Assembly (NCBI GenBank): GCA_036507655.1
Contig: DATCIS010000019.1
Coordinates: 10,736 to 74,735, forward strand
Direction: 5' to 3'
DNA: 64,000 bases
Source: Candidatus Saccharimonadales bacterium
Lineage (GTDB): Bacteria > Patescibacteriota > Saccharimonadia > Saccharimonadales > UBA10212
A model generated the notes under the pieces. It searched no databases and was not told where the DNA came from. It was given only the letters and a program-made list of their open reading frames with translations. Numbering within the stretch: the stretch's first letter is position 1; every line of letters starts with the position of its first letter. Made by a program: the position numbers and the translations under genes. Shown here piece after piece: positions 1 to 64,000 of this stretch.

Positions 1-341
1 TCATCGGCAATATTATTGGCGATCTGCAGCAGAAGCGTACTTTTGCCCATTCCCGGCTGTCCGGCCAACAGATTAACGCTACCGGCCACCAGCCCACCAC
101 CCAAAACATCATCAACATCGACACTTTTGGTAGAAATTCTCTTTGTCCTGGTAATCGCTGCCTGAGCAACCGACTCAATATTAAGCCGTTTGCCGCTCGT
201 GCCAGCGGTAGATGTGCTAACCTCGATTTGCTCTTGGAGCGTATTCCACTCGCTACAAACACGGCAACGGCCGGTCCAGGTGGTACTTAGGGCGCCACAA
301 TTACTACAAACATACCTAACCCCCAAAGACCTTTTCGCCAT
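1..341 (-). CDS. radA: DNA repair protein RadA/Sms, N-terminal part (gene runs off the window start)
   Basis: Minus-strand translation from ATG at 341-339 gives MAKRSLGVRYVCSNCGALSTTWTGRCRVCSEWNTL (C4 zinc ribbon), then Walker A LLAGQPGMGKSTLLLQIANNIAD; absent from ORF track because no stop lies inside the window. Confidence 0.75.
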   Translation of the reverse strand, partial: MAKRSLGVRYVCSNCGALSTTWTGRCRVCSEWNTLQEQIEVSTSTAGTSGKRLNIESVAQAAITRTKRISTKSVDVDDVLGGGLVAGSVNLLAGQPGMGKSTLLLQIANNIAD

Positions 342-358
342 AGCAACAGTTTAGCAGA

Positions 359-1342
359 CTAATTTGCAGACTGCGGTGAAAGACTGGTATCAAGAGACTC
401 GTATAAACTACTTAATTCGGCGGCTAATTCGTTATGGAGCGCAACCAATCTGTTATATTCGGCAATATCGCTTTTTAGTTGGATAATACCGGCATTATAG
501 TCGTTTACTGCCGCGTTAAAAGCCGTCACGGCAGCATTATATTCATTGACTCGCCCAGACACCCGCAGGCTATTCAGATGCCTTCTATCGGCTTCAAGCT
601 GGTCGAGTTGGCTGCTCAAGGCCTGCTCTTGGTTGTCTATCTTGTCCTTCAGAGTAGCCAGTTGCTGCTCGTAATCCTTGATCTTAGCTATGCGACTGGA
701 GAATTCGTCAGCATATTTACTGGCAAAAGCTACAACCGCCGAGCGGTTAGTGAAATAGCGCTGGTAATATGTCTCAAGCTCGGTATTTAGCACGCCTATC
801 TCAGTTGCAAAGATTGAATGCATCTCATTTAGTAGTTCGTCTGGTTCGGTCTGTTTATAGGTATCGATGGTCTCGAGAACTCTTTTATCATTAAGGTTGT
901 TGGTATAAAAATCATTCAAGAGCCCGTTAATACGTTGCTTCTCGCTCTGATTAAGGCGATCGTAAGCAGCGTGCAGCATTTCATGTGCCGCGGTGACCTC
1001 GACCACGCCGCTGAGCCTCGTGTCCTGAACGTTATAGATATAAATCACGCTGCTAAAGCTTGAGTGGTAACAACCAAGCACAATCGTTCGCTCAAAGCTC
1101 GGACAGGCTTGACGGAAAGCGGCGGCTTCTTCGATTAAATCAGGATGAGTGACATAAAATATGTGCTCGGCATCATCTGTCATAGTATCAGCTTTGGCAA
1201 TAGCCGTTATTTCTGGTGGCGGGGTGTAATTTCTGAGCCTCAGCCAATCCTCTATGGCCTGCAGATTAAACAGGCCAAATATCAGAAGCGCTAAGACTAC
1301 CAGGCTTGTTAACCCTACAAATACCCGCCTGAATCCGCTCAT
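359..1342 (-). CDS. membrane-anchored hypothetical protein with HExxH motif (HEMLH) and C-terminal coiled coil; possible zinc metallopeptidase
   Basis: N-terminal hydrophobic helix VFVGLTSLVVLALLIFGLF; TAAHEMLHAAYDRL HExxH motif; heptad-like Q/L/E-rich C-terminal third. Confidence 0.5.
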   Translation of the reverse strand: MSGFRRVFVGLTSLVVLALLIFGLFNLQAIEDWLRLRNYTPPPEITAIAKADTMTDDAEHIFYVTHPDLIEEAAAFRQACPSFERTIVLGCYHSSFSSVIYIYNVQDTRLSGVVEVTAAHEMLHAAYDRLNQSEKQRINGLLNDFYTNNLNDKRVLETIDTYKQTEPDELLNEMHSIFATEIGVLNTELETYYQRYFTNRSAVVAFASKYADEFSSRIAKIKDYEQQLATLKDKIDNQEQALSSQLDQLEADRRHLNSLRVSGRVNEYNAAVTAFNAAVNDYNAGIIQLKSDIAEYNRLVALHNELAAELSSLYESLDTSLSPQSAN

Positions 1343-1421
1343 GATTGTCCTACTAGTATATCAATGTCAGAGCCAGCCATTTCTTTGGCGACGCGGCCGG
1401 AGAAAGACCAATGGCGAGCGA

Positions 1422-3917
1422 CTATTCATTCTTGGATGAATAAGCCAGCTCAGGTTCTTTTCGCTTCTGTGATTTCTTAACCGCTACAGATACAACGTCA
1501 CCCTTGTGGAAAGTATCCTCCAACAGGCCGGCAGCAATCGCGTCTTCCAGAGTTTCCTGTAGCAAACGGCGCATCGGCCGGGCACCGTTATGCGCGTCGT
1601 AGCCTTTCTCAAGCAGATAGTCTTTGGCTGTTTTATTCACCTGCAGGCCGATGCCTTTTTTGACAAGACGGCTGCGTAGATCGTCAAGCTGTAAGTCTAA
1701 AATCCTCAAAGCGTCTTTCTTGGTTAGGGCGCGGAAGACGATTATCTTATCGATACGGTTCAGTAGTTCAGGCCTCATCATTCTTTTAATCTCGTCCAGG
1801 ACTTTTGTCTTGTTAGCGTCGTGCAGCTCATCAAGATTGTCCAGATCAGCAGCGCTAATAGCCGAGAAGCCAAAACTGGCCTCTTTTTGCAGTTTTTCGG
1901 CGCCGAGGTTACTGGTCATGATAATGATTGTATTCGTAAAGTCGATCTTACGGCCTTTGGCATCACTTAAAACACCGTCTTCAAGGATTTGCAGTAGAAT
2001 ATTGAAGACTTCCGGGTGGGCCTTCTCGATTTCGTCGAACAGCACTACGCTGTATGGCTGATGACGGATTTTATCCGTCAGCCGGCCGCCGTCGTCATAA
2101 CCTACGTACCCGGCCGGTGCGCCGACTAACCTGGCAACCGTGTGATGCTCACTAAATTCACTCATGTCGATTTTGACCAGCGTTTCTTCCGAACCGAAGA
2201 ACTCGCGGGCCAGCACACGGGCTAATTCTGTCTTGCCAACACCCGTCGGGCCAAGAAAAATAAATGAACCAATCGGCCTTTTTTCAGACGAGATACCGCT
2301 GCGTGAGCGGCGGACGGCCCGGGCTACGGTAGACACCGCTTCATCTTGGCCGATGATGTGCTTGCTCAAATTCTTCTCTAAACTAACAAGATACTTCGCC
2401 TCGGCGCGAATCACCTTGGTTACCGGAACACCTGTCATCCGTGATACGGTTTCAGCCACATCATCTGCGGACAAAGTTATCGGTTTACCAGCTTTGTGTG
2501 TCTTCTCAAGCTCTTTCATCTTTTCGTTAAGTTGGCTGGCAATCTGCTTTTCGCGCGCCGCTTTTTCATAATCTTCGGCATCAACCGCGTCTTCAATTCG
2601 TCCATTGACCAGTTTAAGTTCTTTTTGCAGCTGCCGCAGCTCGGGCGGAGTCTTACCCTTGTTTACTCGCAGGTAGGCGGCTGTTTCATCCAGCAAATCG
2701 ATAGCCTTATCCGGCATATAGCGGTCATTAATGTAACGGCGAGCGAATTGGACGGTGTCATCCAGCACTTCGTCATCAACCTTGACGCCGTGGAATTCCT
2801 CGTAGTATTTGCGCAAGCCCTTCAGAATAGCCAAAGTCTCAGACGGAGTGGCTTCAGGCACTTGGACCGGCTGGAAACGGCGTTCCAAGGCCGCATCTTT
2901 TTCGACGTGGCGGGTATATTCATCGGTAGTTGTTGCACCAACTAAGCGGATTTTGCCACGAGCCAGGCTCGGTTTGAGTATGTTGCCGGCATCCATTGAG
3001 CCTTCGGCAGCGCCGGCACCGACGATTAGGTGTAGCTCGTCAACGAAAACGATGGTTTCTTTGTCATTCTCGAGCTCGGCGATGACTTTCTTGAGACGGT
3101 CTTCGAACTCTCCGCGGTACTTAGTACCGGCAATCATACCGGCCAAGTCCAATGTAATAATTCGCTTGTTTAACAGGCTATCGGGCACTTCTTCATTGAT
3201 GATGCGTTGGGCAATACCCTCAACGATGGCTGTCTTTCCAACGCCAGGTTCGCCGATGAGCACCGGATTATTCTTGGTGCGGCGGTTCAGAATGGTAATT
3301 ACACGGCGGATTTGGGCTTCACGGCCGACTACTGGGTCTAGTTTGTTTTTACGCGCCAAATCGGTCATATCAGTGCCAAAGAATTCGAGTGTAGTTCTTC
3401 GCCCGCTTTTGCCCCGCCGGCGACCGGTGGCTCCGGATCTGTCATCTTCGTATTGCTGACGGTTAAGAAACTGTTCGACTTCGCCGCTCAGACGGTCGAT
3501 ATCCACCCCCATATCGCGCAGTAGAGTGGTAGCCCGGGCGTTCTTCTGGCTCAAAATGCTGTACAAGATGTGTTCTGTACCGCAGTAATCCTGATTAAAT
3601 TCCTGGGCGATTTCCCAAGCCATCTTCAAAGTTAACTTGGCGGTTTCGGATAGACCTTTACCGCCCATGTTAATAACTAGAGTCTTTGGTGTCAGATTAA
3701 GAGCCAAGCGCGCTCTGTCTAAATTAACGCCAACTCCTTCTAAAATTTTCGAACCCATTGAGCCCTCCTGGGCTAATACTCCTAGCAGCAGATGCTCGGT
3801 GCCAATGTAAGCGCTGCCCGATGCCCGGGCAATGGCGTCAGCGTGTTTTAATGAATGCAACGCGTTATTAGTCAAATGGCTTAAAAATTCTTGAAAATCC
3901 GGTGAATTTGGAATCAT
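1422..3917 (-). CDS. clpC: ATP-dependent Clp protease ATP-binding subunit ClpC (two AAA+ modules, Clp_N repeats, UVR-like linker)
   Basis: 831 aa; Walker A GEPGVGKTAI and GPTGVGKTEL, Walker B FVDELH and LFDEIEKA, sensor GARPMRR, N-terminal Clp_N repeat pair; TAG stop. Confidence 0.92.
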   Translation of the reverse strand: MIPNSPDFQEFLSHLTNNALHSLKHADAIARASGSAYIGTEHLLLGVLAQEGSMGSKILEGVGVNLDRARLALNLTPKTLVINMGGKGLSETAKLTLKMAWEIAQEFNQDYCGTEHILYSILSQKNARATTLLRDMGVDIDRLSGEVEQFLNRQQYEDDRSGATGRRRGKSGRRTTLEFFGTDMTDLARKNKLDPVVGREAQIRRVITILNRRTKNNPVLIGEPGVGKTAIVEGIAQRIINEEVPDSLLNKRIITLDLAGMIAGTKYRGEFEDRLKKVIAELENDKETIVFVDELHLIVGAGAAEGSMDAGNILKPSLARGKIRLVGATTTDEYTRHVEKDAALERRFQPVQVPEATPSETLAILKGLRKYYEEFHGVKVDDEVLDDTVQFARRYINDRYMPDKAIDLLDETAAYLRVNKGKTPPELRQLQKELKLVNGRIEDAVDAEDYEKAAREKQIASQLNEKMKELEKTHKAGKPITLSADDVAETVSRMTGVPVTKVIRAEAKYLVSLEKNLSKHIIGQDEAVSTVARAVRRSRSGISSEKRPIGSFIFLGPTGVGKTELARVLAREFFGSEETLVKIDMSEFSEHHTVARLVGAPAGYVGYDDGGRLTDKIRHQPYSVVLFDEIEKAHPEVFNILLQILEDGVLSDAKGRKIDFTNTIIIMTSNLGAEKLQKEASFGFSAISAADLDNLDELHDANKTKVLDEIKRMMRPELLNRIDKIIVFRALTKKDALRILDLQLDDLRSRLVKKGIGLQVNKTAKDYLLEKGYDAHNGARPMRRLLQETLEDAIAAGLLEDTFHKGDVVSVAVKKSQKRKEPELAYSSKNE

Positions 3918-3940
3918 AAATAAATTTTACTCCGTAAAAT

Positions 3941-3995
3941 TTAGCTGTTAGCCGATAGCCGTTAGCTAATAGCTAGCAGCTAATCGCTAATAGAT
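3941..3995. repeat. TAGC-rich low-complexity tract containing GCCGTTAGCT and AGCCGATAGCCG motifs
   Basis: ttagctgttagccgatagccgttagctaatagctagcagctaatcgctaatag; the same 10- and 12-mers recur at 10900-10924 and inside gatA at 19421-19452. Confidence 0.5.
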
Positions 3996-4008
3996 ATTGT
4001 AGCACAAA

Positions 4009-4035
4009 TTAGCACTCGTCAAGTTAGAGTGCTAA
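4009..4035. promoter_or_regulatory. CIRCE element (HrcA operator), perfect match TTAGCACTC-N9-GAGTGCTAA
   Basis: ttagcactc gtcaagtta gagtgctaa read directly; 92 nt upstream of the clpC ATG (minus) and 49 nt upstream of the 4084 ORF start (plus). Confidence 0.8.
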
Positions 4036-4083
4036 CTTGGGCTTATGCTTGCTATATCTCGGGTCGAGACTGATAATTGAGAT

Positions 4084-4557
4084 GTGAATTCAGGCGAAGT
4101 TTCAAGAGGTATCCCCGAAGCTGAAAAAGCAGCGGCTTATGATTTCTGTGAGTATATTAGGCACGCAGCCGAGCTAACCGAACAGGCAAAACGGCTTGAA
4201 TTGATAGCCCAAAGAGCCGGGTCAAATGTCATACAGAAAAGTATGTTTGGTAATTTACCTTTTGTGCTCAGTATTGATATCCCGTCAAGTACGGAGGCTT
4301 TCACCGTCCGAGATGATGATGTTATTGAGGAGCAACCGGCGGGTTTCGTGGCTACTGAAATACGGAGCGTCAGCGAGCATGGTGTTGAGTTTTATAATCG
4401 CAACACTGAAATCTGGCTTAAATTAAAGGGTTTTGAATTCGAAGTCTTTCCGGTTTTCGACGAACAGCAACCTGACACAGGGGGAATGGCCGAAGATTTA
4501 CTGGATGCAGCCCGAGAATCTAGTAAAGGTCTTGACCACTCCGACGACCTTGCCTAA
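4084..4557 (+). CDS. hypothetical protein (acidic C-terminus); GTG start as called, true start uncertain
   Basis: 157-aa ORF with no recognisable motif; no clear Shine-Dalgarno; sits immediately downstream of the CIRCE element. Confidence 0.35.
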   Translation: MNSGEVSRGIPEAEKAAAYDFCEYIRHAAELTEQAKRLELIAQRAGSNVIQKSMFGNLPFVLSIDIPSSTEAFTVRDDDVIEEQPAGFVATEIRSVSEHGVEFYNRNTEIWLKLKGFEFEVFPVFDEQQPDTGGMAEDLLDAARESSKGLDHSDDLA

Positions 4558-5795
4558 TCCTGTGTCTCTTTTTCGTCTTTTACTTCTTTTTTCTGTTTAC
4601 TGTCACCTGTAACCTGTCCGCTACCCTCGGTGCCGTGTTCTTCGATGGCCTCGAGCAGGGAGCTTTCCATATCGGTCTTCTTTTTTACTTGCTGGACAAC
4701 TGGCTTGGATTCAACTCCCGGTTGGATTTCCTCGGGCTTTTCTCTAACACCCTCGGCTTTCTCGGCCTCGACATCCAGCTCGTAGCCAGTCAACTTACCG
4801 GCTAATCGGACATTTTGGCCAGCTTTACCAATAGCTACACTAAGTTGGTCTTCCGGCACAATTACTGTGGCTTTCCGGCTTTTTTCATCGACTTTTACAC
4901 GCGTCACATTGGCCGGTTTCATAGCATTAGCAATAAATGTCGCTAAATCATCATCCCAAACGACAATATCTATCATCTCCTGGCTGCCGATTTCATCACG
5001 CACGGCATTGATACGGGTACCATGCCCGCCAACGAAAGTACCCACTGGGTCAATCCCCGGCACGTTACTGGAGACGGCGATTTTGGAACGGATTCCGGCT
5101 TCTCGGGCAATGGCTTTAATTTCGACAGCATCGCCACCCATCTCTGGCACCTCGGCGCGGAAAAGCTGTTCAACAAACTCTTTAGCCCCACGGCTAACAA
5201 TCAACTGCGGGCCACGGACGCTTTTCTCGACCTCTTTCAGATAAAACTTCAGGCGTTGGCCGGGGTGATAATGCTCACCCTGAATCTGATCGCTGATTGG
5301 CATAATACCCTGACCACGGCCAAGCTCAACCCTTATCAATCGGCCCTCAACCCGGCTGACTATGCCGTTAACAACTGTGCCGACTTTATCTTCAAACTCG
5401 CTCAAAACAATCTCGCGTTCGGCTTCGCGCAATCGCTGTAAAATAACTTGCTTGGCTGTCTGGGCCGCTACGCGGCCAAACTCTTTGACATTTTGAATCA
5501 TCTCCACTGTCTCACCGACTTTGGCGTTTTTACGCACGGCTTGGGCTTCAGCCAAGCTAATCTGCATATTAGGGTCTTCAACATTCTCAACCACCTCTTT
5601 GCTGAGATAAACAGTAACTTCGCCGGTATTTAAATTCATGGTCGCCCGGACTTCCTGGTCGCGGTCGCCGTAATCACGCCGCCAAGCGGCAGCCAAGGCC
5701 TGTTGCACGATATCTTGCACCTGCTCTTCCGGCAGATTTTTCTCTTCGGCAATGACTTTAATTGCCTGGGCCAGTTGTTTGAAATCCATCTCCAT
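4554..5795 (-). CDS. nusA: transcription termination/antitermination factor NusA
   Basis: 413 aa; N-terminal domain, S1 and tandem KH regions (RVKVDEKSRKATVIVPEDQLSVAIGKAGQNVRLAGKLTGYELD), acidic C-terminal tail. Confidence 0.92.
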   Translation of the reverse strand: MEMDFKQLAQAIKVIAEEKNLPEEQVQDIVQQALAAAWRRDYGDRDQEVRATMNLNTGEVTVYLSKEVVENVEDPNMQISLAEAQAVRKNAKVGETVEMIQNVKEFGRVAAQTAKQVILQRLREAEREIVLSEFEDKVGTVVNGIVSRVEGRLIRVELGRGQGIMPISDQIQGEHYHPGQRLKFYLKEVEKSVRGPQLIVSRGAKEFVEQLFRAEVPEMGGDAVEIKAIAREAGIRSKIAVSSNVPGIDPVGTFVGGHGTRINAVRDEIGSQEMIDIVVWDDDLATFIANAMKPANVTRVKVDEKSRKATVIVPEDQLSVAIGKAGQNVRLAGKLTGYELDVEAEKAEGVREKPEEIQPGVESKPVVQQVKKKTDMESSLLEAIEEHGTEGSGQVTGDSKQKKEVKDEKETQD

Positions 5796-5810
5796 TTTTT
5801 ATCTCCTTTC

Positions 5811-5838
5811 AAGAAAAAAGCCGACCTGAATCGGTCGG
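5811..5838 (-). terminator. candidate intrinsic terminator between aminopeptidase gene and nusA
   Basis: Minus strand reads CCGACC-gattca-GGTCGG followed by CTTTTTTCT, then the nusA SD AGGAG. Confidence 0.4.
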
Positions 5839-5879
5839 ACACTCATAGGAGGTTACCACACTATTGCTTCTACATCAAG

Positions 5880-7124
5880 CTAAACCGTAAATTGACCTTT
5901 TTGGTAGATGACTAACTCTTTACCGTTCTCTAAATTTGCGGTAACCGTCCGATCGGTAGTGGAAATCACGTCTGTGTGTGTTACTGAATCGTTAAAACCC
6001 AGCTTTTTTAAGACCGTCTTAGAGACATTAGACGAATGTTTTGAGTAGGTATCTTCGAATGATTTACCAACTGCTATGTGCATATTACCGTAGGGACCGC
6101 CCATGTTTTCGTCGTAGAGCTCTTCAGCCATCGGTTTTGTTATTCGAGATAAACGTTTGTCTGTTAGCGAGAACTCGCCCAGCTGCGATGAGCCTTTGTC
6201 AGTGTTGAGTAATTCCTTAAAGAACTTCTCGTTTCTGGTGGCCGAAACTTTAATAACTCTACCGGCCTTAAAATGAAGTTCTATGCCTTCTACCCTGGGG
6301 CCGTATTTAGCAACCGGATTATTAAATCGTGCCCAACCTTCGGTGCCGCGCCAATCAGGCGATGTGAAAACTTCGAAACTAGGGATATTCCGACCGCCAC
6401 CGCCCAGCCACTTACGATCCTTACCAATATTAATTCGTATGTCTGCGTCCCGACCGACTACGTGAATTTTGATGATTTTCAGGTCTGTTAATTTCTTAGC
6501 GACTCGATTGACCTCGGCGCTGACCTTCTTCCACTTAGCCACCGGATCGGCGTAATCTAAATAACAGGCCTTGATAATCTGGTCCCAATATTCTTTTGGG
6601 CTCAAGCCGGCTTCTTTAGCCATGGCGGGTGTTCCGTTAAGTGCTAACGTCCAGGTGTGTTTTCCGGCGTTTTCTTTTCGGTCTATCCATTCAATGAGCT
6701 TCTTTTTACTTTTTTGCTCTAAAAGCATCTTCTTAGGATCGACTCTGTCCAACTCACGTGTATTATGATCGCCTAGTATCGCTATTCGATGGTCTATATC
6801 AGCTACTAGCCCCTTATAAAAATTTTCCGGGAAGAAGGTTAGTTGCTCGTCAGTCGCATTTTTATACTTATATCGGTCCCAACCGCTCATATCGTCAACT
6901 ATAAGGCTGACGACATGCCCGCCACGATCGAAAACTGCCTTCCGTATCGCCCGGTAAAATGGTAGAGCCGACAGGGGCGTGGTCAAATAAACGAAATCGC
7001 CTTTTTTAATACCTTTGCCACCCCAAAGTGCAAAATTGACCAAAACTTTGGCATACTTCTCAAGAACCTCATCTGACGGCCGGTAACTCATCAGCCAATT
7101 ATACCCCAACTGATGAACTAGCAA
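5880..7124 (-). CDS. aminopeptidase, peptidase family M29 (AmpS/PepS-like); called start is TTG, likely true start is the in-frame ATG 11 codons downstream (MSYRPSDEVLEKYAKVLV)
   Basis: 414 aa with the typical M29 N-terminus (LEKYAKVLVNFAL, GKGIKKGDFVYL) and length; TAG stop. Confidence 0.75.
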   Translation of the reverse strand: MLVHQLGYNWLMSYRPSDEVLEKYAKVLVNFALWGGKGIKKGDFVYLTTPLSALPFYRAIRKAVFDRGGHVVSLIVDDMSGWDRYKYKNATDEQLTFFPENFYKGLVADIDHRIAILGDHNTRELDRVDPKKMLLEQKSKKKLIEWIDRKENAGKHTWTLALNGTPAMAKEAGLSPKEYWDQIIKACYLDYADPVAKWKKVSAEVNRVAKKLTDLKIIKIHVVGRDADIRINIGKDRKWLGGGGRNIPSFEVFTSPDWRGTEGWARFNNPVAKYGPRVEGIELHFKAGRVIKVSATRNEKFFKELLNTDKGSSQLGEFSLTDKRLSRITKPMAEELYDENMGGPYGNMHIAVGKSFEDTYSKHSSNVSKTVLKKLGFNDSVTHTDVISTTDRTVTANLENGKELVIYQKGQFTV

Positions 7125-7139
7125 ACATTTATCCCCCTG

Positions 7140-7177
7140 TACGTTATAACTTTGTTATAACAAAGTTATAACGTACT
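7140..7177. promoter_or_regulatory. 38-bp perfect palindrome carrying three GTTATAAC palindromic sites at 11-bp spacing
   Basis: gtacGTTATAACtttGTTATAACaaaGTTATAACgtac equals its own reverse complement; in the aminopeptidase upstream region / yraN downstream region. Confidence 0.5.
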
Positions 7178-7212
7178 TCAAGGAGAGTGGGCGCAGTGCA
7201 AGTAGAGCCTGC

Positions 7213-7554
7213 TTACTCGACTTCGGTGATTTGGATATTTTCGAAACCGGAGCCGGTGACTTCGGCGACGACAAGTCGGTAGTCTCCTTCCCAGTCGTTC
7301 TGAGCGGCCCAGAAATGGGCAGCGAACTGAAGCTGTCTAAGTTTTTTTGGCGTAATGTATTCAAATCCGGAGCCATGCGACTCAGAGAATCGGTACTTGA
7401 CTTCTATAAAATGGATAGTTTTAGCTTTTTGGACGATGAGGTCTATTTCGCACCATCGTGTCCGCCAGTTTTTAGCCAAAATTTTATAGCCGTTTGCCAC
7501 TAGATATTCGGCCACCGCGGCTTCCGCTTGGCGACCTGTTGTGGTTGTTTTCAT
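7213..7554 (-). CDS. yraN: YraN family (UPF0102) endonuclease-like protein
   Basis: 113 aa; GRQAEAAVAEYLVANGYKILAKNWRTRWCEIDLIV... characteristic UPF0102. Confidence 0.85.
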   Translation of the reverse strand: MKTTTTGRQAEAAVAEYLVANGYKILAKNWRTRWCEIDLIVQKAKTIHFIEVKYRFSESHGSGFEYITPKKLRQLQFAAHFWAAQNDWEGDYRLVVAEVTGSGFENIQITEVE

Positions 7555-8120
7555 CCTGCTTGATTGATCAACTTTGATACCGGAGAGTAAGACGCCCGAT
7601 GCACGAATTTTATTATGCCGAATGAGTTAATGGCTTTTAGGTGCTGGGCCGTACCATAGCCGACATGGTTTTCGAACTTATAAGACGGGTGTCTTTTGGC
7701 AAGCTCAATCATGAAATTATCCCTTGTGACCTTGGCATAAATACTAGCAGCTGAGACGATAGGCACTAAATTGTCAGCATCAACTAGACAACTGGTTTTT
7801 TTAAACTTCTTTGGCATGTAATTTACTTTGCCGTCCATAATAATTTCTTCGTCTTCTTGAGCCTCGATACCATTTAGGGCTCGCTTAATTCCAAGCTTCA
7901 AAGCCTTGGCTAATCCATATCTGTCAATCTCGACTGCTTTTATCCAGCCTTCACCAAACTCACATGTAATACTTAACTTGTTAAGTATTACATCTCTCTG
8001 TTTGCGACTTAATAGCTTTGAATCGCGCAGGCCGTTGGGCAGCTGCTTCTTTGCTCTGGCTGCCACCACTAAAATCGGCCCAGCTAAACAACCTCTACCT
8101 ACCTCGTCTACCCCAACCAT
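7551..8120 (-). CDS. rnhB: ribonuclease HII
   Basis: 189 aa; N-terminal VGVDEVGRGCLAGP catalytic motif; 4-bp overlap with yraN. Confidence 0.9.
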   Translation of the reverse strand: MVGVDEVGRGCLAGPILVVAARAKKQLPNGLRDSKLLSRKQRDVILNKLSITCEFGEGWIKAVEIDRYGLAKALKLGIKRALNGIEAQEDEEIIMDGKVNYMPKKFKKTSCLVDADNLVPIVSAASIYAKVTRDNFMIELAKRHPSYKFENHVGYGTAQHLKAINSFGIIKFVHRASYSPVSKLINQAG

Positions 8121-8220
8121 ATGAAACAGAATATAGAATTTAGAATTAAGAATCTAGGGTGATATCCTTTCAAATTGACTATGCTTGCAAACCATATTCT
8201 TACAAACTACTATTTAACAA

Positions 8221-8691
8221 ATGCCAAGAGTTTCCCAAGAAGAAAGACGTTGGAGCTATTTCGTCGAAATCGAAGACGTCGAAGAGCCGGACATGAAAGA
8301 TTTCGAAAGAGGGAAAAGGCTAGCTGAAGGCCTGGCAAAAATTAGGAACAGTCTTCTTAACGTAGACGATGAACACCTGAACATTAGATGGAGCTCCTTA
8401 AATAGGGCTCGTATCATAGTACTGCCTTCGTTTCCTGTTGAACGCGAAATAGTTAGGTCAGACGGGTTTTATGAATACACCTCTCCTCACGAAATTTCGG
8501 AGTCGGATATTCCTCTTGTAATCAACCATTTCGAGATAGTAAAGCCAAGGCTTGGGGAATCTATTCCTGAGGTCATTCTTATAAATGGCAGCGGTCCAAC
8601 TTATCACACGCCTCAAGGAGGATTCCAAGTTCAGGAACTTTACCGCAGTCTCGACTTATTACCACACAAGGTAGCAATGCAGAAGAGATAG
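8221..8691 (+). CDS. hypothetical protein
   Basis: 156-aa ORF on the opposite strand from its neighbours, convergent with rplS; no recognisable motif. Confidence 0.35.
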   Translation: MPRVSQEERRWSYFVEIEDVEEPDMKDFERGKRLAEGLAKIRNSLLNVDDEHLNIRWSSLNRARIIVLPSFPVEREIVRSDGFYEYTSPHEISESDIPLVINHFEIVKPRLGESIPEVILINGSGPTYHTPQGGFQVQELYRSLDLLPHKVAMQKR

Positions 8692-9237
8692 CTATTTATC
8701 TTCTGTTTTGGCTTCTGTAGCTTTTTCTTCGTGTTTGACGAGCGCTTCTTCAGCTTTGGCTTCTTCTTGGGCCTGCTTTTCGGCTTTTTTGGCCTCTTTT
8801 TCTTCGTGGGCTTTCTCTGCCGCCTCTTTCAGCTTCTCGGCTTCAGCCTCAGCTTCTTCGTCATGAATAATATTAACTTTCTCTTTATCAAAATCAACAC
8901 CCATTAAGCGAGCGCTTTTACCTGTCAACTGGCGCATATACGTCAAATAGTTGCGTCGGACTTTTGCGCGCTTGGTGACCTCGACTTTCAAGACGTTCGG
9001 TGAGTGGATAAAGAAGGTTTTTTCAACGCCGATGCCGCTAGCAATACGCCGCACAGTGAAATTTGAAGTGTGGCTGTTTTTACGAGATGTTCTAATAACT
9101 AAGCCCTCGAAAACCTGGATGCGCTCTTTGCCGCGCTCTTTGATTTTTTGCGAAACTTTAACTGTATCGCCGCTGCGTACATCAACAACGGCCTTCTTCT
9201 TATACTGGGCATTAATTTTCTCTATCACACTCTCCAT
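8692..9237 (-). CDS. rplS: 50S ribosomal protein L19 with a ~60-aa Lys/Glu/Ala-rich C-terminal extension
   Basis: L19 core (KVSQKIKERGKERIQVFEGLVI...FTVRRIASGIGVEKTFFIHSPNV) then EEAEAEAEKLKEAAEKAHEEKEAKKAEKQAQEEAKAEE tail. Confidence 0.9.
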   Translation of the reverse strand: MESVIEKINAQYKKKAVVDVRSGDTVKVSQKIKERGKERIQVFEGLVIRTSRKNSHTSNFTVRRIASGIGVEKTFFIHSPNVLKVEVTKRAKVRRNYLTYMRQLTGKSARLMGVDFDKEKVNIIHDEEAEAEAEKLKEAAEKAHEEKEAKKAEKQAQEEAKAEEALVKHEEKATEAKTEDK

Positions 9238-9265
9238 AGACCAGTGAATTTTACACTATAACTTC

Positions 9266-10864
9266 TTAACCGACAACTCTGTAGACTTCTTCGATGGTCG
9301 TCAGGCCAGCAAGGGCTTTTAGGACACCGTCCTGTTCCATCGTTTGCATACCATCTCTGACGGCCTGTGCCTCAAGCATTTCGGTTGTTACCTCATTCGG
9401 TGGTCGCCGTAATAATTCCTGTACTCCGGGTGTCATTAGAAGCTGCTCACGAATAGGCAATACGCCGGAATAACCAAACGGGTTATCAGCTGAGCTACCG
9501 GCATTGTAGAGAGTAGGGTTTTGCAAGTTCGGCCTTTGCACTTGAGACGGCAGCCGGTCTATGACTGTGAGCAAATGTTTTTTGAGGTTTTCATCGGGTT
9601 GGTAGGGTTGCTTGGTGGCGTCGTCCAACCGCCTAACTAGCCTTTGGGCCATAACTAGTCTCATAGCACTGGCAAACAACGGGTTGATGCCGACCATGTC
9701 CAGCATCCTTGATAAAGCCGCCGCCGCACTGCCGGCGTGGAAAGTCGTCAGCACCAGATGCCCTGTTAGTGCGCCTTGCAGAGCCGTTTTGGCGGTATCC
9801 TTGTCGCGAATTTCGCCAACCATTACTACATCGGGGTCGAGCCTAAGTACCGCCCGCAGCTTCTCGGCAAAACTTTCGGCTTCCAACGCGCCGTGCACCG
9901 GAATTTGGACCACTCCTGGCATGTTGTACTCAACTGGATCCTCCAAAGTTATGATTTTTCGCTCCGGGGTATTAAGCGTATTTAAAATCGAGTAAAGTGT
10001 GGTGGTTTTTCCCGAGCCGGTCGGACCGACGACGATAACCATACCAGTTGGGCGCTTAATAATATCTTGAACGGCCGCCATCTCTGGAGCGCTTAGGCTA
10101 AGGTTCTCGAGTTTGAAAAGTTCAAGTCTGAGGTTGAAAAGGCGCATAACGATGTCCATGCCATAAACGGTCGGAACGGTTTCGACACGCAGGTTGAGTG
10201 CTACTTCTTCGCCAGTGGCCATTTTGTATTGCCGACTGATGTGCCCTTGTTGGGCGTCGTCGGCGTTAGTTGAAACATTAGCCGCGCTGGCTATAGCCGC
10301 CGTTAGGTGACGGTACTTTTCGTGACCAACAAATGCTATTGGGTGCAGCACACCGTCGATGCGGAGGCGGACTCTGATGTTATCTTTTTGAGTTTCCAGA
10401 TGGATGTCGCTGGCTTTGAGCTTGTAAGCCTGCTGGACCAGGTATGCCAGCATGTCATCTGGCCGCACTTCTACTAGAGTTTTGCTGACCGTGTCGATTA
10501 TGTTCTGACGGCCAGCTTCGGCAATTGTTATATCGTGGTATTCAACCTGTTTTGGCGGGTCATAAAGCTGCATGTATTCGCGGAAACCGGCGTCAGATAT
10601 AAGCGAGAACTTGGTTATGTAATCAGTGAACCGGCCCCTGAGTTGATTTATTGTCTGCTGTGGGGTGGTGGTGATGATGCCGAAGTGGATATTGTGCTCA
10701 TCGGCCATCAATGGCACAACCCGCAGGCTGTAGAGCTCAGGCACAGCCAGGATAGTCTTATAAAGCTGTTTTTGCAGTTGCGAGGTGTCAATGTAGTTTA
10801 AGCCGAGAACTTGCGCTCGGCGCTGCGCCATTATTTCTTCGTCACGACGCCCACCCTGATTCAT
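9266..10864 (-). CDS. pilB: type IV pilus assembly ATPase PilB (GspE/PilB family secretion ATPase)
   Basis: 532 aa; N-terminal T2SSE_N-like region, Walker A VVGPTGSGKTTTLYS, Asp/His boxes; length fits PilB rather than PilT. Confidence 0.85.
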   Translation of the reverse strand: MNQGGRRDEEIMAQRRAQVLGLNYIDTSQLQKQLYKTILAVPELYSLRVVPLMADEHNIHFGIITTTPQQTINQLRGRFTDYITKFSLISDAGFREYMQLYDPPKQVEYHDITIAEAGRQNIIDTVSKTLVEVRPDDMLAYLVQQAYKLKASDIHLETQKDNIRVRLRIDGVLHPIAFVGHEKYRHLTAAIASAANVSTNADDAQQGHISRQYKMATGEEVALNLRVETVPTVYGMDIVMRLFNLRLELFKLENLSLSAPEMAAVQDIIKRPTGMVIVVGPTGSGKTTTLYSILNTLNTPERKIITLEDPVEYNMPGVVQIPVHGALEAESFAEKLRAVLRLDPDVVMVGEIRDKDTAKTALQGALTGHLVLTTFHAGSAAAALSRMLDMVGINPLFASAMRLVMAQRLVRRLDDATKQPYQPDENLKKHLLTVIDRLPSQVQRPNLQNPTLYNAGSSADNPFGYSGVLPIREQLLMTPGVQELLRRPPNEVTTEMLEAQAVRDGMQTMEQDGVLKALAGLTTIEEVYRVVG

Positions 10865-10899
10865 ACAACCATTAAAGCATAGCCTTTAATGAGCTGAAA

Positions 10900-10924
10900 G
10901 CCGTTAGCTGACAGCCGATAGCCG
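10900..10924. repeat. second copy of the GCCGTTAGCT / AGCCGATAGCCG motif pair
   Basis: aagccgttagctgacagccgatagccgaa in the pilB/trmH divergent region, next to an 8-bp inverted repeat CATTAAAG-N6-CTTTAATG at 10868-10889. Confidence 0.45.
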
Positions 10925-10971
10925 AAATGATTAAGCTATGAGCCAAAAACTATTAGCTATAAGCTAAAGCT

Positions 10972-11508
10972 ATGCTCCGCATAGTTTTAATAGCGCATAA
11001 CGTACGCTCGGCCCACAATGTCGGCTCAATTCTACGCAGCGCCGACGGTTTTGGTGTGGAGAGGGTTTACCTGACCGGCTTTACGCCGCATCCGCAAACA
11101 AGCGATGATAAAAGGATGCCGCATGTGGCTAAACGAGCGGCGGATCAGATAGCCAAAACCGCTTTGGGGGCCTAAAAAAAACTTAATTGGCAGCACCGTT
11201 CAGATGTCATAAAACTGCTAGCCAAACTGAAAAAAGAGGGATTTTCATTGGCGGCTCTGGAACAAACCGACAAGGCCGTAGCTTTGCCAAATTTCAGTCC
11301 CACTAACGACATGGCCTTGATTGTCGGTAGCGAAATCGCCGGCATTGAGCAAAGCATATTGAATGCCGCTGAAATTCATCTGTCGATACCGATGCTAGGA
11401 AAAAAAGAGTCCTTTAACGTGGCTGTGGCAGCCGCTGTAGCGCTATACTATTTACGATGGTATAATCGTAAGCTGAATGACCGCCAAAATAAAAATGCGC
11501 TCATATAA
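10972..11508 (+). pseudogene. SpoU/TrmH-family RNA 2'-O-methyltransferase interrupted by one in-frame TAA at 11173-11175
   Basis: ORFs 10972-11175 and 11248-11508 share a frame. Read-through gives one ~178-aa SpoU protein: motif 1 [15 protein letters not shown], motif 2 ALIVGSEIAGI, motif 3 IPMLGKKESFNVAVAAAVALYY. The stop sits in ...LGA*KKLNWQ before an A8 run. Confidence 0.6.
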
Positions 11509-12538
11509 AACCGGCCATCGCTCACCCCGTAAACCAAAAGGGATAAGCGATAAGGCTTTTAGAAGAGTTTATTGGCCGTACCTACCGGTGGTTCTGATAA
11601 TTGGTGTTCTGCTGTCGTTTAGCTCGCAGGCCGGTGTCTTTTCGGCATTGATTCATCAACCAGGCGGCCGGGTTCTGGCCTACGCCACCAGTATGAGCAG
11701 CGGTGGACTTCAAGGCAGTACAAACAGCGCCAGGGCCCAAAACGGTGTAGCATCGCTACAAATAAACAGCAAGCTGGCGGCTGCCGCTCAGGCCAAAGCT
11801 GACGATATGGCCAGCCGTAATTACTGGAGCCACAACACACCCGAAGGCAACCCCCCTTGGACGTTCGTTACTGCCCAAGGATATAGCTACCAGAAACTCG
11901 GCGAGAACCTGGCCGCCGGTTTTAGTGATGAGCAATCGGCTATTAACGGTTGGATGGGTTCGCCGCCTCATCGAGACAATATGCTTGATTCGGCCTTTTT
12001 GGAGGTTGGCTTCGGCTGGGCCAGCAATCCAAACTACACTTCAGCTGGTGGTGGGCCGATGACGATTGTTGTGGCTTTTTATGGTAAGCCGCAGGTCCTA
12101 TCAAGCCAATCGTCAAACAATTCCACCCCACCGCCATCAGCGTCAGTTAAGTCAACAGCGCCGGCACCAACATCACCGGATATAACAATACAACCGCCAT
12201 CATCAGCGCCGGCCGAAGTTACCGAACCCAAGAATGAGGCTGCTACAGCGTCACCAAACACCGATACGAACATCAATTCATCTCAACTGGCTGGTAAATC
12301 CTCAAGGTTACAGCTTGTCTTAGCTAGCTTCCCAGTGGCTAAATTCGCCACCACATTTGCGCTTTTAGGAGCGGTCGCCGCCATTGCTATATGGCTGGGC
12401 CGACATGCGCTAGCGGTCCGCCGGGCTTTATTTAAAAGCGAGCGTTTTGCAATTAGGCACCCGATTCTAGACTTAGGCCTGCTAATCATCGCGGCGCTAT
12501 CCTACTTACTGACACAAACCGCCGGATTTATCCAATAG
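11477..12538 (+). CDS. CAP/SCP/PR1-like (YkwD-type) domain protein with N-terminal signal-anchor, Ser/Pro-rich linker and C-terminal transmembrane segments
   Basis: CAP core NGWMGSPPHRDNMLDSAFLEVGFGWA; low-complexity SSQSSNNSTPPPSASVKSTAPAPTSPDITIQPPSSAPA; hydrophobic tail; start probably at a downstream ATG (MRSYK...). Confidence 0.65.
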   Translation: MTAKIKMRSYKTGHRSPRKPKGISDKAFRRVYWPYLPVVLIIGVLLSFSSQAGVFSALIHQPGGRVLAYATSMSSGGLQGSTNSARAQNGVASLQINSKLAAAAQAKADDMASRNYWSHNTPEGNPPWTFVTAQGYSYQKLGENLAAGFSDEQSAINGWMGSPPHRDNMLDSAFLEVGFGWASNPNYTSAGGGPMTIVVAFYGKPQVLSSQSSNNSTPPPSASVKSTAPAPTSPDITIQPPSSAPAEVTEPKNEAATASPNTDTNINSSQLAGKSSRLQLVLASFPVAKFATTFALLGAVAAIAIWLGRHALAVRRALFKSERFAIRHPILDLGLLIIAALSYLLTQTAGFIQ

Positions 12539-12600
12539 CCTCACTCGCACCGCCACCCTGCCAGCCAGCTGAGCCGGCTGCACCGGTGGCTTATCCAGAC

Positions 12601-15600
12601 CTACTTCACGACTATGTTGGTGGGGCCGAAAATAGCCGCTAAAGCACGCAGACTCTCCTCGTTGACGCTGATAGTTTGGGGTAATTTAATAGCCTGCTTG
12701 GCTTCAGGGTTGCCAGTAACAATGACCACCTCGGTATCACCTTGGAAACTATCCAGCTTATCCTTCAGGTTCATAAGCAGTGGCTGGTCCGAGCTGTTTT
12801 CTAGTCTAATGAATAGGCGCTGGGTAGAATCATTGTTATCACCCTTAGAGTCGGTGCCTTTGGCGGCGTCTTCGGGCGTAAGGATTCGGGCTTCTTCGAC
12901 AATCACTTTCCAATCATCGGTCTCTGAGTTGTCCCTATCACGTGTAGTTAGCCTGCCCTTGGCCAGTACGACATTATCTCTTATCCATAAATGCGGCTTG
13001 GCTTCATAGAATCTCGGGAAAACTATCAATTCTATCTCGCCGCTTAAATCAGCAATTTTAGCAAAAGCCATCTTTGAACCATTCTTAGTAGTTATCTCGC
13101 GGGTACTGGTAATTGAACCGCCCACTGTCACTTCACGCCCGTCCATTTCGGCTTCTAAACTGCCAATTGGTTTGGCCTGCTGGTCGAGCACGTCTGCGTA
13201 GTCATCGAGCGGGTGCTGGCTTAGATATAAACCGAGAAGTTCGCGCTCCCATGACAACTGAATGTTTTGAGAATATGGAACGGCCTCTTCGTCCCAGCGC
13301 ATTTTGAGCGAAGTCGCGGAGTCATCGCCGCCACCACCGAACAAATCAACTTGCCCGCTCAAAGTCTCTTTGCCTAGCCTCTGTGCCAGACTTAAGATGT
13401 TCTCGACATTGTTAAGTAACCGGCTGCGGTCTCCAAGCGAATCAATTGTGCCCGATTTAATCAGGCTCTCCAAAGCCTTGCGATTAACAATATGGGCGTT
13501 GACGTGCCGGCTGAAATCCTCGATTGATTTGAATTTGCCACCTAATTTTTCACGGGCCAGCAGAATTTCCTCGACCGTGCCGTGCCCGACGTTCTTTATG
13601 GCATCCAGTCCGAATCGTATCTGATTTTTACCCGGCACAACAGCGAATTCGTGGAATGATTCGTTTATATCCGGCGGCAGAACTTCAATGCCCATGTGCT
13701 TGCATTCGGTAATTTCAATAGCCAATCGGTCGATATTGTCATAATCACTGGTCATCAGCGCTGCCATAAAGGCCGCTGGATAATGAGCTTTGAGATAAGC
13801 GGTTTGGTAGGCAATCAGGCCATAGCAGGCGGAATGAACCTTATTAAAGCAATAAGCGGCAAACTCCTCTAGCTGGCGCCAGAAACGCTCCATCATCTTA
13901 CGGTCAGCGCCGACGGTTTTAATTCCCCCTTCAATGAAATCCTTCTTCAGCTTAGCCATGACGATTGGATTTTTCTTGCCTATGGCATAGCGTAGTGTAT
14001 CAGCATGGCCACCAGAGAATCCGCACATCTCCATGCTTATCTGCATCACTTGTTCTTGGTAGACAATCACCCCATAGGTATTTTCGAGGGCCGACTTCAT
14101 GGCCGGGTGGAGATATTCGATTTGGCGCTGCCCATGCTTACGAGCGATAAAATCTTCAATCCATTGCATCGGACCGGGGCGGTAGAGTGCAACCATGGCG
14201 ATGATATCTTCAAAAACGGTCGGTTTGAGCTGTTTCAGATACCGCTTCATACCGGCTGATTCAAGTTGAAAAACACCGGTCGTTTCACCTTTTTGCAGCA
14301 ACTCAAAGGTTTTTTTATCGTCAAGTGGAATCTCACCGATATCAATGTTTTTGCCGTAGACCTTCTTAACTATGCGTAGTGTATTTTTAATGATTGTCAG
14401 GTTAGACAAACCCAAGAAGTCCATCTTAAGGAGCCCTAGATCTTCTATCGGGAACATCGAGTACTGGGTAGCGATGGCTCCGCTCTGAGCCACTTCGAGC
14501 GGCACAAAATTAACAATTTCATCAGGTGCAATTACCACTCCGGCGGCATGAACGCCGTGGCTGCGAATAGTGCCCTCAAGCCGCATAGCCAAATCAAAAA
14601 CCTGTCTGGCTCTTCCGTTCTCAGCGTACTCCCGCTTCAAATCGGGTACCTGCTTCAGGTGTTGAGCCAAGGCTGTGTGCCTGCCCTGAACAGGTGGCGG
14701 AATCATTTTGGCTAATCTATCAGCCTCGGCATACGGCACCCGCAGTACCCGGGCGACATCTCTTACGGAGTTGCGTGCTGCCATCTGTCCGAATGTCACA
14801 ATGTTGGCTACCCTGTCGCGGCCATACTTTTCAATACAATAATTTATAACCTCATCACGCCTGTTGTCTTGGATGTCGATATCCATATCGGGCATGCTGA
14901 TGCGATCGGGGTTAAGAAAACGTTCAAAGAGCAGGTCGTATTTTAGTGGCTCGATCTCAGTAATACGCAAGCCGTAGGCCATTATCGAGCTGGCGGCGCT
15001 ACCGCGGCCAGGTCCGAACACTATTCCATGATCTTTCCCCCAATTAATAAAATCAGCCACGATTAGAAAATAGCCATTAAAATCCATGCTATTGACTACT
15101 CCTAGCTCATATTTCGCTCGGTCAATGACCTCCCCCCTTAAAGTCTTCTTGGCATCCGTAACTGTCAGCTTATTGGCCTTTGTACGTGAGACGCCGCCGT
15201 AACGCCACGCCAGACCCCGCCAGACCTCTTTTTCCAATAGGCTACGCTCGGTTTCACCCCTGGGTGTTGGAAACTGTGGGATTAGGATTTTGCCAAGCTC
15301 TAACTCAACGCCGCAGCGCTCAGCAATCTCACGTGTATTTTGTAACAACTCTGGGTGCTGCCTATTCCATCTTCTGATAATGTCTTTGGGGTCGGCCACC
15401 TGTAACTGAAAGTCTTTCAGGCTCATGCGCTCAGTGTCTTCTAAAAATGCTCCGGTTTGAATACAAAGAAGTACCTCGTGAGCTTCCTGATCCTCCTGCA
15501 TTAGATAGTGTGAATCGCAAGTAACGACAGCCGGTATGTTGAGTTCGCTACTTAGTTTGAGAAGGTCCTGGTTGACTCTGGTCTGTTCATCCCAAACATT

Positions 15601-16176
15601 CGGGTGCTCAGCGTGTCCGTGGTCTTGCAGCTCAAGATAATATCGATCGCCAAAAATCTTTTTATACCAGCTGGCAACTTTTTTAGCCTGCTCCAGCCGG
15701 CCGGATCTGAGTGCGTTGCCGAGTTCGCCCTGCAGGCAGCCGGAAAGGACAATAAGGCCTTCGTTATACTTTTCAATCAGTTCTTTATCTACTCTCGGAC
15801 GATAATAAAACCCCGCTAAGTTAGCGATTGAAGACAGACGCATGAGGTTCTGGTAGCCGGCATTATTGCTAGCTAGCATTGTCAGGTGATAAGCTGCCCG
15901 GTCATACGCCGGGTCCTTGTCCTTGTGAGAACGCGGAGCAACATAGGCCTCCATGCCGATTATCGGTTTGATATTGTGGTCTTTGGCGTGTTTATAAAAT
16001 TCAACCGCGCCGCTCATCAATCCGTGATCGGTCATGGCTACCGCCTCCATGCCAAGTTCAACCACTCGCTCCATTAATGCCGGAACTTTAGTCAGACCAT
16101 CCAGCAATGAATACTGAGTATGATTATGTAAGTGAACAAAGTCACTCGGCTTAAGTTTTACCCCCGGCTTGGCCAT
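12601..16176 (-). CDS. dnaE: DNA polymerase III alpha subunit
   Basis: 1191 aa; PHP domain FVHLHNHTQYSLLDG, polymerase core, OB fold. Confidence 0.95.
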   Translation of the reverse strand: MAKPGVKLKPSDFVHLHNHTQYSLLDGLTKVPALMERVVELGMEAVAMTDHGLMSGAVEFYKHAKDHNIKPIIGMEAYVAPRSHKDKDPAYDRAAYHLTMLASNNAGYQNLMRLSSIANLAGFYYRPRVDKELIEKYNEGLIVLSGCLQGELGNALRSGRLEQAKKVASWYKKIFGDRYYLELQDHGHAEHPNVWDEQTRVNQDLLKLSSELNIPAVVTCDSHYLMQEDQEAHEVLLCIQTGAFLEDTERMSLKDFQLQVADPKDIIRRWNRQHPELLQNTREIAERCGVELELGKILIPQFPTPRGETERSLLEKEVWRGLAWRYGGVSRTKANKLTVTDAKKTLRGEVIDRAKYELGVVNSMDFNGYFLIVADFINWGKDHGIVFGPGRGSAASSIMAYGLRITEIEPLKYDLLFERFLNPDRISMPDMDIDIQDNRRDEVINYCIEKYGRDRVANIVTFGQMAARNSVRDVARVLRVPYAEADRLAKMIPPPVQGRHTALAQHLKQVPDLKREYAENGRARQVFDLAMRLEGTIRSHGVHAAGVVIAPDEIVNFVPLEVAQSGAIATQYSMFPIEDLGLLKMDFLGLSNLTIIKNTLRIVKKVYGKNIDIGEIPLDDKKTFELLQKGETTGVFQLESAGMKRYLKQLKPTVFEDIIAMVALYRPGPMQWIEDFIARKHGQRQIEYLHPAMKSALENTYGVIVYQEQVMQISMEMCGFSGGHADTLRYAIGKKNPIVMAKLKKDFIEGGIKTVGADRKMMERFWRQLEEFAAYCFNKVHSACYGLIAYQTAYLKAHYPAAFMAALMTSDYDNIDRLAIEITECKHMGIEVLPPDINESFHEFAVVPGKNQIRFGLDAIKNVGHGTVEEILLAREKLGGKFKSIEDFSRHVNAHIVNRKALESLIKSGTIDSLGDRSRLLNNVENILSLAQRLGKETLSGQVDLFGGGGDDSATSLKMRWDEEAVPYSQNIQLSWERELLGLYLSQHPLDDYADVLDQQAKPIGSLEAEMDGREVTVGGSITSTREITTKNGSKMAFAKIADLSGEIELIVFPRFYEAKPHLWIRDNVVLAKGRLTTRDRDNSETDDWKVIVEEARILTPEDAAKGTDSKGDNNDSTQRLFIRLENSSDQPLLMNLKDKLDSFQGDTEVVIVTGNPEAKQAIKLPQTISVNEESLRALAAIFGPTNIVVK

Positions 16177-16268
16177 TACCTAAATTATAAAGGAGAGGCT
16201 GGTTGGGTTATAGGGTTTTAGACGAAATAACTACAGTCCTACCCGCTAGACCACTATAACGCTCTTTT

Positions 16269-16679
16269 TCAGCTTTTGAAATATTTGCTCAGATTCTTTT
16301 TGGCTTGTTTTGCCTGTTTGATGGCTTTATTCAATTCCGGGTCTTTTGCCTCGCCGGCCTTAAAGGCTTTTAAGACGGCCCCGGACTTGTTCTTGGCATC
16401 TTTGGCTGCGACTACTGCTTCGTTGAATTCCTCGCGGGCTTTGGCGCTTAGTGCCATCGTCTTATCTTTGGCGTCTTTAACAAGTTCGTCAAGTTCATCG
16501 CGCAAGTCTTGCAACTGCTCTGCGGCTTCATCCTTTAACTCTGAGACTTTCTCGGCTAAATCTTCCCTGGTTTCCTGGCCGCTTTTGGGTGCTGTTAAAA
16601 TACCGGTGATGTAACCAACGGCTCCGGCCAGTAAAGCGCCGATAGCTATCTTTCTACCAGTGTGCTGATCTTTGACCAT
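16269..16679 (-). CDS. YtxH-like general stress protein
   Basis: 136 aa; N-terminal anchor IAIGALLAGAVGYITGILTAPKSG then Lys/Ala/Glu-rich helical region typical of the YtxH family. Confidence 0.5.
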   Translation of the reverse strand: MVKDQHTGRKIAIGALLAGAVGYITGILTAPKSGQETREDLAEKVSELKDEAAEQLQDLRDELDELVKDAKDKTMALSAKAREEFNEAVVAAKDAKNKSGAVLKAFKAGEAKDPELNKAIKQAKQAKKNLSKYFKS

Positions 16680-16682
16680 AAT

Positions 16683-16913
16683 CTAACCCTTTCTACCGCG
16701 CGTGCGCGTGATTATATTTGTTACTAGGCGAACCCACGGCATGGCTGCCGCGCTCCTTCTGAACGCGGTGGCTGCCGATTCCACGCTATCGGCCACGTTA
16801 TCCGCCTTGCGCAGGAATTTAATGAAAAAAATCAACGTAATACTTAGTAGTAATAGAAATACAGCTAATACCGAGCTAACGATGATAAGTAAAACGTTGG
16901 CTGCCGTTTCCAT
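16683..16913 (-). CDS. DUF948-like small membrane protein
   Basis: 76 aa; single TM LLIIVSSVLAVFLLLLSITLIFFIKFL followed by a short helical region; adjacent to a YtxH-like gene as in ytxG-ytxH arrangements. Confidence 0.4.
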   Translation of the reverse strand: METAANVLLIIVSSVLAVFLLLLSITLIFFIKFLRKADNVADSVESAATAFRRSAAAMPWVRLVTNIITRTRGRKG

Positions 16914-16916
16914 GCG

Positions 16917-18356
16917 TTAATTATACCCCAGATGTTTCTTAATAAGTTTCTCGGCCAGGGCCGGATTGGCTTGGCCGTGGGATTTAGTCATTACCTGGCC
17001 AACCAGAAAACCGATAGCCCTCTCCTGGCCGGCCTTGATGTCTTCGACTACTTTAGGATTTTGGGCGATGACTGCGACTACAACTTTTTCAACTTCTGCT
17101 TCATCCGAGACTTGCAGCAAGTTGAGTTTTTGTGCAATTGTGCGGGGGTCGTCGGTTGTGCTCAATAGCTGCTCAAAGACAGTTCTGGCCGCCGTCGAGC
17201 TGAGCTCGCCTCCATCCACCATTTTAGAAAGAGTTATTAACCGCTCCGAGTCGACTTCCGGTTCGATTTCGCCAGTCATTGCTTCATCGGGCGGTTCGGC
17301 CTGTATAAGCCAAAAGGCTGCTCGCCGAGCGTCTTCTGGCCCGGCGGCCTCCAATACGTCCAGGATTGGCTTAATAATCGATGCTCTATCTAGTATATCT
17401 TCAATTACTTGCGGCTTAATTTCGAGTTTACCGAGTTGGGCACGGGTCTCACCGGGTAACTTGGGTAGTTTAGCTTTAATCCGATCAATAAAAGCGTCAT
17501 CTAGCTCTACCGGCGGTACATCCGGCTCTGGCATATAACGGTAATCCTCAGCTTCCTCTTTAGTCCGCTGGGCAAAGGTTTTTTGTTTGGCTTCGTCCCA
17601 GCCGCGGGTTTCTTGCACTACGCTGCCGCCTTTTTCTAGCACTTCAATCTGGCGCTTGATTTCATAGGCTACGGCCGCTTCAACGCTGCGGAAGCTGTTT
17701 AAGTTTTTGACCTCGCTTCTGGTTCCCAATTTGCCCGGGTCTGAGCTGACGCTAACATTCAGATCAAACCGCATATGCCCGTGATACAAATCTCCATCGG
17801 AGACATCGGCGTACTTCATTAGTAAATATAGCTCGCGGACATAGGCTTTGGCCTCAGCCGGTGAGTGGATGTCTGGCTTACTAACTATTTCCAATAGTGG
17901 CGTTCCGGCCCGGTTGAGGTCAACGAGTGAATAATCAGCACCAGCCGGATGGGTATTCTTGCCGGCATCTTCTTCTAGGTTGGCCCGTTCTATAGCGATA
18001 TTTCTGTCGCGGCCATCAACATCGATTTGAACCTGCCCACCTATAATAATCGGGTCTTCATACTGAGTTATTTGATAGCCTTTGGGCAAATCCGGGTAAA
18101 AATAGTGTTTACGCTCAAATTTGCAGAATTTTTGAGGTCGGGTGCCAAGCGCAAAGGCTGCACACACACATATATTTATTGCTTCGCGGTTTAGAACCGG
18201 TAGGGCGCCTGGCATACCAACGCAAATATGGCTAATCAGAGAGTTTGGCGAGGCGCTTCTGGCATCATTGCCGACTGCCGCGAAGAGCTTAGTTTTGGTC
18301 TTTAGTTGTACATGGGTTTCGATACCAATTGTCGGGGCGTACTTCTCCGAACTCAT
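16917..18356 (-). CDS. gatB: Asp-tRNA(Asn)/Glu-tRNA(Gln) amidotransferase subunit B
   Basis: 479 aa; GatB N-terminal catalytic and C-terminal YqeY-like domains. Confidence 0.95.
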   Translation of the reverse strand: MSSEKYAPTIGIETHVQLKTKTKLFAAVGNDARSASPNSLISHICVGMPGALPVLNREAINICVCAAFALGTRPQKFCKFERKHYFYPDLPKGYQITQYEDPIIIGGQVQIDVDGRDRNIAIERANLEEDAGKNTHPAGADYSLVDLNRAGTPLLEIVSKPDIHSPAEAKAYVRELYLLMKYADVSDGDLYHGHMRFDLNVSVSSDPGKLGTRSEVKNLNSFRSVEAAVAYEIKRQIEVLEKGGSVVQETRGWDEAKQKTFAQRTKEEAEDYRYMPEPDVPPVELDDAFIDRIKAKLPKLPGETRAQLGKLEIKPQVIEDILDRASIIKPILDVLEAAGPEDARRAAFWLIQAEPPDEAMTGEIEPEVDSERLITLSKMVDGGELSSTAARTVFEQLLSTTDDPRTIAQKLNLLQVSDEAEVEKVVVAVIAQNPKVVEDIKAGQERAIGFLVGQVMTKSHGQANPALAEKLIKKHLGYN

Positions 18357-18760
18357 AAAGCCCCCAAATCCTGAAGTGTCTGTTTAATGCCGGCTAGGGC
18401 GTTCTTGGCTTCACTCTTCCGTATCCGTACGTTCGGTTCGTGTACCAATCGGTTGCGCAGCTTATGGGCATACCAAGCGCTATCGTTATTACTTAGCGCT
18501 CGCTGGGCAGCTACTAAGCGCTCACCCATAGTTTTGCCTTTGTAACCTTTCCGCTTAAGGGCTTCATCCAGCAGTTTATCGGCGTCAATAACGGCCAGCG
18601 TCATACCCTCAACTGTTTTGACACGGGTTAAAAGTTCTGTCCACCTCCTCTCAAAATACCGTCGGTTAAGGGGCTGGACAAATCGGCGGCCAAAACGGCT
18701 AAGTAGGATTAGTATCAGAATGCCAAAGACTATAGCGCCGATTAAGAAAACAGTTGTCAT
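18353..18760 (-). CDS. hypothetical single-pass membrane protein inserted between gatA and gatB; helical cytoplasmic domain with an RNRLVH (Rx4H) motif
   Basis: 135 aa; TM VFLIGAIVFGILILILL; 4-bp overlaps with gatA stop and gatB start (translational coupling). Confidence 0.5.
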   Translation of the reverse strand: MTTVFLIGAIVFGILILILLSRFGRRFVQPLNRRYFERRWTELLTRVKTVEGMTLAVIDADKLLDEALKRKGYKGKTMGERLVAAQRALSNNDSAWYAHKLRNRLVHEPNVRIRKSEAKNALAGIKQTLQDLGAL

Positions 18761-20187
18761 TTCAGCGCCTCAAACGCCTTAGAGATTGACAACAGATTAC
18801 GGTCGGCTCGCTGCGGCGCGATAATTTGTAGCCCAACAGGCAGTTCATCGTGCCTGTCAACCGGCAGGCTAATAGCCGGATTGCCCGAAATGTTAGCTGC
18901 TACGGTCATTATGTCGCTGAGGTACATCTGGAGTGGATCAGCAGTCCGCTCACCAATCTTGAAGGCTACATTTGGCGCGGTTGGGCCAATTAGAAAATCA
19001 AACTGTTCGAAGGCTGTTTTGAAGTCGTTGATAATTTTTGTGCGCACGGTTTGGGCTTTTTTATAGTAGGCCTCGTAGTAACCGCTTGAAAGCACATAGG
19101 CACCGATCATGATGCGCCTCTTAGCCTCAGCGCCGAAACCGGCTTCACGGCTCAGAAAGTAGCTGTCTTCAAGGTTTTTGGCTTCAGTTGTGCTTAAGCC
19201 GTACCTTTGACCGTCATAACGCGCCAAATTACTGCTGACTTCTGCTGGACAAACGATATAATAAACCGCCAGTGCCAGCGGCAGACTGGGCAGGCTCACT
19301 TCTCTGATCTCGCCGCCAGCGGCGCGCATTTTTTCAATCGCCGCTTCAACCGATTGTCTTACTCCGGGCTCAAGCCCTTGGCTCATGTACTCGCGAATAA
19401 TGCCAATTCTGACATTATTCAGCCGATAGCCATTGGCCGATAGCCGATAGCCTTTTGCGTCGCTTTCGATGGTTGTTGAATCGAGCTCGTCTTTTCCGGC
19501 CATGACCTCGAGCACAATAGCGGTGTCATCTACGGTCCTGGCCAACGGGCCAATGACATCGGTACTGCTGGCCATGGCTACAACTCCCGAGCGTGATACC
19601 AACCCGTATGTCGGTTTATAACCAACGACCCCGCAAAAGGCCGCCGGAAGACGGATTGAACCACCAGTATCTGTGCCGATCGCGAATGGTACAGCTTTTA
19701 GGGCCACAACTACGGCCGAGCCGCCCGAACTGCCACCAGGTACACGCGTCTTATCATGTGGGTTTTTGGTTACAAAAAAATCGCTGTTTTCGGTGCTGCT
19801 GCCATGCGCCCAGGCATCTAGGTTGGCCTTTGCTACACAGATGGCACCGGCGGCTTCTAAGCGCTCGATAGCGGTCGCTTGGTATGGCGCTTCAAAGTCC
19901 TTCAACATATTGGATGCTGCCGTCGTTTTGCCTTCGAGGGTCAGAAAATTATCTTTGGCTACAAACGGCACCCCAGCCAGTGAGCCGATTTTTTCACCTC
20001 TGACTATTCTTGAATCGATGTCTTCAGCCCGCTCTAGTGCACGCTCTTTTAGATATGAGATAACCGCGTCATATTCGGCGGCGGCTTCGAGATTATTCAG
20101 CGCTTCTTGGACCAGATTTTTAGCGCCCAGTTCGCCGCTTTGTACCTTGCTGGCAATATCAGCGATCGGTAAATCGAGTACCCCCAT
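18757..20187 (-). CDS. gatA: Asp-tRNA(Asn)/Glu-tRNA(Gln) amidotransferase subunit A
   Basis: 476 aa amidase signature family (GGSSGGSAVVVA); carries a GYRLSANGYRL insertion encoded by the GCCGATAGCC repeats. Confidence 0.95.
   Translation of the reverse strand: MGVLDLPIADIASKVQSGELGAKNLVQEALNNLEAAAEYDAVISYLKERALERAEDIDSRIVRGEKIGSLAGVPFVAKDNFLTLEGKTTAASNMLKDFEAPYQATAIERLEAAGAICVAKANLDAWAHGSSTENSDFFVTKNPHDKTRVPGGSSGGSAVVVALKAVPFAIGTDTGGSIRLPAAFCGVVGYKPTYGLVSRSGVVAMASSTDVIGPLARTVDDTAIVLEVMAGKDELDSTTIESDAKGYRLSANGYRLNNVRIGIIREYMSQGLEPGVRQSVEAAIEKMRAAGGEIREVSLPSLPLALAVYYIVCPAEVSSNLARYDGQRYGLSTTEAKNLEDSYFLSREAGFGAEAKRRIMIGAYVLSSGYYEAYYKKAQTVRTKIINDFKTAFEQFDFLIGPTAPNVAFKIGERTADPLQMYLSDIMTVAANISGNPAISLPVDRHDELPVGLQIIAPQRADRNLLSISKAFEALK
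19421..19452. repeat. three copies of GCCGATAGCC inside gatA (in-frame coding repeat GYRLSANGYRL)
   Basis: agccgatagccattggccgatagccgatagcc on plus strand = GYRLSANGYRL on the minus coding strand. Confidence 0.6.
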
Positions 20188-20189
20188 AA

Positions 20190-20483
20190 CTACTCAATAA
20201 CCCGTTTTACTTTGTACTGATTTTTTTCGGTCGCCGGAGCGCCAGCCAGTAAGCCATGAGGATTGGCATGGTAATCAATAGCTTCATCGTCACGCATGAC
20301 GTTCCTAAGCCCGGTGACTTGGTATGTTGGTTTTAAGCCGTCTGTATCGGCTTGGTTGAGCATTTCAACATAAGCCAGGATTTCGCTCAACTCTTTGGCG
20401 AAGCGTTCGATTTCTTGGTCGGTCAACTTTAGCCGGCTTAAATGAGCCAATTTTAAGACTTGGTCTGCCGAGAGCTTACTCAT
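20190..20483 (-). CDS. gatC: Asp-tRNA(Asn)/Glu-tRNA(Gln) amidotransferase subunit C
   Basis: 97 aa; typical GatC; 2-bp gap to gatA. Confidence 0.85.
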   Translation of the reverse strand: MSKLSADQVLKLAHLSRLKLTDQEIERFAKELSEILAYVEMLNQADTDGLKPTYQVTGLRNVMRDDEAIDYHANPHGLLAGAPATEKNQYKVKRVIE

Positions 20484-20606
20484 AATCTGTAGGTAAGTAT
20501 AGCAAAGCTAGAGTTTAGATTTCACTCTTACCCCGCACCAAAGCATGAGCGGAGTAGTCGGTAATCGGATTATGGAGCTTCAAGTTTTTGGTGCTGGGGT
20601 CGGCGA

Positions 20607-22577
20607 TTATAATTTACCCTTCACTTCTTCTATGAGGTCGCGTAGTTCGGCGGCTTTTTCGAACTCCAAATTGGCAGCCGCCAAATCCATCTGTGAAGTT
20701 AGATCTCGAATCATATAGTCGTACTCCTCTTTAGGAATTTTTTTCAAATCAATTTTCATCCGCTTGCTGACGGATTCTTCCTTGACCGCTCTCGGCAGCA
20801 TTTCCACGACCTCTCGCTCGATGCTCTTAGGTGTAATTTTGTGCTTTTGGTTGTAAGCTTCTTGAATCTCGCGGCGGCGATTGGTTTCGTCTATTGCCCG
20901 ATGCATGCTGCCTGTTTGGCTATTGGCATACATGATGACATGGCCTTTTACGTGCCTTGCAGCCCGGCCGACTGTCTGGATTAAAGATTGTTCGGAGCGC
21001 AAAAATCCTTCTTTGTCAGCGTCGAGGATAGCCACCAGGCTAACTTCTGGCAAATCTAAACCTTCACGCAACAGATTGATTCCCACCAAGACATCGTAAA
21101 CCCCTAAACGTAAATCACGTAGAATATCAGTTCTCTCCAGGGTGTCGATTTCGGAATGCAGATACATTACTTTTATGTCCAAATCAGCCAAATATTCCGC
21201 TAAATCTTCGGCCATGCGTTTGGTAAGCGTAGTTACCAAAACTCGCTGTTTTTTACTGACTGTATCCTTAATTTCAGCAATTAAGTCATCGATTTGGCCT
21301 TCGGTTTTGCGGACATCGATTTGCGGGTCGAGCAAACCGGTCGGACGGATAATCTGCGCTGCCGGTTCCGGACTACGCGACAGTTCGTATTCCGCTGGTG
21401 TGGCACTGACATAAATTACATGGTTTATGTGGCGTTCGAATTCACTGAATGTCAACGGGCGGTTATCGAGCGCGCTTGGCAGGCGGAAACCGTGTTCCAC
21501 CAGAACTTGCTTGCGTGAACGGTCGCCGTGATACATGCCGCGTACTTGCGGCATGGTCATATGTGACTCATCAATGAACATCAAAAAGTCATCAGGGAAA
21601 TAGTCGAGCAAAGTCGCTGGCTGCTCGCCTTCTTCGCGATCTGTCAAATAGCGGCTGTAGTTCTCAATCCCTTTCACAAACCCGGTTTGCTCGAGCATTT
21701 CGATATCAAACTTAACTCGCTGTTCCAAGCGCTGGGCTTCCAGGAGTTTCCCGTGGTCTTTGAACCACTTAAGCCGCTGCCTAGTCTCTGCTTGGATTTT
21801 GACAATCGCCCGTTTGAGCTTCTCTTCCGGGGTCACGAAGTGGCTGCCTGGATAAATACTTAACAAGTCAAGCGATTTCTCAATTTCGCCAGTCAGTGGA
21901 TTAATTCGGGTCATACGCTCGACCTCATCGCCGAAGAATTCAATTCGATAGGCCGCTTCGTCACCAGCCGGAAAGACATCGACCACATCGCCGCGTACTC
22001 TGAAATTACCGCGTTCAAATGCCATATCATTACGGCGATACTGGATATCGGTTAGTTGCCGCATGAGTTTATCGCGCACTCTACGCTGGCCTTTCTTGAT
22101 TTTAATCGTCATGTTAGTGTAATCCTCTACCGATCCGATACCGTAAATGCAAGAGACGCTGGCTACTATAATCACGTCACGCCGCGACAGTAACGCCTCG
22201 GTCGCGGCGTGACGCAGCCGGTCGATTTCCTCATTAATGTCACTATCTTTTTCTATATAAGTGTCAGTCCGCGGCACGTAAGCTTCGGGCTGATAATAAT
22301 CGAAGTAACTAACGAAGTAGTGAACGGCGTTATTAGGGAAAAACTGGCGAAATTCGTTGTAAAGTTGAGCAGCCAGAGTTTTGTTGTGGCTAAGAACCAG
22401 TGTCGGCCTTTGGGTATTAGCAATGATATTAGCCATGGTGAAAGTCTTACCACTACCGGTAACACCTAGTAGAACTTGCTGATTGTCACCGGCATTTAAA
22501 CCTTCACTCAATTTAGCAATCGCCGTCGGCTGGTCTCCCGTTGGCCTATACTTACTCTTAAGCCTAAACTTGCTCAC
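20607..22577 (-). CDS. uvrB: excinuclease ABC subunit B
   Basis: 656 aa; Walker [14 protein letters not shown], helicase motifs, C-terminal UVR domain [22 protein letters not shown]. Confidence 0.95.
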
Positions 22578-22605
22578 CTATCAATTGTAGCAAGCTGAAC
22601 TTCTT

Positions 22606-23181
22606 CTAGCCTTGTTCGTACAAAGAGCGGTAGTGGTGGTTGTGTTTATCGAGTAAAGCAGTCAATCGGCTGATTAGTTTTTCCGGGTCTTCTTCAAAGA
22701 TAACTAGATCGGGGTCGGCGTTTGGCAAGAGCTTCAGTAAGCTCCCTATCTGCGCGCTGACACCGCCAGCACTTTCTAACACTCCGATCGGAGTATGGGT
22801 TTCGGCGGCAATCGTAAATTCGTGTAACGTGCCCAAACGGCCGCCAATCGTCACAACCGCATCGGCTGAATGAATCAGCAGGGCATCTCGGCCGCCATAG
22901 TGAAGCCCGGTATATAAAATCGCATCGTAATTTTTGAACGGTAGTCGGTATTTGACAACGTGTTCAGCTTTAGATGCCGCCGGGCTTAAGCCCAGGCTCA
23001 TTTTGCCACCGGCAGACTTGAAACCGGCGGCGGCATAATCTGGCAGTCCGGCTGTGGCTCCGGTCATCAAGCTATGGCCGGCTTTGGCTATGGCGATGCC
23101 GATGGCGTTGGCTAATTGGGCACCCTGCTCTACGCTGTCTCCTTTAGCCGCCCCGGAGACACAGATCTGATATTTTCCCAT
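22606..23181 (-). CDS. LOG/TIGR00725-like Rossmann-fold nucleotide-binding protein
   Basis: 191 aa; N-terminal ICVSGAAKG glycine-rich loop and TIGGRLGTLHE region typical of the LOG/DprA-like SLOG fold. Confidence 0.5.
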   Translation of the reverse strand: MGKYQICVSGAAKGDSVEQGAQLANAIGIAIAKAGHSLMTGATAGLPDYAAAGFKSAGGKMSLGLSPAASKAEHVVKYRLPFKNYDAILYTGLHYGGRDALLIHSADAVVTIGGRLGTLHEFTIAAETHTPIGVLESAGGVSAQIGSLLKLLPNADPDLVIFEEDPEKLISRLTALLDKHNHHYRSLYEQG

Positions 23182-23183
23182 AC

Positions 23184-24236
23184 TTACTCCGGACCAGCGT
23201 ATTCTTCGGCTAAATCGGCGTTAGTTGGTAGGACAGCTAATTCATCATGGCTGAAGTTATATTGAATATCTGGTGCTCTATCCGATAACGACCCAGCTAT
23301 TCTCCGATAGCGGGCCATAAGTTCACTCCACAGTGAATGCGCCCCATGGTGCCTGACAGCTTCAATCAGCTCGTGATGCTTAAGATGGTTGAGCGATACA
23401 TCTTTAAGGTTAAGCGACACTGGTTGTTCGTCGTCGGAAATCAAATGCTCGGTATCCGCCCACCAACCCAAGCCCGGACTTAACTCATGCAGGGCTTCAG
23501 AGTAACCCTTTGGATTTAATGAATGCAGACCCGCCAAAAGCAGCAGGGTTAGGCATAATACCGAAGCCTGGTTTAATTCTTCCGAAGGCCATACGGATAC
23601 AACGCCGATTTGTTGGTTGATTACAAAGTGAGACTGCGGACCCTTTAAACCCCGCCAGTGTTCGGCTTTAAGGTTTATTATTTTTGCCGGGCGCAGTTCG
23701 TACTGAGAAGCACTCAACTTGGGCAGATTTTTAGCGACATTTCTCTGCCAGGTGGTTGATTCCAGAACCGAACCGGCCAAGAATATCTCTGAGATATCTT
23801 GGCGTTTAATCATCGAGGCAACCGAACGATAGTGTAGACGCCTAGCGACGCGTTTTGGCGGGTATTTGACGAGGGTGGCCTTGGCAACGGCATTCTTGAC
23901 CACCCACACCTCGTCTGTTGAGGCGCAATGCTTCACAAGCTGGATGGCCTTGTTTAGGCGTTCGCTGAGCTTGGTAGAGTCATCGACTCCTAGTGCTTTA
24001 TCTAGTATCTGCGAATCTCTTTCGAACCGAGCTTGAAGCGCATGGTAAAGTTCTTCGTCGGTGGTGTCGTTTGCATCCAAACCAAGCTGCTCAATTTTAC
24101 TGCGCAGCTTATGTTTATTTTCGGCCATCAGCCTGATATCTTCGCTGGAAAAACCACATTGCTCTTCCAATACTGACAGGTCTTTGGCGACTTCCTCCTC
24201 ATGCTTATCTAGAAGTTTGGCCAGATTCCTTGACAT
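23184..24236 (-). CDS. hypothetical protein
   Basis: 350 aa, no recognisable motif; 2-bp spacing to both neighbours. Confidence 0.45.
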   Translation of the reverse strand: MSRNLAKLLDKHEEEVAKDLSVLEEQCGFSSEDIRLMAENKHKLRSKIEQLGLDANDTTDEELYHALQARFERDSQILDKALGVDDSTKLSERLNKAIQLVKHCASTDEVWVVKNAVAKATLVKYPPKRVARRLHYRSVASMIKRQDISEIFLAGSVLESTTWQRNVAKNLPKLSASQYELRPAKIINLKAEHWRGLKGPQSHFVINQQIGVVSVWPSEELNQASVLCLTLLLLAGLHSLNPKGYSEALHELSPGLGWWADTEHLISDDEQPVSLNLKDVSLNHLKHHELIEAVRHHGAHSLWSELMARYRRIAGSLSDRAPDIQYNFSHDELAVLPTNADLAEEYAGPE

Positions 24237-24237
24237 G

Positions 24238-25248
24238 TCAGCCCAACCTCACTGGGCGGTAATCTTCCGGGGCAATCCGCAGATAGTGTTCGATTTCGCG
24301 ATCTGTCAGTAGACCGGCTTGGGCGCCGACTTTCTGAACTACACTCATGGCGTTAATCGGTGCCCAAAGCAGCGCGCCGGCGATGTCGGCGCCTCTAATT
24401 ACGGCGGCTACGAAGGTCGAGCTAAAAGCATCACCGGCTCCCGTGCGGTCATAAGGTGGTTTTGGGTCGGGATAAATCGGCATTTTGTAGCGGCTAGCGC
24501 CATCGCTGGCATAGGCGCCTTTTGGCCCATCGCTAACCAGTACAATTTTTGGGCCAAGCTCATGCAGCTTGTCGAGTAATTCATGGATGTCATCTTCGTA
24601 ACGCTTACCAGCAATCTCGGCAGCCTCTTGGCGATTGACGGCCAGTATCTCGCTGCGGACATAAATTCGCCTTAGTCGCTGCGCTCCGGCTTCGAGCTGG
24701 AAGGTACCTGGCTGAAAGACCAATTTAATTTCTGGATGTCGTTCTAGCCACTGCGCCAGCTCATCGTGGTACCCTAGAGCGTGCTGGCTGACCGAGCTGA
24801 AATATATCCATCGAGGAATATCGATTGATCTGAAGCGTGGCCAGTTATAATCGTATTCCTCGTGCTTAATCAAGATGGTGCGGTCTTCCCTGTACCAGAG
24901 CACGTAGTGATAGTTGCTCTTTTTTTTGGGGTTGATGTGGACGAAGCGCCTGTCGACTTTAGCATTATGGAGTGCCCGCAGGATATCACGCCCCCAATCA
25001 TCGTCACCGATGTTAGATACCAATCCGGATTGCAAACCCACCTTGGCAATGCAAACGGCGGCGTTAGAAGCATTGCCTACAGCTGGAACTATTGTTGCAT
25101 GGTCAAATGGAATTTTGGTGGCAAAAGCCATGCTCAAACGCGGCCCGTCATCGGTTTTTTCGACCTTGGCTTCGTTATCCAAAAGCTTTATAAAAACATC
25201 GGTCACTACATCACCTATTGCCAGCACATCGAGCTGTTTCTGCGCCAT
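24238..25248 (-). CDS. PfkB-family carbohydrate kinase (ribokinase-like)
   Basis: 336 aa; N-terminal LAIGDVVTDVF and C-terminal PfkB signature DRTGAGDAFSSTFVAAV. Confidence 0.8.
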   Translation of the reverse strand: MAQKQLDVLAIGDVVTDVFIKLLDNEAKVEKTDDGPRLSMAFATKIPFDHATIVPAVGNASNAAVCIAKVGLQSGLVSNIGDDDWGRDILRALHNAKVDRRFVHINPKKKSNYHYVLWYREDRTILIKHEEYDYNWPRFRSIDIPRWIYFSSVSQHALGYHDELAQWLERHPEIKLVFQPGTFQLEAGAQRLRRIYVRSEILAVNRQEAAEIAGKRYEDDIHELLDKLHELGPKIVLVSDGPKGAYASDGASRYKMPIYPDPKPPYDRTGAGDAFSSTFVAAVIRGADIAGALLWAPINAMSVVQKVGAQAGLLTDREIEHYLRIAPEDYRPVRLG

Positions 25249-25277
25249 AATTCTTACGCCTATTTTAACACAAGCGC

Positions 25278-26189
25278 CTAAGCAGGTTTGGCTTTGCCAG
25301 AGGAGCTAAACATGTCAATTTTGGACTCTACAACCTCTTGAACTTCGTCGATAACTTTACCCATTAGCTTAACAACGGCATACTCGCCTTTATTTTTCTT
25401 AAGGACCGATTCAAGAGTATCGCGATAAGCCACCCGCATATCGGAGTTGATGTTGATTTTAGCGACGCCGATTTTTACTGCCTCTACAAAGTAGTGCTTG
25501 GCGGTCCCGCTGCCACCATGCAGGGAGATATTACAATCAATCGCTTGGCGAATTTGGCATAGCAGATCGAGGTCAAGGATTTTTGGCACTGGATATTTGC
25601 CGTGCAGGTTGCCAATCTGGGCGGCAAAAGTATCAATCCCGGTCCGGGCTACAAAATCTGCCGCCTCTTCCGGTTTGGTCATATATTTTTTGACTTCTTG
25701 GTAGTCGATTTTCTCTTTATGTAGGTTGGATGAGCCCAAAAAATAACGCTCTTCGGCTTCCACTAGCGCGCCGGTAAGCTTGGCGGCTTGTACGACTTTC
25801 TTGGTCTCAGAAATAATTTCTTCGCGGCTGGCGCCGTGTTTGGCTTGTGAGATATCGATATGGATACACTCAAAGCCGGCTGTAATTCCGGCGATGGCAT
25901 TATCTACAGTCGGGCTATGGTCTAAGTTAATATACATCTCGACGCTGTACTGGCTTTTGTAGTTATCGACAAGGTCACGTACATTTTCTAGCCCCATTGC
26001 GTCAGCTTCGGTCTGGCTGACCTCGACCAAGACCGGGGCTTTTTTGGCAATCGCCGCCCGCACCACAGCAATCAGCGTTTCCTGGTTATCCAAGTTGAAA
26101 GCTCCCAGCGCAAAATGTTCTTTATTGGCCCGTTCAAATGCCGCCCGTGCAGCTTGGCAGTTTCTTCTGATCTCAGTAAGTATCGGCAT
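25278..26189 (-). CDS. fba: class II fructose-bisphosphate aldolase (ketose-bisphosphate aldolase family); start set at internal ATG (MPILTEIRR), 4-bp ATGA overlap with upstream tkt
   Basis: ALGAFNLDNQETLIAVVRAA, ISLHGGSG motifs of class II aldolases; ORF-track N-terminal 25 aa overlap the transketolase gene and are probably not translated. Confidence 0.85.
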   Translation of the reverse strand: MPILTEIRRNCQAARAAFERANKEHFALGAFNLDNQETLIAVVRAAIAKKAPVLVEVSQTEADAMGLENVRDLVDNYKSQYSVEMYINLDHSPTVDNAIAGITAGFECIHIDISQAKHGASREEIISETKKVVQAAKLTGALVEAEERYFLGSSNLHKEKIDYQEVKKYMTKPEEAADFVARTGIDTFAAQIGNLHGKYPVPKILDLDLLCQIRQAIDCNISLHGGSGTAKHYFVEAVKIGVAKININSDMRVAYRDTLESVLKKNKGEYAVVKLMGKVIDEVQEVVESKIDMFSSSGKAKPA

Positions 26190-26190
26190 T

Positions 26191-27171
26191 TTAATGTTTA
26201 TGGTTGGTGTGGTCCAAAAGTAAATGATGGGCGGCCAAGGCGATGTGGTCGGCATCCAGGCCAAAGTGCCGCAGCAGTTCCTCGGGCTGGCCGCTTTCGC
26301 CGAAGCGGTCTTTCATGCCAATCCTTAACATTGGGGTTGGCAACTTTTCACCTAGCAGTTCGGCGATGGCGCCACCGAGCCCGCCATTGATCTGGCCCTC
26401 TTCGGCTGTCACTACATGTCGGGTTTTATGGGCACTTGCTAGGATGGTTCTCTCATCGAGTGGTTTGACGGTTGGCACGTGAACAACCTCGGCTTCTATG
26501 CCGTCTTTGGCTAGAATCTTAGCCGCTTCCATAGCCTGGTAGGTCATTGTGCCAGTAGTAATCAAACTGACATCGATACCTTCTTTATAAACATAGGCTT
26601 TGCCAATCTCGAACGGTGTGTGCTCGGTAGTGAAGACCGGTGTGGCTTCGCGTGCCAGACGCATGTAATTGGGCTGTCTGTCGGCCGCCATGGCTAAAGT
26701 GGCTTTGGCAGCTTCATTACTGTCACAAGGAGCAATTACCACCATGTTTGGTAGAGCGCGCATCAGCGCTATATCTTCCAGCATCTGGTGTGTCGCGCCG
26801 TCCGGACCGACGCTGATACCGGCGTGCGAGCCGACTATTTTAACCGGCCGATCGTTAAGTGCAATGGTAGTTCTAATCTGCTCCCAGTTGCGCCCGGGGC
26901 TGAAAGCGGCGTAGCTTGAAACGAACGGAATCTTTCCCATAGCTGCCATACCGGCTCCGACAGTTACTAGGTTTTGTTCAGCTACGCCAACCTCGACAAA
27001 TCTTTCCGGAAAAGCCTCAGCGAACAGGTGCATCTGTGTTGATTCGGTCAAGTCGGCCACAATTCCGACGATATTTTCCCAGCGTTTTCCGGCCTCTAGA
27101 AGGCCTTTACCAAATCCCTTACGAATCGGCTCCAGTGTGTCCCAACTATGCGCCAGATGCATCTCACTCAT
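26191..27171 (-). CDS. tkt: transketolase, C-terminal (pyrimidine-binding/C-terminal) subunit of a split enzyme
   Basis: 326 aa; Pyr and TKC domains; 8-bp overlap with the N-terminal subunit gene. Confidence 0.9.
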   Translation of the reverse strand: MSEMHLAHSWDTLEPIRKGFGKGLLEAGKRWENIVGIVADLTESTQMHLFAEAFPERFVEVGVAEQNLVTVGAGMAAMGKIPFVSSYAAFSPGRNWEQIRTTIALNDRPVKIVGSHAGISVGPDGATHQMLEDIALMRALPNMVVIAPCDSNEAAKATLAMAADRQPNYMRLAREATPVFTTEHTPFEIGKAYVYKEGIDVSLITTGTMTYQAMEAAKILAKDGIEAEVVHVPTVKPLDERTILASAHKTRHVVTAEEGQINGGLGGAIAELLGEKLPTPMLRIGMKDRFGESGQPEELLRHFGLDADHIALAAHHLLLDHTNHKH

Positions 27172-28069
27172 GTTCGCTCCGGATTTTGCCGCCTAAAGTC
27201 CGTAGCTCTTTAAGCGCCTTTACGGCTTGTTCGTGGTTGGGTGGTGCACCGTGCCAATGGAAGTCGTACTCCATAAAATCGACGCCCTTACCCGGAACTG
27301 TGTGGGCGATAATCATCACTGGCTTTTCGACTATGGCCTTGGCCATATTGCAGGCGTCAATTACAGCATCGATGTCGTTGCCGTCAATCTCCACAACGTG
27401 CCAGCCGAAAGCCTCCCATTTATCCCGTAAGTTCTCCAGTGGCATAACAACTTCTGTCGGCCCGTCTATCTGGATATTGTTACGGTCGGCGATAGCAATA
27501 ATGTTGTTGAGTTTGTACTTGGCGGCAAACATAGCGCCTTCCCAGGTGTTGCCTTCATCTTGCTCGCCGTCGCTCATAATGCAATAAACCCAGCGATGTT
27601 GAGCTTTATCCATCCGCAGCGCCATGGCCATTCCAGCAGCCTGACTTAGACCGCTGCCCAACGGCCCGCTGGTAGTTTCCAGCCCCGGCAGCCGAAGCCG
27701 TTCGGGGTGACCTTGCAGGCGCGAGCCAAACTGCCTGAGCGTCATTAGCTCCTTCTTTTCAAAGTAACCAGCGTGCGCCATGGTTACATAGCGAACCGGC
27801 GTGCAGTGGCCGTTCGAAAGAATTAGAATATCGCGCTCATCCCATTCGGGGGTTTCCGGATCGTGCTTTAGTATTTCGAAATATAGTGCCGTAAAGATAT
27901 CAGCTAAACCAAGCGGCCCAGCTGAGTGGCCGCTGCCGGCGTGCTCGAGCATTTTAATTAAATCGATGCGGATTTCGTTGGCTTTTTTCTCTAACGCCGG
28001 CAAAGAATGGTGTTTTTGCTCTTTTGTCATCTTGCTTATGATTTTACGTTGTGCCGGTCTCTTCAGCAA
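27164..28069 (-). CDS. tkt: transketolase, N-terminal (thiamine-diphosphate-binding) subunit
   Basis: 301 aa; TPP-binding GDG motif region CIMSDGEQDEGNTWEG. Confidence 0.9.
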   Translation of the reverse strand: MLKRPAQRKIISKMTKEQKHHSLPALEKKANEIRIDLIKMLEHAGSGHSAGPLGLADIFTALYFEILKHDPETPEWDERDILILSNGHCTPVRYVTMAHAGYFEKKELMTLRQFGSRLQGHPERLRLPGLETTSGPLGSGLSQAAGMAMALRMDKAQHRWVYCIMSDGEQDEGNTWEGAMFAAKYKLNNIIAIADRNNIQIDGPTEVVMPLENLRDKWEAFGWHVVEIDGNDIDAVIDACNMAKAIVEKPVMIIAHTVPGKGVDFMEYDFHWHGAPPNHEQAVKALKELRTLGGKIRSEHE

Positions 28070-28706
28070 TGCGCACTAGCGCGCGGTAAGCTCGTTCTGG
28101 GTTGTCAGAGTTCTGGATAAAACCGCCGACATTCAGCACGTCAACGCCGCCGAAAACCAGTTCGGCGACATTCTGATCATTAATGCCGCCGTCCCAACCG
28201 ACCTCCAGATCTGGTTTCTGGTTTTTCAGTATCTCTACCTTCTTGAGATGGCTCAAATTGGCTTGGCCGCCAAACCTTCCTAAGTCGCCGCTGAAAATCA
28301 ACACATGGTCGATGTCGTCGATTACCGAAAAGATCTCTTCTGGGAATGTTTGTGGCAAAAGTGCGACGCCCAACCTGATCGAATGGTCGCGACAAAAGTC
28401 AACAACCTGACCGAAGTCGCCCTCGGCTTCAGCGTGGACAATAATTAGATTGGGCTTGTGCTGCAAAATTTTTTGGATAGCCGGCAGCGGGTTTTGATAC
28501 ATCAGGTGGAAATCGGCTAAAAACCCAACAGGCCACCAAGCGTCTTCTGGAGCCACCGTTTTGTGTGGCACAAAAGTCCCATCTGTCAGGTCGATTTGTA
28601 TCCGGTGCGCAAAATGAGCGACATTTTGAATCTGTTTTTGATAATTATCTTTATCGGCGGCTAAAATCGCCGGGCAAATAATCGGTTTTTTAGCTGCCAA
28701 GTCCAT
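28044..28706 (-). CDS. rpe: ribulose-phosphate 3-epimerase
   Basis: 220 aa; ICPAILAAD, IDLTDGTFVP, HLMY motifs. Confidence 0.75.
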   Translation of the reverse strand: MDLAAKKPIICPAILAADKDNYQKQIQNVAHFAHRIQIDLTDGTFVPHKTVAPEDAWWPVGFLADFHLMYQNPLPAIQKILQHKPNLIIVHAEAEGDFGQVVDFCRDHSIRLGVALLPQTFPEEIFSVIDDIDHVLIFSGDLGRFGGQANLSHLKKVEILKNQKPDLEVGWDGGINDQNVAELVFGGVDVLNVGGFIQNSDNPERAYRALVRIAEETGTT

Positions 28707-29187
28707 TTATCTTACCAATGCGTCGTTGATGACGTGCTTCTTCACGAAAAGGCGTCTCCAACCATAATTTAATCACCTGCTTCATATCTTCGAGGGCTAC
28801 AAATCGGGCAGCCAGGCTCAGCATATTGGAATCATTGTGGGTTCGGCTTAGCCGGACAACCTCATATGGATCGTGGCTGGTGCGACCGGTCACATCAGTA
28901 ACTTTTCTGGACACGGCAGGCCCATAAAACAGGCTACACCGTATGCCTTTGATTTTATTAGCCACCATCGCCTCGCCTTGCCCTGAGCCACCAAAAACTA
29001 GGCCTCGTTGGCATTCGCCGGAAGCTACTGATTCGGCAGCCGGAATAATAAAATCCGGGTAATCATCATCTGGATTTAGACTCTTGGGGCCGAAATTTTT
29101 AACTTCGTGCCCTGCTGATTCGAGATAAGCGGCTATATCATTAAGTTGCTCAAATCCAGCGTGGTCAGATGCCAGTGCAATCTTCAT
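28690..29187 (-). CDS. rpiB: ribose-5-phosphate isomerase B (RpiB/LacAB family)
   Basis: 165 aa; MKIALASDHAGFE... GECQRGLVFGGSGQGEAMVANK typical of RpiB. Confidence 0.85.
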   Translation of the reverse strand: MKIALASDHAGFEQLNDIAAYLESAGHEVKNFGPKSLNPDDDYPDFIIPAAESVASGECQRGLVFGGSGQGEAMVANKIKGIRCSLFYGPAVSRKVTDVTGRTSHDPYEVVRLSRTHNDSNMLSLAARFVALEDMKQVIKLWLETPFREEARHQRRIGKINGLGS

Positions 29188-29217
29188 TTTTCTTCTCCCA
29201 TTTTAAGGAAAAGAGAA

Positions 29218-29280
29218 GCCCGAGCGGCGGATTCATTCCGCGCCCGGCGCGATGAGAAAAACGTAGTTTGTCTCATAAGC
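29218..29280 (+). repeat. double-hairpin intergenic repeat element, copy C
   Basis: gcccgagcggcggattcattccgcgcccggcgcgatgagaaaaacgtagtttgtctcataagc; 5' module shared with copy D, 3' gcgcgatgaga...tctcataag module shared with A, B and D. Confidence 0.6.
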
Positions 29281-29287
29281 GTCAGCG

Positions 29288-30661
29288 TCAAAACCTGTGG
29301 ACACCGTCGATATTGGTGGCGTCAGATGGCAAAGGGTGCTTTGGTTGCTCACCATCGATGATATATCCGGCCCCTTTGGTATCTTCACCGGCCGCCGATT
29401 TGTCGCCATCTTCGGCTGTAAGTGGTTCTTTGTCTTGTACTTCCAGACTTGGTACAGATTTTGCTAATAAATCAGGCTCTTTTTGAGTCGATTCAGGCGC
29501 TGGCAGTAGTGGCTCGTCCGGGGGTTCGGTGATATTTAGCTTTTTCTCTTTGGATTCAATATCTTTCTGGTCTTTGTGATGCCGATCGGCGTGTTTGGCT
29601 TCAACGTCTTTGAGATTGGCCTGATTATCTTCGTCTTCGGACTCAGAGCCACTGCTTAAGAGCCGCGCGACATCTGCCGTTAGTTCGACCAGGCGGTTAC
29701 TATAGCCCCATTCGTTGTCGTACCAAGCAACAACTTTAACTAAATTACCGTCAACAACCGCGGTTAGCGGCAAATCAACAATCGCTGAGTGGCTGTTACC
29801 GATAAAATCGCTGCTAACCAATTCCTCCTCAGTAACATCCAAAATGCCCTGGAAATATGGATCGGCTGAAGCTTTTTTAAGGACTTCGTTGACTTCTTCA
29901 ACCGTTGTGTTCTTTTTGGTAACTACAGCAAAATCGCTTAAAGACACGACCGGGGTTGGTACGCGCAGGCTCAGGCCGCCGAAAATTCCCTCCAGAGACG
30001 GCATGGCCTTAGCAGCCGCGATACTGGCGCCGGTCGTCGTCGGGACGATATTGGTGGCCGCGTTGCGAGCCTCACGAATGTCCTTGGCTGGGCCGTCCAA
30101 CAGAACCTGGCTGGCTGTATAACTGTGGATGGTTGTCATCATGGCTTTTTCGATACCGAAATTAGATTCGAGTATAGCCATAATCGGCGTTATAGAGTTG
30201 GTGGTACAGGAGGCATTACTAATTACTTCACTAGCTGAGTTTATTTTGTCCTCATTGACGCCGAGGACAATCGTCTCAGCACCATCGCCTTTGGCTGGTG
30301 CGCTGATTATGACTTTTTTAGCTCCGGCTTCAATATGGGCTTTGGCCTTGGCCGGGTCAGTGAAAAGTCCGGTAGACTCAATCACAACCTCAACACCTAA
30401 ATCCCTCCAGGGTAATTTGGCCGGGTCTTTCTCGGATAAAACTTTTATTTTCTGGTCTTTAACGATAATGTTCTGCTCATCGGACGCAACATCATATTGA
30501 TAAGCGCCGTAGTTACTGTCGTGCTTTAGTAGATGGGCCAAAGTCTTGGTATCGGTCAGGTCGTTAACGGCTACAATTTCCAAGTCAGGACGCTCAAAAG
30601 CAATCTTGAAGGTATTTCGGCCGATTCGACCGAAGCCGTTTATAGCGATTTTAGTTTTCAT
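29288..30661 (-). CDS. gap: glyceraldehyde-3-phosphate dehydrogenase with a ~125-aa acidic low-complexity C-terminal extension; start set at MKTKIAINGFGRIGR
   Basis: NAD-binding INGFGRIGR, catalytic ASCTTNS; GGGAG SD precedes the ATG at 30661; the ORF-track start at 30679 would lie inside the upstream hairpin. Confidence 0.9.
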   Translation of the reverse strand: MKTKIAINGFGRIGRNTFKIAFERPDLEIVAVNDLTDTKTLAHLLKHDSNYGAYQYDVASDEQNIIVKDQKIKVLSEKDPAKLPWRDLGVEVVIESTGLFTDPAKAKAHIEAGAKKVIISAPAKGDGAETIVLGVNEDKINSASEVISNASCTTNSITPIMAILESNFGIEKAMMTTIHSYTASQVLLDGPAKDIREARNAATNIVPTTTGASIAAAKAMPSLEGIFGGLSLRVPTPVVSLSDFAVVTKKNTTVEEVNEVLKKASADPYFQGILDVTEEELVSSDFIGNSHSAIVDLPLTAVVDGNLVKVVAWYDNEWGYSNRLVELTADVARLLSSGSESEDEDNQANLKDVEAKHADRHHKDQKDIESKEKKLNITEPPDEPLLPAPESTQKEPDLLAKSVPSLEVQDKEPLTAEDGDKSAAGEDTKGAGYIIDGEQPKHPLPSDATNIDGVHRF

Positions 30662-30671
30662 TAATCTCCCA

Positions 30672-30697
30672 CCATACAATTCATTTCAATTGTATGG
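30672..30697. promoter_or_regulatory. 10-bp perfect inverted repeat CCATACAATT-N6-AATTGTATGG just upstream of the gap SD
   Basis: ccatacaatt catttc aattgtatgg read directly; T-rich on the plus side. Confidence 0.4.
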
Positions 30698-30721
30698 TTT
30701 TATGCTAAAGCTTTCAACAGT

Positions 30722-31255
30722 TTATGAGGACTTCTGAGCCCGTTCGATCGACTCAGCAATGACTTTCTTGGCTTCTTCGGTATCACCCCAGCCTAAGACT
30801 TTGGTGCTGCCGGGTTTTTTTAGGTCTTTGTAGTGGGAGAAGTGGTGGTCAATTTTTTGCTTCCAGCGCTCCCCCAAATCGTCTAGAGATTTTATTGAAT
30901 CTCCGCTGTCACGGTCGTCAGCCGGAACAACGATGATTTTATGGTCCATCTCACCGTCATCCTCGAAATTCAGGATGCCGACTATTCTGCCTTTCAGCCA
31001 AACCCCAGTGCCAACCGGCTGGGAGGTAACTATCAATGTATCCAGTTCATCACCGTCTTCATCTAGGGTTTGCGGTATGAATCCGTAATTTACCGGCTTG
31101 GCAAAAATCTTCGGCTCAACTCTATCGAGCCTGAAAGCTGCTCGCTTACGATCCCATTCGATCTTCATGATAGAACCTTCCGGAATTTCAACGACGGTGT
31201 TGAGTTCGCCGTTGCGCCAATCACCCGGCTCTAAAACTTGATTGAAATCTGGCAT
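30722..31255 (-). CDS. ppa: inorganic pyrophosphatase (family I)
   Basis: 177 aa; EIPEGS, DEDGDELDTLIV, HYKDLK motifs. Confidence 0.9.
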   Translation of the reverse strand: MPDFNQVLEPGDWRNGELNTVVEIPEGSIMKIEWDRKRAAFRLDRVEPKIFAKPVNYGFIPQTLDEDGDELDTLIVTSQPVGTGVWLKGRIVGILNFEDDGEMDHKIIVVPADDRDSGDSIKSLDDLGERWKQKIDHHFSHYKDLKKPGSTKVLGWGDTEEAKKVIAESIERAQKSS

Positions 31256-31298
31256 CTTTAAGTTTCGGTTAACTGGCAGTATTGTACACTATTTTGAG

Positions 31299-31976
31299 AT
31301 GATTATTGTCGGTCACCGCGGTGCGTCGGGGTTAGCTCCGGAAAATACCATTAAGGCCTTAGAGCTCGGCCGGGATTTGGCCGACGGCGTGGAATTTGAC
31401 GTCAGAGTAACCAAGGATAAAGTTCCCATACTTAACCATGATGCCGGAATATTCGATAAAGATAGCAGACGGTGGTTGATAAAAGATTATAGCTATTCTC
31501 AGCTCAAAAAACTGAGACCGAGCCTGGCAACTCTGGAAGAAGCCCTGTCGCTCAAGTATGGTAAGACCCGTGTCTTCATTGAAATCAAAGCCCTAGAGCC
31601 AACCGAGCCGATAATTCAAGTTATTCGGCCATATTTTAAAAAAAGGCGGCTTCAAATCGCTATCGGGTCATTTGATTTTGAAGTTCTAAAAAAAGTTCGA
31701 ACTCAGCTCCCGGAAGTTCAGTTATTGATCAACGAAAGGTGGTCGAGCTTAAGGGCCAATTGGCGCGCCCGCCAACTTAATACCAATCAGATAAATATTG
31801 AGCACCGCTTCTTATGGTTTGGACTAGTAAGCATGCTGAGCAGGCGAGGGATTGTGCTCTATACTTACACTCTAAACGACCCCCGTAAAGCCCGCAATTG
31901 GCAAAAGCACGGCTTAGCCGGAGTATTTACAGATTTTCCTAACCTCTTTACAAGAAAAGTTAGTCGGTTACGCTAA
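31299..31976 (+). CDS. glycerophosphodiester phosphodiesterase (GDPD family); start set at MIIVGHRGASG
   Basis: HRGASGLAPENT and EFDVRVTKDKVPILNHD motifs; the ORF-track start at 31242 adds 19 unlikely residues. Confidence 0.75.
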   Translation: MIIVGHRGASGLAPENTIKALELGRDLADGVEFDVRVTKDKVPILNHDAGIFDKDSRRWLIKDYSYSQLKKLRPSLATLEEALSLKYGKTRVFIEIKALEPTEPIIQVIRPYFKKRRLQIAIGSFDFEVLKKVRTQLPEVQLLINERWSSLRANWRARQLNTNQINIEHRFLWFGLVSMLSRRGIVLYTYTLNDPRKARNWQKHGLAGVFTDFPNLFTRKVSRLR

Positions 31977-32391
31977 CCGTACCATGCATCGAGGGATGAA
32001 GACCGCAGATATAGTTAAAGCTGCCGACCTGGTTGAATGTAAAGCTAAAAGTATCATTATTGCCTAAGTTTTGGCTCTGAGGACCGCTGTCCGATTCGGC
32101 CTCAATAGTGTGAGCTACGCTGTCATTATTCGTCCAAGTTACCTTTGTTCCCTTCTTAACGGTTATATCAGTAGGTGAAAACGCGAAATTACTAATGCTG
32201 ACTTTATCAGTCGAAGCCGCTGATTGGTTATTCGAGGAAGTGTTTTGGCTATTTTGAGTAGTTGAGCTGCTCTGCTGGGTTGAGTTGTTATCAGTCTGAT
32301 TATTACCTCGACCGGCGACTATAAAAATAGCAGCCGCTATTAAGGCGATTACAATTAAACCCGCCAGATATTTCATTCTATAAACCTCCAT
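31960..32391 (-). CDS. cupredoxin (amicyanin/plastocyanin-like type-1 copper protein) with N-terminal membrane anchor and Ser/Thr/Asn/Gln-rich linker
   Basis: Ligand pattern H (SVAHTIE) ... YICGLHPSMHG (C-x2-H-x2-M as in amicyanin). Confidence 0.6.
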   Translation of the reverse strand: MEVYRMKYLAGLIVIALIAAAIFIVAGRGNNQTDNNSTQQSSSTTQNSQNTSSNNQSAASTDKVSISNFAFSPTDITVKKGTKVTWTNNDSVAHTIEAESDSGPQSQNLGNNDTFSFTFNQVGSFNYICGLHPSMHGTVSVTD

Positions 32392-32422
32392 TTATATGCC
32401 AAAAGATATAATATCACGCTGG

Positions 32423-33427
32423 CTACGCCGCTGAGTACGTCCGGCTGTCGGTTTGCATTGAGCGGTGAGGATGATCGCCGTGTTTACGGGCCGGTACTTG
32501 ATCCAGATATTCCCGGATGGTCAGGGCAGCAGTAGCGCCTTCGCCGACAGCGCTGGCAATCTGCTCTGTGGCACCGCTGCGCACATCACCAGCGCAAAAG
32601 ATTCCCAAAATATTCGTACCAAGATGCTCGTTGGTTTTTACAAAACCGCGTTCGTCAAGCTCGATGCCACTACCAGCTAGGAATTGGGTATTGGGAATCA
32701 GGCCGATGAATACAAAAACACCATCGGTTGCGAATTCGACATTTTGATTCGTCTGGTTGTTCTTGGCTACGACCCTTTTCACAAAGTTACCCTCTCCAAC
32801 AATCTGACTGATTTCGGTGTTGAAATGGACGGTTATATTGGGTGTCTTGGCAATCCGTTCAACCAATATGTCGCTAGCCCGCCACTGGTCTTTTCTAATC
32901 AAGATATCAATATGATCGACCAGCTTTGCCAAGAATAGGCTCTCTTGAGCCGCCGAATTACCACCGCCGACCGCAACTAGCCGTTTACCTTTATAAAGCG
33001 GTCCATCACAGGTCGCGCAGTAGTGTACGCCCTTACCGTAATACTCTTTTTCACCCTCTGCCTCTAAGCGTTTGTAGTTGTTGCCAGTAGCAATCAACAG
33101 TGTATGCGCTAGGTACTCCTTGTTATCGGCCGTATAAGCTTTCTTGACGTCTGATCCATTCTCAATCTTGGTTACGTCGCCATACTCGAGTTTGGTACCG
33201 AATCGTTCGGCTTGTGCTCGTAAGCGGTCGGCCAGCTCCAGGCCGCTGATGCCGTCAGGGAACCCTGGGTAATTTTCTACGCTGTCGGTGATTGCCGCCA
33301 GACCGCCTATCACGCCTTTTTCCAAAACCAATGTTTCTATATCTTCGCGGGTGGTATAAACCGCCGCACTGAGTGCTGCCGGTCCGGCCCCTATAACGAC
33401 TAGGTCGTGGACTGGATTATTTTCCAT
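32423..33427 (-). CDS. trxB: thioredoxin-disulfide reductase
   Basis: 334 aa; FAD GxGxxA (VVIGAGPAALSAA), redox-active CATCDG, NADPH site GGGNSAAQE. Confidence 0.9.
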   Translation of the reverse strand: MENNPVHDLVVIGAGPAALSAAVYTTREDIETLVLEKGVIGGLAAITDSVENYPGFPDGISGLELADRLRAQAERFGTKLEYGDVTKIENGSDVKKAYTADNKEYLAHTLLIATGNNYKRLEAEGEKEYYGKGVHYCATCDGPLYKGKRLVAVGGGNSAAQESLFLAKLVDHIDILIRKDQWRASDILVERIAKTPNITVHFNTEISQIVGEGNFVKRVVAKNNQTNQNVEFATDGVFVFIGLIPNTQFLAGSGIELDERGFVKTNEHLGTNILGIFCAGDVRSGATEQIASAVGEGATAALTIREYLDQVPARKHGDHPHRSMQTDSRTYSAA

Positions 33428-33676
33428 CTAAGCCACGGCGGGGGCGAGCCGCGGAATATTGTAGCCGATTACGACCTCTTTGGAATCGTCCTGCTTTGTC
33501 ACAACCGTTATCGGCACCGTTAAGGCACCACTCATTTCTAAGACTTCTTGTTGGAGTTCAGGTTGCTCGTCCAGATTGACTATCTCGTACTTGAGACCTT
33601 TCATATCCAAAAAACGCTCCACCATAACACAATAAGCGCAGGTGTTGGTAGTAAATATAGTAATACTTTTTGGCAC
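33428..33676 (-). CDS. nrdH: NrdH-like glutaredoxin (CxxC redoxin); start set at GTG preceded by GGAGGG
   Basis: ITIFTTNTCAYCVMVERFL thioredoxin-fold CxxC motif; the longer ORF-track version (to 33874) has an unlikely N-terminus and would overlap the FKBP gene. Confidence 0.65.
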   Translation of the reverse strand: MPKSITIFTTNTCAYCVMVERFLDMKGLKYEIVNLDEQPELQQEVLEMSGALTVPITVVTKQDDSKEVVIGYNIPRLAPAVA

Positions 33677-33727
33677 GTGACCCTCCTTTTTTTGGGGTTT
33701 TAGTTTTAAAAGCTGCTCTCGCTTAAT

Positions 33728-33756
33728 TAATATAGCTTGTGTAGCGTAGCGAGTCA
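33728..33756 (-). promoter_or_regulatory. candidate sigma70-type promoter for nrdH-trxB (TTGACT-17-TATATT on minus strand)
   Basis: Minus strand reads ttgact cgctacgctacacaagc tatatt about 50 nt upstream of the nrdH start. Confidence 0.4.
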
Positions 33757-33794
33757 ATAACGCTATATATTGTGTTTTTGTCAGCAAATATGCA

Positions 33795-34301
33795 TTACTG
33801 AACTGCCAGCAGTGTGATGTCAAAGACCAAATCGGCGTTTGGCGGTATGCCCGATGTGGGCGGCGGGTTAGCACCGTAAGCCAAGCTAGCCGGTATGAGT
33901 AGGCGCCTTTGCCCGCCGACTTTCATTCCTACCAGTCCTTCCTTCCAGCCTTCAATGACCTGATCGAGCTTAAAGCTTACGGGTTGCCCGCTGTCTTGAG
34001 AGCTTTCGAAAACAACCCCAGTCGATGCGATTGCGCCAGTGTAAATTACCGCGACGGTTGAGCTGGCTTTGGCCCCAGTACCGCTACCAACAGTTTTATC
34101 AATTTTTTGTAGTCCCTCGACCTTAGCCACGGGAACGAAGTCTGGCATTGGTTGGCCTTTAAGTTGGTTCTGGGGCTGGCTTTGGTTTTGATTACCGCCT
34201 CTTGTAGCTTGCCAGAAATAATAAATGCCCACGCCGACTCCGGTGAGGACGAATAAAATGGCCACAAACAGCCACATCGCCCGCCGCAAAAAATCTCTCA
34301 T
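33795..34301 (-). CDS. FKBP-type peptidyl-prolyl cis-trans isomerase, membrane-anchored
   Basis: 168 aa; N-terminal TM then FKBP core GVVFESSQDSGQPVSFKLDQVIEGWKEGLVGMKVGGQRRLLIPASLAYG. Confidence 0.85.
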   Translation of the reverse strand: MRDFLRRAMWLFVAILFVLTGVGVGIYYFWQATRGGNQNQSQPQNQLKGQPMPDFVPVAKVEGLQKIDKTVGSGTGAKASSTVAVIYTGAIASTGVVFESSQDSGQPVSFKLDQVIEGWKEGLVGMKVGGQRRLLIPASLAYGANPPPTSGIPPNADLVFDITLLAVQ

Positions 34302-34308
34302 ATACTTA

Positions 34309-37164
34309 TTAAGCCTCCTTGGGTGATCTTATTCTCAATACTAGGGGCCAGCCGATTGTCGTTGCTAGCATAATCACAGGCACTAGCTGCGGTAGGCTAG
34401 CAACCACTGATGCTCCAATTAAAGCAACGTTCGTAATTAACCACAACAAGAATGTTTTGCGTCTTATGTACAATCTTACAAACTCGGCCCCAAGATAATA
34501 ATAAGGAAAGACAACAACTACCAAGAAGGTGCTGGACAGTAGGCCGCACATTAAAGTCACTGCCAGTCCCTCCCAGAAGGGGTTGCTAAGATAAAGCGGG
34601 ATTAATGAGAAAACGGCCGTGAAAGAGGTGGCTATTAACGGACGGAATCGTTCTTGCAGAGCGATAGCCATTGAATCGACCGGTCCATGCCCTTGCCGCC
34701 TCGCCTGGTTGGCGTAATCAGTAAGCAAAATTGTGTTTTTAATACTTAGGCCGATTAACGCAAAGAAACCAAGCATTGTGAAGAAACTGAAGGCATTATC
34801 GGTCAGCCAAAGACCGGTAGTAATACCGAAGAGGCTGAACGGTATGGCCATAAAGATTAGTGCGGGCTGAAGCAACGATCGGAATTGGGTGATCAGAAGG
34901 AGATAAATTGCCAACAGCAGTATCGGCAGAGCAATCAGTAGGGTCTTGAACGAGTTCTGATTTTCACTCTCAAAACCGATATCGAAGGCGATAGCGTCTC
35001 GGGGTAAGCCATAGTTAGCTACTTTTTGGGGCGGAAAGTCTTTTTTAACGGCATTCTGAGCCAGAATTACCAAAGTTGATGTATCGGTATCGTCGAACTC
35101 CGAAGCAACAGAAACGTACGACTTGGTGTTGTATCTAGTTAGTGTATCGCTACCGCCGATATTAATGTTCTTTAAGTGGGCTAGGCTGCCGTCGGGTCGC
35201 TTTAGTTCAAGTTCGGCTAAATAATTCTTCAAGTCATCAGCCAGTTTGTAGGCGACATCTAAGTTCGTTGTCTCGATCCTCACCGAGAACGCTCCAGCCG
35301 GCGGGCCAACATCGCTGGAAGAAGTTTGTACCAAGGCCCCAGGGAAGTCGCTAAAGGCTTTGTCGAGCTGCTTTGTCAGCTTGGGCGCTGTCACATCCGG
35401 ACCTCGCTGCTTAAACGATTTCAGGTTAATGAACAGTTGCGCCTGGTGAGCATTACCGGTGGCGTAATATGCCGCATTTTTAAAGTTCGGCCCCAAAGTT
35501 TTGGCTACAGTCTCGTCGGCCCTATCGGCTGTGGTCTCAATTTGTTCTATTGACTGGTTGGGCGGATAGGTGAAAGTTATGGTTATCAGATCGCTGTCTT
35601 TAGAAGGTGCAAAAATATTGAAAGTCACTTTTTGAAACAGTGCAGCGCCACCGGCAATAAAGACGAGCCCTACCACAACCGCGCTGATACCAAGCGTGAA
35701 CTGGCGCTTGCGCCGACCGCGCATCCATAGTAGCGGCCTAGATAGAGTTTTGGCGACCAGTACTTCTATATGATGTGCTATCGACTCACTTTTATCGTCG
35801 CTACCGAGCATTTTTGGCCGCAGTAAGATTAAGCGAGACAGAAACGGTATGAACGTGATGGCTACAATTAAGCTAACTACCAAGCTGGTCATGACTGTTA
35901 TTGGTATAGCTCTAATGAATTCACCAAGTATGCCGCCCACAAAAATCAACGGCGCGAAGCCAAAAATAGCTGTAGCGGTGGCTGCCAGCATGGCCCGGCT
36001 GATTTTACGGCTGGCTTGGGCAATAGCTTCTCTGGCTGATTTAAGGCGGCGCCTGGCAGCGTCTATGGCTTCGACCATGATAATTGTGTCGTCGACTATC
36101 AAGCTCAGGCCCAGAACCAAAGAAAACAGCGTGATAGTGTTTATGCTGTAGCCGATTACATACAAGACACCTAGCGTGGTAATAACTACCAAAGCCATGG
36201 CACTAACCGTGATAATCGATGCCCGAAGGGCAATCAGAATGGCGCTAACAACCAGTATCGCCATCAATCCTTCGAGTAAAGAGCCCTGTAGGCCGCTTAT
36301 TTGGTCTGTAATCGATGGCGCGGAGCTGAATGTACGAGCAGCTTTGAAACCGCTGAATTCAGGTGCGGAGTTTAGCTTGTCAATAGACGCCAGAACCTGT
36401 TTATCCAAGTCAAGCACATCGAAGCCCTTTTGGCCCTTTATGCCAATGCTAACTGAGCGGTAAAACTTTGTTTGGTCATTCTGGCGAACGCCATAGAAAT
36501 CAAACTTGCTCTGGCTGATAGCCGGCTGGCCAGTCCGTGGGTCGGTTCCGCGGACATAAGGATCAACTATCTTGACATAAGTCGCCAGCGGAATTTTTGC
36601 CTGATTGGCAAGATATTTGGCAGCTTCTTCGGCTTTCCTGGTCAGTTCTTCGGTGCTGGTCTGATTGTCTTTATCAAAAAAAACAATCAGGATATCGTCA
36701 CCACGTTCGTTTACCGAAGGTGAAAGCGGCCTGAACTCAGGCTTGGCGTCTTCAGGCAATACTTCCGCGTCCTTAACGGCCTTCTCCAAATCAGCAGTGG
36801 CTTTTTGTTCCTGGGTGCCCTCTTCATACTGGACAACTACGTTAAAGGAGTTGGCGCTGGCAAAGGCCTGCACGGTCTTCACCCGAGGTTGCCTACTAAT
36901 AACTTCGCTAAGAGGTTTAGTGACGTCGCGGTCGACCTTTTGTGGGTCGTCAACTAGGTATGGGCCGTTTACATAAGTGTAAGGTATATGAATTTCCGGA
37001 AAACCCTCGCGTTTTAGTAGCGTCGTGTAACTAGCGATGCCAAAAGCGAATATCAAAAGCCAGATAAGCAGTGAGGATCTAGGACGATCATAAAAGAACA
37101 AGGTTATCCGAGAGATAAGCGGTATTCGTGTTTTATTAGCCCGCCGTTGGCGGAATCTCAACAT
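34309..37164 (-). CDS. RND-superfamily transporter (AcrB/MMPL-like, 12 TM with two large extracytoplasmic loops)
   Basis: 951 aa; N-terminus FYDRPRSSLLIWLLIFAFGIASYTTL...PEIHIPYTYV resembles AcrB-like permeases; two hydrophobic 6-TM bundles. Confidence 0.7.
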   Translation of the reverse strand: MLRFRQRRANKTRIPLISRITLFFYDRPRSSLLIWLLIFAFGIASYTTLLKREGFPEIHIPYTYVNGPYLVDDPQKVDRDVTKPLSEVISRQPRVKTVQAFASANSFNVVVQYEEGTQEQKATADLEKAVKDAEVLPEDAKPEFRPLSPSVNERGDDILIVFFDKDNQTSTEELTRKAEEAAKYLANQAKIPLATYVKIVDPYVRGTDPRTGQPAISQSKFDFYGVRQNDQTKFYRSVSIGIKGQKGFDVLDLDKQVLASIDKLNSAPEFSGFKAARTFSSAPSITDQISGLQGSLLEGLMAILVVSAILIALRASIITVSAMALVVITTLGVLYVIGYSINTITLFSLVLGLSLIVDDTIIMVEAIDAARRRLKSAREAIAQASRKISRAMLAATATAIFGFAPLIFVGGILGEFIRAIPITVMTSLVVSLIVAITFIPFLSRLILLRPKMLGSDDKSESIAHHIEVLVAKTLSRPLLWMRGRRKRQFTLGISAVVVGLVFIAGGAALFQKVTFNIFAPSKDSDLITITFTYPPNQSIEQIETTADRADETVAKTLGPNFKNAAYYATGNAHQAQLFINLKSFKQRGPDVTAPKLTKQLDKAFSDFPGALVQTSSSDVGPPAGAFSVRIETTNLDVAYKLADDLKNYLAELELKRPDGSLAHLKNINIGGSDTLTRYNTKSYVSVASEFDDTDTSTLVILAQNAVKKDFPPQKVANYGLPRDAIAFDIGFESENQNSFKTLLIALPILLLAIYLLLITQFRSLLQPALIFMAIPFSLFGITTGLWLTDNAFSFFTMLGFFALIGLSIKNTILLTDYANQARRQGHGPVDSMAIALQERFRPLIATSFTAVFSLIPLYLSNPFWEGLAVTLMCGLLSSTFLVVVVFPYYYLGAEFVRLYIRRKTFLLWLITNVALIGASVVASLPQLVPVIMLATTIGWPLVLRIRSPKEA

Positions 37165-37239
37165 AACAACCTCAGCTTTTTCTAACTTACTCTCATATTA
37201 GCATGCGCCTCTGTGAGACCAGTCACTTTTTCTAAAAAA

Positions 37240-39774
37240 CTAAACTCGTTCGGCGCCAAGTTCAGTTTCAGCCCTAGCGCTTATTTCATCAAGGATTTGA
37301 TTGACTTCGGGCGTGGTTAGAGTTCTCTGTGGATGCCAAAGTGTCAGCCGCCAAGTAGTCTGTTTAAGGCCTTTGCCCTTTGCTCGCTGGAAAATGTCGA
37401 GCGGCTCAATCGTAACACTGTAGCCGTGTTCTTTGGCGGCTTTATCTAGTTGCGTACCTAAAAAATCGGTCAATGCCGCATACGAAAACTGCGTTGATGA
37501 GCGTAAACACAGATCTTGATCAAGGCTAGGGAAGCGATTGAGCGGACGGTAATTGATCCGGGCGGCCGCTATGCTTTGTAGCAATGCAATATCGAGTTCG
37601 GCCATAGATGAGTCTGCCGAGAGCTTAAGAGCCAATTTCAGCTCGGCAGATGGTTCTCCGACAATCCCTAGAGCATTGCGACCGGCATATACCACGGCTG
37701 TACGTCGAGGTTCATAGGCCTCTGAGGCAACCTGCCATTCCTTGGTCAGTTTTTTAACTTCATCAAGCGGCTGATATTGGATATCGTCAATACTTAACTT
37801 GTTAAGTAAATTGTCTATATAATATTTAGCCCTATAGAATGGAGCGCCCAATTCTTTAGTCTTATCGACTGAGACCAGGACCAGGCCCAACCTCAGCAGT
37901 TCCGCCGGCAATTTTTCACTGTTATCTACTCCCCTGATGTGAGCCGCGCCAATTTCAAACAAGGCGAAACTGCTAAATCGGGCTTTGATATTTGGATGGA
38001 CTTTCTCAAGTAAGCTCGGCGTTAAACTCAATCGGTAATATTGTAAATCGGGGCTAGTTGCGTTGCGGATATGGTAGGCGTCTTTAGTAGCTTGGCCGGC
38101 ATTTTCAATCAGAGAACCGTGAACAAAACTATACGTCAAAACTTCATTAGCGCCAGCTGACGATAGAATGCCGCGCATGCGTGATTTGAAAGCCAGCACC
38201 GGATCAAGCTCAGCCGGGCTTAAATCGCGCGGCGGCAGCTGCTGTGGTAGATGCTCGTAACCATAGAGGCGCCCGATCTCTTCAACTATGTCTTCGGGGA
38301 TTTTTATGTCCTTCCGCCAGAACGGCACCTGGACCGCCAATGTTTTGCCACTCGTTTTAATCCTGAACTCAACATTTTCTAACAGCCGGCTCATTTCGCT
38401 AGCAGATAAGTTTATGCCTAAGCGTTCATTAACGAAAATAGTTGTGACTTTAACTGTCGGTGGCTTTACCAACTGACCTTTAAGGTCGTAAATACTGCGT
38501 GCTGGCAGCCCGCCCGACTCATGGATGACGGAGTCGACGGCGCGAGCCAGCACGCGGTCGGTCTGCCAGGGGGACTGATTTTTTGTGAAGCGGGCGGCAG
38601 CATCCGTAAATAGACCATAATCCATAGCGGTTCTGCGCGTGACGCGCATATCGAAATTACCGACTTCCAAAATGATACTTCTGGTTTTCTCATCAACTTC
38701 GGTTGCCGCCCCGCCCATTACCCCCGCCAAACCGATTGGCTGTTTATCTGTGGCAATCACCAGCTCGCCGCCTGACAGAGTAACTTCTTTACCGCCTAGC
38801 AACACCAGTTTTTCGCCCTTTTGGGCTTCACGGACTACAATTTTTGCTTGATTGTTGCCGCATAGACTTTTTAGCTTGTCGTAATCATAGGCGTGAATCG
38901 GCTGAGCCGTTTCAATCATTAGAAAGTTGGTAACATCGACGATGTTATTGATAGGCCGTACCCCAACGCGAGCCAAATAGCTTCGAATATCTAGTGAGGC
39001 ATCGTTGACTTTGACGTTTTTAACGACTTGCATCATAAACCGTGGGACCAAATTTGGTACCTGGTTTTTAACGCTTAGCAGCTTGTCGTCTGTCTTGTGG
39101 CGGCCGGTAGTCTTATCGCCCAAGTACCACTTGGGCGAGCGGAAAACCATGTGTTGAATGCCGGCCAGTTCGCGGGCTATGCCCAGCATGCCAAAACAGT
39201 CCGGCCGATGCGTGAACATCTTGTTTTCGATATCGATTATATAATCATCCAACTCATAAACTTTGGCAAAATTATCGCCTGGTTTGGCAGCTTTATCAAT
39301 TTCAATAATCCCGGTGTGGTCATCGCCCAGCTCCAGCTCTTTGGCGCTGGCCAACATGCCGTGGCTAACCACACCGCGGATCTCTCGAACTTCCAAGGTA
39401 AGCGGTTCTTTATCGATTGTGCTCGGAACAGCTACACCTGGCGGAATCCAGGCGGCTAACATACCGGTTTTGACGTTCGGCGCGCCGCAGACAATTTCAA
39501 TCAGCCCGTCTTTGTCACGTTTTACGCCCTTGATTTTGCCACCGTCGTCAGCCAAACAAACGCTTAGCTTATCGGCGTTTGGGTGCTTCTGGTTTGAAAC
39601 AACTTTAACGACAACAATCCCTTTGTATTTTTTTCCAACGTCAATAACTTCTTCTACGGCCCCGAGCTGGGCTCCTATTTTCTCAACTAAAGCATCAACA
39701 CCGTCAGGAACAAGATTGGCCGAGCACTGGTCGGCCTCGACAATCGACCTAATCCAGTTAAGGCTAACCTTCAT
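37240..39774 (-). CDS. pheT: phenylalanine--tRNA ligase beta subunit
   Basis: 844 aa; tRNA-binding, B3/B4, B5, catalytic-like and anticodon-binding domain order typical of PheT. Confidence 0.95.
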   Translation of the reverse strand: MKVSLNWIRSIVEADQCSANLVPDGVDALVEKIGAQLGAVEEVIDVGKKYKGIVVVKVVSNQKHPNADKLSVCLADDGGKIKGVKRDKDGLIEIVCGAPNVKTGMLAAWIPPGVAVPSTIDKEPLTLEVREIRGVVSHGMLASAKELELGDDHTGIIEIDKAAKPGDNFAKVYELDDYIIDIENKMFTHRPDCFGMLGIARELAGIQHMVFRSPKWYLGDKTTGRHKTDDKLLSVKNQVPNLVPRFMMQVVKNVKVNDASLDIRSYLARVGVRPINNIVDVTNFLMIETAQPIHAYDYDKLKSLCGNNQAKIVVREAQKGEKLVLLGGKEVTLSGGELVIATDKQPIGLAGVMGGAATEVDEKTRSIILEVGNFDMRVTRRTAMDYGLFTDAAARFTKNQSPWQTDRVLARAVDSVIHESGGLPARSIYDLKGQLVKPPTVKVTTIFVNERLGINLSASEMSRLLENVEFRIKTSGKTLAVQVPFWRKDIKIPEDIVEEIGRLYGYEHLPQQLPPRDLSPAELDPVLAFKSRMRGILSSAGANEVLTYSFVHGSLIENAGQATKDAYHIRNATSPDLQYYRLSLTPSLLEKVHPNIKARFSSFALFEIGAAHIRGVDNSEKLPAELLRLGLVLVSVDKTKELGAPFYRAKYYIDNLLNKLSIDDIQYQPLDEVKKLTKEWQVASEAYEPRRTAVVYAGRNALGIVGEPSAELKLALKLSADSSMAELDIALLQSIAAARINYRPLNRFPSLDQDLCLRSSTQFSYAALTDFLGTQLDKAAKEHGYSVTIEPLDIFQRAKGKGLKQTTWRLTLWHPQRTLTTPEVNQILDEISARAETELGAERV

Positions 39775-39937
39775 TCTTGGCCTCTCGCATCGCCTCTTCG
39801 TGCTCTATCGATTTCATAGATATCTCCAGGTTGCAAGCATTGTTAGCCTTGCAAAAAGCTTCGCACTCTTTGGCTAGATTCTCGTTCCGGTAATGGTGCC
39901 CGCACTCCGGACACTGGAAAATTTTTTCCTGGCTCAT
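39764..39937 (-). CDS. unannotated 57-aa Cys-rich (zinc-ribbon-like) small protein between pheS and pheT
   Basis: MSQEKIFQCPECGHHYRNENLAKECEAFCKANNACNLEISMKSIEHEEAMREAKNEG. Its ATG overlaps the pheS TGA (ATGA), and its last codons overlap the pheT ATG. It is below the ORF-track length cutoff. Confidence 0.45.
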   Translation of the reverse strand: MSQEKIFQCPECGHHYRNENLAKECEAFCKANNACNLEISMKSIEHEEAMREAKNEG

Positions 39938-40980
39938 GAAAACTGCCTCAGGAATGCTAAATTGCCACTTTCAAAATGACGGATGTCTTCGATGTTGTAT
40001 TTGAGCATCACTAGACGCTCGATGCCGAATCCCCAGGCAAAGCCGGTGTATTGGCTCGGGTTGATTCCGCCCTCTTTCAGAACATTGGGATGTATCATAC
40101 CGCAGCCGCCGAGTTCTATCCATCCGGTGTGTCCGCAGACATTACAGCCGGCTCCGCCGCAGAATGGACAACTGGCGGCGAATTCAAAACTGGGTTCAGT
40201 GAACGGGAAATAGAAGGGCTGGATTTTGATATCAATATCTTTTTGATAATAGTTGCTCAGCCAGGCTTTGATGGTCGCCACAAGATGTCCGGCGTGAATT
40301 CCCTTATCCACATAAACGCCCTCCAGTTGGTAAAAAGTGTGCTCGTGGCGGGCGTCCAAATCTTCGTTGCGGAAAACTCGGCCGGGAATTACAACTGCTA
40401 TCGCTTGACCGTTTTTGAGATTACCAGCGTACTGCTTCAGTACGCGGTTTTGCATGGTGCTGGTGTGGGCCGGCGCTATCAGCTTTTCGTCGGTCACAAA
40501 CGTGTCATAATCGTCGCGTGCCGGATGACCGGGCGGGAAGTTGAGCGAGCCGAACATATGGTAATCATCATCAAGCTCGCGCGATTCTACGGCCGTAAAA
40601 CCCATGCGGGCAAATATGTCGAGAGTAGTTTCCAGCTCGGTCATTAATGGATGCTGGCTGCCATATTCAGACGCTAAAAGTTTAGGGCGGTCGTCGGGCT
40701 CAACATTGGTATCAAATGGCGCGGTTACATCGATAGGAGTGCTTTTGGCTTTTGGCTTTTGGCTTTTTGTCAGTGAAATCAGGTTTTCCAACTCTTGCTT
40801 CAGTTGGTTGACTTCTCGACCGAATTCGGCGCGGGCTTTCCCCGCTGGTAATGTTTTTATGTGGTCAAACAAGGCTTGAAGCTCTGGAGCGCGTAAAATT
40901 ACCGGCTTATCATCAAGCTTGTCAAACTTAGCTTTCAGCCGTCTGGCAGCTTCCCGTATTTCGGGGTTCTTATACACCAT
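39934..40980 (-). CDS. pheS: phenylalanine--tRNA ligase alpha subunit
   Basis: 348 aa; class II motifs including FPFTEPSFEFA and GFAWGFGIERL. Confidence 0.95.
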   Translation of the reverse strand: MVYKNPEIREAARRLKAKFDKLDDKPVILRAPELQALFDHIKTLPAGKARAEFGREVNQLKQELENLISLTKSQKPKAKSTPIDVTAPFDTNVEPDDRPKLLASEYGSQHPLMTELETTLDIFARMGFTAVESRELDDDYHMFGSLNFPPGHPARDDYDTFVTDEKLIAPAHTSTMQNRVLKQYAGNLKNGQAIAVVIPGRVFRNEDLDARHEHTFYQLEGVYVDKGIHAGHLVATIKAWLSNYYQKDIDIKIQPFYFPFTEPSFEFAASCPFCGGAGCNVCGHTGWIELGGCGMIHPNVLKEGGINPSQYTGFAWGFGIERLVMLKYNIEDIRHFESGNLAFLRQFS

Positions 40981-41037
40981 CTTGTTAAAAAGTATAACAA
41001 CTCTAACCCCTATACCCTAGCGCCTCCACCGCGGCTT

Positions 41038-41119
41038 TGCCGTATAAGACACCCCTTTGGGTTTCCTATCGCGCAGGGCGCGGAATGAATCCGCTACTCG
41101 GGATACCTTCCCGAGGAAT
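41038..41119 (-). repeat. double-hairpin intergenic repeat element, copy D (inverted orientation, in pheS 5' leader)
   Basis: Minus strand cctcgggaaggtatcccgagtagcggattcattccgcgccctgcgcgataggaaacccaaaggggtgtcttatacggc; matches copy C 5' module and copy B 3' module. Confidence 0.6.
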
Positions 41120-41124
41120 AAGTT

Positions 41125-41157
41125 CTATATCCTATTCATTAAATCCTATATCCTATT
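41125..41157 (+). promoter_or_regulatory. two perfect 12-bp direct repeats CTATATCCTATT with 21-bp period, ending 4 nt before the GH63-like gene ATG
   Basis: ttCTATATCCTATTcattaaatcCTATATCCTATTagt ATG. Confidence 0.4.
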
Positions 41158-41160
41158 AGT

Positions 41161-42477
41161 ATGGATGAGATTGAGCTTCTTAAGAACGCTCAAGAAGTTC
41201 TGAAACAAAACGACAGGAGAAAGTGGACAGTGCCGGCTGGCGATCTATACCCTCATCAATGGTTGTGGGACAGCTGTTTTATTGCCATTGGATTGAGGCA
41301 TCTGGACGTTGAGCGTGCCCAGACAGAGCTTATAAGCTTGCTGCGTGGCCAGTGGAACAACGGTATGCTCCCCAATATTATTTTCTCAGAAGGCGAGGAA
41401 CACCGCCGCCACCGCGAGCTCTGGCGCAGTTATGTCAGTCCTTATGCCCCGCCCAAAATCGCCACCTCGGGTATAACCCAGCCGCCCATGTTGGCCGAAG
41501 CTGTAGTGCAAATCGGCCAAAAGCTCGCTCAGCCGGAAAGACGCAGCTGGTACCGCCAAATGTACCCCTACCTGCTCAATTATCATCGATGGCTTTATGC
41601 CGACCGCGACCCGCATGGCGAAGGCTTAATAATCTTACTGCACCCCTACGAATGCGGCATGGACAACTCGCCGCCCTGGATTAGTGAACTTCGTAAACAC
41701 AGTATGCCCTGGTGGATAAGCTTAATCGAGAGATTGCGCCTGGATGGCATCGTCAATTTTGTCAGACGAGATACGCGCCACGTACCGCCTGGTCAGCGTA
41801 TGAGCAATATCGAGGCCATGGCTTATTGGGCGGCGGTCCATCGGCTAAGACGTAAGGCTTATAACTCTGAAGCTTTGCTTTCGCGTTCGCTCTTCGCGGT
41901 CGAAGATTTAGGGTTTAACTGTATCCTAATCCGAGCCAACACTCGTCTGCAGACAATCGCTAGGGATATCGGTCATAAAATACCAGAGGGCTTAGCCCGA
42001 AAGATGCAAAAAACCGAGGCCGCCTTAGAGCAGTTATGGGATGAGAACAGCGGCCAATATTACAGCCGCAGTTTTGTCAGCCATAAATTGATAGAAGAAC
42101 CGACAATTGCCACATTGTTACCTCTTTATGCCGGTAGTATTACAAATGAGCGGGCTGAGCATTTGTATAAGGCGTTAAGATCTAAGGAGCACTTCGCACT
42201 AAAATGGCCGGTACCGAGCGTGCCGTACGACTCCGGCTTTTTTGAGCCGCTCAAATATTGGCAAGGACCGACATGGGTAAATACTAACTGGCTGATAATC
42301 GATGGTTTAAAACGTTACGGTTTTGAGACCGAAGCCAAAAACTTGCAAGATAGGACTCTTCGATTAGTGGCCAGGGGTGGGTTGAACGAATATTTCAACC
42401 CGTTCAACGGTCAGGCCGCTGGTGCCGAAAAATTCTCATGGACTGCCGCTCTTACTATAGATTTACTTAAGAACTAG
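41161..42477 (+). CDS. (alpha/alpha)6-barrel glycoside hydrolase, GH63-like (mannosylglycerate/glucosylglycerate hydrolase or debranching-enzyme-like)
   Basis: 438 aa; HQWLWDSCFIAIGL, PYECGMDNSPPW, YWQGPTWVNTNWLIIDGL motifs typical of GH63/MGH-type hydrolases. Confidence 0.5.
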   Translation: MDEIELLKNAQEVLKQNDRRKWTVPAGDLYPHQWLWDSCFIAIGLRHLDVERAQTELISLLRGQWNNGMLPNIIFSEGEEHRRHRELWRSYVSPYAPPKIATSGITQPPMLAEAVVQIGQKLAQPERRSWYRQMYPYLLNYHRWLYADRDPHGEGLIILLHPYECGMDNSPPWISELRKHSMPWWISLIERLRLDGIVNFVRRDTRHVPPGQRMSNIEAMAYWAAVHRLRRKAYNSEALLSRSLFAVEDLGFNCILIRANTRLQTIARDIGHKIPEGLARKMQKTEAALEQLWDENSGQYYSRSFVSHKLIEEPTIATLLPLYAGSITNERAEHLYKALRSKEHFALKWPVPSVPYDSGFFEPLKYWQGPTWVNTNWLIIDGLKRYGFETEAKNLQDRTLRLVARGGLNEYFNPFNGQAAGAEKFSWTAALTIDLLKN

Positions 42478-42494
42478 CTTTACCGGAGCTCTAT

Positions 42495-43559
42495 TTATTC
42501 GTCATCCATATTGGGGCGCTCAAGCAACATCGGGTCTACACCGGAGCTGGTTTCAGCGATTTTTACGACATCTTTATCTATTTTGCCCAACTCTTTATAA
42601 GTGGCGTTATAATGCCCAACGGTCGTACTCAAACTACCGCCAAGTTTTTGCATATAGACATTGTGAGCAACAAGATGCCTGCTCAGTTGCTCGATATTTC
42701 TGCGAATTCTTTCGGTATCTTGATGGATTTCTAGCGACCGAAGACCTTGGACTATGATTTGCAACATGGCCGCCAATGTGCTGGGCCCGACGATGGTGAC
42801 TTTCTTCTCAGAGGCGGCATAGTGCATCAGGTTACGGCCGCTTACACCCCCAAGACCGACTTTATTAGCCAGTAAATCATAGTAAATCGCCTCGCTCGGA
42901 ATAAACATCAAAGCCTGGTCCAAAGTATTTTTGTTTTGCTTGATATATTTGGACGTTTCGTCTATGCGCTTTTTTAAATCCTCTTTGAAAGCTTTTTCAA
43001 GAGCCGGACGATCCTCAGCCCTAGCTTCAACTAAGCGATTATAGTTCTCTAGGGAAAATTTACTGTCGATCGGCAACAACTTGTCGTCCAGCTTGATAAT
43101 AGCGTCAACTATCAGACCTTCGGCGAGCTTGTATTGAAGCTGGAATGTTCCGGGGGGGAGCATATCCTTTAAGATCTGCTCCAGATAGTATTCACCCAGG
43201 ACTCCGCGCTGTTTGGGGTTTTGTAGGACATTTTGTAGAGTCTTAAGCTCGGCCGCTACGTCGCCAACGCTCTTATTTGTTCTGTCCAGTTCTGTAAGTT
43301 TTTGAGTTACCTCGGTAATTATTTTGGCGCTGGCTTGGAACTGAGCAGCCATCTGTTTATTACTGGTGCCGAGCTGTTCTGTTAGTTGTTTTTGCAAGCC
43401 TTGTTGCAGCGCGCCCATAGACTTAGTTAGCTCAACCATATCGGCCTTTAAAAGTAGTGCTGAGTCGGACTTCGAATTTTTCGGACGACTTAGCTGCCAA
43501 AAAATAAAGCCAGCTAGCACCAAACACAAAACTCCCAAAATAATAATAGCCGCGACCAT
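42495..43559 (-). CDS. rmuC: DNA recombination protein RmuC; start set at MVAAIIILG
   Basis: N-terminal TM, long coiled coil, C-terminal RmuC nuclease-like domain; the ORF-track start at 43604 would lie inside a hairpin. Confidence 0.8.
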   Translation of the reverse strand: MVAAIIILGVLCLVLAGFIFWQLSRPKNSKSDSALLLKADMVELTKSMGALQQGLQKQLTEQLGTSNKQMAAQFQASAKIITEVTQKLTELDRTNKSVGDVAAELKTLQNVLQNPKQRGVLGEYYLEQILKDMLPPGTFQLQYKLAEGLIVDAIIKLDDKLLPIDSKFSLENYNRLVEARAEDRPALEKAFKEDLKKRIDETSKYIKQNKNTLDQALMFIPSEAIYYDLLANKVGLGGVSGRNLMHYAASEKKVTIVGPSTLAAMLQIIVQGLRSLEIHQDTERIRRNIEQLSRHLVAHNVYMQKLGGSLSTTVGHYNATYKELGKIDKDVVKIAETSSGVDPMLLERPNMDDE

Positions 43560-43590
43560 AACGCTACCCCTCTTTAAATTTATGGACAAA

Positions 43591-43620
43591 GAAGCGGCGA
43601 TCAACCGCTTCTTTGTTTTA
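43591..43620 (+). terminator. hairpin GAAGCGG-cgatcaa-CCGCTTC followed by TTTGTTTT (terminator-like, plus-strand sense)
   Basis: read directly; sits in the rmuC upstream region. Confidence 0.35.
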
Positions 43621-43853
43621 GAGGGCTTGTCCTTTTCGATAGCTTTTGGCGAAAGTGCACTTTCTTAAAACATCTACGTGTTCTTAAGCAACTTCTACTT
43701 CGAGACAATTTTTCCAAGTACCCGCACCTTCTAGCAGTTTTACCGGCAGGGATCTCATGAAATGCGATATGCCATACATATACCCCATCTGGTGTAAATC
43801 TAATTATACTCCCAGCGTTAAAAAAACTTGAAGTATTTATGACAATAGCAAGA

Positions 43854-44585
43854 CTAATCTATAGCGATACGGGTAAGGAGGAACATAGAAAGAGCGCCCA
43901 TAATTGTTAGGCCAATTGTCAGGCGGGAAGAATTTTTGCTATGCGCCTGCGGTAAGATGTCGCTGGCGCCGATATATAGTAAAAAGCCGGCAAAAAACCC
44001 CAGATAAACCGCCAACACAGCTCCCGAGAGCGAAAAAAGTAAACTGCTTAGGCCGCCCATAATCGGCATCACCGCGGCTATCGCCAGCATTTTTTTAGCC
44101 CGGGATGGTTTGTTTTGGTGGTAAAGCATAACGTTGGTGGTGTTAAAACCATCGGCGAAGCGGTGGCCAATGACGGCAATTGCTACTGCTGCACCGACCG
44201 CAGTGCTAACTTGGAAGCCGATGCCTATACTCAGACCGTCTAGAAAGCTGTGTCCTGACAAAGCCACTGCCCCTGCAACACCGACAAAAGGATGCCGGTG
44301 CGGACCGTATTTTTCTTCGCTGCCATGGTGAATCAAGATAAGTTTTTCGATTACGTGAAATAGCAGAAAACCGCTGACCAAGGTTATCATTGGCCAAATA
44401 GGGTCAAGGTTTTCTGAGAAGCTAATCTCGAAAATCTCGGGTAGTAAGTTAAATGCCACCAACCCTAAAATCAAGCCGGCGGTAAAACCGAAGGCCAGGT
44501 GCAGCCTGCGTCGCCCGCGGATAGCAATAAACCCACCCAGCAATGCTGCCAAGGCAGCCGCCAGGGTTAGGAGGAACAACACCAT
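43854..44585 (-). CDS. ZIP-family metal (zinc/iron) permease
   Basis: 243 aa, 8 predicted TM, His-rich motifs HHGSEEKYGPHRH and SGHSFLDGLSIGIG. Confidence 0.85.
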   Translation of the reverse strand: MVLFLLTLAAALAALLGGFIAIRGRRRLHLAFGFTAGLILGLVAFNLLPEIFEISFSENLDPIWPMITLVSGFLLFHVIEKLILIHHGSEEKYGPHRHPFVGVAGAVALSGHSFLDGLSIGIGFQVSTAVGAAVAIAVIGHRFADGFNTTNVMLYHQNKPSRAKKMLAIAAVMPIMGGLSSLLFSLSGAVLAVYLGFFAGFLLYIGASDILPQAHSKNSSRLTIGLTIMGALSMFLLTRIAID

Positions 44586-44612
44586 GAGTTTATTCTATAT
44601 TCCGAACTCTAG

Positions 44613-44624
44613 AATTTGCAAATT
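44613..44624. promoter_or_regulatory. 12-bp perfect palindrome AATTTGCAAATT in the ZIP/Fur-family divergent promoter region (candidate Zur/Fur box)
   Basis: agAATTTGCAAATTtgtcgcaatttttt read directly; AT-rich flanks. Confidence 0.45.
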
Positions 44625-44653
44625 TGTCGCAATTTTTTATAATTTTGCTATAG

Positions 44654-45076
44654 ATGCACTACAAAACGTTGCGGGCACTACTGAAGAAAAACGGTTCGAG
44701 CCTTACCAAGCCGCGTAAGGTTGTTTTTGATTTACTTTTCAACCAAAAACCACAGACTATGCAGGTCTTAATCGGTCGGGCTAAAGATAGGGTGGACCGA
44801 GCCAGCGTTTATAGAGCTATGGAGTTGTTTGAGAAGCTGGGAATTGTCAACCGCTTAAATATCGGCTGGAAATACAAGTTCGAGTTATCTGATGTCTTCC
44901 AAGAACACCACCATCATTTCCACTGTACCAACTGCGGTACAACGTTCAGTCTTGAGCCAAACTCGATGCTTGAGACAATGATAGATACAGTAGCTGCCAA
45001 ATCCGGTCACTCGCCACGAGGCCACCAGCTAGAGGTTTACGGATTATGCGCCGATTGCCAACGTCGGACCGCCTAA
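44654..45076 (+). CDS. zur: Fur-family transcriptional regulator (Zur-like, divergent from ZIP transporter)
   Basis: 140 aa; winged helix then HHHHFHCTNCG ... LCADCQ metal-binding motifs. Confidence 0.85.
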   Translation: MHYKTLRALLKKNGSSLTKPRKVVFDLLFNQKPQTMQVLIGRAKDRVDRASVYRAMELFEKLGIVNRLNIGWKYKFELSDVFQEHHHHFHCTNCGTTFSLEPNSMLETMIDTVAAKSGHSPRGHQLEVYGLCADCQRRTA

Positions 45077-45093
45077 CTTTTTGATCATTTTTT

Positions 45094-45174
45094 CCGGATG
45101 AGCAGCCCGACAAAATGTATTCCATTTTGCCGGTGCGATGAGAAACCGCGAAGGGGTTTCTCATAAGGCCGGAG
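45094..45174 (+). repeat. double-hairpin intergenic repeat element, copy A (between convergent zur and MFS genes)
   Basis: ccggatgagcagcccgaCAAAATGtattcCATTTTGccggtgcgATGAGAAACCgcgaaggGGTTTCTCATaaggccgg; two perfect hairpins (7-bp and 10-bp stems). Confidence 0.65.
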
Positions 45175-45178
45175 GCCG

Positions 45179-46624
45179 TTAACCCATTGACATGGCTTCT
45201 TTGGCGTCAACTTTTCTGTTTTTGACTACCAAGAACACAACAACCGCGGCCGCCAAAGCCAGCCCAATACCTACTTGAAGTCCTGCTATATAACCATGTA
45301 CTTGAGCCCCCGCCCTAGGCCCACCAGCGGCAACTTCGGCAGTAATCGTCGAGAAGGCCACGGCTGATAGGATCGCCAGCCCGATTGCCCCACCGACCTG
45401 CTGCGAAGTGTTAAGGATACCCGACGCTAAGCCGGAGAAGTGTTTAGGCACTCCGGAAGTAGCCGCCAGTGTTCCTGATACGAACGTCAGGCCCATGCCG
45501 ACTGCCGCTGTAGCAAGTCCCGGGAAGACATTATGCCAATAGTCTCCATCGATTTTCATTGTCCGGCTGATAACAAATAGGCCGACTGCCAGTACCACTG
45601 GCCCTAGATTCATCGGCGGTTTGTAGCCGATTTTGGCAACCAGATTAGCAACTATTCCTGACACAACCGCGATTATGAACGTTACGGGCAAGAAACTAAC
45701 GCCGGTTTTTACCGGCGAATAGCCAAGGACGGTCTGGATGTAGAGTGTCAGGAAAAAAAACATCGAAAACATCGTGCAGGAAATTACTAAAAATGCCGAA
45801 TTGGCCCCAGACAAGTTACGTATTTTAAAAATCCTCAACGGCATCAAGGGCTGCTTAGCACGTTGTTCATTGAATACGAATAGTGTCAGTAGCGCCAAGC
45901 CAGCCACGATGAAGGCCCAAACAGTTACTGAATCCCAGCCATTACTTGGTGCTTTAGAAAGTCCGTAAACCAACGACATCAGACCGCCGGTAGCCAGAGT
46001 AGCACCGGGCAAATCCAGTTTGAGTTTCTTATGCTCTTCGCCGATATGCTTCGGCAGCAAATAGAAAGCCGTAAAGACTACCGCAATTCCAACCGGCACA
46101 TTGACGAAGAAGTTCCAGCGCCAATCCAGGTATTGTGTCAGTACACCGCCTAATAGCACCCCAGCGGCCGCCCCACCGGATGCCACTGCTGCCCAAACGC
46201 CCATGGCGGTATTACGCTCCTTCCCCTCTTTGAACTCAGCTAAGACGATAGAAAGGGCTGCCGGTGACATGATGGCACCACCCAGACCCTGAGCCGCTCG
46301 GGCTATGATGAGCTGAGTATCAGTCTGAGCCAACCCAGCGAGAAGAGACATGAGGGTAAAAAAGACCACGCCGGACATAAAGATCAAACGGCGGCCGTAA
46401 AGGTCGGCCGCCCGGCCGCCCAAAAGAAGGAAGCCGCCGAAAGTTAAGGTATAAGCTGTTATTACCCACTGCAGGTTATTGCCAGCAAAGTGTAAGTCTC
46501 GAGCTATAGAAGGTAGCGCTACGTTGACTATGGCAATGTCCAACACCACCATGAACTGTGCTACCGCAAGTAAAGCCAGGATGGCCCATTTATTTTCTGA
46601 ATGCTTAGTAATAGCTTTAACCAA
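45179..46624 (-). CDS. MFS transporter (14-TM DHA2/EmrB-like)
   Basis: 481 aa; GGRAADLYGRR MFS motif A-like loop, 14 hydrophobic segments. Confidence 0.85.
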   Translation of the reverse strand: MVKAITKHSENKWAILALLAVAQFMVVLDIAIVNVALPSIARDLHFAGNNLQWVITAYTLTFGGFLLLGGRAADLYGRRLIFMSGVVFFTLMSLLAGLAQTDTQLIIARAAQGLGGAIMSPAALSIVLAEFKEGKERNTAMGVWAAVASGGAAAGVLLGGVLTQYLDWRWNFFVNVPVGIAVVFTAFYLLPKHIGEEHKKLKLDLPGATLATGGLMSLVYGLSKAPSNGWDSVTVWAFIVAGLALLTLFVFNEQRAKQPLMPLRIFKIRNLSGANSAFLVISCTMFSMFFFLTLYIQTVLGYSPVKTGVSFLPVTFIIAVVSGIVANLVAKIGYKPPMNLGPVVLAVGLFVISRTMKIDGDYWHNVFPGLATAAVGMGLTFVSGTLAATSGVPKHFSGLASGILNTSQQVGGAIGLAILSAVAFSTITAEVAAGGPRAGAQVHGYIAGLQVGIGLALAAAVVVFLVVKNRKVDAKEAMSMG

Positions 46625-46751
46625 AACAGCACCTCCCTCTTTTATTGGCTTATTGGAGTTTATTATAAAGCAAAGCCAATCAATGCTTGTAAAACATATT
46701 GTAAGCGGCTGTGGATGACAAGCTTACGCCCCTCAGTTACACTTATACTAA

Positions 46752-47936
46752 ATGGCATCCGAGAAGCAGAAAGTCCTTATTTTAGGCGGCGGGTTCGGCG
46801 GAGTTAAGACCGCGCTGGAGCTGGCTAACCATCCTCATTTTGCGGTGACCCTGATGTCAGACCAGCTGAATTTCCGTTACTATCCCGCGCTATACCAGGC
46901 TGCCACCGGCGGTAGCCCGGTAGCGTCATCAATACCCCTTTCAGAGATTTTTGCCGGCAAAAACGTCCGGATAGTCCAAGACAGCGCTAAAAAGCTTGAT
47001 AGGCATAGCAAACAAATCCACTGCAAATCCGGCAAAATCTACGGCTATGATGTTCTTGTGGTAGCCCTGGGGGTAATTACCAACTATTTTGGGATTAAGG
47101 GATTAAAGGAGTATTCCTTCGGCATTAAAACCCTGGAAGATGCCCAAGAATTGCGCGACCACCTGCATAAACTCTTGATGGCTGAAGGCCAGCCGGACCT
47201 CAACTATGTAATCATCGGCGGCGGCCCGACCGGCGTCGAGTTGGCGGGCGTTCTGCCGGCCTATATCAAACACATTATGCAGAGGCATAAATTTCCCGCC
47301 AAAGCTATTCATGTTGAGCTAGTGGAGGCCGAACCGTATCTGGTACCGAGGATGCCGCGGCCTTATTCCATCGCTATCCAAAAACGGTTGCACCGCCTTG
47401 GCGTAAAGCTTCATTTGCACCAAAAAGTCGAGGCTGAAACCGCTGACAGACTGACGGTTAGCGGCCGCAGCATTGTTAGCCATACGGTCGTTTGGACGGC
47501 CGGTGTCACCAACCATCCCTTCCTAGCGGCTAATAAATTCAGCTTCAGTGAACAAGCCAAAGTTTTAGTTAACGAGTTGCTGCAGGCGGAAGAAGACATT
47601 TACGTTATCGGCGACAATGCCGACACCATATATTCGGGCATGGCGCAGACGGCTCTTTACGACGGTAAGTTCGTGGCTGAAAATTTTAAACGCCTGGCGA
47701 GGGGTAAACACCCTTGGCCGTATAAGCCCCGCAAACCGGTTTACGTCACTCCCGTCGGCCAACATTGGGCAGCGGTGCAATGGGGTAATCTGCAGATTTA
47801 CGGCTGGTTGGGGTGGGTGCTGCGGCGGGTAGCCGATTTTGTCGGCTATCACGACCTGCAGCCATGGTGGTCGGCTTACAAGCACTGGGAAGCCGAAAAT
47901 CAGAGCGGCGAAACCTGCAAAACATGTAGAGGTTAA
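46752..47936 (+). CDS. ndh: type II NADH dehydrogenase (NDH-2) / FAD-dependent pyridine nucleotide-disulfide oxidoreductase
   Basis: 394 aa; two Rossmann GxGxxG motifs (ILGGGFGG, IIGGGPTGVELAG). Confidence 0.75.
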   Translation: MASEKQKVLILGGGFGGVKTALELANHPHFAVTLMSDQLNFRYYPALYQAATGGSPVASSIPLSEIFAGKNVRIVQDSAKKLDRHSKQIHCKSGKIYGYDVLVVALGVITNYFGIKGLKEYSFGIKTLEDAQELRDHLHKLLMAEGQPDLNYVIIGGGPTGVELAGVLPAYIKHIMQRHKFPAKAIHVELVEAEPYLVPRMPRPYSIAIQKRLHRLGVKLHLHQKVEAETADRLTVSGRSIVSHTVVWTAGVTNHPFLAANKFSFSEQAKVLVNELLQAEEDIYVIGDNADTIYSGMAQTALYDGKFVAENFKRLARGKHPWPYKPRKPVYVTPVGQHWAAVQWGNLQIYGWLGWVLRRVADFVGYHDLQPWWSAYKHWEAENQSGETCKTCRG

Positions 47937-47941
47937 AGCCT

Positions 47942-49483
47942 ATGGACGCCAAAAAACTGATTTTTAAAGGACAACGGGCACTCGATTTAGTTGATGGACG
48001 GCTGGATCGACTAACGTCATATCGGCTGGTGCTGTACTCGCTGCTGGCTTTTGTGGCCTGGGGAATACTGGGTGGTTTGATGGGCGAGATCGCCTTTGAA
48101 TGGCACCAGGTTTTAGCTTCAACCGCCTTTTTGGCGGTCGTTTGCGTCACCGTCAACTACATAGCTTCTGAGCTACTCAATATCCCGCGCAACAAAGAAT
48201 CCGACTATATAACCGCTTTGATACTGGCTCTGATTTTAATGCCAGCCCAAGAACCTAATGATTACCTGATTTTGGCTGCAGCCGGTTCAGCCGCGATGCT
48301 GTCAAAGTACGTTCTGGTTTACGGCCAGCGGCATATTTTTAACCCGGCGGCAGCCGGCGCGTTCACGGTAGCTCTGCTATTTGATTATTTCCCGGCCTGG
48401 TGGATTGGGACGGCTTTTCTGGTACCGCTGGTCTTTATTGCCGGACAGCTGATTTTGCGCAAGATGAAGCGTTATTTAATGGTCAGCGTTTTTATGAGCA
48501 TCTATTTAGGTTACCTGGTTATTAATTTCTTTCTTAAAGACCAGGCCGGCGATCTGCTAAATATTGTCTGGGTCGGGCTGACTGCTACGCCAGTACTCTT
48601 CTTTGCCTACATTATGCTGACCGAGCCATCTTCTTCTCCGCATAAGCCGAAGCAAATGCTGGCCTACGCCACTCTCGTGGGAGTACTTTACTCGGTCAGC
48701 GATTGGCACTTCGCACCCGAAGAAGCCCTGCTTCTTGGCAATCTGTTCGCTTTTATCATGGCGCCCAATCGCCGTTTTGAGCTAGCGCTCAAACAAAAGA
48801 AAAAAGAGGCTAAAGATATCTACAGCTACATATTTAGTGGTAAAAAGAATTTACGGTTTGCTGCCGGCCAATATATGGAGTGGACACTACCGATGGTTAA
48901 GGCCGATACCCGCGGCAACCGGCGTTATTTTACTGTTTCTTCAGCGCCAACCGAAGATTATCTGATGTTTACCACCAAAGAACCAGAGAAGCGCAGCAGT
49001 TTTAAAGCCGGGCTGGAGAAACTGCAAGAGGGCGATAAGATGCTGGCCTACCAGCTCGAAGGCTCGTTTGTATTACCAAAGCACACTAGCCAAAAGTTGG
49101 CTTTTTTGGCCGGCGGCATCGGTGTTACGCCATTTCGCAGTATCATTAAATACCTCCTCGACAGCCGGCAAAAGCGCGACATCACACTGCTATATTCAGC
49201 CAACAGCGCCGATGAGTTCGCTTTTACCGACTTATTTCAACAATCACTACAAGCTGGCATCACAACGCATTACGCGCTCAGCGGTGAGGCACCCGATAAT
49301 TGGCTTGGTTTCAAAGGCCCGGTAGATGCCGCAATGATAAAGACCGCAGTTCCCGATTACAAAGAGCGTGTTTTCTACATATCCGGACCGTACGGTTTCG
49401 TTACCGGGTTACGGCAAACCCTGCTTAAAATGGGTTTGCCTCGCCAAAAAATCATTTCTGACTACTTCCCGGGTTACGGCTAG
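47942..49483 (+). CDS. fusion protein: N-terminal RnfD/NqrB-like membrane domain (with TATP flavinylation-type motif) + C-terminal FNR-like FAD/NAD(P)H-binding reductase domain
   Basis: [28 protein letters not shown] aligns with RnfD [33 protein letters not shown] matches the RnfD/NqrB S-x-A-T-P-L FMN-attachment motif. C-terminal RYFTVSS (RxYS), [20 protein letters not shown] are FNR-family motifs. Confidence 0.6.
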   Translation: [513 protein letters not shown]

Positions 49484-50149
49484 AGCTTCGTAGTCTTTTT
49501 GTTTTTTGACAAAATCGATGCCTTTTTTGCCCATGGCGAAGGCGGCCGTGGCTAGAACATCGGCTGAGATGATATCCGGACCGACCACAGTAATGCTTAG
49601 TATTTCGTCGGCCGGTTTTTTAGTTTTGGGGTTGATGATGTGCCCTCCGCGCTCGTAATTCCCCGATGTAGCCACCGCTCCGTTAGAAATACTTAACTTG
49701 TTAAGTATTCTCTGCTTATCAGTTGGATCTTGGATACCGATTTTCCAAATTTTATCGCTGCTCGAACGGCATAAAATATCACCACCAGCATAGATGGAGT
49801 AGGTTTTTTGGCCTTTGGATTCTAAAACCCTTCCAGCCTCGGCTATCGCCCAGCCTTTTACATACCCACTCGGGTCACAACTATCGCCGTACCATGCCGA
49901 GAAATAGCCATCTGTTTTTTCTTCAGCCCTTCGGCAGGCATGAAGTATGAATTTCATCTCGGGGCTCAAAGTCAGCTCATTTAGCTCACCGCGGTTATAT
50001 TTGGAAAGCTCGCTGTTCTTCTTATAGGGGCTGAACTGCCTATCAATCGCCCGCAATCTGTCAAAAGCGGCTTTTACAACAGACTCATTTTTAAGCTGTG
50101 GGACCTCGATAGTCACGGCCATGCCCATAACTCGGGCGGTTTTTCTCAT
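49409..50149 (-). CDS. apbE: ApbE-family FAD:protein FMN transferase (short form)
   Basis: 246 aa; N-terminal VMGMAVTIEV (MGT-type start), GGD, SISNGAVATSG, ADVLATAAFAMG motifs; 3' end overlaps the convergent fusion gene by 75 bp. Confidence 0.75.
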   Translation of the reverse strand: MRKTARVMGMAVTIEVPQLKNESVVKAAFDRLRAIDRQFSPYKKNSELSKYNRGELNELTLSPEMKFILHACRRAEEKTDGYFSAWYGDSCDPSGYVKGWAIAEAGRVLESKGQKTYSIYAGGDILCRSSSDKIWKIGIQDPTDKQRILNKLSISNGAVATSGNYERGGHIINPKTKKPADEILSITVVGPDIISADVLATAAFAMGKKGIDFVKKQKDYEALAVTREVVRNDFLARQTHFKQGLP

Positions 50150-50152
50150 GAC

Positions 50153-50593
50153 CTATGATTTAGAAGCATCGTATGCTTTATCAAGCGCCGACTGCAGCGA
50201 TTCCTGATAGCCGTAACTGGTACTGGTGGCCCCTGTTACAAAATCGATTTGATCACTTTGCTTTTCGAGGGTAGTGGCTTTAAGTAGGGGCTTGGACATT
50301 TCGGTTAGTTGTTGAGTACGACCGTCGTCTTTATCAGGCATCTGCCTAAACTGCACATCGCTAATTTTGCCGCTGGTTATTACAATTGTAATCTGAACAT
50401 TGCCATACAGCGTCTCAGCCACATCACTAGTGTACGTACCGTTCGGGTAATTATTCGCCTGAGTAGACCTATCCCCAATCCGGTTCTGGCTGGCCTGGAC
50501 GGCCGGTTCGTTAGATTCATTCTGTATCAACATATAACCACCCAGCCCACCTAAAATCGCCACCACCAAAACAATAACTAAACCTTTTTTCAC
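50153..50593 (-). CDS. FMN_bind-domain protein (NqrC/RnfG-like), membrane-anchored, with flavinylation motif
   Basis: 146 aa; N-terminal TM LVIVLVVAILGGLGGYML; C-terminal DFVTGATSTS (S/T-G-A-T-S/T flavin-attachment consensus); 3-bp gap to apbE. Confidence 0.75.
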   Translation of the reverse strand: MKKGLVIVLVVAILGGLGGYMLIQNESNEPAVQASQNRIGDRSTQANNYPNGTYTSDVAETLYGNVQITIVITSGKISDVQFRQMPDKDDGRTQQLTEMSKPLLKATTLEKQSDQIDFVTGATSTSYGYQESLQSALDKAYDASKS

Positions 50594-50667
50594 TACATTC
50601 AGTTTACCAGCAGACTTTAATTTAAGCTGAAGTCTAAGTTTTCACTTTGAGTTGACCGCCCTTTTTC

Positions 50668-50747
50668 TCCGGAAGAGCAGCCAGACAAAATGTATTCCAT
50701 TTTGCCTGCGCGATGAGAAACCACGAAGGGGTGTCTCATAAGGCCGT
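50668..50747 (+). repeat. double-hairpin intergenic repeat element, copy B (about 90% identical to copy A)
   Basis: tccggaagagcagccagacaaaatgtattccattttgcctgcgcgatgagaaaccacgaaggggtgtctcataaggccg; ends 8 nt before the ABC permease stop codon. Confidence 0.65.
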
Positions 50748-50754
50748 TAGGCGC

Positions 50755-51501
50755 CTAGACCTGGATGCGGTTGAAGCGGTTGACGGCAAAGGTTGTGGCG
50801 ACTACCAGCGTTATGAACAGTACTGCCATGTCCAGCGCAATCGAAAAGTGGCTTTCGCCGAGTAGAACATACCGTAGGCCATCAACTGCGTAAGATAGAG
50901 GATTGACCGAAGCAATGATACGCAAAATATCTGGCGCATTGGTCAGCGGGTATAACGCATTTGACAGGAAAAATAGTGGGAACATCACGAAGCTGTTAAT
51001 AGCTTGGAAGCCCTGAAAGTCTTCAACCGCCGAGGCCAAGCCAGCGCCAAAATGCGCCAGAGCCAACGACATAGCAGCCATTATCCCAACCGCTATAGGT
51101 ACCGCTAGCCAATTCTCGGGTCTGAAACCAAGCGCCAGGGCAATAACGAATACCAGGCAAGCTTGGACGAGCGTAATTGTGGCACCACCCAGTGCGCTAC
51201 CAAGTAAAATTCTCAGTCGTGAAACAGGCGCTACTAAAAGCTCTGATAAGAAGCCGAAACGGCGATCGAATATGATAATGGCTCCCCAAAAGATTGAAGT
51301 GAACAAGATAGTCTGCATGATGATTCCGGGAACCAAAAATTGCAGGTAGTCCCCTTGCCCGGCACGTTCGAAAACCGCACCGAGCCCATAACCCAAAGCC
51401 AGCAAGAAAAGCAGGGGCTGACCGATAGAACCGATAATACGCGAGCGGCTTCGGAAATAACGCCGCATCTGCCTCAGCCACAAAACCGCCAATATCTGCA
51501 T
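50755..51501 (-). CDS. ABC-2 family transporter permease
   Basis: 248 aa, 6 TM, typical ABC-2 exporter permease. Confidence 0.75.
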   Translation of the reverse strand: MQILAVLWLRQMRRYFRSRSRIIGSIGQPLLFLLALGYGLGAVFERAGQGDYLQFLVPGIIMQTILFTSIFWGAIIIFDRRFGFLSELLVAPVSRLRILLGSALGGATITLVQACLVFVIALALGFRPENWLAVPIAVGIMAAMSLALAHFGAGLASAVEDFQGFQAINSFVMFPLFFLSNALYPLTNAPDILRIIASVNPLSYAVDGLRYVLLGESHFSIALDMAVLFITLVVATTFAVNRFNRIQV

Positions 51502-51502
51502 A

Positions 51503-52312
51503 TTAGCTCCTTAAGCTCCTGATTCGCATTGCGCTTTTCATATTTAACCCGTCGTATGCATCACTGGTTTCGTCGCGAATGGTTTCGCCGGTCAATTTCA
51601 GATAAGCCTGCTCTAAGTTTTTAGTCTTGGTCAGCTTAGCCAGGTCTTTAGCCGTTCCAATTGCCACGATTTTGCCGTGGTCGATGATGGCTATGCGGCC
51701 AGCGACTTCTTCGGCTTCATCCAGATAATGGGTAGTGAAGAAAATCGTCATTCCCTCGTGCTTGGAAAGTTTCTTAACATAGTCCCATAAGACATTCCTA
51801 GTCTGGGTATCAAGTCCCAAGGTTGGTTCGTCTAAAAACAGCACCTTGGGATGATGGAGCAAACCGCGGGCGATTTCCAGCCGGCGGCGCATGCCACCCG
51901 AGAATGTTTTAATATAACTGTCTTTTCGCTCTTGCAGCCCGACTAAATTAAGTAACTCCTCAATGCGCTGGTCTTGCTCTGGTTTGGGCACATGATAAAG
52001 CGCCGCATGCAGCTCCATATTTTCTTTTGCGGTCAGCTCTTCATCCAGACTTGGGTCCTGAAAGACGATACCCAAAGATTGTCGCACTGCCGCCTGGTCT
52101 TTGGTTACATCGTGCCCGGCCAGATACAACTTGCCGCTGGTTGGCCGCAGCATGGTGGTCAGCATTTTAATGGTGGTGCTTTTACCGGCACCGTTAGGAC
52201 CTAAGAATGCAAAGATTTCTCCGGGATATATCTCGAAGTTAATGTGATTGACAGCTTTAATCTTGCCGAAGCTCTTGTAAACGTCTTCGGCCGCTATTAT
52301 CGGCCTGGCCAT
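51503..52312 (-). CDS. ABC transporter ATP-binding protein
   Basis: Walker A GPNGAGKST, signature FSGGMRRRLEIA, Walker B LFLDEPT. Confidence 0.9.
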   Translation of the reverse strand: MARPIIAAEDVYKSFGKIKAVNHINFEIYPGEIFAFLGPNGAGKSTTIKMLTTMLRPTSGKLYLAGHDVTKDQAAVRQSLGIVFQDPSLDEELTAKENMELHAALYHVPKPEQDQRIEELLNLVGLQERKDSYIKTFSGGMRRRLEIARGLLHHPKVLFLDEPTLGLDTQTRNVLWDYVKKLSKHEGMTIFFTTHYLDEAEEVAGRIAIIDHGKIVAIGTAKDLAKLTKTKNLEQAYLKLTGETIRDETSDAYDGLNMKSAMRIRSLRS

Positions 52313-52321
52313 GGGGTTACA

Positions 52322-53647
52322 TTATATCAGCTTGAGGACTTCCTCGATTGTGCTGCCGGGTTTATAAAATCGTAAATCGCTGCTACCCATTCTCCATCTC
52401 TCTTGAATCGGCTCCAATATCCTCCAGCTCTCCAAGACCTCACCGCTACTGGCAAATAGACTCTGGCTACCGCGTATGGCGTCAAGCAGAACCCGCTCAT
52501 AAGCATCTGGTAAGCGTTCATAGTGCTGCTCATAAGTAAAGGCTAGCGATTTTTGCTTTAAGCGCCGCTCGTAGCCTGGCTCTTTGACCCATAGATCGAG
52601 CTCGATACCCTCTTTGGGTTGCACCCGAAGCGCTAAGCGATTGGCTTCTGATGTTTCTTTCTTTTTGAAGTAAATTCTAATCTCTGTCAGCTTATCGTTA
52701 AGGTTTTTACCTGAGGCTAAAAGAATCGGAACGCCTTGCCAGCGCCGCTCCTTTGACTTCAGCGTCAGCCCGACGAATGTCTCGGTAGTCGAACCGGGAT
52801 TGGCAACTTCTTTCTGGTAGCTTTTATACTGTGCCCGGATAATCGGCTTGTCTATATCGATCGAAAGGGCCTTTAGAGCTATCAGCCGTCTGCTCGGAAG
52901 CTCTTCGTATTCAAATACGTCGGCATAAGGCTCCATGAGCGTTAAAGCTGCCAGCTGTAATAGGTGGCTTTGAATAACATCGCGCAAGGCGCCGGTCGAT
53001 TCATAAAATAAAGCCCGGGCCTCAATATTGATTTTCTCAGCCACGATGATGACGATTTTCTCGATGAACCGGTGGCTCCAGACATTACGGAAAAGGGCGT
53101 TGCTGCCCAGAAATACCACAATGTTCTGCGCCACTTCTTTAGCTAAGTAATGGTCAATCCGGTACACCTGCTTTTCCGGGAAGTGTTTAGCCGTTTGCGT
53201 AATCAGCTCACGCGCCGATGCCAAATCAAATCCGAAAGGCTTCTCCAACAGCAGCTTGGCTTGGGAGTGATTCAAGCCGGCTTGGCCCAGATGCCGGATA
53301 ATCGGTAAAACGGCTGCCGGCGGCACCGACAAATAGAAAATGACTTGTGGCTTCGCGCCTGATTTTTGGCCGATGGCTGATAGCTTTTTCTTTAACGCCA
53401 GATAATCGCCCTGAGCGTTCAAATCCATCTGAAAAAGCTTGGTGAAATGTTTCAGGTTTTTGTTATTATCGCCGAGTACCTCGGCTATAGACACATCACG
53501 GCGTGAGACCCCCAAGATTGTGAAGTTCTCAGGCAAGTTGGCTGAGCGACAAACTTCAGACAGAGCTGGAAGCAGATATCGCCGGCTCAAGTCACCGGTT
53601 ATTCCAAATACAACTAAAATAGTGCCTGGTAAGACTCCCTTGGCCAT
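52322..53647 (-). CDS. zwf: glucose-6-phosphate 1-dehydrogenase
   Basis: 441 aa; NADP site VVFGITGDLSRRYLLPAL, active-site RIDHYLAKE. Confidence 0.9.
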   Translation of the reverse strand: MAKGVLPGTILVVFGITGDLSRRYLLPALSEVCRSANLPENFTILGVSRRDVSIAEVLGDNNKNLKHFTKLFQMDLNAQGDYLALKKKLSAIGQKSGAKPQVIFYLSVPPAAVLPIIRHLGQAGLNHSQAKLLLEKPFGFDLASARELITQTAKHFPEKQVYRIDHYLAKEVAQNIVVFLGSNALFRNVWSHRFIEKIVIIVAEKINIEARALFYESTGALRDVIQSHLLQLAALTLMEPYADVFEYEELPSRRLIALKALSIDIDKPIIRAQYKSYQKEVANPGSTTETFVGLTLKSKERRWQGVPILLASGKNLNDKLTEIRIYFKKKETSEANRLALRVQPKEGIELDLWVKEPGYERRLKQKSLAFTYEQHYERLPDAYERVLLDAIRGSQSLFASSGEVLESWRILEPIQERWRMGSSDLRFYKPGSTIEEVLKLI

Positions 53648-53695
53648 ACCAGCAGTATAGAGGTTATTGCTTGAAAAATTAATTTTCGGCAGGGA

Positions 53696-56077
53696 TTAAG
53701 CCTGGCGCTGGTTATCAATCGGATCCAAATCGCCGACATCCAGTTTTACCACGCTTCCGGGTTGAGCCTCACCGCGCAGAATTTTGGTTGCCACAACGTC
53801 CTCCACTGCATCGGCAATTACCCGCCGCATTGGACGGGCGCCAAATTCCGGATCATATCCGGCCTGGATTAATTTAGCCAAGGCCGCATCGCTCAACTGG
53901 ACCGAGACATTTTGCTTGGCCAAAGTTTGGTTGACATTATTAATCATCAGCTTGGCGACTTGGGTTAGCTCTGGCTGGTTCAGCGACCTGAACAACACGA
54001 TTCCATCGAAACGGTTTATCAGCTCAGCTCGAAAAACATTGCTAGCTATGAGCTTGTCGATCAGCGGCCTCTCAAATGATTCCAACGTATCACCGGCCGC
54101 CACCCTTTGAGTAATCTCGGCTGAACCAGCATTTGATGTAGTGATGATTATAGCATTGCGGAATGACGCTGGGTGGCCGGCTTTATCAGTCAGGCGACCT
54201 TCATCCAGAACCTGCAGTAGCAGGTTAAGCACGGCCTGGCTAGCTTTTTCGACTTCATCTAGCAGTACAACTGAAAACGGTTGCTGCCGGATTTGTAAAA
54301 TCAGGCTTTTGTTGGCCGGGCCGCCGGCCTCCACTAACCGCTCGGCAGCCTCTGACTGGTGATACTCGGTCATGTCTAAGCGAATCATTCGCCGTTCGTC
54401 GCCGAAATAAACCGCTGCCAATGAGCGCCCTAGTTCAGTCTTGCCAACACCGGTTGGACCCAAGAACAAAAAGCTGCCAACCGGGCGCTTGGGGTCGGCC
54501 ACGCCGGCCCGGCCACGTCGCAGCGCTGCCGACACTACTTGAACTGCCCTTTCCTGATTAATCATACGGCTGTGGATACGTTCTTCCAGATTGAGCAAAA
54601 CATCGGCTTCCGGAGCTTCGGCTTTTGCGACTTTTACGCCGCGAGTGATTTCAACAGCCGCTTGCACTGATTCAGCGGTCATAATCTTATCTTGGGTGTA
54701 AGGGATGGACTGCTCAAGCAGGCTGATAGCCTTGCCTGGATAAGCCTGATCCTGCATGTATTGGTCGCTTAGGCGATAGGCCTCACGCACTGCCTGATAC
54801 GTGACATTGATGTGATTTTGGGCCTCCAGCGTTAATGCACTGTCCTCTAAAATCTGCATCGTAATAGTTTGGTCAGGTTCGTTAATGATAATCGGCGCCA
54901 TATGCGCCGCCAGCGACTCACGGTTCGATTTTAATTGCTGCCAGAACTCCGGTGTGAAGGCTGCAACGACTTTTACCGTGTGGTTTTGTAACAGCGGCAG
55001 CAGTATCTGGCTGACGTCAAAAGCGCCTGTGCCTTTTCCAAAAAATAGCTCGGCCTCGTCTAGAAAAATAATGATGTTGCGGGCATGCACGGCTTCATTG
55101 AACAGACGAAGCATAATTTTTTCGAGCTTATCGCCAGCCGCCGACAAAATAGCTGAGGCATTAAGGCTGACAATCTGGTAGTACTGGAGGCTTTGGTCTT
55201 GGCCCCTCAGTAATCTTTCGGCTAGCGCGTACACTAGTGACGTCTTGCCAGTGCCAGCTGGGCCAACAAGCGCAGCGTTCCCCTGGGGCTGGCTCAAAGA
55301 ATGGACTACGCTGTCCAAAACTTCGCCGTGTGCCAGGGTGTGAAAATGGCCATGCCCGGCTTCGACAGCCGAACTGATATTCTGGCCGAACTGGTCGAGG
55401 GTCGGCGTGAAGCCCGATGCCCAGTCGCGGCCAATACCACCAAAATACGGCTTGGGTTGGTTTAAAGACCGGCTTAGACGCCCCAGCCAGTCCGAAGTTT
55501 CCAGTAAATCTTCGCTTGTCAAGTTAAGTTTAGCTAAATAATCTTTTGCCGGTTGAGAGCTAGTAAGCAGAGATGCGGCTAATATCCCGGCGTGTAACTC
55601 GGGGCTGTTTTGCCGCTTCATCAATTCTTGAGCGTTGTGCCAGACAGCTGCCATTTCGTCCGGTACCTCGCTTAATGAGCGTGAAACCTGCTCAGTTGAA
55701 AGCAATAAGTGATTAATGATGAACCTGCCCTGCCACTCCAACGTGACGGCTTGCCAAGTACTGCGCGGAGTAACCGGTGTCGGCTTACTGAAACGAGCTA
55801 GCAGTTTAGGTTCGAGAATATCGTCGAGCGTACGCGGCGCTAAGTTAGGCGGAAGTTTTGCTAAATCACGGCGATACCATAGGCCGATAACGGCGGTGAA
55901 TGATGACAGGCACAGGCCAGCAAAGCCGAGATTTTTTGAGTCAGCGGCAATCAGAAAGGCAATTCCTAGAACTACCGAGACGACCGAGCTGGATAACAGC
56001 ACAAGGCCTCCTCTGTTGCCTATCAAAGCTGCCAGCCTGGCTTGGCGCGCCCGCAGACTGTTGAGTTCTAGCTCCAT
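53696..56077 (-). CDS. membrane-anchored Hsp100/Clp-family AAA+ ATPase (two TM helices, Clp_N-like repeats, two AAA+ modules, no ClpP-docking IGF/LGF loop)
   Basis: 793 aa; TM LVLLSSSVVSVVLGIAFLIAA and FAGLCLSSFTAVIGLWY; NBD1 GPAGTGKTS/IIIFLDEAE; NBD2 GPTGVGKTE/VVLLDEVEKA, sensor GARPMRR. Confidence 0.8.
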   Translation of the reverse strand: MELELNSLRARQARLAALIGNRGGLVLLSSSVVSVVLGIAFLIAADSKNLGFAGLCLSSFTAVIGLWYRRDLAKLPPNLAPRTLDDILEPKLLARFSKPTPVTPRSTWQAVTLEWQGRFIINHLLLSTEQVSRSLSEVPDEMAAVWHNAQELMKRQNSPELHAGILAASLLTSSQPAKDYLAKLNLTSEDLLETSDWLGRLSRSLNQPKPYFGGIGRDWASGFTPTLDQFGQNISSAVEAGHGHFHTLAHGEVLDSVVHSLSQPQGNAALVGPAGTGKTSLVYALAERLLRGQDQSLQYYQIVSLNASAILSAAGDKLEKIMLRLFNEAVHARNIIIFLDEAELFFGKGTGAFDVSQILLPLLQNHTVKVVAAFTPEFWQQLKSNRESLAAHMAPIIINEPDQTITMQILEDSALTLEAQNHINVTYQAVREAYRLSDQYMQDQAYPGKAISLLEQSIPYTQDKIMTAESVQAAVEITRGVKVAKAEAPEADVLLNLEERIHSRMINQERAVQVVSAALRRGRAGVADPKRPVGSFLFLGPTGVGKTELGRSLAAVYFGDERRMIRLDMTEYHQSEAAERLVEAGGPANKSLILQIRQQPFSVVLLDEVEKASQAVLNLLLQVLDEGRLTDKAGHPASFRNAIIITTSNAGSAEITQRVAAGDTLESFERPLIDKLIASNVFRAELINRFDGIVLFRSLNQPELTQVAKLMINNVNQTLAKQNVSVQLSDAALAKLIQAGYDPEFGARPMRRVIADAVEDVVATKILRGEAQPGSVVKLDVGDLDPIDNQRQA

Positions 56078-56079
56078 AA

Positions 56080-56439
56080 TCAGCCCGTGAATGCCCTGAT
56101 TAAGAAGTAAATTGCCGCCAATGGCAGAAGCGGCCAGATCACGGCCACTACCAGGCTGAAAATTGCATTTACACTTATTACTACCGCTGCCGCAATCAAT
56201 GTCAAAAGACGCACAAAGAAGCCAATGGTCCTGGAAACCAGATTATCGATGGTCGCTCTGAATTTTTCATCTATAGACCTGCCGGGTGCTGATATAAGCT
56301 GTTTCCAAGGCGCAAATAAATTCTCGAGTAATGGGGGGATGGAAAATTCCAGACCAGCTCTTTTGATGGACCTGGGAACGTCGCGCCAGGCTTCAAGCCA
56401 ACCTAAGCCATACCACCACTTGAAGAGCTCAAAAAACAT
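56080..56439 (-). CDS. small membrane protein (2 TM) in an operon with the membrane Clp-like ATPase
   Basis: 119 aa; C-terminal hydrophobic segments IGFFVRLLTLIAAAVVISVNAIFSLVVAVIWPLLPLAAIYFLI; stop 2 nt before the ATPase start. Confidence 0.5.
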   Translation of the reverse strand: MFFELFKWWYGLGWLEAWRDVPRSIKRAGLEFSIPPLLENLFAPWKQLISAPGRSIDEKFRATIDNLVSRTIGFFVRLLTLIAAAVVISVNAIFSLVVAVIWPLLPLAAIYFLIRAFTG

Positions 56440-56517
56440 AAGCCCATTTTATCAGGAATTAGGATATAAGAAGAAATGACAAGCAGACGTTAAATTATTT
56501 TGGGGCAGCCAGCGTGT

Positions 56518-57096
56518 TTAACCCGCCGGCCGCCCCTTTATCCAGTACCCTCTGGCTGCATTACCTCTCGGTGCAGGCGGTAAGCCAGATTGACGAATCA
56601 TCTCAGACCACGATCCGAAGACCTTCTGAACGCAGCGTAGTGGTGGAGCTTCGAACTCGTAGTAGCGATTGACCCGTTCCAGGTGGCCCTGCCTTACTGC
56701 TTGGGCTGGATGCCAATCTGCAACCGCGGGCGTGTAACCAAAATGCTTATGCCACTCACGGGCTTTTTGTAGAATTGACTCGCTAGTCCATTTCTTGCCG
56801 CCCGCAGGACGGTAGATTCCTGACATCACTCGCAAATCGGCTACTCTTCTCACCCCGAGACCCAATTTTGCGGCGATTTCCTCATCGCTCTTACCGGCTT
56901 CGGCAAGTACTCGAACTTGCTCTTGCCTAACCTTAGTCCGACTGTTTTCTCGATTGAGGTTTCCGACCACCTGTCGAATTCGCTCAGCAGTTACACCTTC
57001 GCGAGCTCCGATTTCCTTTAGGGTCTTACCTTCCTCAAGAAGTTCTTTGCGCATGGTCTCGATTTTCTCGGGAGACCATCGCCGGTTCGGTGGCAT
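56518..57096 (-). CDS. DNA-binding protein with two sigma-70 region-4-like HTH motifs and a C-terminal HEARO-like (homing-endonuclease-associated repeat) domain
   Basis: LKEIGAREGVTAERIRQV and EEIAAKLGLGVRRVADLRV HTH; C-terminal WTSESILQKAREWHKHFGYTP...FGSWSEMIRQSGL resembles the HEARO consensus FGSW..A...AGL; AAAGGAGG SD. Confidence 0.45.
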   Translation of the reverse strand: MPPNRRWSPEKIETMRKELLEEGKTLKEIGAREGVTAERIRQVVGNLNRENSRTKVRQEQVRVLAEAGKSDEEIAAKLGLGVRRVADLRVMSGIYRPAGGKKWTSESILQKAREWHKHFGYTPAVADWHPAQAVRQGHLERVNRYYEFEAPPLRCVQKVFGSWSEMIRQSGLPPAPRGNAARGYWIKGRPAG

Positions 57097-57440
57097 TTTA
57101 GCCTCCTTTAGTCTAGAAGTCTGCTTGTCAAGAGTTCGTCTTGGAGTCCGTACCAGGCGGACTCAATAAAGACTACCATACTATAAAATATCCACACCTT
57201 TATTACAATTCGCCTAAGTGAGGGTATTAAATTGGTTGGCATCGCGATGCTCACCTGAGCAGACACGTCAAAAGTATCAACATCTAAGCCGAGGACTTGC
57301 CGAGCGAATTTTTTGAGGGAAACTCATGAGCGAGACCGACCGTTAGGGAGTTCCGCAGGTTGTTGTGTGCTTTGACAGGTGGCTGCATCAAGCGAGAAGA
57401 ACGTTAGCGAATTTGATACCCGAACGCCTGAGCTGCTACA

Positions 57441-58277
57441 ATGACTTCGAATGCCACTGGGAAATGTCAATTGGGGGTTGCTTTGCTAAGCATGGATTTC
57501 GCCACCGAGGCTTTGGCAGCCGAGAAACTATTTAATCTTGGCCCTCTACCGTTCACCAATAGTATGCTCTTTGGTATCCTGATGGCTATTCTGGTACTAG
57601 GTTTATTCGGCTTGGCTGCTCGCGTCAGCCAACTATGGCCCAAAAATCGACTCGTCTACTGGTTTGAGAGTTTTACTGAACTGGTGATGGGTATGATTAT
57701 CGAGACTTTCGGTGGTGATCGTAAACGCGCGCTGCGGCATTTTCCTCTGCTGATTACACTTTTGGTTTTTATCTTGGCCTGCAATCTTAGCGGTTTACTA
57801 CCAGGGGTGGGTTCTATTACCTACAATGGCACTCAGTTATTTCGCGCCTGGACCACTGACTTGAACTCAACTTTAGCAATGGCGACTTTGGCCTTGGCGA
57901 CTGTCCACATCTACGCCGTTAAGGAAATTGGTGGACTGGGTTATTTCCGCCATTTTTTCTCCGGCAATCTTAAAAACCCAATGAATATCTTTATCGGACT
58001 TAACGAGCTCTTCGGAGAAGTTTTGCGTCTGGTAACACTATCGCTGCGTCTTTTCGGGGTTATATACGGCGGTGAGGCCCTGCTTTTCGCCATTGCGGCA
58101 CTGGCTGGCAACTTGGCCTGGGCAGCCACATTACCGATAATGTTTCTGGAAATCTTTGTGGCGTTTGTCCAGGCCTATCTGTTCATGATGCTGACTGCCA
58201 GCTATCTGATGATGTCCACTACTCATAACGAGTCATCGGAGAGTCACTCGATTCAGGCGGCTGGAGCCAGGAATTAA
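57441..58277 (+). CDS. atpB: F0F1 ATP synthase subunit a
   Basis: 278 aa; LSLRLFGVIYGGE conserved a-subunit motif with essential Arg; start may be the internal MDFATE. Confidence 0.85.
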   Translation: MTSNATGKCQLGVALLSMDFATEALAAEKLFNLGPLPFTNSMLFGILMAILVLGLFGLAARVSQLWPKNRLVYWFESFTELVMGMIIETFGGDRKRALRHFPLLITLLVFILACNLSGLLPGVGSITYNGTQLFRAWTTDLNSTLAMATLALATVHIYAVKEIGGLGYFRHFFSGNLKNPMNIFIGLNELFGEVLRLVTLSLRLFGVIYGGEALLFAIAALAGNLAWAATLPIMFLEIFVAFVQAYLFMMLTASYLMMSTTHNESSESHSIQAAGARN

Positions 58278-58296
58278 TAGGTAAAAAGGAGATTAT

Positions 58297-58512
58297 ATGG
58301 AAGTAGACCCGTCACTAATTAAAGGTTTGACAATCGGCTTGGGCGCTATCGGACCGGCCGTCGGTATCGGTTTAATTGGTGCGGCCGTGGTAGGTGCGGT
58401 CGGGCGGAATCCGGAAATGCAAGGCAAAATCCTGGCTACGGCCTTTATCATGGTCGGGCTAGTGGATGCCGTATTCGCATTCGTGCTGTTAATACTATTC
58501 ACAACTTCATAA
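58297..58512 (+). CDS. atpE: F0F1 ATP synthase subunit c
   Basis: 71 aa hairpin; GLGAIGPAVGIG and conserved carboxylate helix. Confidence 0.85.
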   Translation: MEVDPSLIKGLTIGLGAIGPAVGIGLIGAAVVGAVGRNPEMQGKILATAFIMVGLVDAVFAFVLLILFTTS

Positions 58513-58522
58513 AGGAGCTTAA

Positions 58523-59074
58523 TTGGTTTTGACGATTAGCGTGCCGCTACAATTTGCTCAAGCAGAAGAATCCGCTAGCGGAATCGGTGCTTTTAATATC
58601 AACTTCAAGTCTTTTCTATTCCAGTTGGCAACTTTCGTAATCGTCCTTCTGGTATTGCGGCGTTGGGTATTCCCTAAATTGACTGCCATCATCGAGGCCA
58701 GGCGTAAAACGCTCGAGGAGAGCTTAGTTAAGGCAAAAGAGACAGATGAAGCACTAGCGAGGGCCGAGGAAAAGGCTGGGCAGATTATTAAATCTGCTCG
58801 CGAACAAGCGGATAAGGCCTTGGCTGATGCTCAAATCCAAGCCAAAGAGATAGCCGCTAAGGCTGAAGCAGCCACCGATGCTCAAGCCAAGCGCCTGATA
58901 GACGAGGCTAAGGAACGACTGGGCCACGAGCACCTAAAACTTCGGGAGCAGCTTAAGGCTGAATTAACGGATATGGTTATAATGTCGACCGAGAAAGTCC
59001 TGCGCCAAAAAATCAACCAGGCAGAAGACCGTCGTTTAGTTGAATCCACTGTCAAGGAGCTGGTCAATGATTAG
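58523..59074 (+). CDS. atpF: F0F1 ATP synthase subunit b
   Basis: 183 aa; N-terminal TM then long charged helix; operon position. Confidence 0.7.
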   Translation: MVLTISVPLQFAQAEESASGIGAFNINFKSFLFQLATFVIVLLVLRRWVFPKLTAIIEARRKTLEESLVKAKETDEALARAEEKAGQIIKSAREQADKALADAQIQAKEIAAKAEAATDAQAKRLIDEAKERLGHEHLKLREQLKAELTDMVIMSTEKVLRQKINQAEDRRLVESTVKELVND

Positions 59075-59459
59075 TTTGTCCCGGCGGCGCTTAGCCCAAT
59101 ACGCGGTTGATGAAATACTCGCTGAGCTTCCGGCAGCTGATTTATCGGCTCGCCTGGCAGCGGCTTTAATAGCGACCAACCGGCGCAATGAAATTGATTT
59201 ATTACTATCAGACATTGACCAGGAGTTGGAAGAGCGCCGATTGCTGGTCAGAGCCCATCTGACAAGTGCCTACTGGCTATCAGAAAAGCTGAAGCACGAG
59301 CTCATGACACAGCTTAAGAAGATGACACAAACCCAGGAAGTGGTTTTACGAGAAGAGGTCGATAAATCCGTCATCGGCGGAATCAGGGTTGAGACGGCGA
59401 CCCGCAGCTGGGATATGACGATAAGGCGGACGCTGAACAAGCTTAAGGAGGCCGCCTAG
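59067..59459 (+). CDS. atpH: F0F1 ATP synthase subunit delta (short form); start set at ATG overlapping the atpF stop
   Basis: C-terminal VIGGIRVETATRSWDMTIRRTLNKL matches the delta/OSCP C-terminal motif; the ORF-track TTG start at 59040 is less likely. Confidence 0.65.
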   Translation: MISLSRRRLAQYAVDEILAELPAADLSARLAAALIATNRRNEIDLLLSDIDQELEERRLLVRAHLTSAYWLSEKLKHELMTQLKKMTQTQEVVLREEVDKSVIGGIRVETATRSWDMTIRRTLNKLKEAA

Positions 59460-61063
59460 ATGTCAGGCGTCAAGTTCAATGTCAAAGACCTGGCTGAAGA
59501 GGTCCGGCGCTCGATTGCCAAACTCGAAGCTGCCGGTGATGAAAAAACGGCCGGTGTAGTGACGCGCGTGGGTGATGGTGTTGCCTGGATTTACGGTTTA
59601 GGCTCGTGTGGCTACGCCGAAATGCTGGAAATCGAAGGCTCAAAGGGCCCAGTTTCAGCCTTTGCCTTGAACCTACTGGAAGATGAGATTGGGGCAGTAC
59701 TTCTTGGTGAGGATGTAGGAGTTAAGGCTGGCAATCGTGTTAAACAGACCGGCCAGATTTTGTCAGTTCCGATTGGGCCGGAGCTCGTCGGCCGAGTCAT
59801 TGACCCGCTTGGTCGACCGCTAGACGGCAAAGGACCGGTTGAGGCCAAGCAGCATGGCGAAATCGAAAAAATCGCACCCAATGTACTGGCCCGGCGGAGC
59901 GTTTACCAATCTGTGCCCACAGGAATTACGGCTATTGACGCCATGGTGCCGATTGGCCGCGGGCAACGAGAGCTTATCTTGGGCGACCGCCAGACCGGTA
60001 AAACCGCTATAGCTGTGGATACTATGATTAACCAGGCGCGCCAAAAGACAGGCATTATTAATATTTACGTAGCTATCTCTCAAAAAAGAGCTAAAATCGC
60101 CCGGTTGATTGATCGGCTGCGCCGCGAGGGCGTGATGGAAACAAGCGTTATTGTTGTCACTTCAGCAGCCGACCCGGCGCCGCTGCAATATCTGGCACCG
60201 TATGCCGGCAGCGCCATCGGTGAATGGTTCCGTGACAACAAACAACACGCTCTGATTATCTACGATGATCTTTCCAAGCACGCCGTGGCTTATCGCCAGA
60301 TGTCATTGCTACTGCGTCGTCCACCGGGGCGCGAAGCTTACCCGGGTGACGTTTTCTATCTGCATTCACGGCTGCTTGAGCGAGCCGCCAAGCTGTCTGA
60401 TGAGCTGGGTGGCGGCTCGCTGACCGCCCTACCGATCATCGAGACCCAGGCCGGCGATGTCAGCGCCTATATTCCTACCAATGTGATTTCGATTACTGAT
60501 GGCCAAATCTATCTGGAATCGGACCTGTTCTATCAGGGTATCAGACCGGCGATTTCAGTCGGCCTGTCAGTCTCGCGCGTCGGCGGAAACGCCCAGCCGC
60601 CAGCCATCAAAGAGGTGGCCGGCCGGCTGCGTCTGGATTTGGCCCAGTACCGCGAACTGGCAGCTTTTTCGCAGTTCGCCACTGACTTGGACACCGAGAC
60701 CCAAGCCCGGCTTAGCCGCGGCCGCCTGCTGACGGAAATTTTGAAGCAGCCGCAATACTCGCCGCTGCCCGTCTGGCAGCAAACCACTAGCATCTATGCT
60801 GCTACAGAAGGTGCGTTCGACGGTATACCGATCGAGAACGTCAAGACCGCTCAAAACGCTCTGCTGCGGGAACTGGAGCAAAAGCATGCTAAGCTCGCAG
60901 ATGAATTACAAAAGGGCGAGAAAGCTGGCGACGAGATGAAAAAGGCCATTCTACAAGCTGCCCAAACTGTTGCTGGCCAGTATAAGACGAACCCGGCTGC
61001 CGATAAAAGTACGGAAAACGGTAAACGGCAAACGGTTAACCGAGTGACTGGAGGGAGCATCTA

Positions 61064-61064
<1 letters not shown>
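59460..61064 (+). CDS. atpA: F0F1 ATP synthase subunit alpha
   Basis: 534 aa; Walker [12 protein letters not shown], full alpha-subunit conservation. Confidence 0.95.
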
Positions 61065-63346
<2,282 letters not shown>

Positions 63347-63347
<1 letters not shown>

Positions 63348-63775
63348 TGGCTATCCATTTCCAACTGGTTTCGGCTACCGGCGTCAAGTTTGACGACGAA
63401 GCATATGAGGTACTAGTGCCGACAAAAGACGGCCAAATTGCGGTCTTTGAAGACCATATGCCGCTGCTATCTGCTGGAATGCCTGGCGTTCTAAGCATCC
63501 GCAAACAAGCCAGTGATGTTGACCGGGAAATGGAGCATTTTGCCGTTTACGGCGGCGTATTGGAAGTTGACGGCAAAAATGCCCGCTTTGTGACTGAAGA
63601 TGTAACCGCGGCCGACGAAGTTAGTGAGCAAGAAGCCCATGAGGCGCTGGCTAGAGCGCGAAGACTGGTTGAGGCAGCTGGCAACAGACAGGCCTTGCAC
63701 GAGGCTCAAACCGTCTTACACCACCAGAGTGCCAAGCTCCATCTAGCCCAGTTGAAACGTCGCCACCACCACTAG
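63347..63775 (+). CDS. atpC: F0F1 ATP synthase subunit epsilon (C-terminal His-rich tail)
   Basis: 142 aa; N-terminal beta-sandwich LVSATGVKFDDEAYEVLVPTKDGQIAVFEDHMPLL, C-terminal helices, ends RRHHH. Confidence 0.85.
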
Positions 63776-63784
63776 TGATTCTTC

Positions 63785-64000
63785 TTAACGTTTTTGTTTG
63801 GCGAGCGGAGAGGCTTTCCAGAAAACTTTGATGAGATTAGAGTCGTCGTGGGCGATCCGGCGCGAAATCGCCCACATCTCGACCGGTTTATCACCTTCAT
63901 TGCGGTGTGAACGTGGAGTTTTGGGTGCAACACGAACAGCCGAACCAGCAGGTATTTTTACGATATCATCGCCAAAACGCATGGTCAGCGTACCTTTAGT
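63785..64000 (-). CDS. cupin-domain protein, C-terminal part (gene runs off the window end)
   Basis: Minus-strand translation gives ...PAGSAVRVAPKTPRSHRNEGDKPVEMWAI, matching cupin motif 2 (P-x-G-x2-H-x3-N). Confidence 0.4.
   Translation of the reverse strand, partial: TKGTLTMRFGDDIVKIPAGSAVRVAPKTPRSHRNEGDKPVEMWAISRRIAHDDSNLIKVFWKASPLAKQKR

Follow-up and report, generated by a model that had tools for sequence, protein, structure and literature searches.

The system termed 'NQR/RNF-like' was defined by Méheust et al. (2021; eLife 10:e66878, PMC8238504), modelled by Huang et al. (2024; bioRxiv 10.1101/2024.03.13.584918, PMC10979944) and, according to the accessible text of both papers, has been reported mainly in Actinobacteria and the candidate phyla radiation. 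As far as that text goes, the definition requires a single protein with an N-terminal PF03116 and a C-terminal PF00175 domain, encoded within five genes of ApbE or FMN_bind (PMC8238504), and AlphaFold-multimer modelling places the flavin of the FMN_bind protein where NqrB and RnfD bear their own covalent FMN (PMC10979944). Two further points of comparison are Na+-NQR (NqrA-F) and RNF (RnfA-G). Another is the FLEET locus of Listeria monocytogenes, which Light et al. are said to have described in 2018 and which reportedly comprises Ndh2, EetA/B, DmkA/B, PplA and FmnA/B. In the accessible text of Méheust et al. (PMC8238504), Light et al. 2018 is the reference behind the EET model, and EET is recognised there by a flavinylation cluster that includes an NDH-2 bearing a transmembrane helix.

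Here we describe a locus in a 64-kb stretch of Saccharimonadales DNA (the window) with four real genes that score above their family thresholds: an NDH-2, a fusion of an NqrB/RnfD-like domain to an FNR module, an FMN_bind protein and an ApbE. We consider it likely that the locus encodes a three-gene NQR/RNF-like system of the flavinylation-associated type, which would hand electrons from NAD(P)H on to a covalent FMN outside the cytosol. The domain fusion is not new, because the combination of fusion, FMN_bind and ApbE matches the published definition; the earlier note on this DNA had placed the fusion in no characterised complex, but the same fusion was defined in 2021, with the candidate phyla radiation included.

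Layout of the locus and the fusion protein

The type II NADH dehydrogenase gene (NDH-2, 394 aa; 46752..47936, plus strand) lies immediately upstream of the fusion gene (513 aa; 47942..49483, plus strand), with 5 nt between its stop codon and the fusion ATG, and the two are probably co-transcribed. Convergent with this pair are the genes on the minus strand for the FMN_bind protein (146 aa; 50153..50593) and for ApbE, a short FAD:protein FMN transferase (246 aa; 49409..50149). The spacing of 3 bp read earlier between these two is seen here as 3 nt from the FMN_bind stop codon (TAG) to the ApbE ATG, and ApbE is translationally coupled to FMN_bind. The 3' end of ApbE overlaps that of the fusion gene by 75 nt, and FMN_bind is the next gene. 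A structured repeat of ~85 nt, absent from Rfam, occurs on the flanks of the locus.

The Pfam models PF03116, PF00175, PF04205 and PF02424, proposed as a check by the earlier note, all match above their curated cut-offs. On the fusion, the predicted transmembrane electron-transfer subunit, PF03116 (NQR2_RnfD_RnfE) scores 34.8 bits over residues 163-269 (cut-off 27.7) and PF00175 scores 46.3 bits over residues 388-491, so that both domains lie in one protein; PF00970 gave no match at E<=0.01 in the same Pfam search. The sequence is identical to the NCBI entry 'hypothetical protein VIK37_02035, Candidatus Saccharimonadales bacterium', and its AlphaFold model has a pLDDT of 88.6 and a pTM of 0.82.

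The N-terminal membrane domain (residues 1-280; 47942..48781) has the RnfD/NqrB fold. Modelled separately (pLDDT 91.7), it finds RnfD/NqrB chains in each of its top 15 PDB matches (Foldseek E 1.8e-6 to 1.7e-3, TMq 0.54-0.68). Residues 167-273 align with E. coli RsxD 231-338 (hhalign), and the FNPAAAGAF...FDYFPAWW block pairs, as had been proposed, with RsxD FNPAM...TSW, also in a MAFFT alignment with three RnfD sequences. The relation to RnfD/NqrB claimed earlier thus stands, but the accompanying count of ~6 transmembrane helices gives way to about 10 membrane segments, with both termini inside and loop charges that alternate in and out by the positive-inside rule. The same charge pattern puts residues 148-160, the equivalent of the RnfD flavinylation loop, on the outside.

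The C-terminal cytoplasmic module (residues ~277-513; 48770..49483) was rightly read as FNR-type, PF00175, NCBIfam, PDB NqrF and Foldseek matches all agreeing. NCBIfam models for flavohaemoprotein, NqrF and others cover residues ~277-509, the NqrF FAD domain is matched in the PDB at E 3.5e-12 alongside the flavohaemoglobin reductase, and comparison with 4eh1 gives a TMt of 0.81 (Foldseek). The module has the two-subdomain fold and the motifs of the family, namely RRYFTVSS (R-x-Y-[ST], FAD) and GGIGVTPF (G-G-x-G-x-x-P, NAD(P)H), together with SGPYGF. Across 82 homologues RRYFTVSS and GGIGVTPF are invariant, and so are the individual residues R327, G391, G392, G394, P397, S481 and G482.

Thr216 of the fusion (codon 48587..48589, plus strand) had been taken for the FMN-attachment threonine of RnfD/NqrB. 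This reading fails because the threonine-bearing loop is deleted, Thr216 sits mid-helix and its alignment column is variable. In MAFFT alignments RsxD Thr187 falls opposite Val161, a column in which the six commonest residues of 82 are L55/A8/M7/V6/T2/F2, and about 76 RsxD residues (143-218) have no counterpart. Thr216 aligns instead to RsxD 'LLSGATML', about 90 residues C-terminal of Thr187 (hhalign, MAFFT), within the membrane helix that precedes the TEP (=TDP) motif. It occupies a mid-membrane Ser/Thr position (S56/T15/W4/G4/A3 among the 82 homologues) and is not a flavinylation site. A motif search of the fusion protein found no [ST][GQA]A[ST], the ApbE recognition motif, and the covalent-FMN threonine that canonical RnfD/NqrB carry in an [ST]-x-A-T-P-L periplasmic loop after the 'PVQMTSW' helix is absent from it. 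By these alignments the membrane domain carries no covalent flavin of its own, as in the accessible description by Huang et al. (2024), where the NqrB/RnfD-like subunit lacks the flavinylated threonine.

The FMN_bind protein and its leaderless transferase

The only flavinylation-motif match among the open reading frames of the window is in the FMN_bind protein, in which DFVTGATST (residues 117-125) fits the substrate motif D-x-x-[ST]-G-A-[ST]-x-[ST]; a strict expression, D[IV][IV][ST]GAT.[ST], is found in 40 of 66 homologues. Its Thr123 (codon 50225..50227, minus strand) is the predicted site of covalent FMN, attached by ApbE from FAD, as the motif and the gene coupling suggest. PF04205 scores 33.6 bits, and RnfG/NqrC NCBIfam models match weakly over residues 102-142. 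The protein begins with MKK and 19 hydrophobic residues (5-23; Kyte-Doolittle 2.64), consistent with a signal anchor; its homologues almost all start with MKK or MRK followed by a transmembrane helix, a pattern seen in 60+ of them. By the positive-inside rule we predict one N-terminal anchor helix with the FMN_bind domain outside, in line with the earlier description of a membrane-anchored, NqrC/RnfG-like flavin acceptor.

ApbE matches PF02424 with 152.6 bits, and BLASTP pairs its residues 31-228 with 68-330 of E. coli Ftp/ApbE at 24% identity, including the TSG-Y and AD..T blocks. Since the match starts at E. coli residue 68, the protein begins at the catalytic core without a signal peptide. 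Its start corresponds to about residue 38 of the E. coli protein, the ATG is preceded by a stop codon 2 codons upstream, and ApbE has neither a signal peptide nor a lipoprotein box. The same holds for 57 of 57 related clusters examined, in which no ApbE export signal was found and either a stop lies a few codons before ApbE or the upstream frame is non-hydrophobic. Neither Méheust et al. (2021) nor Huang et al. (2024), in their searchable text, discuss this family-wide lack of a leader.

Family distribution and neighbouring genes

The fusion family numbers more than 4,861 homologues. Its members turn up in at least 592 species-level genomes, which span Patescibacteria, Chloroflexota and Alphaproteobacteria. 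We surveyed 82 fusion loci in 80 genomes of other species. ApbE adjoins the fusion in 65 of these loci and FMN_bind in 62, usually as an abutting operon on one strand, FMN_bind->ApbE->fusion, with FMN_bind-to-ApbE gaps mostly of -4 to +6 nt in the related clusters. The present locus shares with the described NQR/RNF-like system the PF03116/PF00175 fusion beside FMN_bind and ApbE, the two structural subunits and the lack of a flavinylated threonine in the fusion, but differs in gene order: in its own clade the fusion follows the NDH-2 gene and FMN_bind-ApbE is convergent with it. Since two close relatives, L084 and L001, have the fusion without adjacent ApbE or FMN_bind, the fusion may also act alone or with partners encoded elsewhere.

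The other proposed partners fare differently. NDH-2 is genuine (Pyr_redox_2, 135 bits, above its curated cut-off), with PDB matches to B. subtilis YjlD (2.3e-35), C. thermarum NDH-2 (4.8e-32), S. aureus NDH-2 and yeast Ndi1. It adjoins the fusion only in loci L004, L084, L085 and L086. Of the 80 species-level loci, one links the fusion to NDH-2, one to Zwf and one to ABC-2. Only in the Saccharimonadales clade of the window itself do these three recur, inside a longer syntenic block, and they cannot be called conserved partners. NDH-2 is a clade-specific neighbour that may be functionally tied to the system, a tie unsupported outside the clade; Zwf, ABC-2, MFS, Fur and ZIP belong to the conserved synteny and form no part of the system.

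Within +-10 kb no other NQR/RNF subunit was found (Pfam on 10 neighbours plus precomputed Pfam), in agreement with the earlier note; RnfA/E or NqrD/E, RnfB/C or NqrA/F and Fe-S centres are all missing from these genes. What the locus shares with Na+-NQR and RNF is a membrane domain with the NqrB/RnfD fold, an FMN_bind counterpart of NqrC/RnfG with an identical flavinylation motif, ApbE as maturation factor and, with Na+-NQR, an FNR module resembling the NqrF FAD/NADH domain. In contrast to them, it lacks NqrA/D/E, RnfA/B/C/E and all Fe-S centres in the same interval, has lost the periplasmic covalent-FMN threonine loop (RsxD Thr187), joins the FNR module directly to the NqrB-like domain without the NqrF 2Fe-2S domain and presumably runs a one-way rather than a semicircular electron path.

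Electron path and competing readings

The functional unit would consist of the fusion, FMN_bind and ApbE, and probably carries electrons from cytosolic NAD(P)H to a flavin protein outside the cell. By homology, the FNR module of the fusion would bind NAD(P)H and FAD in the cytoplasm. Electrons would pass from NAD(P)H to FAD and on to one or more non-covalent flavin sites within the NqrB-like domain, which, judging from HMM and fold searches, crosses the membrane. They may then reach the covalent FMN on the outward-facing Thr123 of FMN_bind and finally some extracytoplasmic acceptor. Docking of FMN_bind on the fusion is predicted from the model that Huang et al. made of a Ktedonobacter homologue. 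The route proposed in the earlier note is thereby retained for the FMN of FMN_bind, in keeping with the published model (PMC8238504, PMC10979944, in their accessible text), but not for an FMN on the fusion.

The leaderless ApbE counts against flavinylation outside, because an exported enzyme would be expected there. ApbEs that work in the cytoplasm on targets located there are on record (PMC12052999), and ApbE begins at its catalytic core both here and throughout the 57 related clusters, so the enzyme might flavinylate in the cytoplasm. FMN_bind would then either be flavinylated before or during export or face inward with an NqrB-like domain that reduces quinone. The inward version would amount to a minimal NAD(P)H:quinone oxidoreductase alongside NDH-2, itself a quinone reductase and probably co-transcribed in this clade, with quinone handover as by NqrB in NQR. 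We regard cytoplasmic flavinylation in either form as unlikely: by the positive-inside rule the FMN_bind N-terminus is predicted N-in/C-out in nearly all homologues, the published multimer model, in its accessible part, puts FMN_bind on the extracytosolic face (PMC10979944), electron transfer between a cytoplasmic FNR module and an FMN_bind on the same side would need no membrane domain, and the N-termini of FMN_bind homologues show no twin-arginine motif by which a folded domain could be exported.

The clustering of NDH-2, an FMN_bind protein and an ApbE-type transferase in a single-membrane cell recalls the Listeria locus, and NDH-2 in a flavinylation cluster is the operational EET marker of Méheust et al., as far as their accessible text goes (PMC8238504). 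A path from NDH-2 through the quinone pool to FMN_bind, with the fusion as an accessory, is nevertheless very improbable: the definition requires a transmembrane segment, whereas this NDH-2 has none (maximum Kyte-Doolittle 1.46, no 19-residue window reaching 1.5) and thus lacks the extra transmembrane domain of its Listeria counterpart. General annotation, which uses no EET-specific models, offers no obvious EetA/EetB, DmkA/DmkB or FmnA candidate among the genes within +-10 kb, and the rarity of NDH-2 beside the fusion outside the clade speaks against it as well. FmnB, the Listeria ApbE, acts outside the cytosol (PMC9973259, accessible text), in contrast to the leaderless ApbE here. It is just as improbable that the NqrB/RnfD-like domain keeps flavin-coupled ion translocation as a minimal redox-driven pump or channel. 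Its fold is that of NQR/RNF ion-pump subunits, and Glu228, which in the alignment stands opposite the Asp in the 'TDP' motif of RnfD/NqrB, is near-invariant (E81/D1 of 82), but NqrD/E or RnfA/E, the remainder of the pump core, are absent within +-10 kb.

For the three-gene NQR/RNF-like system that we favour, an either-or follows on the maturation and orientation of FMN_bind, because ApbE is cytoplasmic while its substrate domain faces outward, if both predictions hold. Either a covalent flavoprotein is matured in the cytoplasm and then exported by a route undescribed for ApbE substrates, or the 'extracytosolic' orientation is wrong and the system works as a minimal NAD(P)H:quinone module that faces inward; this pair of outcomes we hold to be unlikely. 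Were the inward-facing reading true, the module would be coupled to NDH-2 in this Saccharimonadales clade.

Domain architecture of the locus

The locus comprises four adjacent genes, as the earlier note had proposed, and all four products pass their curated Pfam thresholds. An NDH-2-like gene (46752–47936, plus strand; 394 aa; Pyr_redox_2, 135 bits) is followed, 5 nt past its stop codon, by the gene for a 513-aa fusion protein (47942–49483, plus strand) with an N-terminal NqrB/RnfD-like membrane domain (PF03116 NQR2_RnfD_RnfE, 34.8 bits, cut-off 27.7 bits) and a C-terminal FNR-type module (PF00175 NAD_binding_1, 46.3 bits). Convergent with this pair, on the minus strand, are ApbE (49409–50149; 246 aa; Pfam 152.6 bits) and FMN_bind (50153–50593; 146 aa; Pfam 33.6 bits). 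The fusion and ApbE genes share 75 nt at their 3′ ends (49409–49483); since the last ~18 residues of ApbE extend past the part that is conserved in E. coli ApbE and in relatives, this overlap probably encodes a non-conserved ApbE tail. The NDH-2 protein matches solved type II NADH dehydrogenases among the PDB sequences (B. subtilis YjlD, 2.3e-35; C. thermarum, 4.8e-32; S. aureus; yeast Ndi1). Farther downstream (~53696–64000) come ordinary housekeeping genes, for a 793-aa ClpB-like AAA+ protein and for subunits a, c, b, delta and alpha, with which an F-type ATP synthase operon begins.

An FNR-type module for FAD and NAD(P)H spans residues ~277–509 of the fusion; its nearest matches in NCBIfam and among PDB sequences are the domains of flavohaemoprotein reductase and NqrF, in keeping with the earlier assignment to the FNR family. 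AlphaFold models built with a 50-sequence alignment reached a pLDDT of 88.6 for the whole fusion and 91.7 for residues 1–280 alone. A fold search with the whole model found FNR-family reductases and was dominated by that half, so the N-terminal domain was modelled separately; every one of its top 15 PDB matches was an RnfD or NqrB chain (E 1.8e-6 to 1.7e-3, TMq 0.54–0.68), and urea transporters came next, as expected for such a fold. As a description of the locus, the earlier note is largely right. The kinship of the N-terminal domain with RnfD/NqrB is detectable by profiles and folds only, phmmer against PDB sequences giving zero matches. The membrane domain has about ten membrane segments rather than the approximately six first counted, and its connecting loops alternate in charge as the positive-inside rule predicts, which would place both termini in the cytoplasm and loop 148–160 on the outer face.

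The earlier note could not place this domain fusion in any characterised complex, but the combination had already been defined: Méheust et al. (2021; PMC8238504) define the NQR/RNF-like system by a flavinylation gene cluster with a protein carrying N-terminal PF03116 and C-terminal PF00175. Huang et al. (2024; PMC10979944) modelled the Ktedonobacter complex; in their proposal, the covalently bound FMN of the NqrC/RnfG-like subunit samples the non-covalent flavin site of the NqrB/RnfD-like subunit. Our literature search found no experimental characterisation of the system. Fusion homologues number more than 4,861 at E<1e-5. At least 592 species-level genomes carry one, and these belong to Patescibacteria, Chloroflexota (Ktedonobacteria, Dictyobacter) and Alphaproteobacteria (Mesorhizobium, Kaistia, Devosia); the fusion of the window has an NCBI entry, annotated as a hypothetical protein, from a Candidatus Saccharimonadales MAG. 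The locus adds a further member, whose gene order is specific to its clade, to a known system that has been defined by computation, and is not a new kind.

Flavinylation sites and the leaderless ApbE

Thr216 of the fusion (codon 48587–48589) had been proposed to occupy the position of the FMN-attachment threonine of RnfD/NqrB, a placement that alignment to RsxD (E. coli RnfD) contradicts. The FMN-bearing Thr187 of RsxD lies within 'DGISQATPLD', in a long loop after 'FPVQMTSW'. Aligned by hhalign, the fusion family profile pairs residues 167–273 with RsxD 231–338 and TEP (227–229) with TDP, leaving Thr216 inside the helix 'LLSGATMLGAFF'; the register is identical when MAFFT aligns the fusion with RsxD and with two RnfD proteins of solved structure. 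RsxD 143–218, roughly 76 residues, has no counterpart in the fusion, and Thr187 falls on Val161 in the MAFFT alignment. Across 82 diverse homologues the six commonest residues in the Val161 column are L55/A8/M7/V6/T2/F2, and the Thr216 column varies as S56/T15/W4/G4/A3. The fusion contains no [ST][GQA]A[ST] motif. From these alignments, columns and the missing motif, Thr216 is best read as a fairly conserved mid-membrane hydroxyl residue and not as a flavinylation site, in agreement with a statement in Huang et al. (2024; PMC10979944) that the NqrB/RnfD-like subunit lacks one. Thr157 ('WWIGT'; column T42/N26/S12 in the 82 homologues) was considered in its place and rejected: it pairs either with RsxD Ile181, six residues ahead of Thr187, as MAFFT sets it, or, on a reading of the same alignment by eye, with the RnfD 'GETS' block after the loop.

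Among all ORFs of the 64-kb window, the ApbE-type motif occurs in FMN_bind alone, as DFVTGATST with Thr123, where it had been recognised from the outset. The membrane subunit not being itself flavinylated, mutagenesis would usefully be aimed at Thr123 in FMN_bind rather than at Thr216 in the fusion.

The most interesting feature of the locus is its ApbE, which begins at the catalytic core (residues 31–228 align with 68–330 of E. coli Ftp/ApbE) and has neither a signal peptide nor a lipobox, in the window or in any of 57 related clusters with adjacent FMN_bind and ApbE. A stop codon lies two codons upstream of the ApbE ATG; throughout the 57 clusters, ApbE starts a few nucleotides from the FMN_bind stop, and no hydrophobic in-frame segment precedes that start. 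Its substrate, by contrast, is predicted to have an N-in, domain-out topology: FMN_bind homologues almost all open with MKK/MRK, which leads into a hydrophobic helix and on to a stretch of acidic or polar residues, with no twin-arginine motif. The standard ApbE model, as it is outlined in PMC12052999, does not assume that an exported substrate is served by a flavin transferase in the cytoplasm. If the stop codon were read through, ApbE would be exported as part of an FMN_bind-ApbE fusion, which would resolve this, and the window's two ORFs do share a frame, with only TAG and GTC between FMN_bind and the ApbE ATG. Only 15 of the 57 clusters (26%) are in frame, however, which is no more than the one-third expected by chance, and no stop codon is preferred, so that read-through was rejected. 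The leaderless ApbE is therefore a concrete inconsistency in the current model.

Neighbourhood conservation and a structured repeat

To survey the neighbours, ORFs of 82 fusion loci (±8 kb) were searched with the window's proteins. Of the partners named in the earlier note, ApbE (65/82) and FMN_bind (62/82) are retained, and where they occur the genes nearly always abut and run in one direction, as an FMN_bind→ApbE→fusion operon; NDH-2, Zwf and the ABC-2 permease are each found in a single locus and are ruled out as conserved components. MFS genes occur in 7/82. The closest relatives (L004, L085 and L086, loci at 50–77% identity) all share the window's layout of RmuC-ZIP-Fur-MFS-NDH2-fusion, convergent ApbE-FMN_bind and ABC-2/ABC/Zwf, and the NDH-2 and fusion genes abut or overlap within this clade. 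The NDH-2 link is accordingly real only within one Saccharimonadales clade, and neighbours other than NDH-2, ApbE and FMN_bind reflect synteny. Méheust et al. (2021; PMC8238504) recognise a Listeria-type EET locus operationally by a flavinylation cluster whose NDH-2 carries a transmembrane helix; the window's NDH-2 has no transmembrane segment and so does not qualify. In two further loci, L084 (GCA_964482925.1, 7001–10876; NDH2-fusion kept, ApbE/FMN_bind gone from the site) and L001 (8001–9536; fusion alone), at 77% and 68% identity, neither ApbE nor FMN_bind lies within 7–8 kb of the fusion. L084 carries a 104-aa ORF and a HATPase_c protein at that site.

The MFS-NDH2-fusion-ApbE-FMN_bind block is bracketed by two 92% identical copies of an ~85-nt sequence (45088–45172 and 50663–50747). 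A covariance model found four copies in the window, the others at 29174–29287 (minus strand) and 41033–41147 (plus strand); in about 75 kb of relatives' sequence it found none. The exact 23-nt repeat core, GGCAAAATGGAATACATTTTGTC (minus strand), is present in at least 120 metagenome contigs, and in other genomes the repeat often abuts tRNA genes. The repeat has two or three hairpins. In an alignment of 65 copies, two hairpins are clearly marked by compensatory changes: in about half of the copies, pairs 24-40 and 25-39 change from A-U to C-G or the reverse, and pair 54-78 (CG41/GC18/AU6) is never broken. Rfam gave no match at the gathering threshold or at E<=10. A sigma-70 promoter reading, judged by eye only, was set aside, as the −35/−10 elements are not convincing on either strand. 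The repeat looks inserted, because the equivalent sites of relatives lack a copy: in L085 and L086, Fur and MFS overlap where the window has the copy at 45088–45172, and an MgsA/RarA-type AAA gene lies between FMN_bind and the ABC-2 permease (L085 10363–11595; L086 9666–10883) where the window (50594–50754) has the second copy and no such gene. The latter suggests a deletion or rearrangement tied to the element, which looks like a dispersed, structured intergenic insertion element of REP/MITE-like or terminator-like character.

A putative transmembrane electron route

As judged by homology, the locus combines a cytoplasmic FNR module, a membrane domain of RnfD/NqrB fold, an FMN_bind protein whose flavinylation motif is canonical, and an ApbE that is intact. 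In such an arrangement NAD(P)H would reduce FAD, electrons would cross the membrane via one or more non-covalent flavin sites in the NqrB-like domain, and they would reach the covalent FMN on Thr123 of an outward-facing FMN_bind before passing to an acceptor. The earlier interpretation thus stands in outline, but errs on whether the fusion is flavinylated, on what part the neighbours play and on novelty. A divergent pair encoding a ZIP-family metal transporter and a Fur-family regulator (43854–45076) lies just upstream of the block and is conserved in the clade; ZIP near the fusion, seen also in two unrelated loci (L010 and L046), hints weakly at a metal-related role. Given Fur and ZIP nearby, and VIT1 in six clusters reported in Méheust et al. 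(2021; PMC8238504), metal (iron) reduction is a reasonable guess, yet ZIP occurs in just 3/82 loci. This Saccharimonadales genome carries the published NQR/RNF-like system in intact form. Saccharibacteria and other Patescibacteria have very little redox machinery, so a transmembrane electron route would bear on their NAD(P)H balance and on their interaction with hosts or minerals.

Follow-up and report, generated by a model that had tools for sequence, protein, structure and literature searches.

What does a second Hsp100 do at the membrane of a bacterium that already encodes a canonical ClpC, and with which genes does it work? The question is raised by a 64,000-nt stretch of DNA (the window) from a Candidatus Saccharimonadales MAG. 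Its clpC gene, at positions 1422-3917, has the full set of domains and motifs (two Clp_N repeats, AAA, lid, AAA_2 and D2-small, the pore motifs KYRGEFE and GYVGY, and FGF). Elsewhere in the window, in a syntenic core chromosome locus with the atp operon, zwf and an ABC transporter as neighbours, ORF calling located three genes on the minus strand, as are all features given below, with the positions and lengths originally predicted. They encode a 793-aa membrane-anchored Clp/Hsp100-type double AAA+ ATPase (53696..56077; NCBI HEY5549965.1, annotated as “AAA family ATPase” and matched by Pfam domain models), a 119-aa small membrane protein (56080..56439; ORF and family alignment) and a 192-aa HTH protein (56518..57096; Pfam). 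The TGA of the small gene is separated from the ATG of the ATPase gene by 2 nt, also as predicted. The expectation of a second, specialised Hsp100 paralogue beside clpC was upheld, and its nature and partners were then considered.

The ATPase contains AAA, AAA_lid_9, AAA_2 and ClpB_D2-small domains, all above the Pfam cut-offs, and has the class I (double-ring) Clp/Hsp100 architecture of tandem AAA+ modules with Walker A and B motifs and an AAA lid, followed by D2-small at the C-terminus. Losses of individual elements were read against the window ClpC and B. subtilis ClpC, and recur in 115 homologues plus 42 more. The second module together with the D2-small domain (NBD2, residues 490-783; 53729..54610; Pfam and alignments) is predicted to be catalytically intact, as its Walker A, Walker B, sensor-1 TSN, NRFD Arg finger and sensor-2 GARPMRR motifs are each 99-100% conserved. 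In the first module (NBD1, residues 250-465; 54683..55330; Pfam and alignments), the Walker A Lys and the Walker B Asp are each conserved in 98% of sequences, and the latter is followed by Glu in 53% and by Asp in a further 45%. Given this acidic residue, NBD1 may still hydrolyse ATP. No conserved Arg was found across the family at the NBD1 Arg finger positions, where LERRFQP of ClpC aligns to LAAHMAP. The M-domain after the NBD1 lid is missing, with residues 460-466 of the ATPase spanning residues 415-482 of the window ClpC, and the ClpB models of NCBIfam match the ATPase as two separate stretches.

The elements that contact a substrate or a protease in ClpC were located by alignment to ClpC. 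The NBD1 pore-1 loop is reduced to the remnant SAAGDK (residues 312-317; 55127..55144), a stretch without aromatics that has lost the KY found in canonical G-T-K-Y-R-G-E-F-E; its variability is above the NBD1 average (1.86 vs. 1.23 bits). The NBD2 pore-1 loop, with the remnant EAGGPANK (residues 583-590; 54308..54331), is 5 residues shorter than that of B. subtilis ClpC, lacks the GYVG tyrosine, and varies more than any other 8-residue window of NBD2 (2.29 bits vs. a mean of 0.71). Both shortened loops are free of aromatics in the window's ATPase and in all 157 homologues (115 + 42). The ClpP-docking loop is likewise a shortened remnant, QRVAAGDTL (residues 657-665; 54083..54109), and coincides in part with the window of NBD2 that ranks second in variability. 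KYVGF of B. subtilis ClpC and SFGFS align to VAAGD, such that VGF/FGF is replaced by AGD, and no (I/L/V)G(F/L) tripeptide was found in NBD2, in agreement with the original prediction. The NBD2 pore-loop and ClpP-loop remnants evolve under relaxed constraint. The pore-2 loop regions (FGKGTGAFDVSQILLP and EGRLTDKAGHPASF) are conserved in the alignment. Thus, with the pore-1 tyrosines, NBD1 Arg fingers and M-domain all lost, the description of two canonical AAA+ modules had to be abandoned.

The N-terminus of the ATPase is a membrane anchor. A conserved basic cytoplasmic tail (residues 1-22, S-x-R-A-R-K-A-R-L; 56012..56077; alignment), in which S7, R9, A13 and R14 are each at least 90% conserved and K and R residues number 5.1 on average, runs on into TM1 of a helical hairpin (residues 23-68, with TM1 at ~24-46 and TM2 at ~50-68 joined by a short loop; 55874..56011; hydropathy and AF2). 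The AF2 model has the hairpin at residues 8-43/48-72 with pLDDT >90, and its hydrophobicity, although not its sequence, is kept in 96-100% of the 115 homologues, which bears out the two N-terminal TM helices first proposed. The charge distribution around the hairpin indicates an N-in/C-in topology, with both ends predicted to be cytoplasmic. An all-helical domain with a Clp_N-like fold follows (residues 84-206; 55460..55828; AF2 and Foldseek), and in this arrangement the N-terminal face of the ring would look toward the cytoplasmic side of the membrane. When the AF2 model of this domain was searched against the PDB with Foldseek, the top 45 matches were all Clp/Hsp104 N-domains (TM ~0.5 per target, E 0.04-0.5). 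Pfam Clp_N did not match the ATPase, and the hhalign probability between this domain and the N-domain of the window ClpC was 1.8%. The degenerate Clp_N-like domain of the original prediction is therefore supported by predicted fold and not by sequence. Between this domain and NBD1 lies a family-specific linker motif, PKPYFGGIGRDWAxGFTPTLDxFG (residues 208-231; 55385..55456; alignment), which is 98-100% invariant across the family and has no counterpart in ClpC; its AF2 confidence is low in a model without NBD1.

In genomic terms, the small membrane protein is an obligate partner of the ATPase. Its gene is directly upstream of the ATPase gene in 8/8 related loci, and adjoins it in 65 of the 66 metagenome loci with enough downstream DNA, so the proposed co-conservation of the 119-aa protein with a TM-anchored Hsp100 was borne out. 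In 27 of 42 small gene/ATPase pairs, the two reading frames share 4 nt (ATGA). A promoter-like extended -10 box (TGATAAAAT; 56446..56454) was read from the sequence with its 3' end 6 nt ahead of the ATG of the small gene; a generic promoter scan had left it unlisted because a -35 box is absent. A TACAAT-like/TAnnnT box occupies positions -12 to -7 relative to this ATG in 72 of 74 distinct related loci, compared with 6 of 52 window genes having a box at exactly that position. The window's small gene has no Shine-Dalgarno sequence ahead of it, and an SD-like core was found upstream of the small gene in only 4/74 distinct related loci. A conserved -10 box 6 nt before the ATG with no Shine-Dalgarno sequence suggests that transcription starts at the small gene and yields a leaderless mRNA, and the two genes probably form a leaderless, translationally coupled transcription unit.

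The partner belongs to a family of 1273 representative clusters (E<=1e-3), and the window's small protein had zero matches in Pfam, NCBIfam, PHROG, PADLOC and the PDB. Its N-terminal half (~70 aa) is basic and precedes an uncharged helix of ~37 residues, and the family alignment contains the invariant motifs WWYGxGW, (T/N)LFAPWK(R/Q)I, DNLVSRxVGFxVR and WPLLP. The protein was first described as having two TM helices; the 37-residue uncharged stretch is present, and AF2 (pLDDT 85) models a single long helix at residues 56-118. We found no published description of the pair of small membrane protein and ATPase.

The ATPase was compared with known systems. It falls far below the cut-off of every NCBIfam Clp equivalog, scoring 337 bits against 993 for TIGR02639 (ClpA), 402 against 1232 for TIGR03346 (ClpB) and 275 against 885 for TIGR03345 (ClpV). 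ClpV/TssH of type VI secretion was rejected on this score and on the neighbouring genes, which are the atp operon, zwf and ABC transporter or variable housekeeping genes. A PADLOC match to DolB of the Dodola anti-phage system (residues 482-654, E 2e-27) is confined to the AAA_2-type NBD2 core common to both; the small protein has no counterpart in that database and the core chromosome locus is no defence island, and the Dodola reading was ruled out. With ClpC and ClpA, the ATPase shares the order of AAA+ modules, AAA_lid_9, ClpB_D2-small and, by fold, the Clp_N-like domain. Its NBD2 is 38% identical to that of the window ClpC, and ClpC gives its best PDB sequence matches (E 2.5e-106). As in ClpA, a long M-domain is absent. 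It differs from both in having an N-terminal TM hairpin and a Clp_N domain undetectable by sequence, and in lacking the ClpP loop, the KYR/GYVG pore-1 tyrosines, the NBD1 Arg fingers and the ClpC-type short M-domain. ClpB/Hsp104 likewise lacks the ClpP loop, and NBD2 matches T. thermophilus ClpB in the PDB (E 9e-100); the loop region that runs from TSN to NRxD also has a ClpB-like length. However, the ATPase is membrane-anchored, without pore tyrosines and without the coiled-coil M-domain, the element by which ClpB couples to DnaK.

Two groups of membrane AAA+ proteins offer further comparison. FtsH and Msp1/ATAD1 also have an N-terminal TM anchor that sets the AAA+ ring under the membrane, with two TM helices per subunit in FtsH, as in the ATPase, but they contain only one AAA+ module, whose aromatic pore-1 loop is intact, belong to another AAA+ clade and, in the case of FtsH, carry an M41 peptidase. 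By Pfam, neither Peptidase_M41 nor any other peptidase domain is present in the ATPase. Torsins are membrane-associated, cofactor-activated ATPases phylogenetically related to Clp/Hsp100 that lack aromatic pore loops and the Arg finger (PMC5425593). They resemble the ATPase in their Clp/Hsp100 origin, N-terminal hydrophobic membrane segment, absence of aromatic pore loops, membrane-protein partner and missing Arg finger, which in the ATPase concerns NBD1 (Torsin side: PMC5425593). Torsins differ in having a single Clp-D2-like AAA+ module and an ER-lumenal location, whereas the ATPase is bacterial and cytoplasmic with two modules. Furthermore, LAP1 and LULL1 are degenerate AAA+ folds that donate an Arg finger, whereas NBD2 of the ATPase has its own and the partner is a helical membrane protein of ~120 aa with no AAA-like fold. 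The comparison with Torsin and LAP1/LULL1 is thus meant as a functional analogy only, as the ATPase did not qualify as a member of that family.

Taken with these comparisons, the family-wide loss of pore-1 tyrosines, NBD1 Arg fingers and M-domain means that “unfoldase or disaggregase”, the activity originally predicted, is not the best-supported one; the membrane tether and the lack of a ClpP partner stand. We tentatively favour a non-threading, Torsin-like membrane ATPase complex of the two proteins, acting as a remodeller or an ATP-gated switch, and give this reading a probability of roughly 0.45. The ATPase would be hexameric, by analogy with other Hsp100s, with 12 TM helices holding it below the membrane and the small protein bound in a stoichiometric complex. 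ATP would be turned over mainly in NBD2, with NBD1 serving as a mostly ATP-bound assembly tier. Ring motion driven by ATP would pass through the Clp_N-like ring, the invariant GGIGRDWAxGFTP part of the linker and the TM helices to the small partner or a membrane-embedded client. Such a machine would perform no processive polypeptide threading, would not feed ClpP or couple to DnaK, and would resemble Torsin with LAP1/LULL1 in its action, not ClpB, ClpC or FtsH.

A threading machine is a doubtful alternative. The ATPase would then be a membrane-protein extractase or unfoldase of FtsH-like or Msp1-like geometry, in which non-aromatic loop residues and the pore-2 loops pull membrane or membrane-proximal clients through the channel and the small protein is an adaptor, substrate gate or assembly factor. 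An anchor that sets the ring entrance against the membrane would suit an extractase, NBD2 appears fully competent, and the ATPase keeps a Clp_N-like substrate/adaptor domain, the general architecture of the ring and the regions of the pore-2 loops. However, the loss of every aromatic residue from both shortened pore-1 loops, in all 157 homologues, makes threading unlikely. Within NBD2, no segment is less constrained than the pore-1 remnant, a pattern opposite to that expected of a substrate-gripping element, and there is neither a protease domain nor a ClpP loop to take a translocated chain. Judged from its sequence, the ATPase is probably not an unfoldase of the ordinary kind.

It is improbable that the ATPase is instead an inert scaffold or pseudo-enzyme, i.e., an Hsp100 paralogue in decay whose activity is limited to nucleotide binding and whose role at the membrane is structural. 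Many functional elements have been lost, and the probable orthologue in Southlakia is scored non-essential by Tn-seq, the growth defect appearing only late, both of which would fit decay. Against this, the NBD2 catalytic motifs are nearly invariant among sequences only 55-80% identical overall, and the family is large with full length kept, which together indicate selection for ATP hydrolysis.

The HTH gene was originally placed in one operon with the other two. It lies on a ~0.95-kb insertion (about 56465-57430) between atpB and the small gene. This insertion is absent from the closest relative (L001, 81% identical), where atpB and the small gene are only 67 nt apart, and the HTH gene was found in 0/89 related loci. 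The relatives of the HTH protein are instead encoded between priA and def-fmt. A Shine-Dalgarno sequence precedes the gene itself, a perfect 12-nt inverted repeat flanks its ORF (56477-56488 and 57119-57130), and the conserved -10 box lies between it and the small gene. Two sigma-70 region-4-like HTH units had been proposed, of which the first is supported by Pfam (Sigma70_r4 at residues 15-43, 26.8 vs. a cut-off of 24.1 bits) and the second, HTH_23 at residues 53-87, is under its cut-off. A C-terminal segment had been assigned to HEARO, which names an RNA motif, the protein repeat being HNH_repeat in Pfam. HNH_repeat (PF18780) matches weakly at residues 141-172 (18 bits vs. a gathering threshold of 26, E 0.0037), is precomputed in 5/8 relatives, and is faint or weak in both relatives whose loci were inspected; no Rfam family reached threshold anywhere in the window. 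As predicted, no nuclease domain was found in the HTH protein or its relatives. The HTH gene is an unrelated, lineage-specific insertion, and the conserved unit consists of two genes, the small membrane protein and the ATPase, not three. The original model of an HTH/HEARO regulator, a small membrane protein and a membrane-tethered, ClpP-independent canonical Hsp100 in one three-gene operon is thus very improbable, its operon part being largely refuted already: the shared strand, the absent ClpP loop and the TM anchor agree with it, but the HTH gene does not, and a disaggregase is opposed by the missing M-domain and pore tyrosines and the low ClpB score.

The two-gene unit occurs across the sampled Saccharibacteria relatives. 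The Southlakia epibionticum protein SEML1_0700 shares the Pfam layout of the ATPase, likewise without Clp_N, and SEML1_0701, a 127-aa hypothetical protein, is encoded directly upstream on the same strand; in Tn-seq both were called NE, NE, GD, and their normalised reads drop from T0 to T2 (PMC10633639 Tables S1/S2). Annotation, Pfam coordinates and gene order make the two genes probable orthologues of the ATPase and the small protein. In Southlakia, losing either of these probable orthologues leads to a growth defect that is late and mild.

The three minus-strand ORFs lie exactly where the original prediction had placed them and have the lengths it had given: 53696-56077 for the 793-aa membrane-anchored Clp/Hsp100-type ATPase, 56080-56439 for a small membrane protein of 119 aa, and 56518-57096 for a 192-aa protein with a Sigma70_r4 HTH and a weak HNH_repeat match. 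As read from the window sequence, the TGA stop of the small gene is followed, after 2 nt, by the ATG of the ATPase. The exact sequences of all three proteins are publicly available as part of a MAG designated Candidatus Saccharimonadales bacterium, with the ATPase as HEY5549965.1 (“AAA family ATPase”) and the small protein as HEY5549966.1 (“hypothetical protein”). Homologs of the ATPase are abundant at full length (785-816 aa, 55-81% identity, 99% coverage), and among the matches carrying an organism name, all hosts are Candidatus Saccharibacteria/Saccharimonadales.

Co-conservation of the small gene and the ATPase gene was checked in both directions. A small-protein homolog of 119-127 aa is located directly upstream, on the same strand, in 8/8 loci around diverse ATPase homologs. 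In the reverse search, a profile of the small protein retrieved 80 metagenome loci, 66 of which extend for 400 nt or more downstream and were counted; an ATPase homolog begins at about residue 1, a few bases past the small-gene stop, in 65 of these 66. Of the 42 full-length pairs, 27 show a 4-nt overlap (ATGA) between the two genes, an arrangement that suggests translational coupling. The other neighbors of the ATPase differ between loci, and partial synteny (atp operon, pair, zwf, ABC-2 transporter) is confined to one subgroup. Gene zwf directly follows the ATPase in the window (compare 53648-53695) and in L001, the locus of the closest relative, and in some relatives two extra minus-strand genes, one for a ~130-aa Pro_CA_2 protein and one for a product of 263-325 aa, lie between the two (L004 10366-11585; L007 10356-11736). 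Thus, only the small gene is a fixed neighbor, and judged by gene order the conserved unit consists of two genes, not three.

The HTH gene had been counted as the first member of a three-gene operon. It is present in 0/89 related loci. The distance from the atpB start to the small-gene start is 67 nt in L001, where the ATPase is 81% identical, vs. about 1 kb in the window, and this comparison places the HTH gene on a lineage-specific insertion of ~0.95 kb. The gene is preceded by a strong Shine-Dalgarno sequence of its own. Its family is rare (8 matches). Two relatives (53% and 33% identical; L090 3432-4304 and L092 4001-4477) are encoded at the same conserved site, between priA and def-fmt, and show no tie to the ATPase; the window copy would therefore be either relocated or a paralog. 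As had been stated for the window protein, no nuclease domain was found in any family member seen. HEARO as an RNA was rejected, with no Rfam family reaching its gathering score within the window. A perfect 12-nt inverted repeat flanks the HTH ORF (TGACAAGCAGAC at 56477-56488 and GTCTGCTTGTCA at 57119-57130) and falls inside the segment missing from L001. The chance expectation of such a repeat in 1.1 kb is roughly estimated at ~0.04, and its two copies could mark the termini of a small mobile cassette or form a pair of regulatory palindromes.

A promoter-like sequence was observed immediately before the small gene. A TACAAT-type -10 hexamer ends 6 nt before the small-gene ATG in 72 of 74 distinct loci related to the window; only 4/74 have an SD-like core in front of the gene. 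Sequence reading and locus comparison place the box region at 56440-56454 (minus strand) in the window, where it takes the form TAAAAT with an upstream TG (family consensus TACAAT), and at the same position in L001-L089. As a control, a TAnnnT box is present at exactly the same position in 6 of 52 predicted window genes (about 12%). Given these three frequencies, the pair is most simply interpreted as an autonomous leaderless transcription unit starting at the small gene. The control also suggests that leaderless starts may be quite frequent here, at the level of the whole genome. The proposed transcription start falls downstream of the HTH gene in the window, and this position, together with the absence from 89 loci, the insertion relative to L001 and the location of the relatives elsewhere, argues against the three-gene operon.

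The window is otherwise an ordinary Saccharibacteria chromosome (dnaE, pheT, uvrB, gatA/B, gap, a T2SSE-type ATPase, the atp operon, zwf, an ABC-2 transporter). The canonical clpC that had been reported at 1422-3917 is indeed present, with two Clp_N domains, AAA, lid, AAA_2 and D2-small, and the KYRGEFE, GYVGY and FGF motifs are readable in its translation. Beside it, a 327-aa ORF (359-1342, minus strand) has no Pfam match at E<=1e-5. Three adjoining genes at 47942-49483, 49409-50149 and 50153-50593 resemble a small redox/flavin-maturation cluster, unusual for a reduced genome; they encode a 513-aa fusion-like protein (NQR2/RnfD-like + NAD_binding_1), an ApbE flavin transferase and an FMN_bind protein.

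Pore-1 and ClpP loops are among the most constrained elements of working unfoldases. The ATPase was aligned to the window ClpC and to Bacillus subtilis ClpC (PDB 3j3s), and the elements of its two AAA+ modules (NBD1 and NBD2) were compared. In the NBD1 pore-1 loop, ClpC AGTKYRGEFE aligns to SAA--GDKLE, so the pore-1 tyrosine is deleted; in NBD2, ClpC GSPPGYVGYDEGGQL aligns to EA-----GGPANKSL, and the tyrosines of GYVG are gone. The ClpP loop is shortened, with VAAGD in place of KYVGF, which bears out the claim that a ClpP-docking tripeptide is missing. The NBD1 arginine-finger pair is likewise lost (LAAHMAP for ClpC LERRFQP), and so is the M-domain, as ATPase residues 460-466 cover the place of ClpC residues 415-482. 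All of these losses hold in 115 database homologs and in 42 more ATPases from the fetched loci, and the description of “two canonical AAA+ modules” has to be given up. The catalytic elements of NBD2 (Walker A, Walker B, sensor-1, Arg finger, sensor-2) are 99-100% invariant, and NBD1 retains the Walker A Lys (98%) and the Walker B Asp (98%), the next residue being Glu in 53% and Asp in 45%. In NBD2, no other 8-residue window varies as much as the pore-loop remnant (residues 583-590; 2.29 bits vs. a mean of 0.71), and the ClpP-loop remnant ranks second. By this measure, both remnants drift in the ATPase family.

Pfam domains were found in the ATPase at 270-371 (AAA), 405-458 (AAA_lid_9), 531-691 (AAA_2) and 699-778 (ClpB_D2-small), and the protein scores far under every curated Clp equivalog cut-off (ClpB 402 vs. 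1232, ClpA 337 vs. 993, ClpG 306 vs. 1900, ClpV 275 vs. 885). The predicted pair of N-terminal TM helices is supported by hydropathy, structure prediction and charge distribution. Hydrophobic stretches occur at residues ~24-46 and ~50-68, with variable sequence and hydrophobicity kept in 96-100% of the 115 homologs; an AF2 model of residues 1-250 (47-sequence alignment, mean pLDDT 85.6) contains a helical hairpin at 8-43/48-72; and the mean Lys+Arg count in the homologs is 5.1 for the N-tail, 1.0 for the loop and 3.1 for the segment after TM2. This charge distribution fits an N-in/C-in hairpin, as needed for an N-terminal anchor of cytoplasmic AAA+ domains.

Following the anchor, residues 84-206 form a helical domain in the AF2 model, and Foldseek against PDB places only Clp/Hsp104 N-domains among its best 45 matches (ClpC1, ClpC, ClpB, ClpA, Hsp104, ClpT and plasmodial Hsp101, among others), with a TM-score of ~0.5 per target and E of 0.04-0.5. 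No Pfam match to Clp_N was obtained, and neither hhalign nor hmmsearch against PDB detected the relationship. The “degenerate Clp_N-like repeat pair” of the original prediction is therefore supported at the level of predicted fold, but not by profile or sequence. Between the N-domain and NBD1 lies a linker, PKPYFGGIGRDWAxGFTPTLDxFG (residues 208-231; window 55385-55456), which is 98-100% invariant, has no counterpart in ClpC or other canonical Clp ATPases, and is the most conserved part of the family outside NBD2. The AF2 confidence for the linker is low when NBD1 is left out of the model.

The small-protein family is large, with 1273 representative clusters at E<=1e-3, 593 of them at E<=1e-10, and its alignment contains the invariant motifs WWYGxGW, (T/N)LFAPWK(R/Q)I, DNLVSRxVGFxVR and WPLLP. 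No match was found in Pfam, NCBIfam, PHROGs or PADLOC, nor in PDB by profile, and Foldseek returned only noise (all E >2). A 37-residue uncharged stretch is modeled by AF2 as one long helix.

Considering these features, we favor, at a probability of about 0.45, a non-threading ATP-driven remodeler or switch that acts on or through the small membrane partner. By analogy with all Hsp100s, the ATPase would form a two-tier hexamer, the N-terminal anchor holding the Clp_N-like ring, and with it the channel entrance, against the cytoplasmic surface of the membrane, and its twelve TM helices would be joined by those of the partner. NBD2 would be the working ATPase, and NBD1, without a trans-acting arginine, would serve mainly as a nucleotide-bound assembly tier. 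The main rival is a membrane-protein extractase that would use non-canonical loops, and we regard it as less likely. Processive threading, ClpP delivery and DnaK-coupled disaggregation are poorly supported, because the pore-1 loops are lost and unconstrained and both the ClpP loop and the M-domain are missing; the proposed role as unfoldase or disaggregase fares no better. A defense-system reading (PADLOC DolB, PDC-M37B) was rejected, since the ATPase matches extend over no more than the generic AAA_2 core, none was obtained for the partner, and the locus has a core syntenic context.

For a non-threading remodeler or switch, the nearest functional precedent is Torsin, which is Clp/Hsp100-related and membrane-associated, has no aromatic pore loops or Arg finger, and depends on transmembrane cofactors (PMC5425593); the likeness is one of analogy, not family membership. 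An unlikely, more specific extension of this analogy is that the pair is a bacterial counterpart of the Torsin principle, in which threading was given up and a dedicated small transmembrane cofactor either controls the ATP cycle or is its target, the pair remodeling a membrane or cell-envelope structure important for epibiotic life in Saccharibacteria, with the GGIGRDWAxGFTP linker and the partner DNLVSRxVGFxVR motif as the coupling interface.

Published Tn-seq data of Southlakia epibionticum (PMC10633639, Tables S1/S2) include probable orthologs of both genes. SEML1_0700, an “AAA family ATPase” with AAA, lid, AAA_2 and D2-small and no Clp_N (PMC10633639), matches the window ATPase family in its domain coordinates, and the gene for SEML1_0701, a 127-aa hypothetical protein, lies immediately upstream in the same orientation. 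The calls for both genes are non-essential at P0 and P1 and “growth defect” at P2. Between T0 and T2, SEML1_0700 goes from 4124 to 1638 normalized reads and SEML1_0701 from 258 to 51; canonical ClpC (SEML1_0512) and ClpP (SEML1_0493) are non-essential throughout (PMC10633639). The like phenotypes fit one functional unit, with orthology assigned by annotation and gene order only. Neither gene is discussed in the main text of that paper. A TM7x transcriptome paper describes “a predicted clp protease (TM7x_03020)” as higher in the recovery phase, which may be either paralog.

No description of a membrane-anchored or pore-loop-less bacterial Hsp100 was found in the literature searched, and no curated family model covers the ATPase or the small protein. 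Public annotations call the ATPase family “ClpC,” “ClpA” or “AAA family ATPase,” and these names are misleading. The tyrosines of the pore-1 loop are central to present models of Clp/Hsp100 machines. This large family, conserved across the Saccharibacteria relatives sampled, has kept an intact NBD2 site, lost both pore loops along with the ClpP loop and M-domain, and acquired a membrane anchor as well as an obligate small partner; it thus offers a natural experiment in a double-ring AAA+ motor without threading. Genetic manipulation is now possible in Saccharibacteria such as Southlakia (PMC10633639), and the probable orthologs tolerate insertions, so the pair could be approached by direct study. 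The pair might also serve as a simple prokaryotic model of non-threading Clp relatives, for example Torsin, where the mechanism is still unclear, and for Patescibacteria, whose membrane proteome is largely unannotated, it contributes one defined, conserved module.
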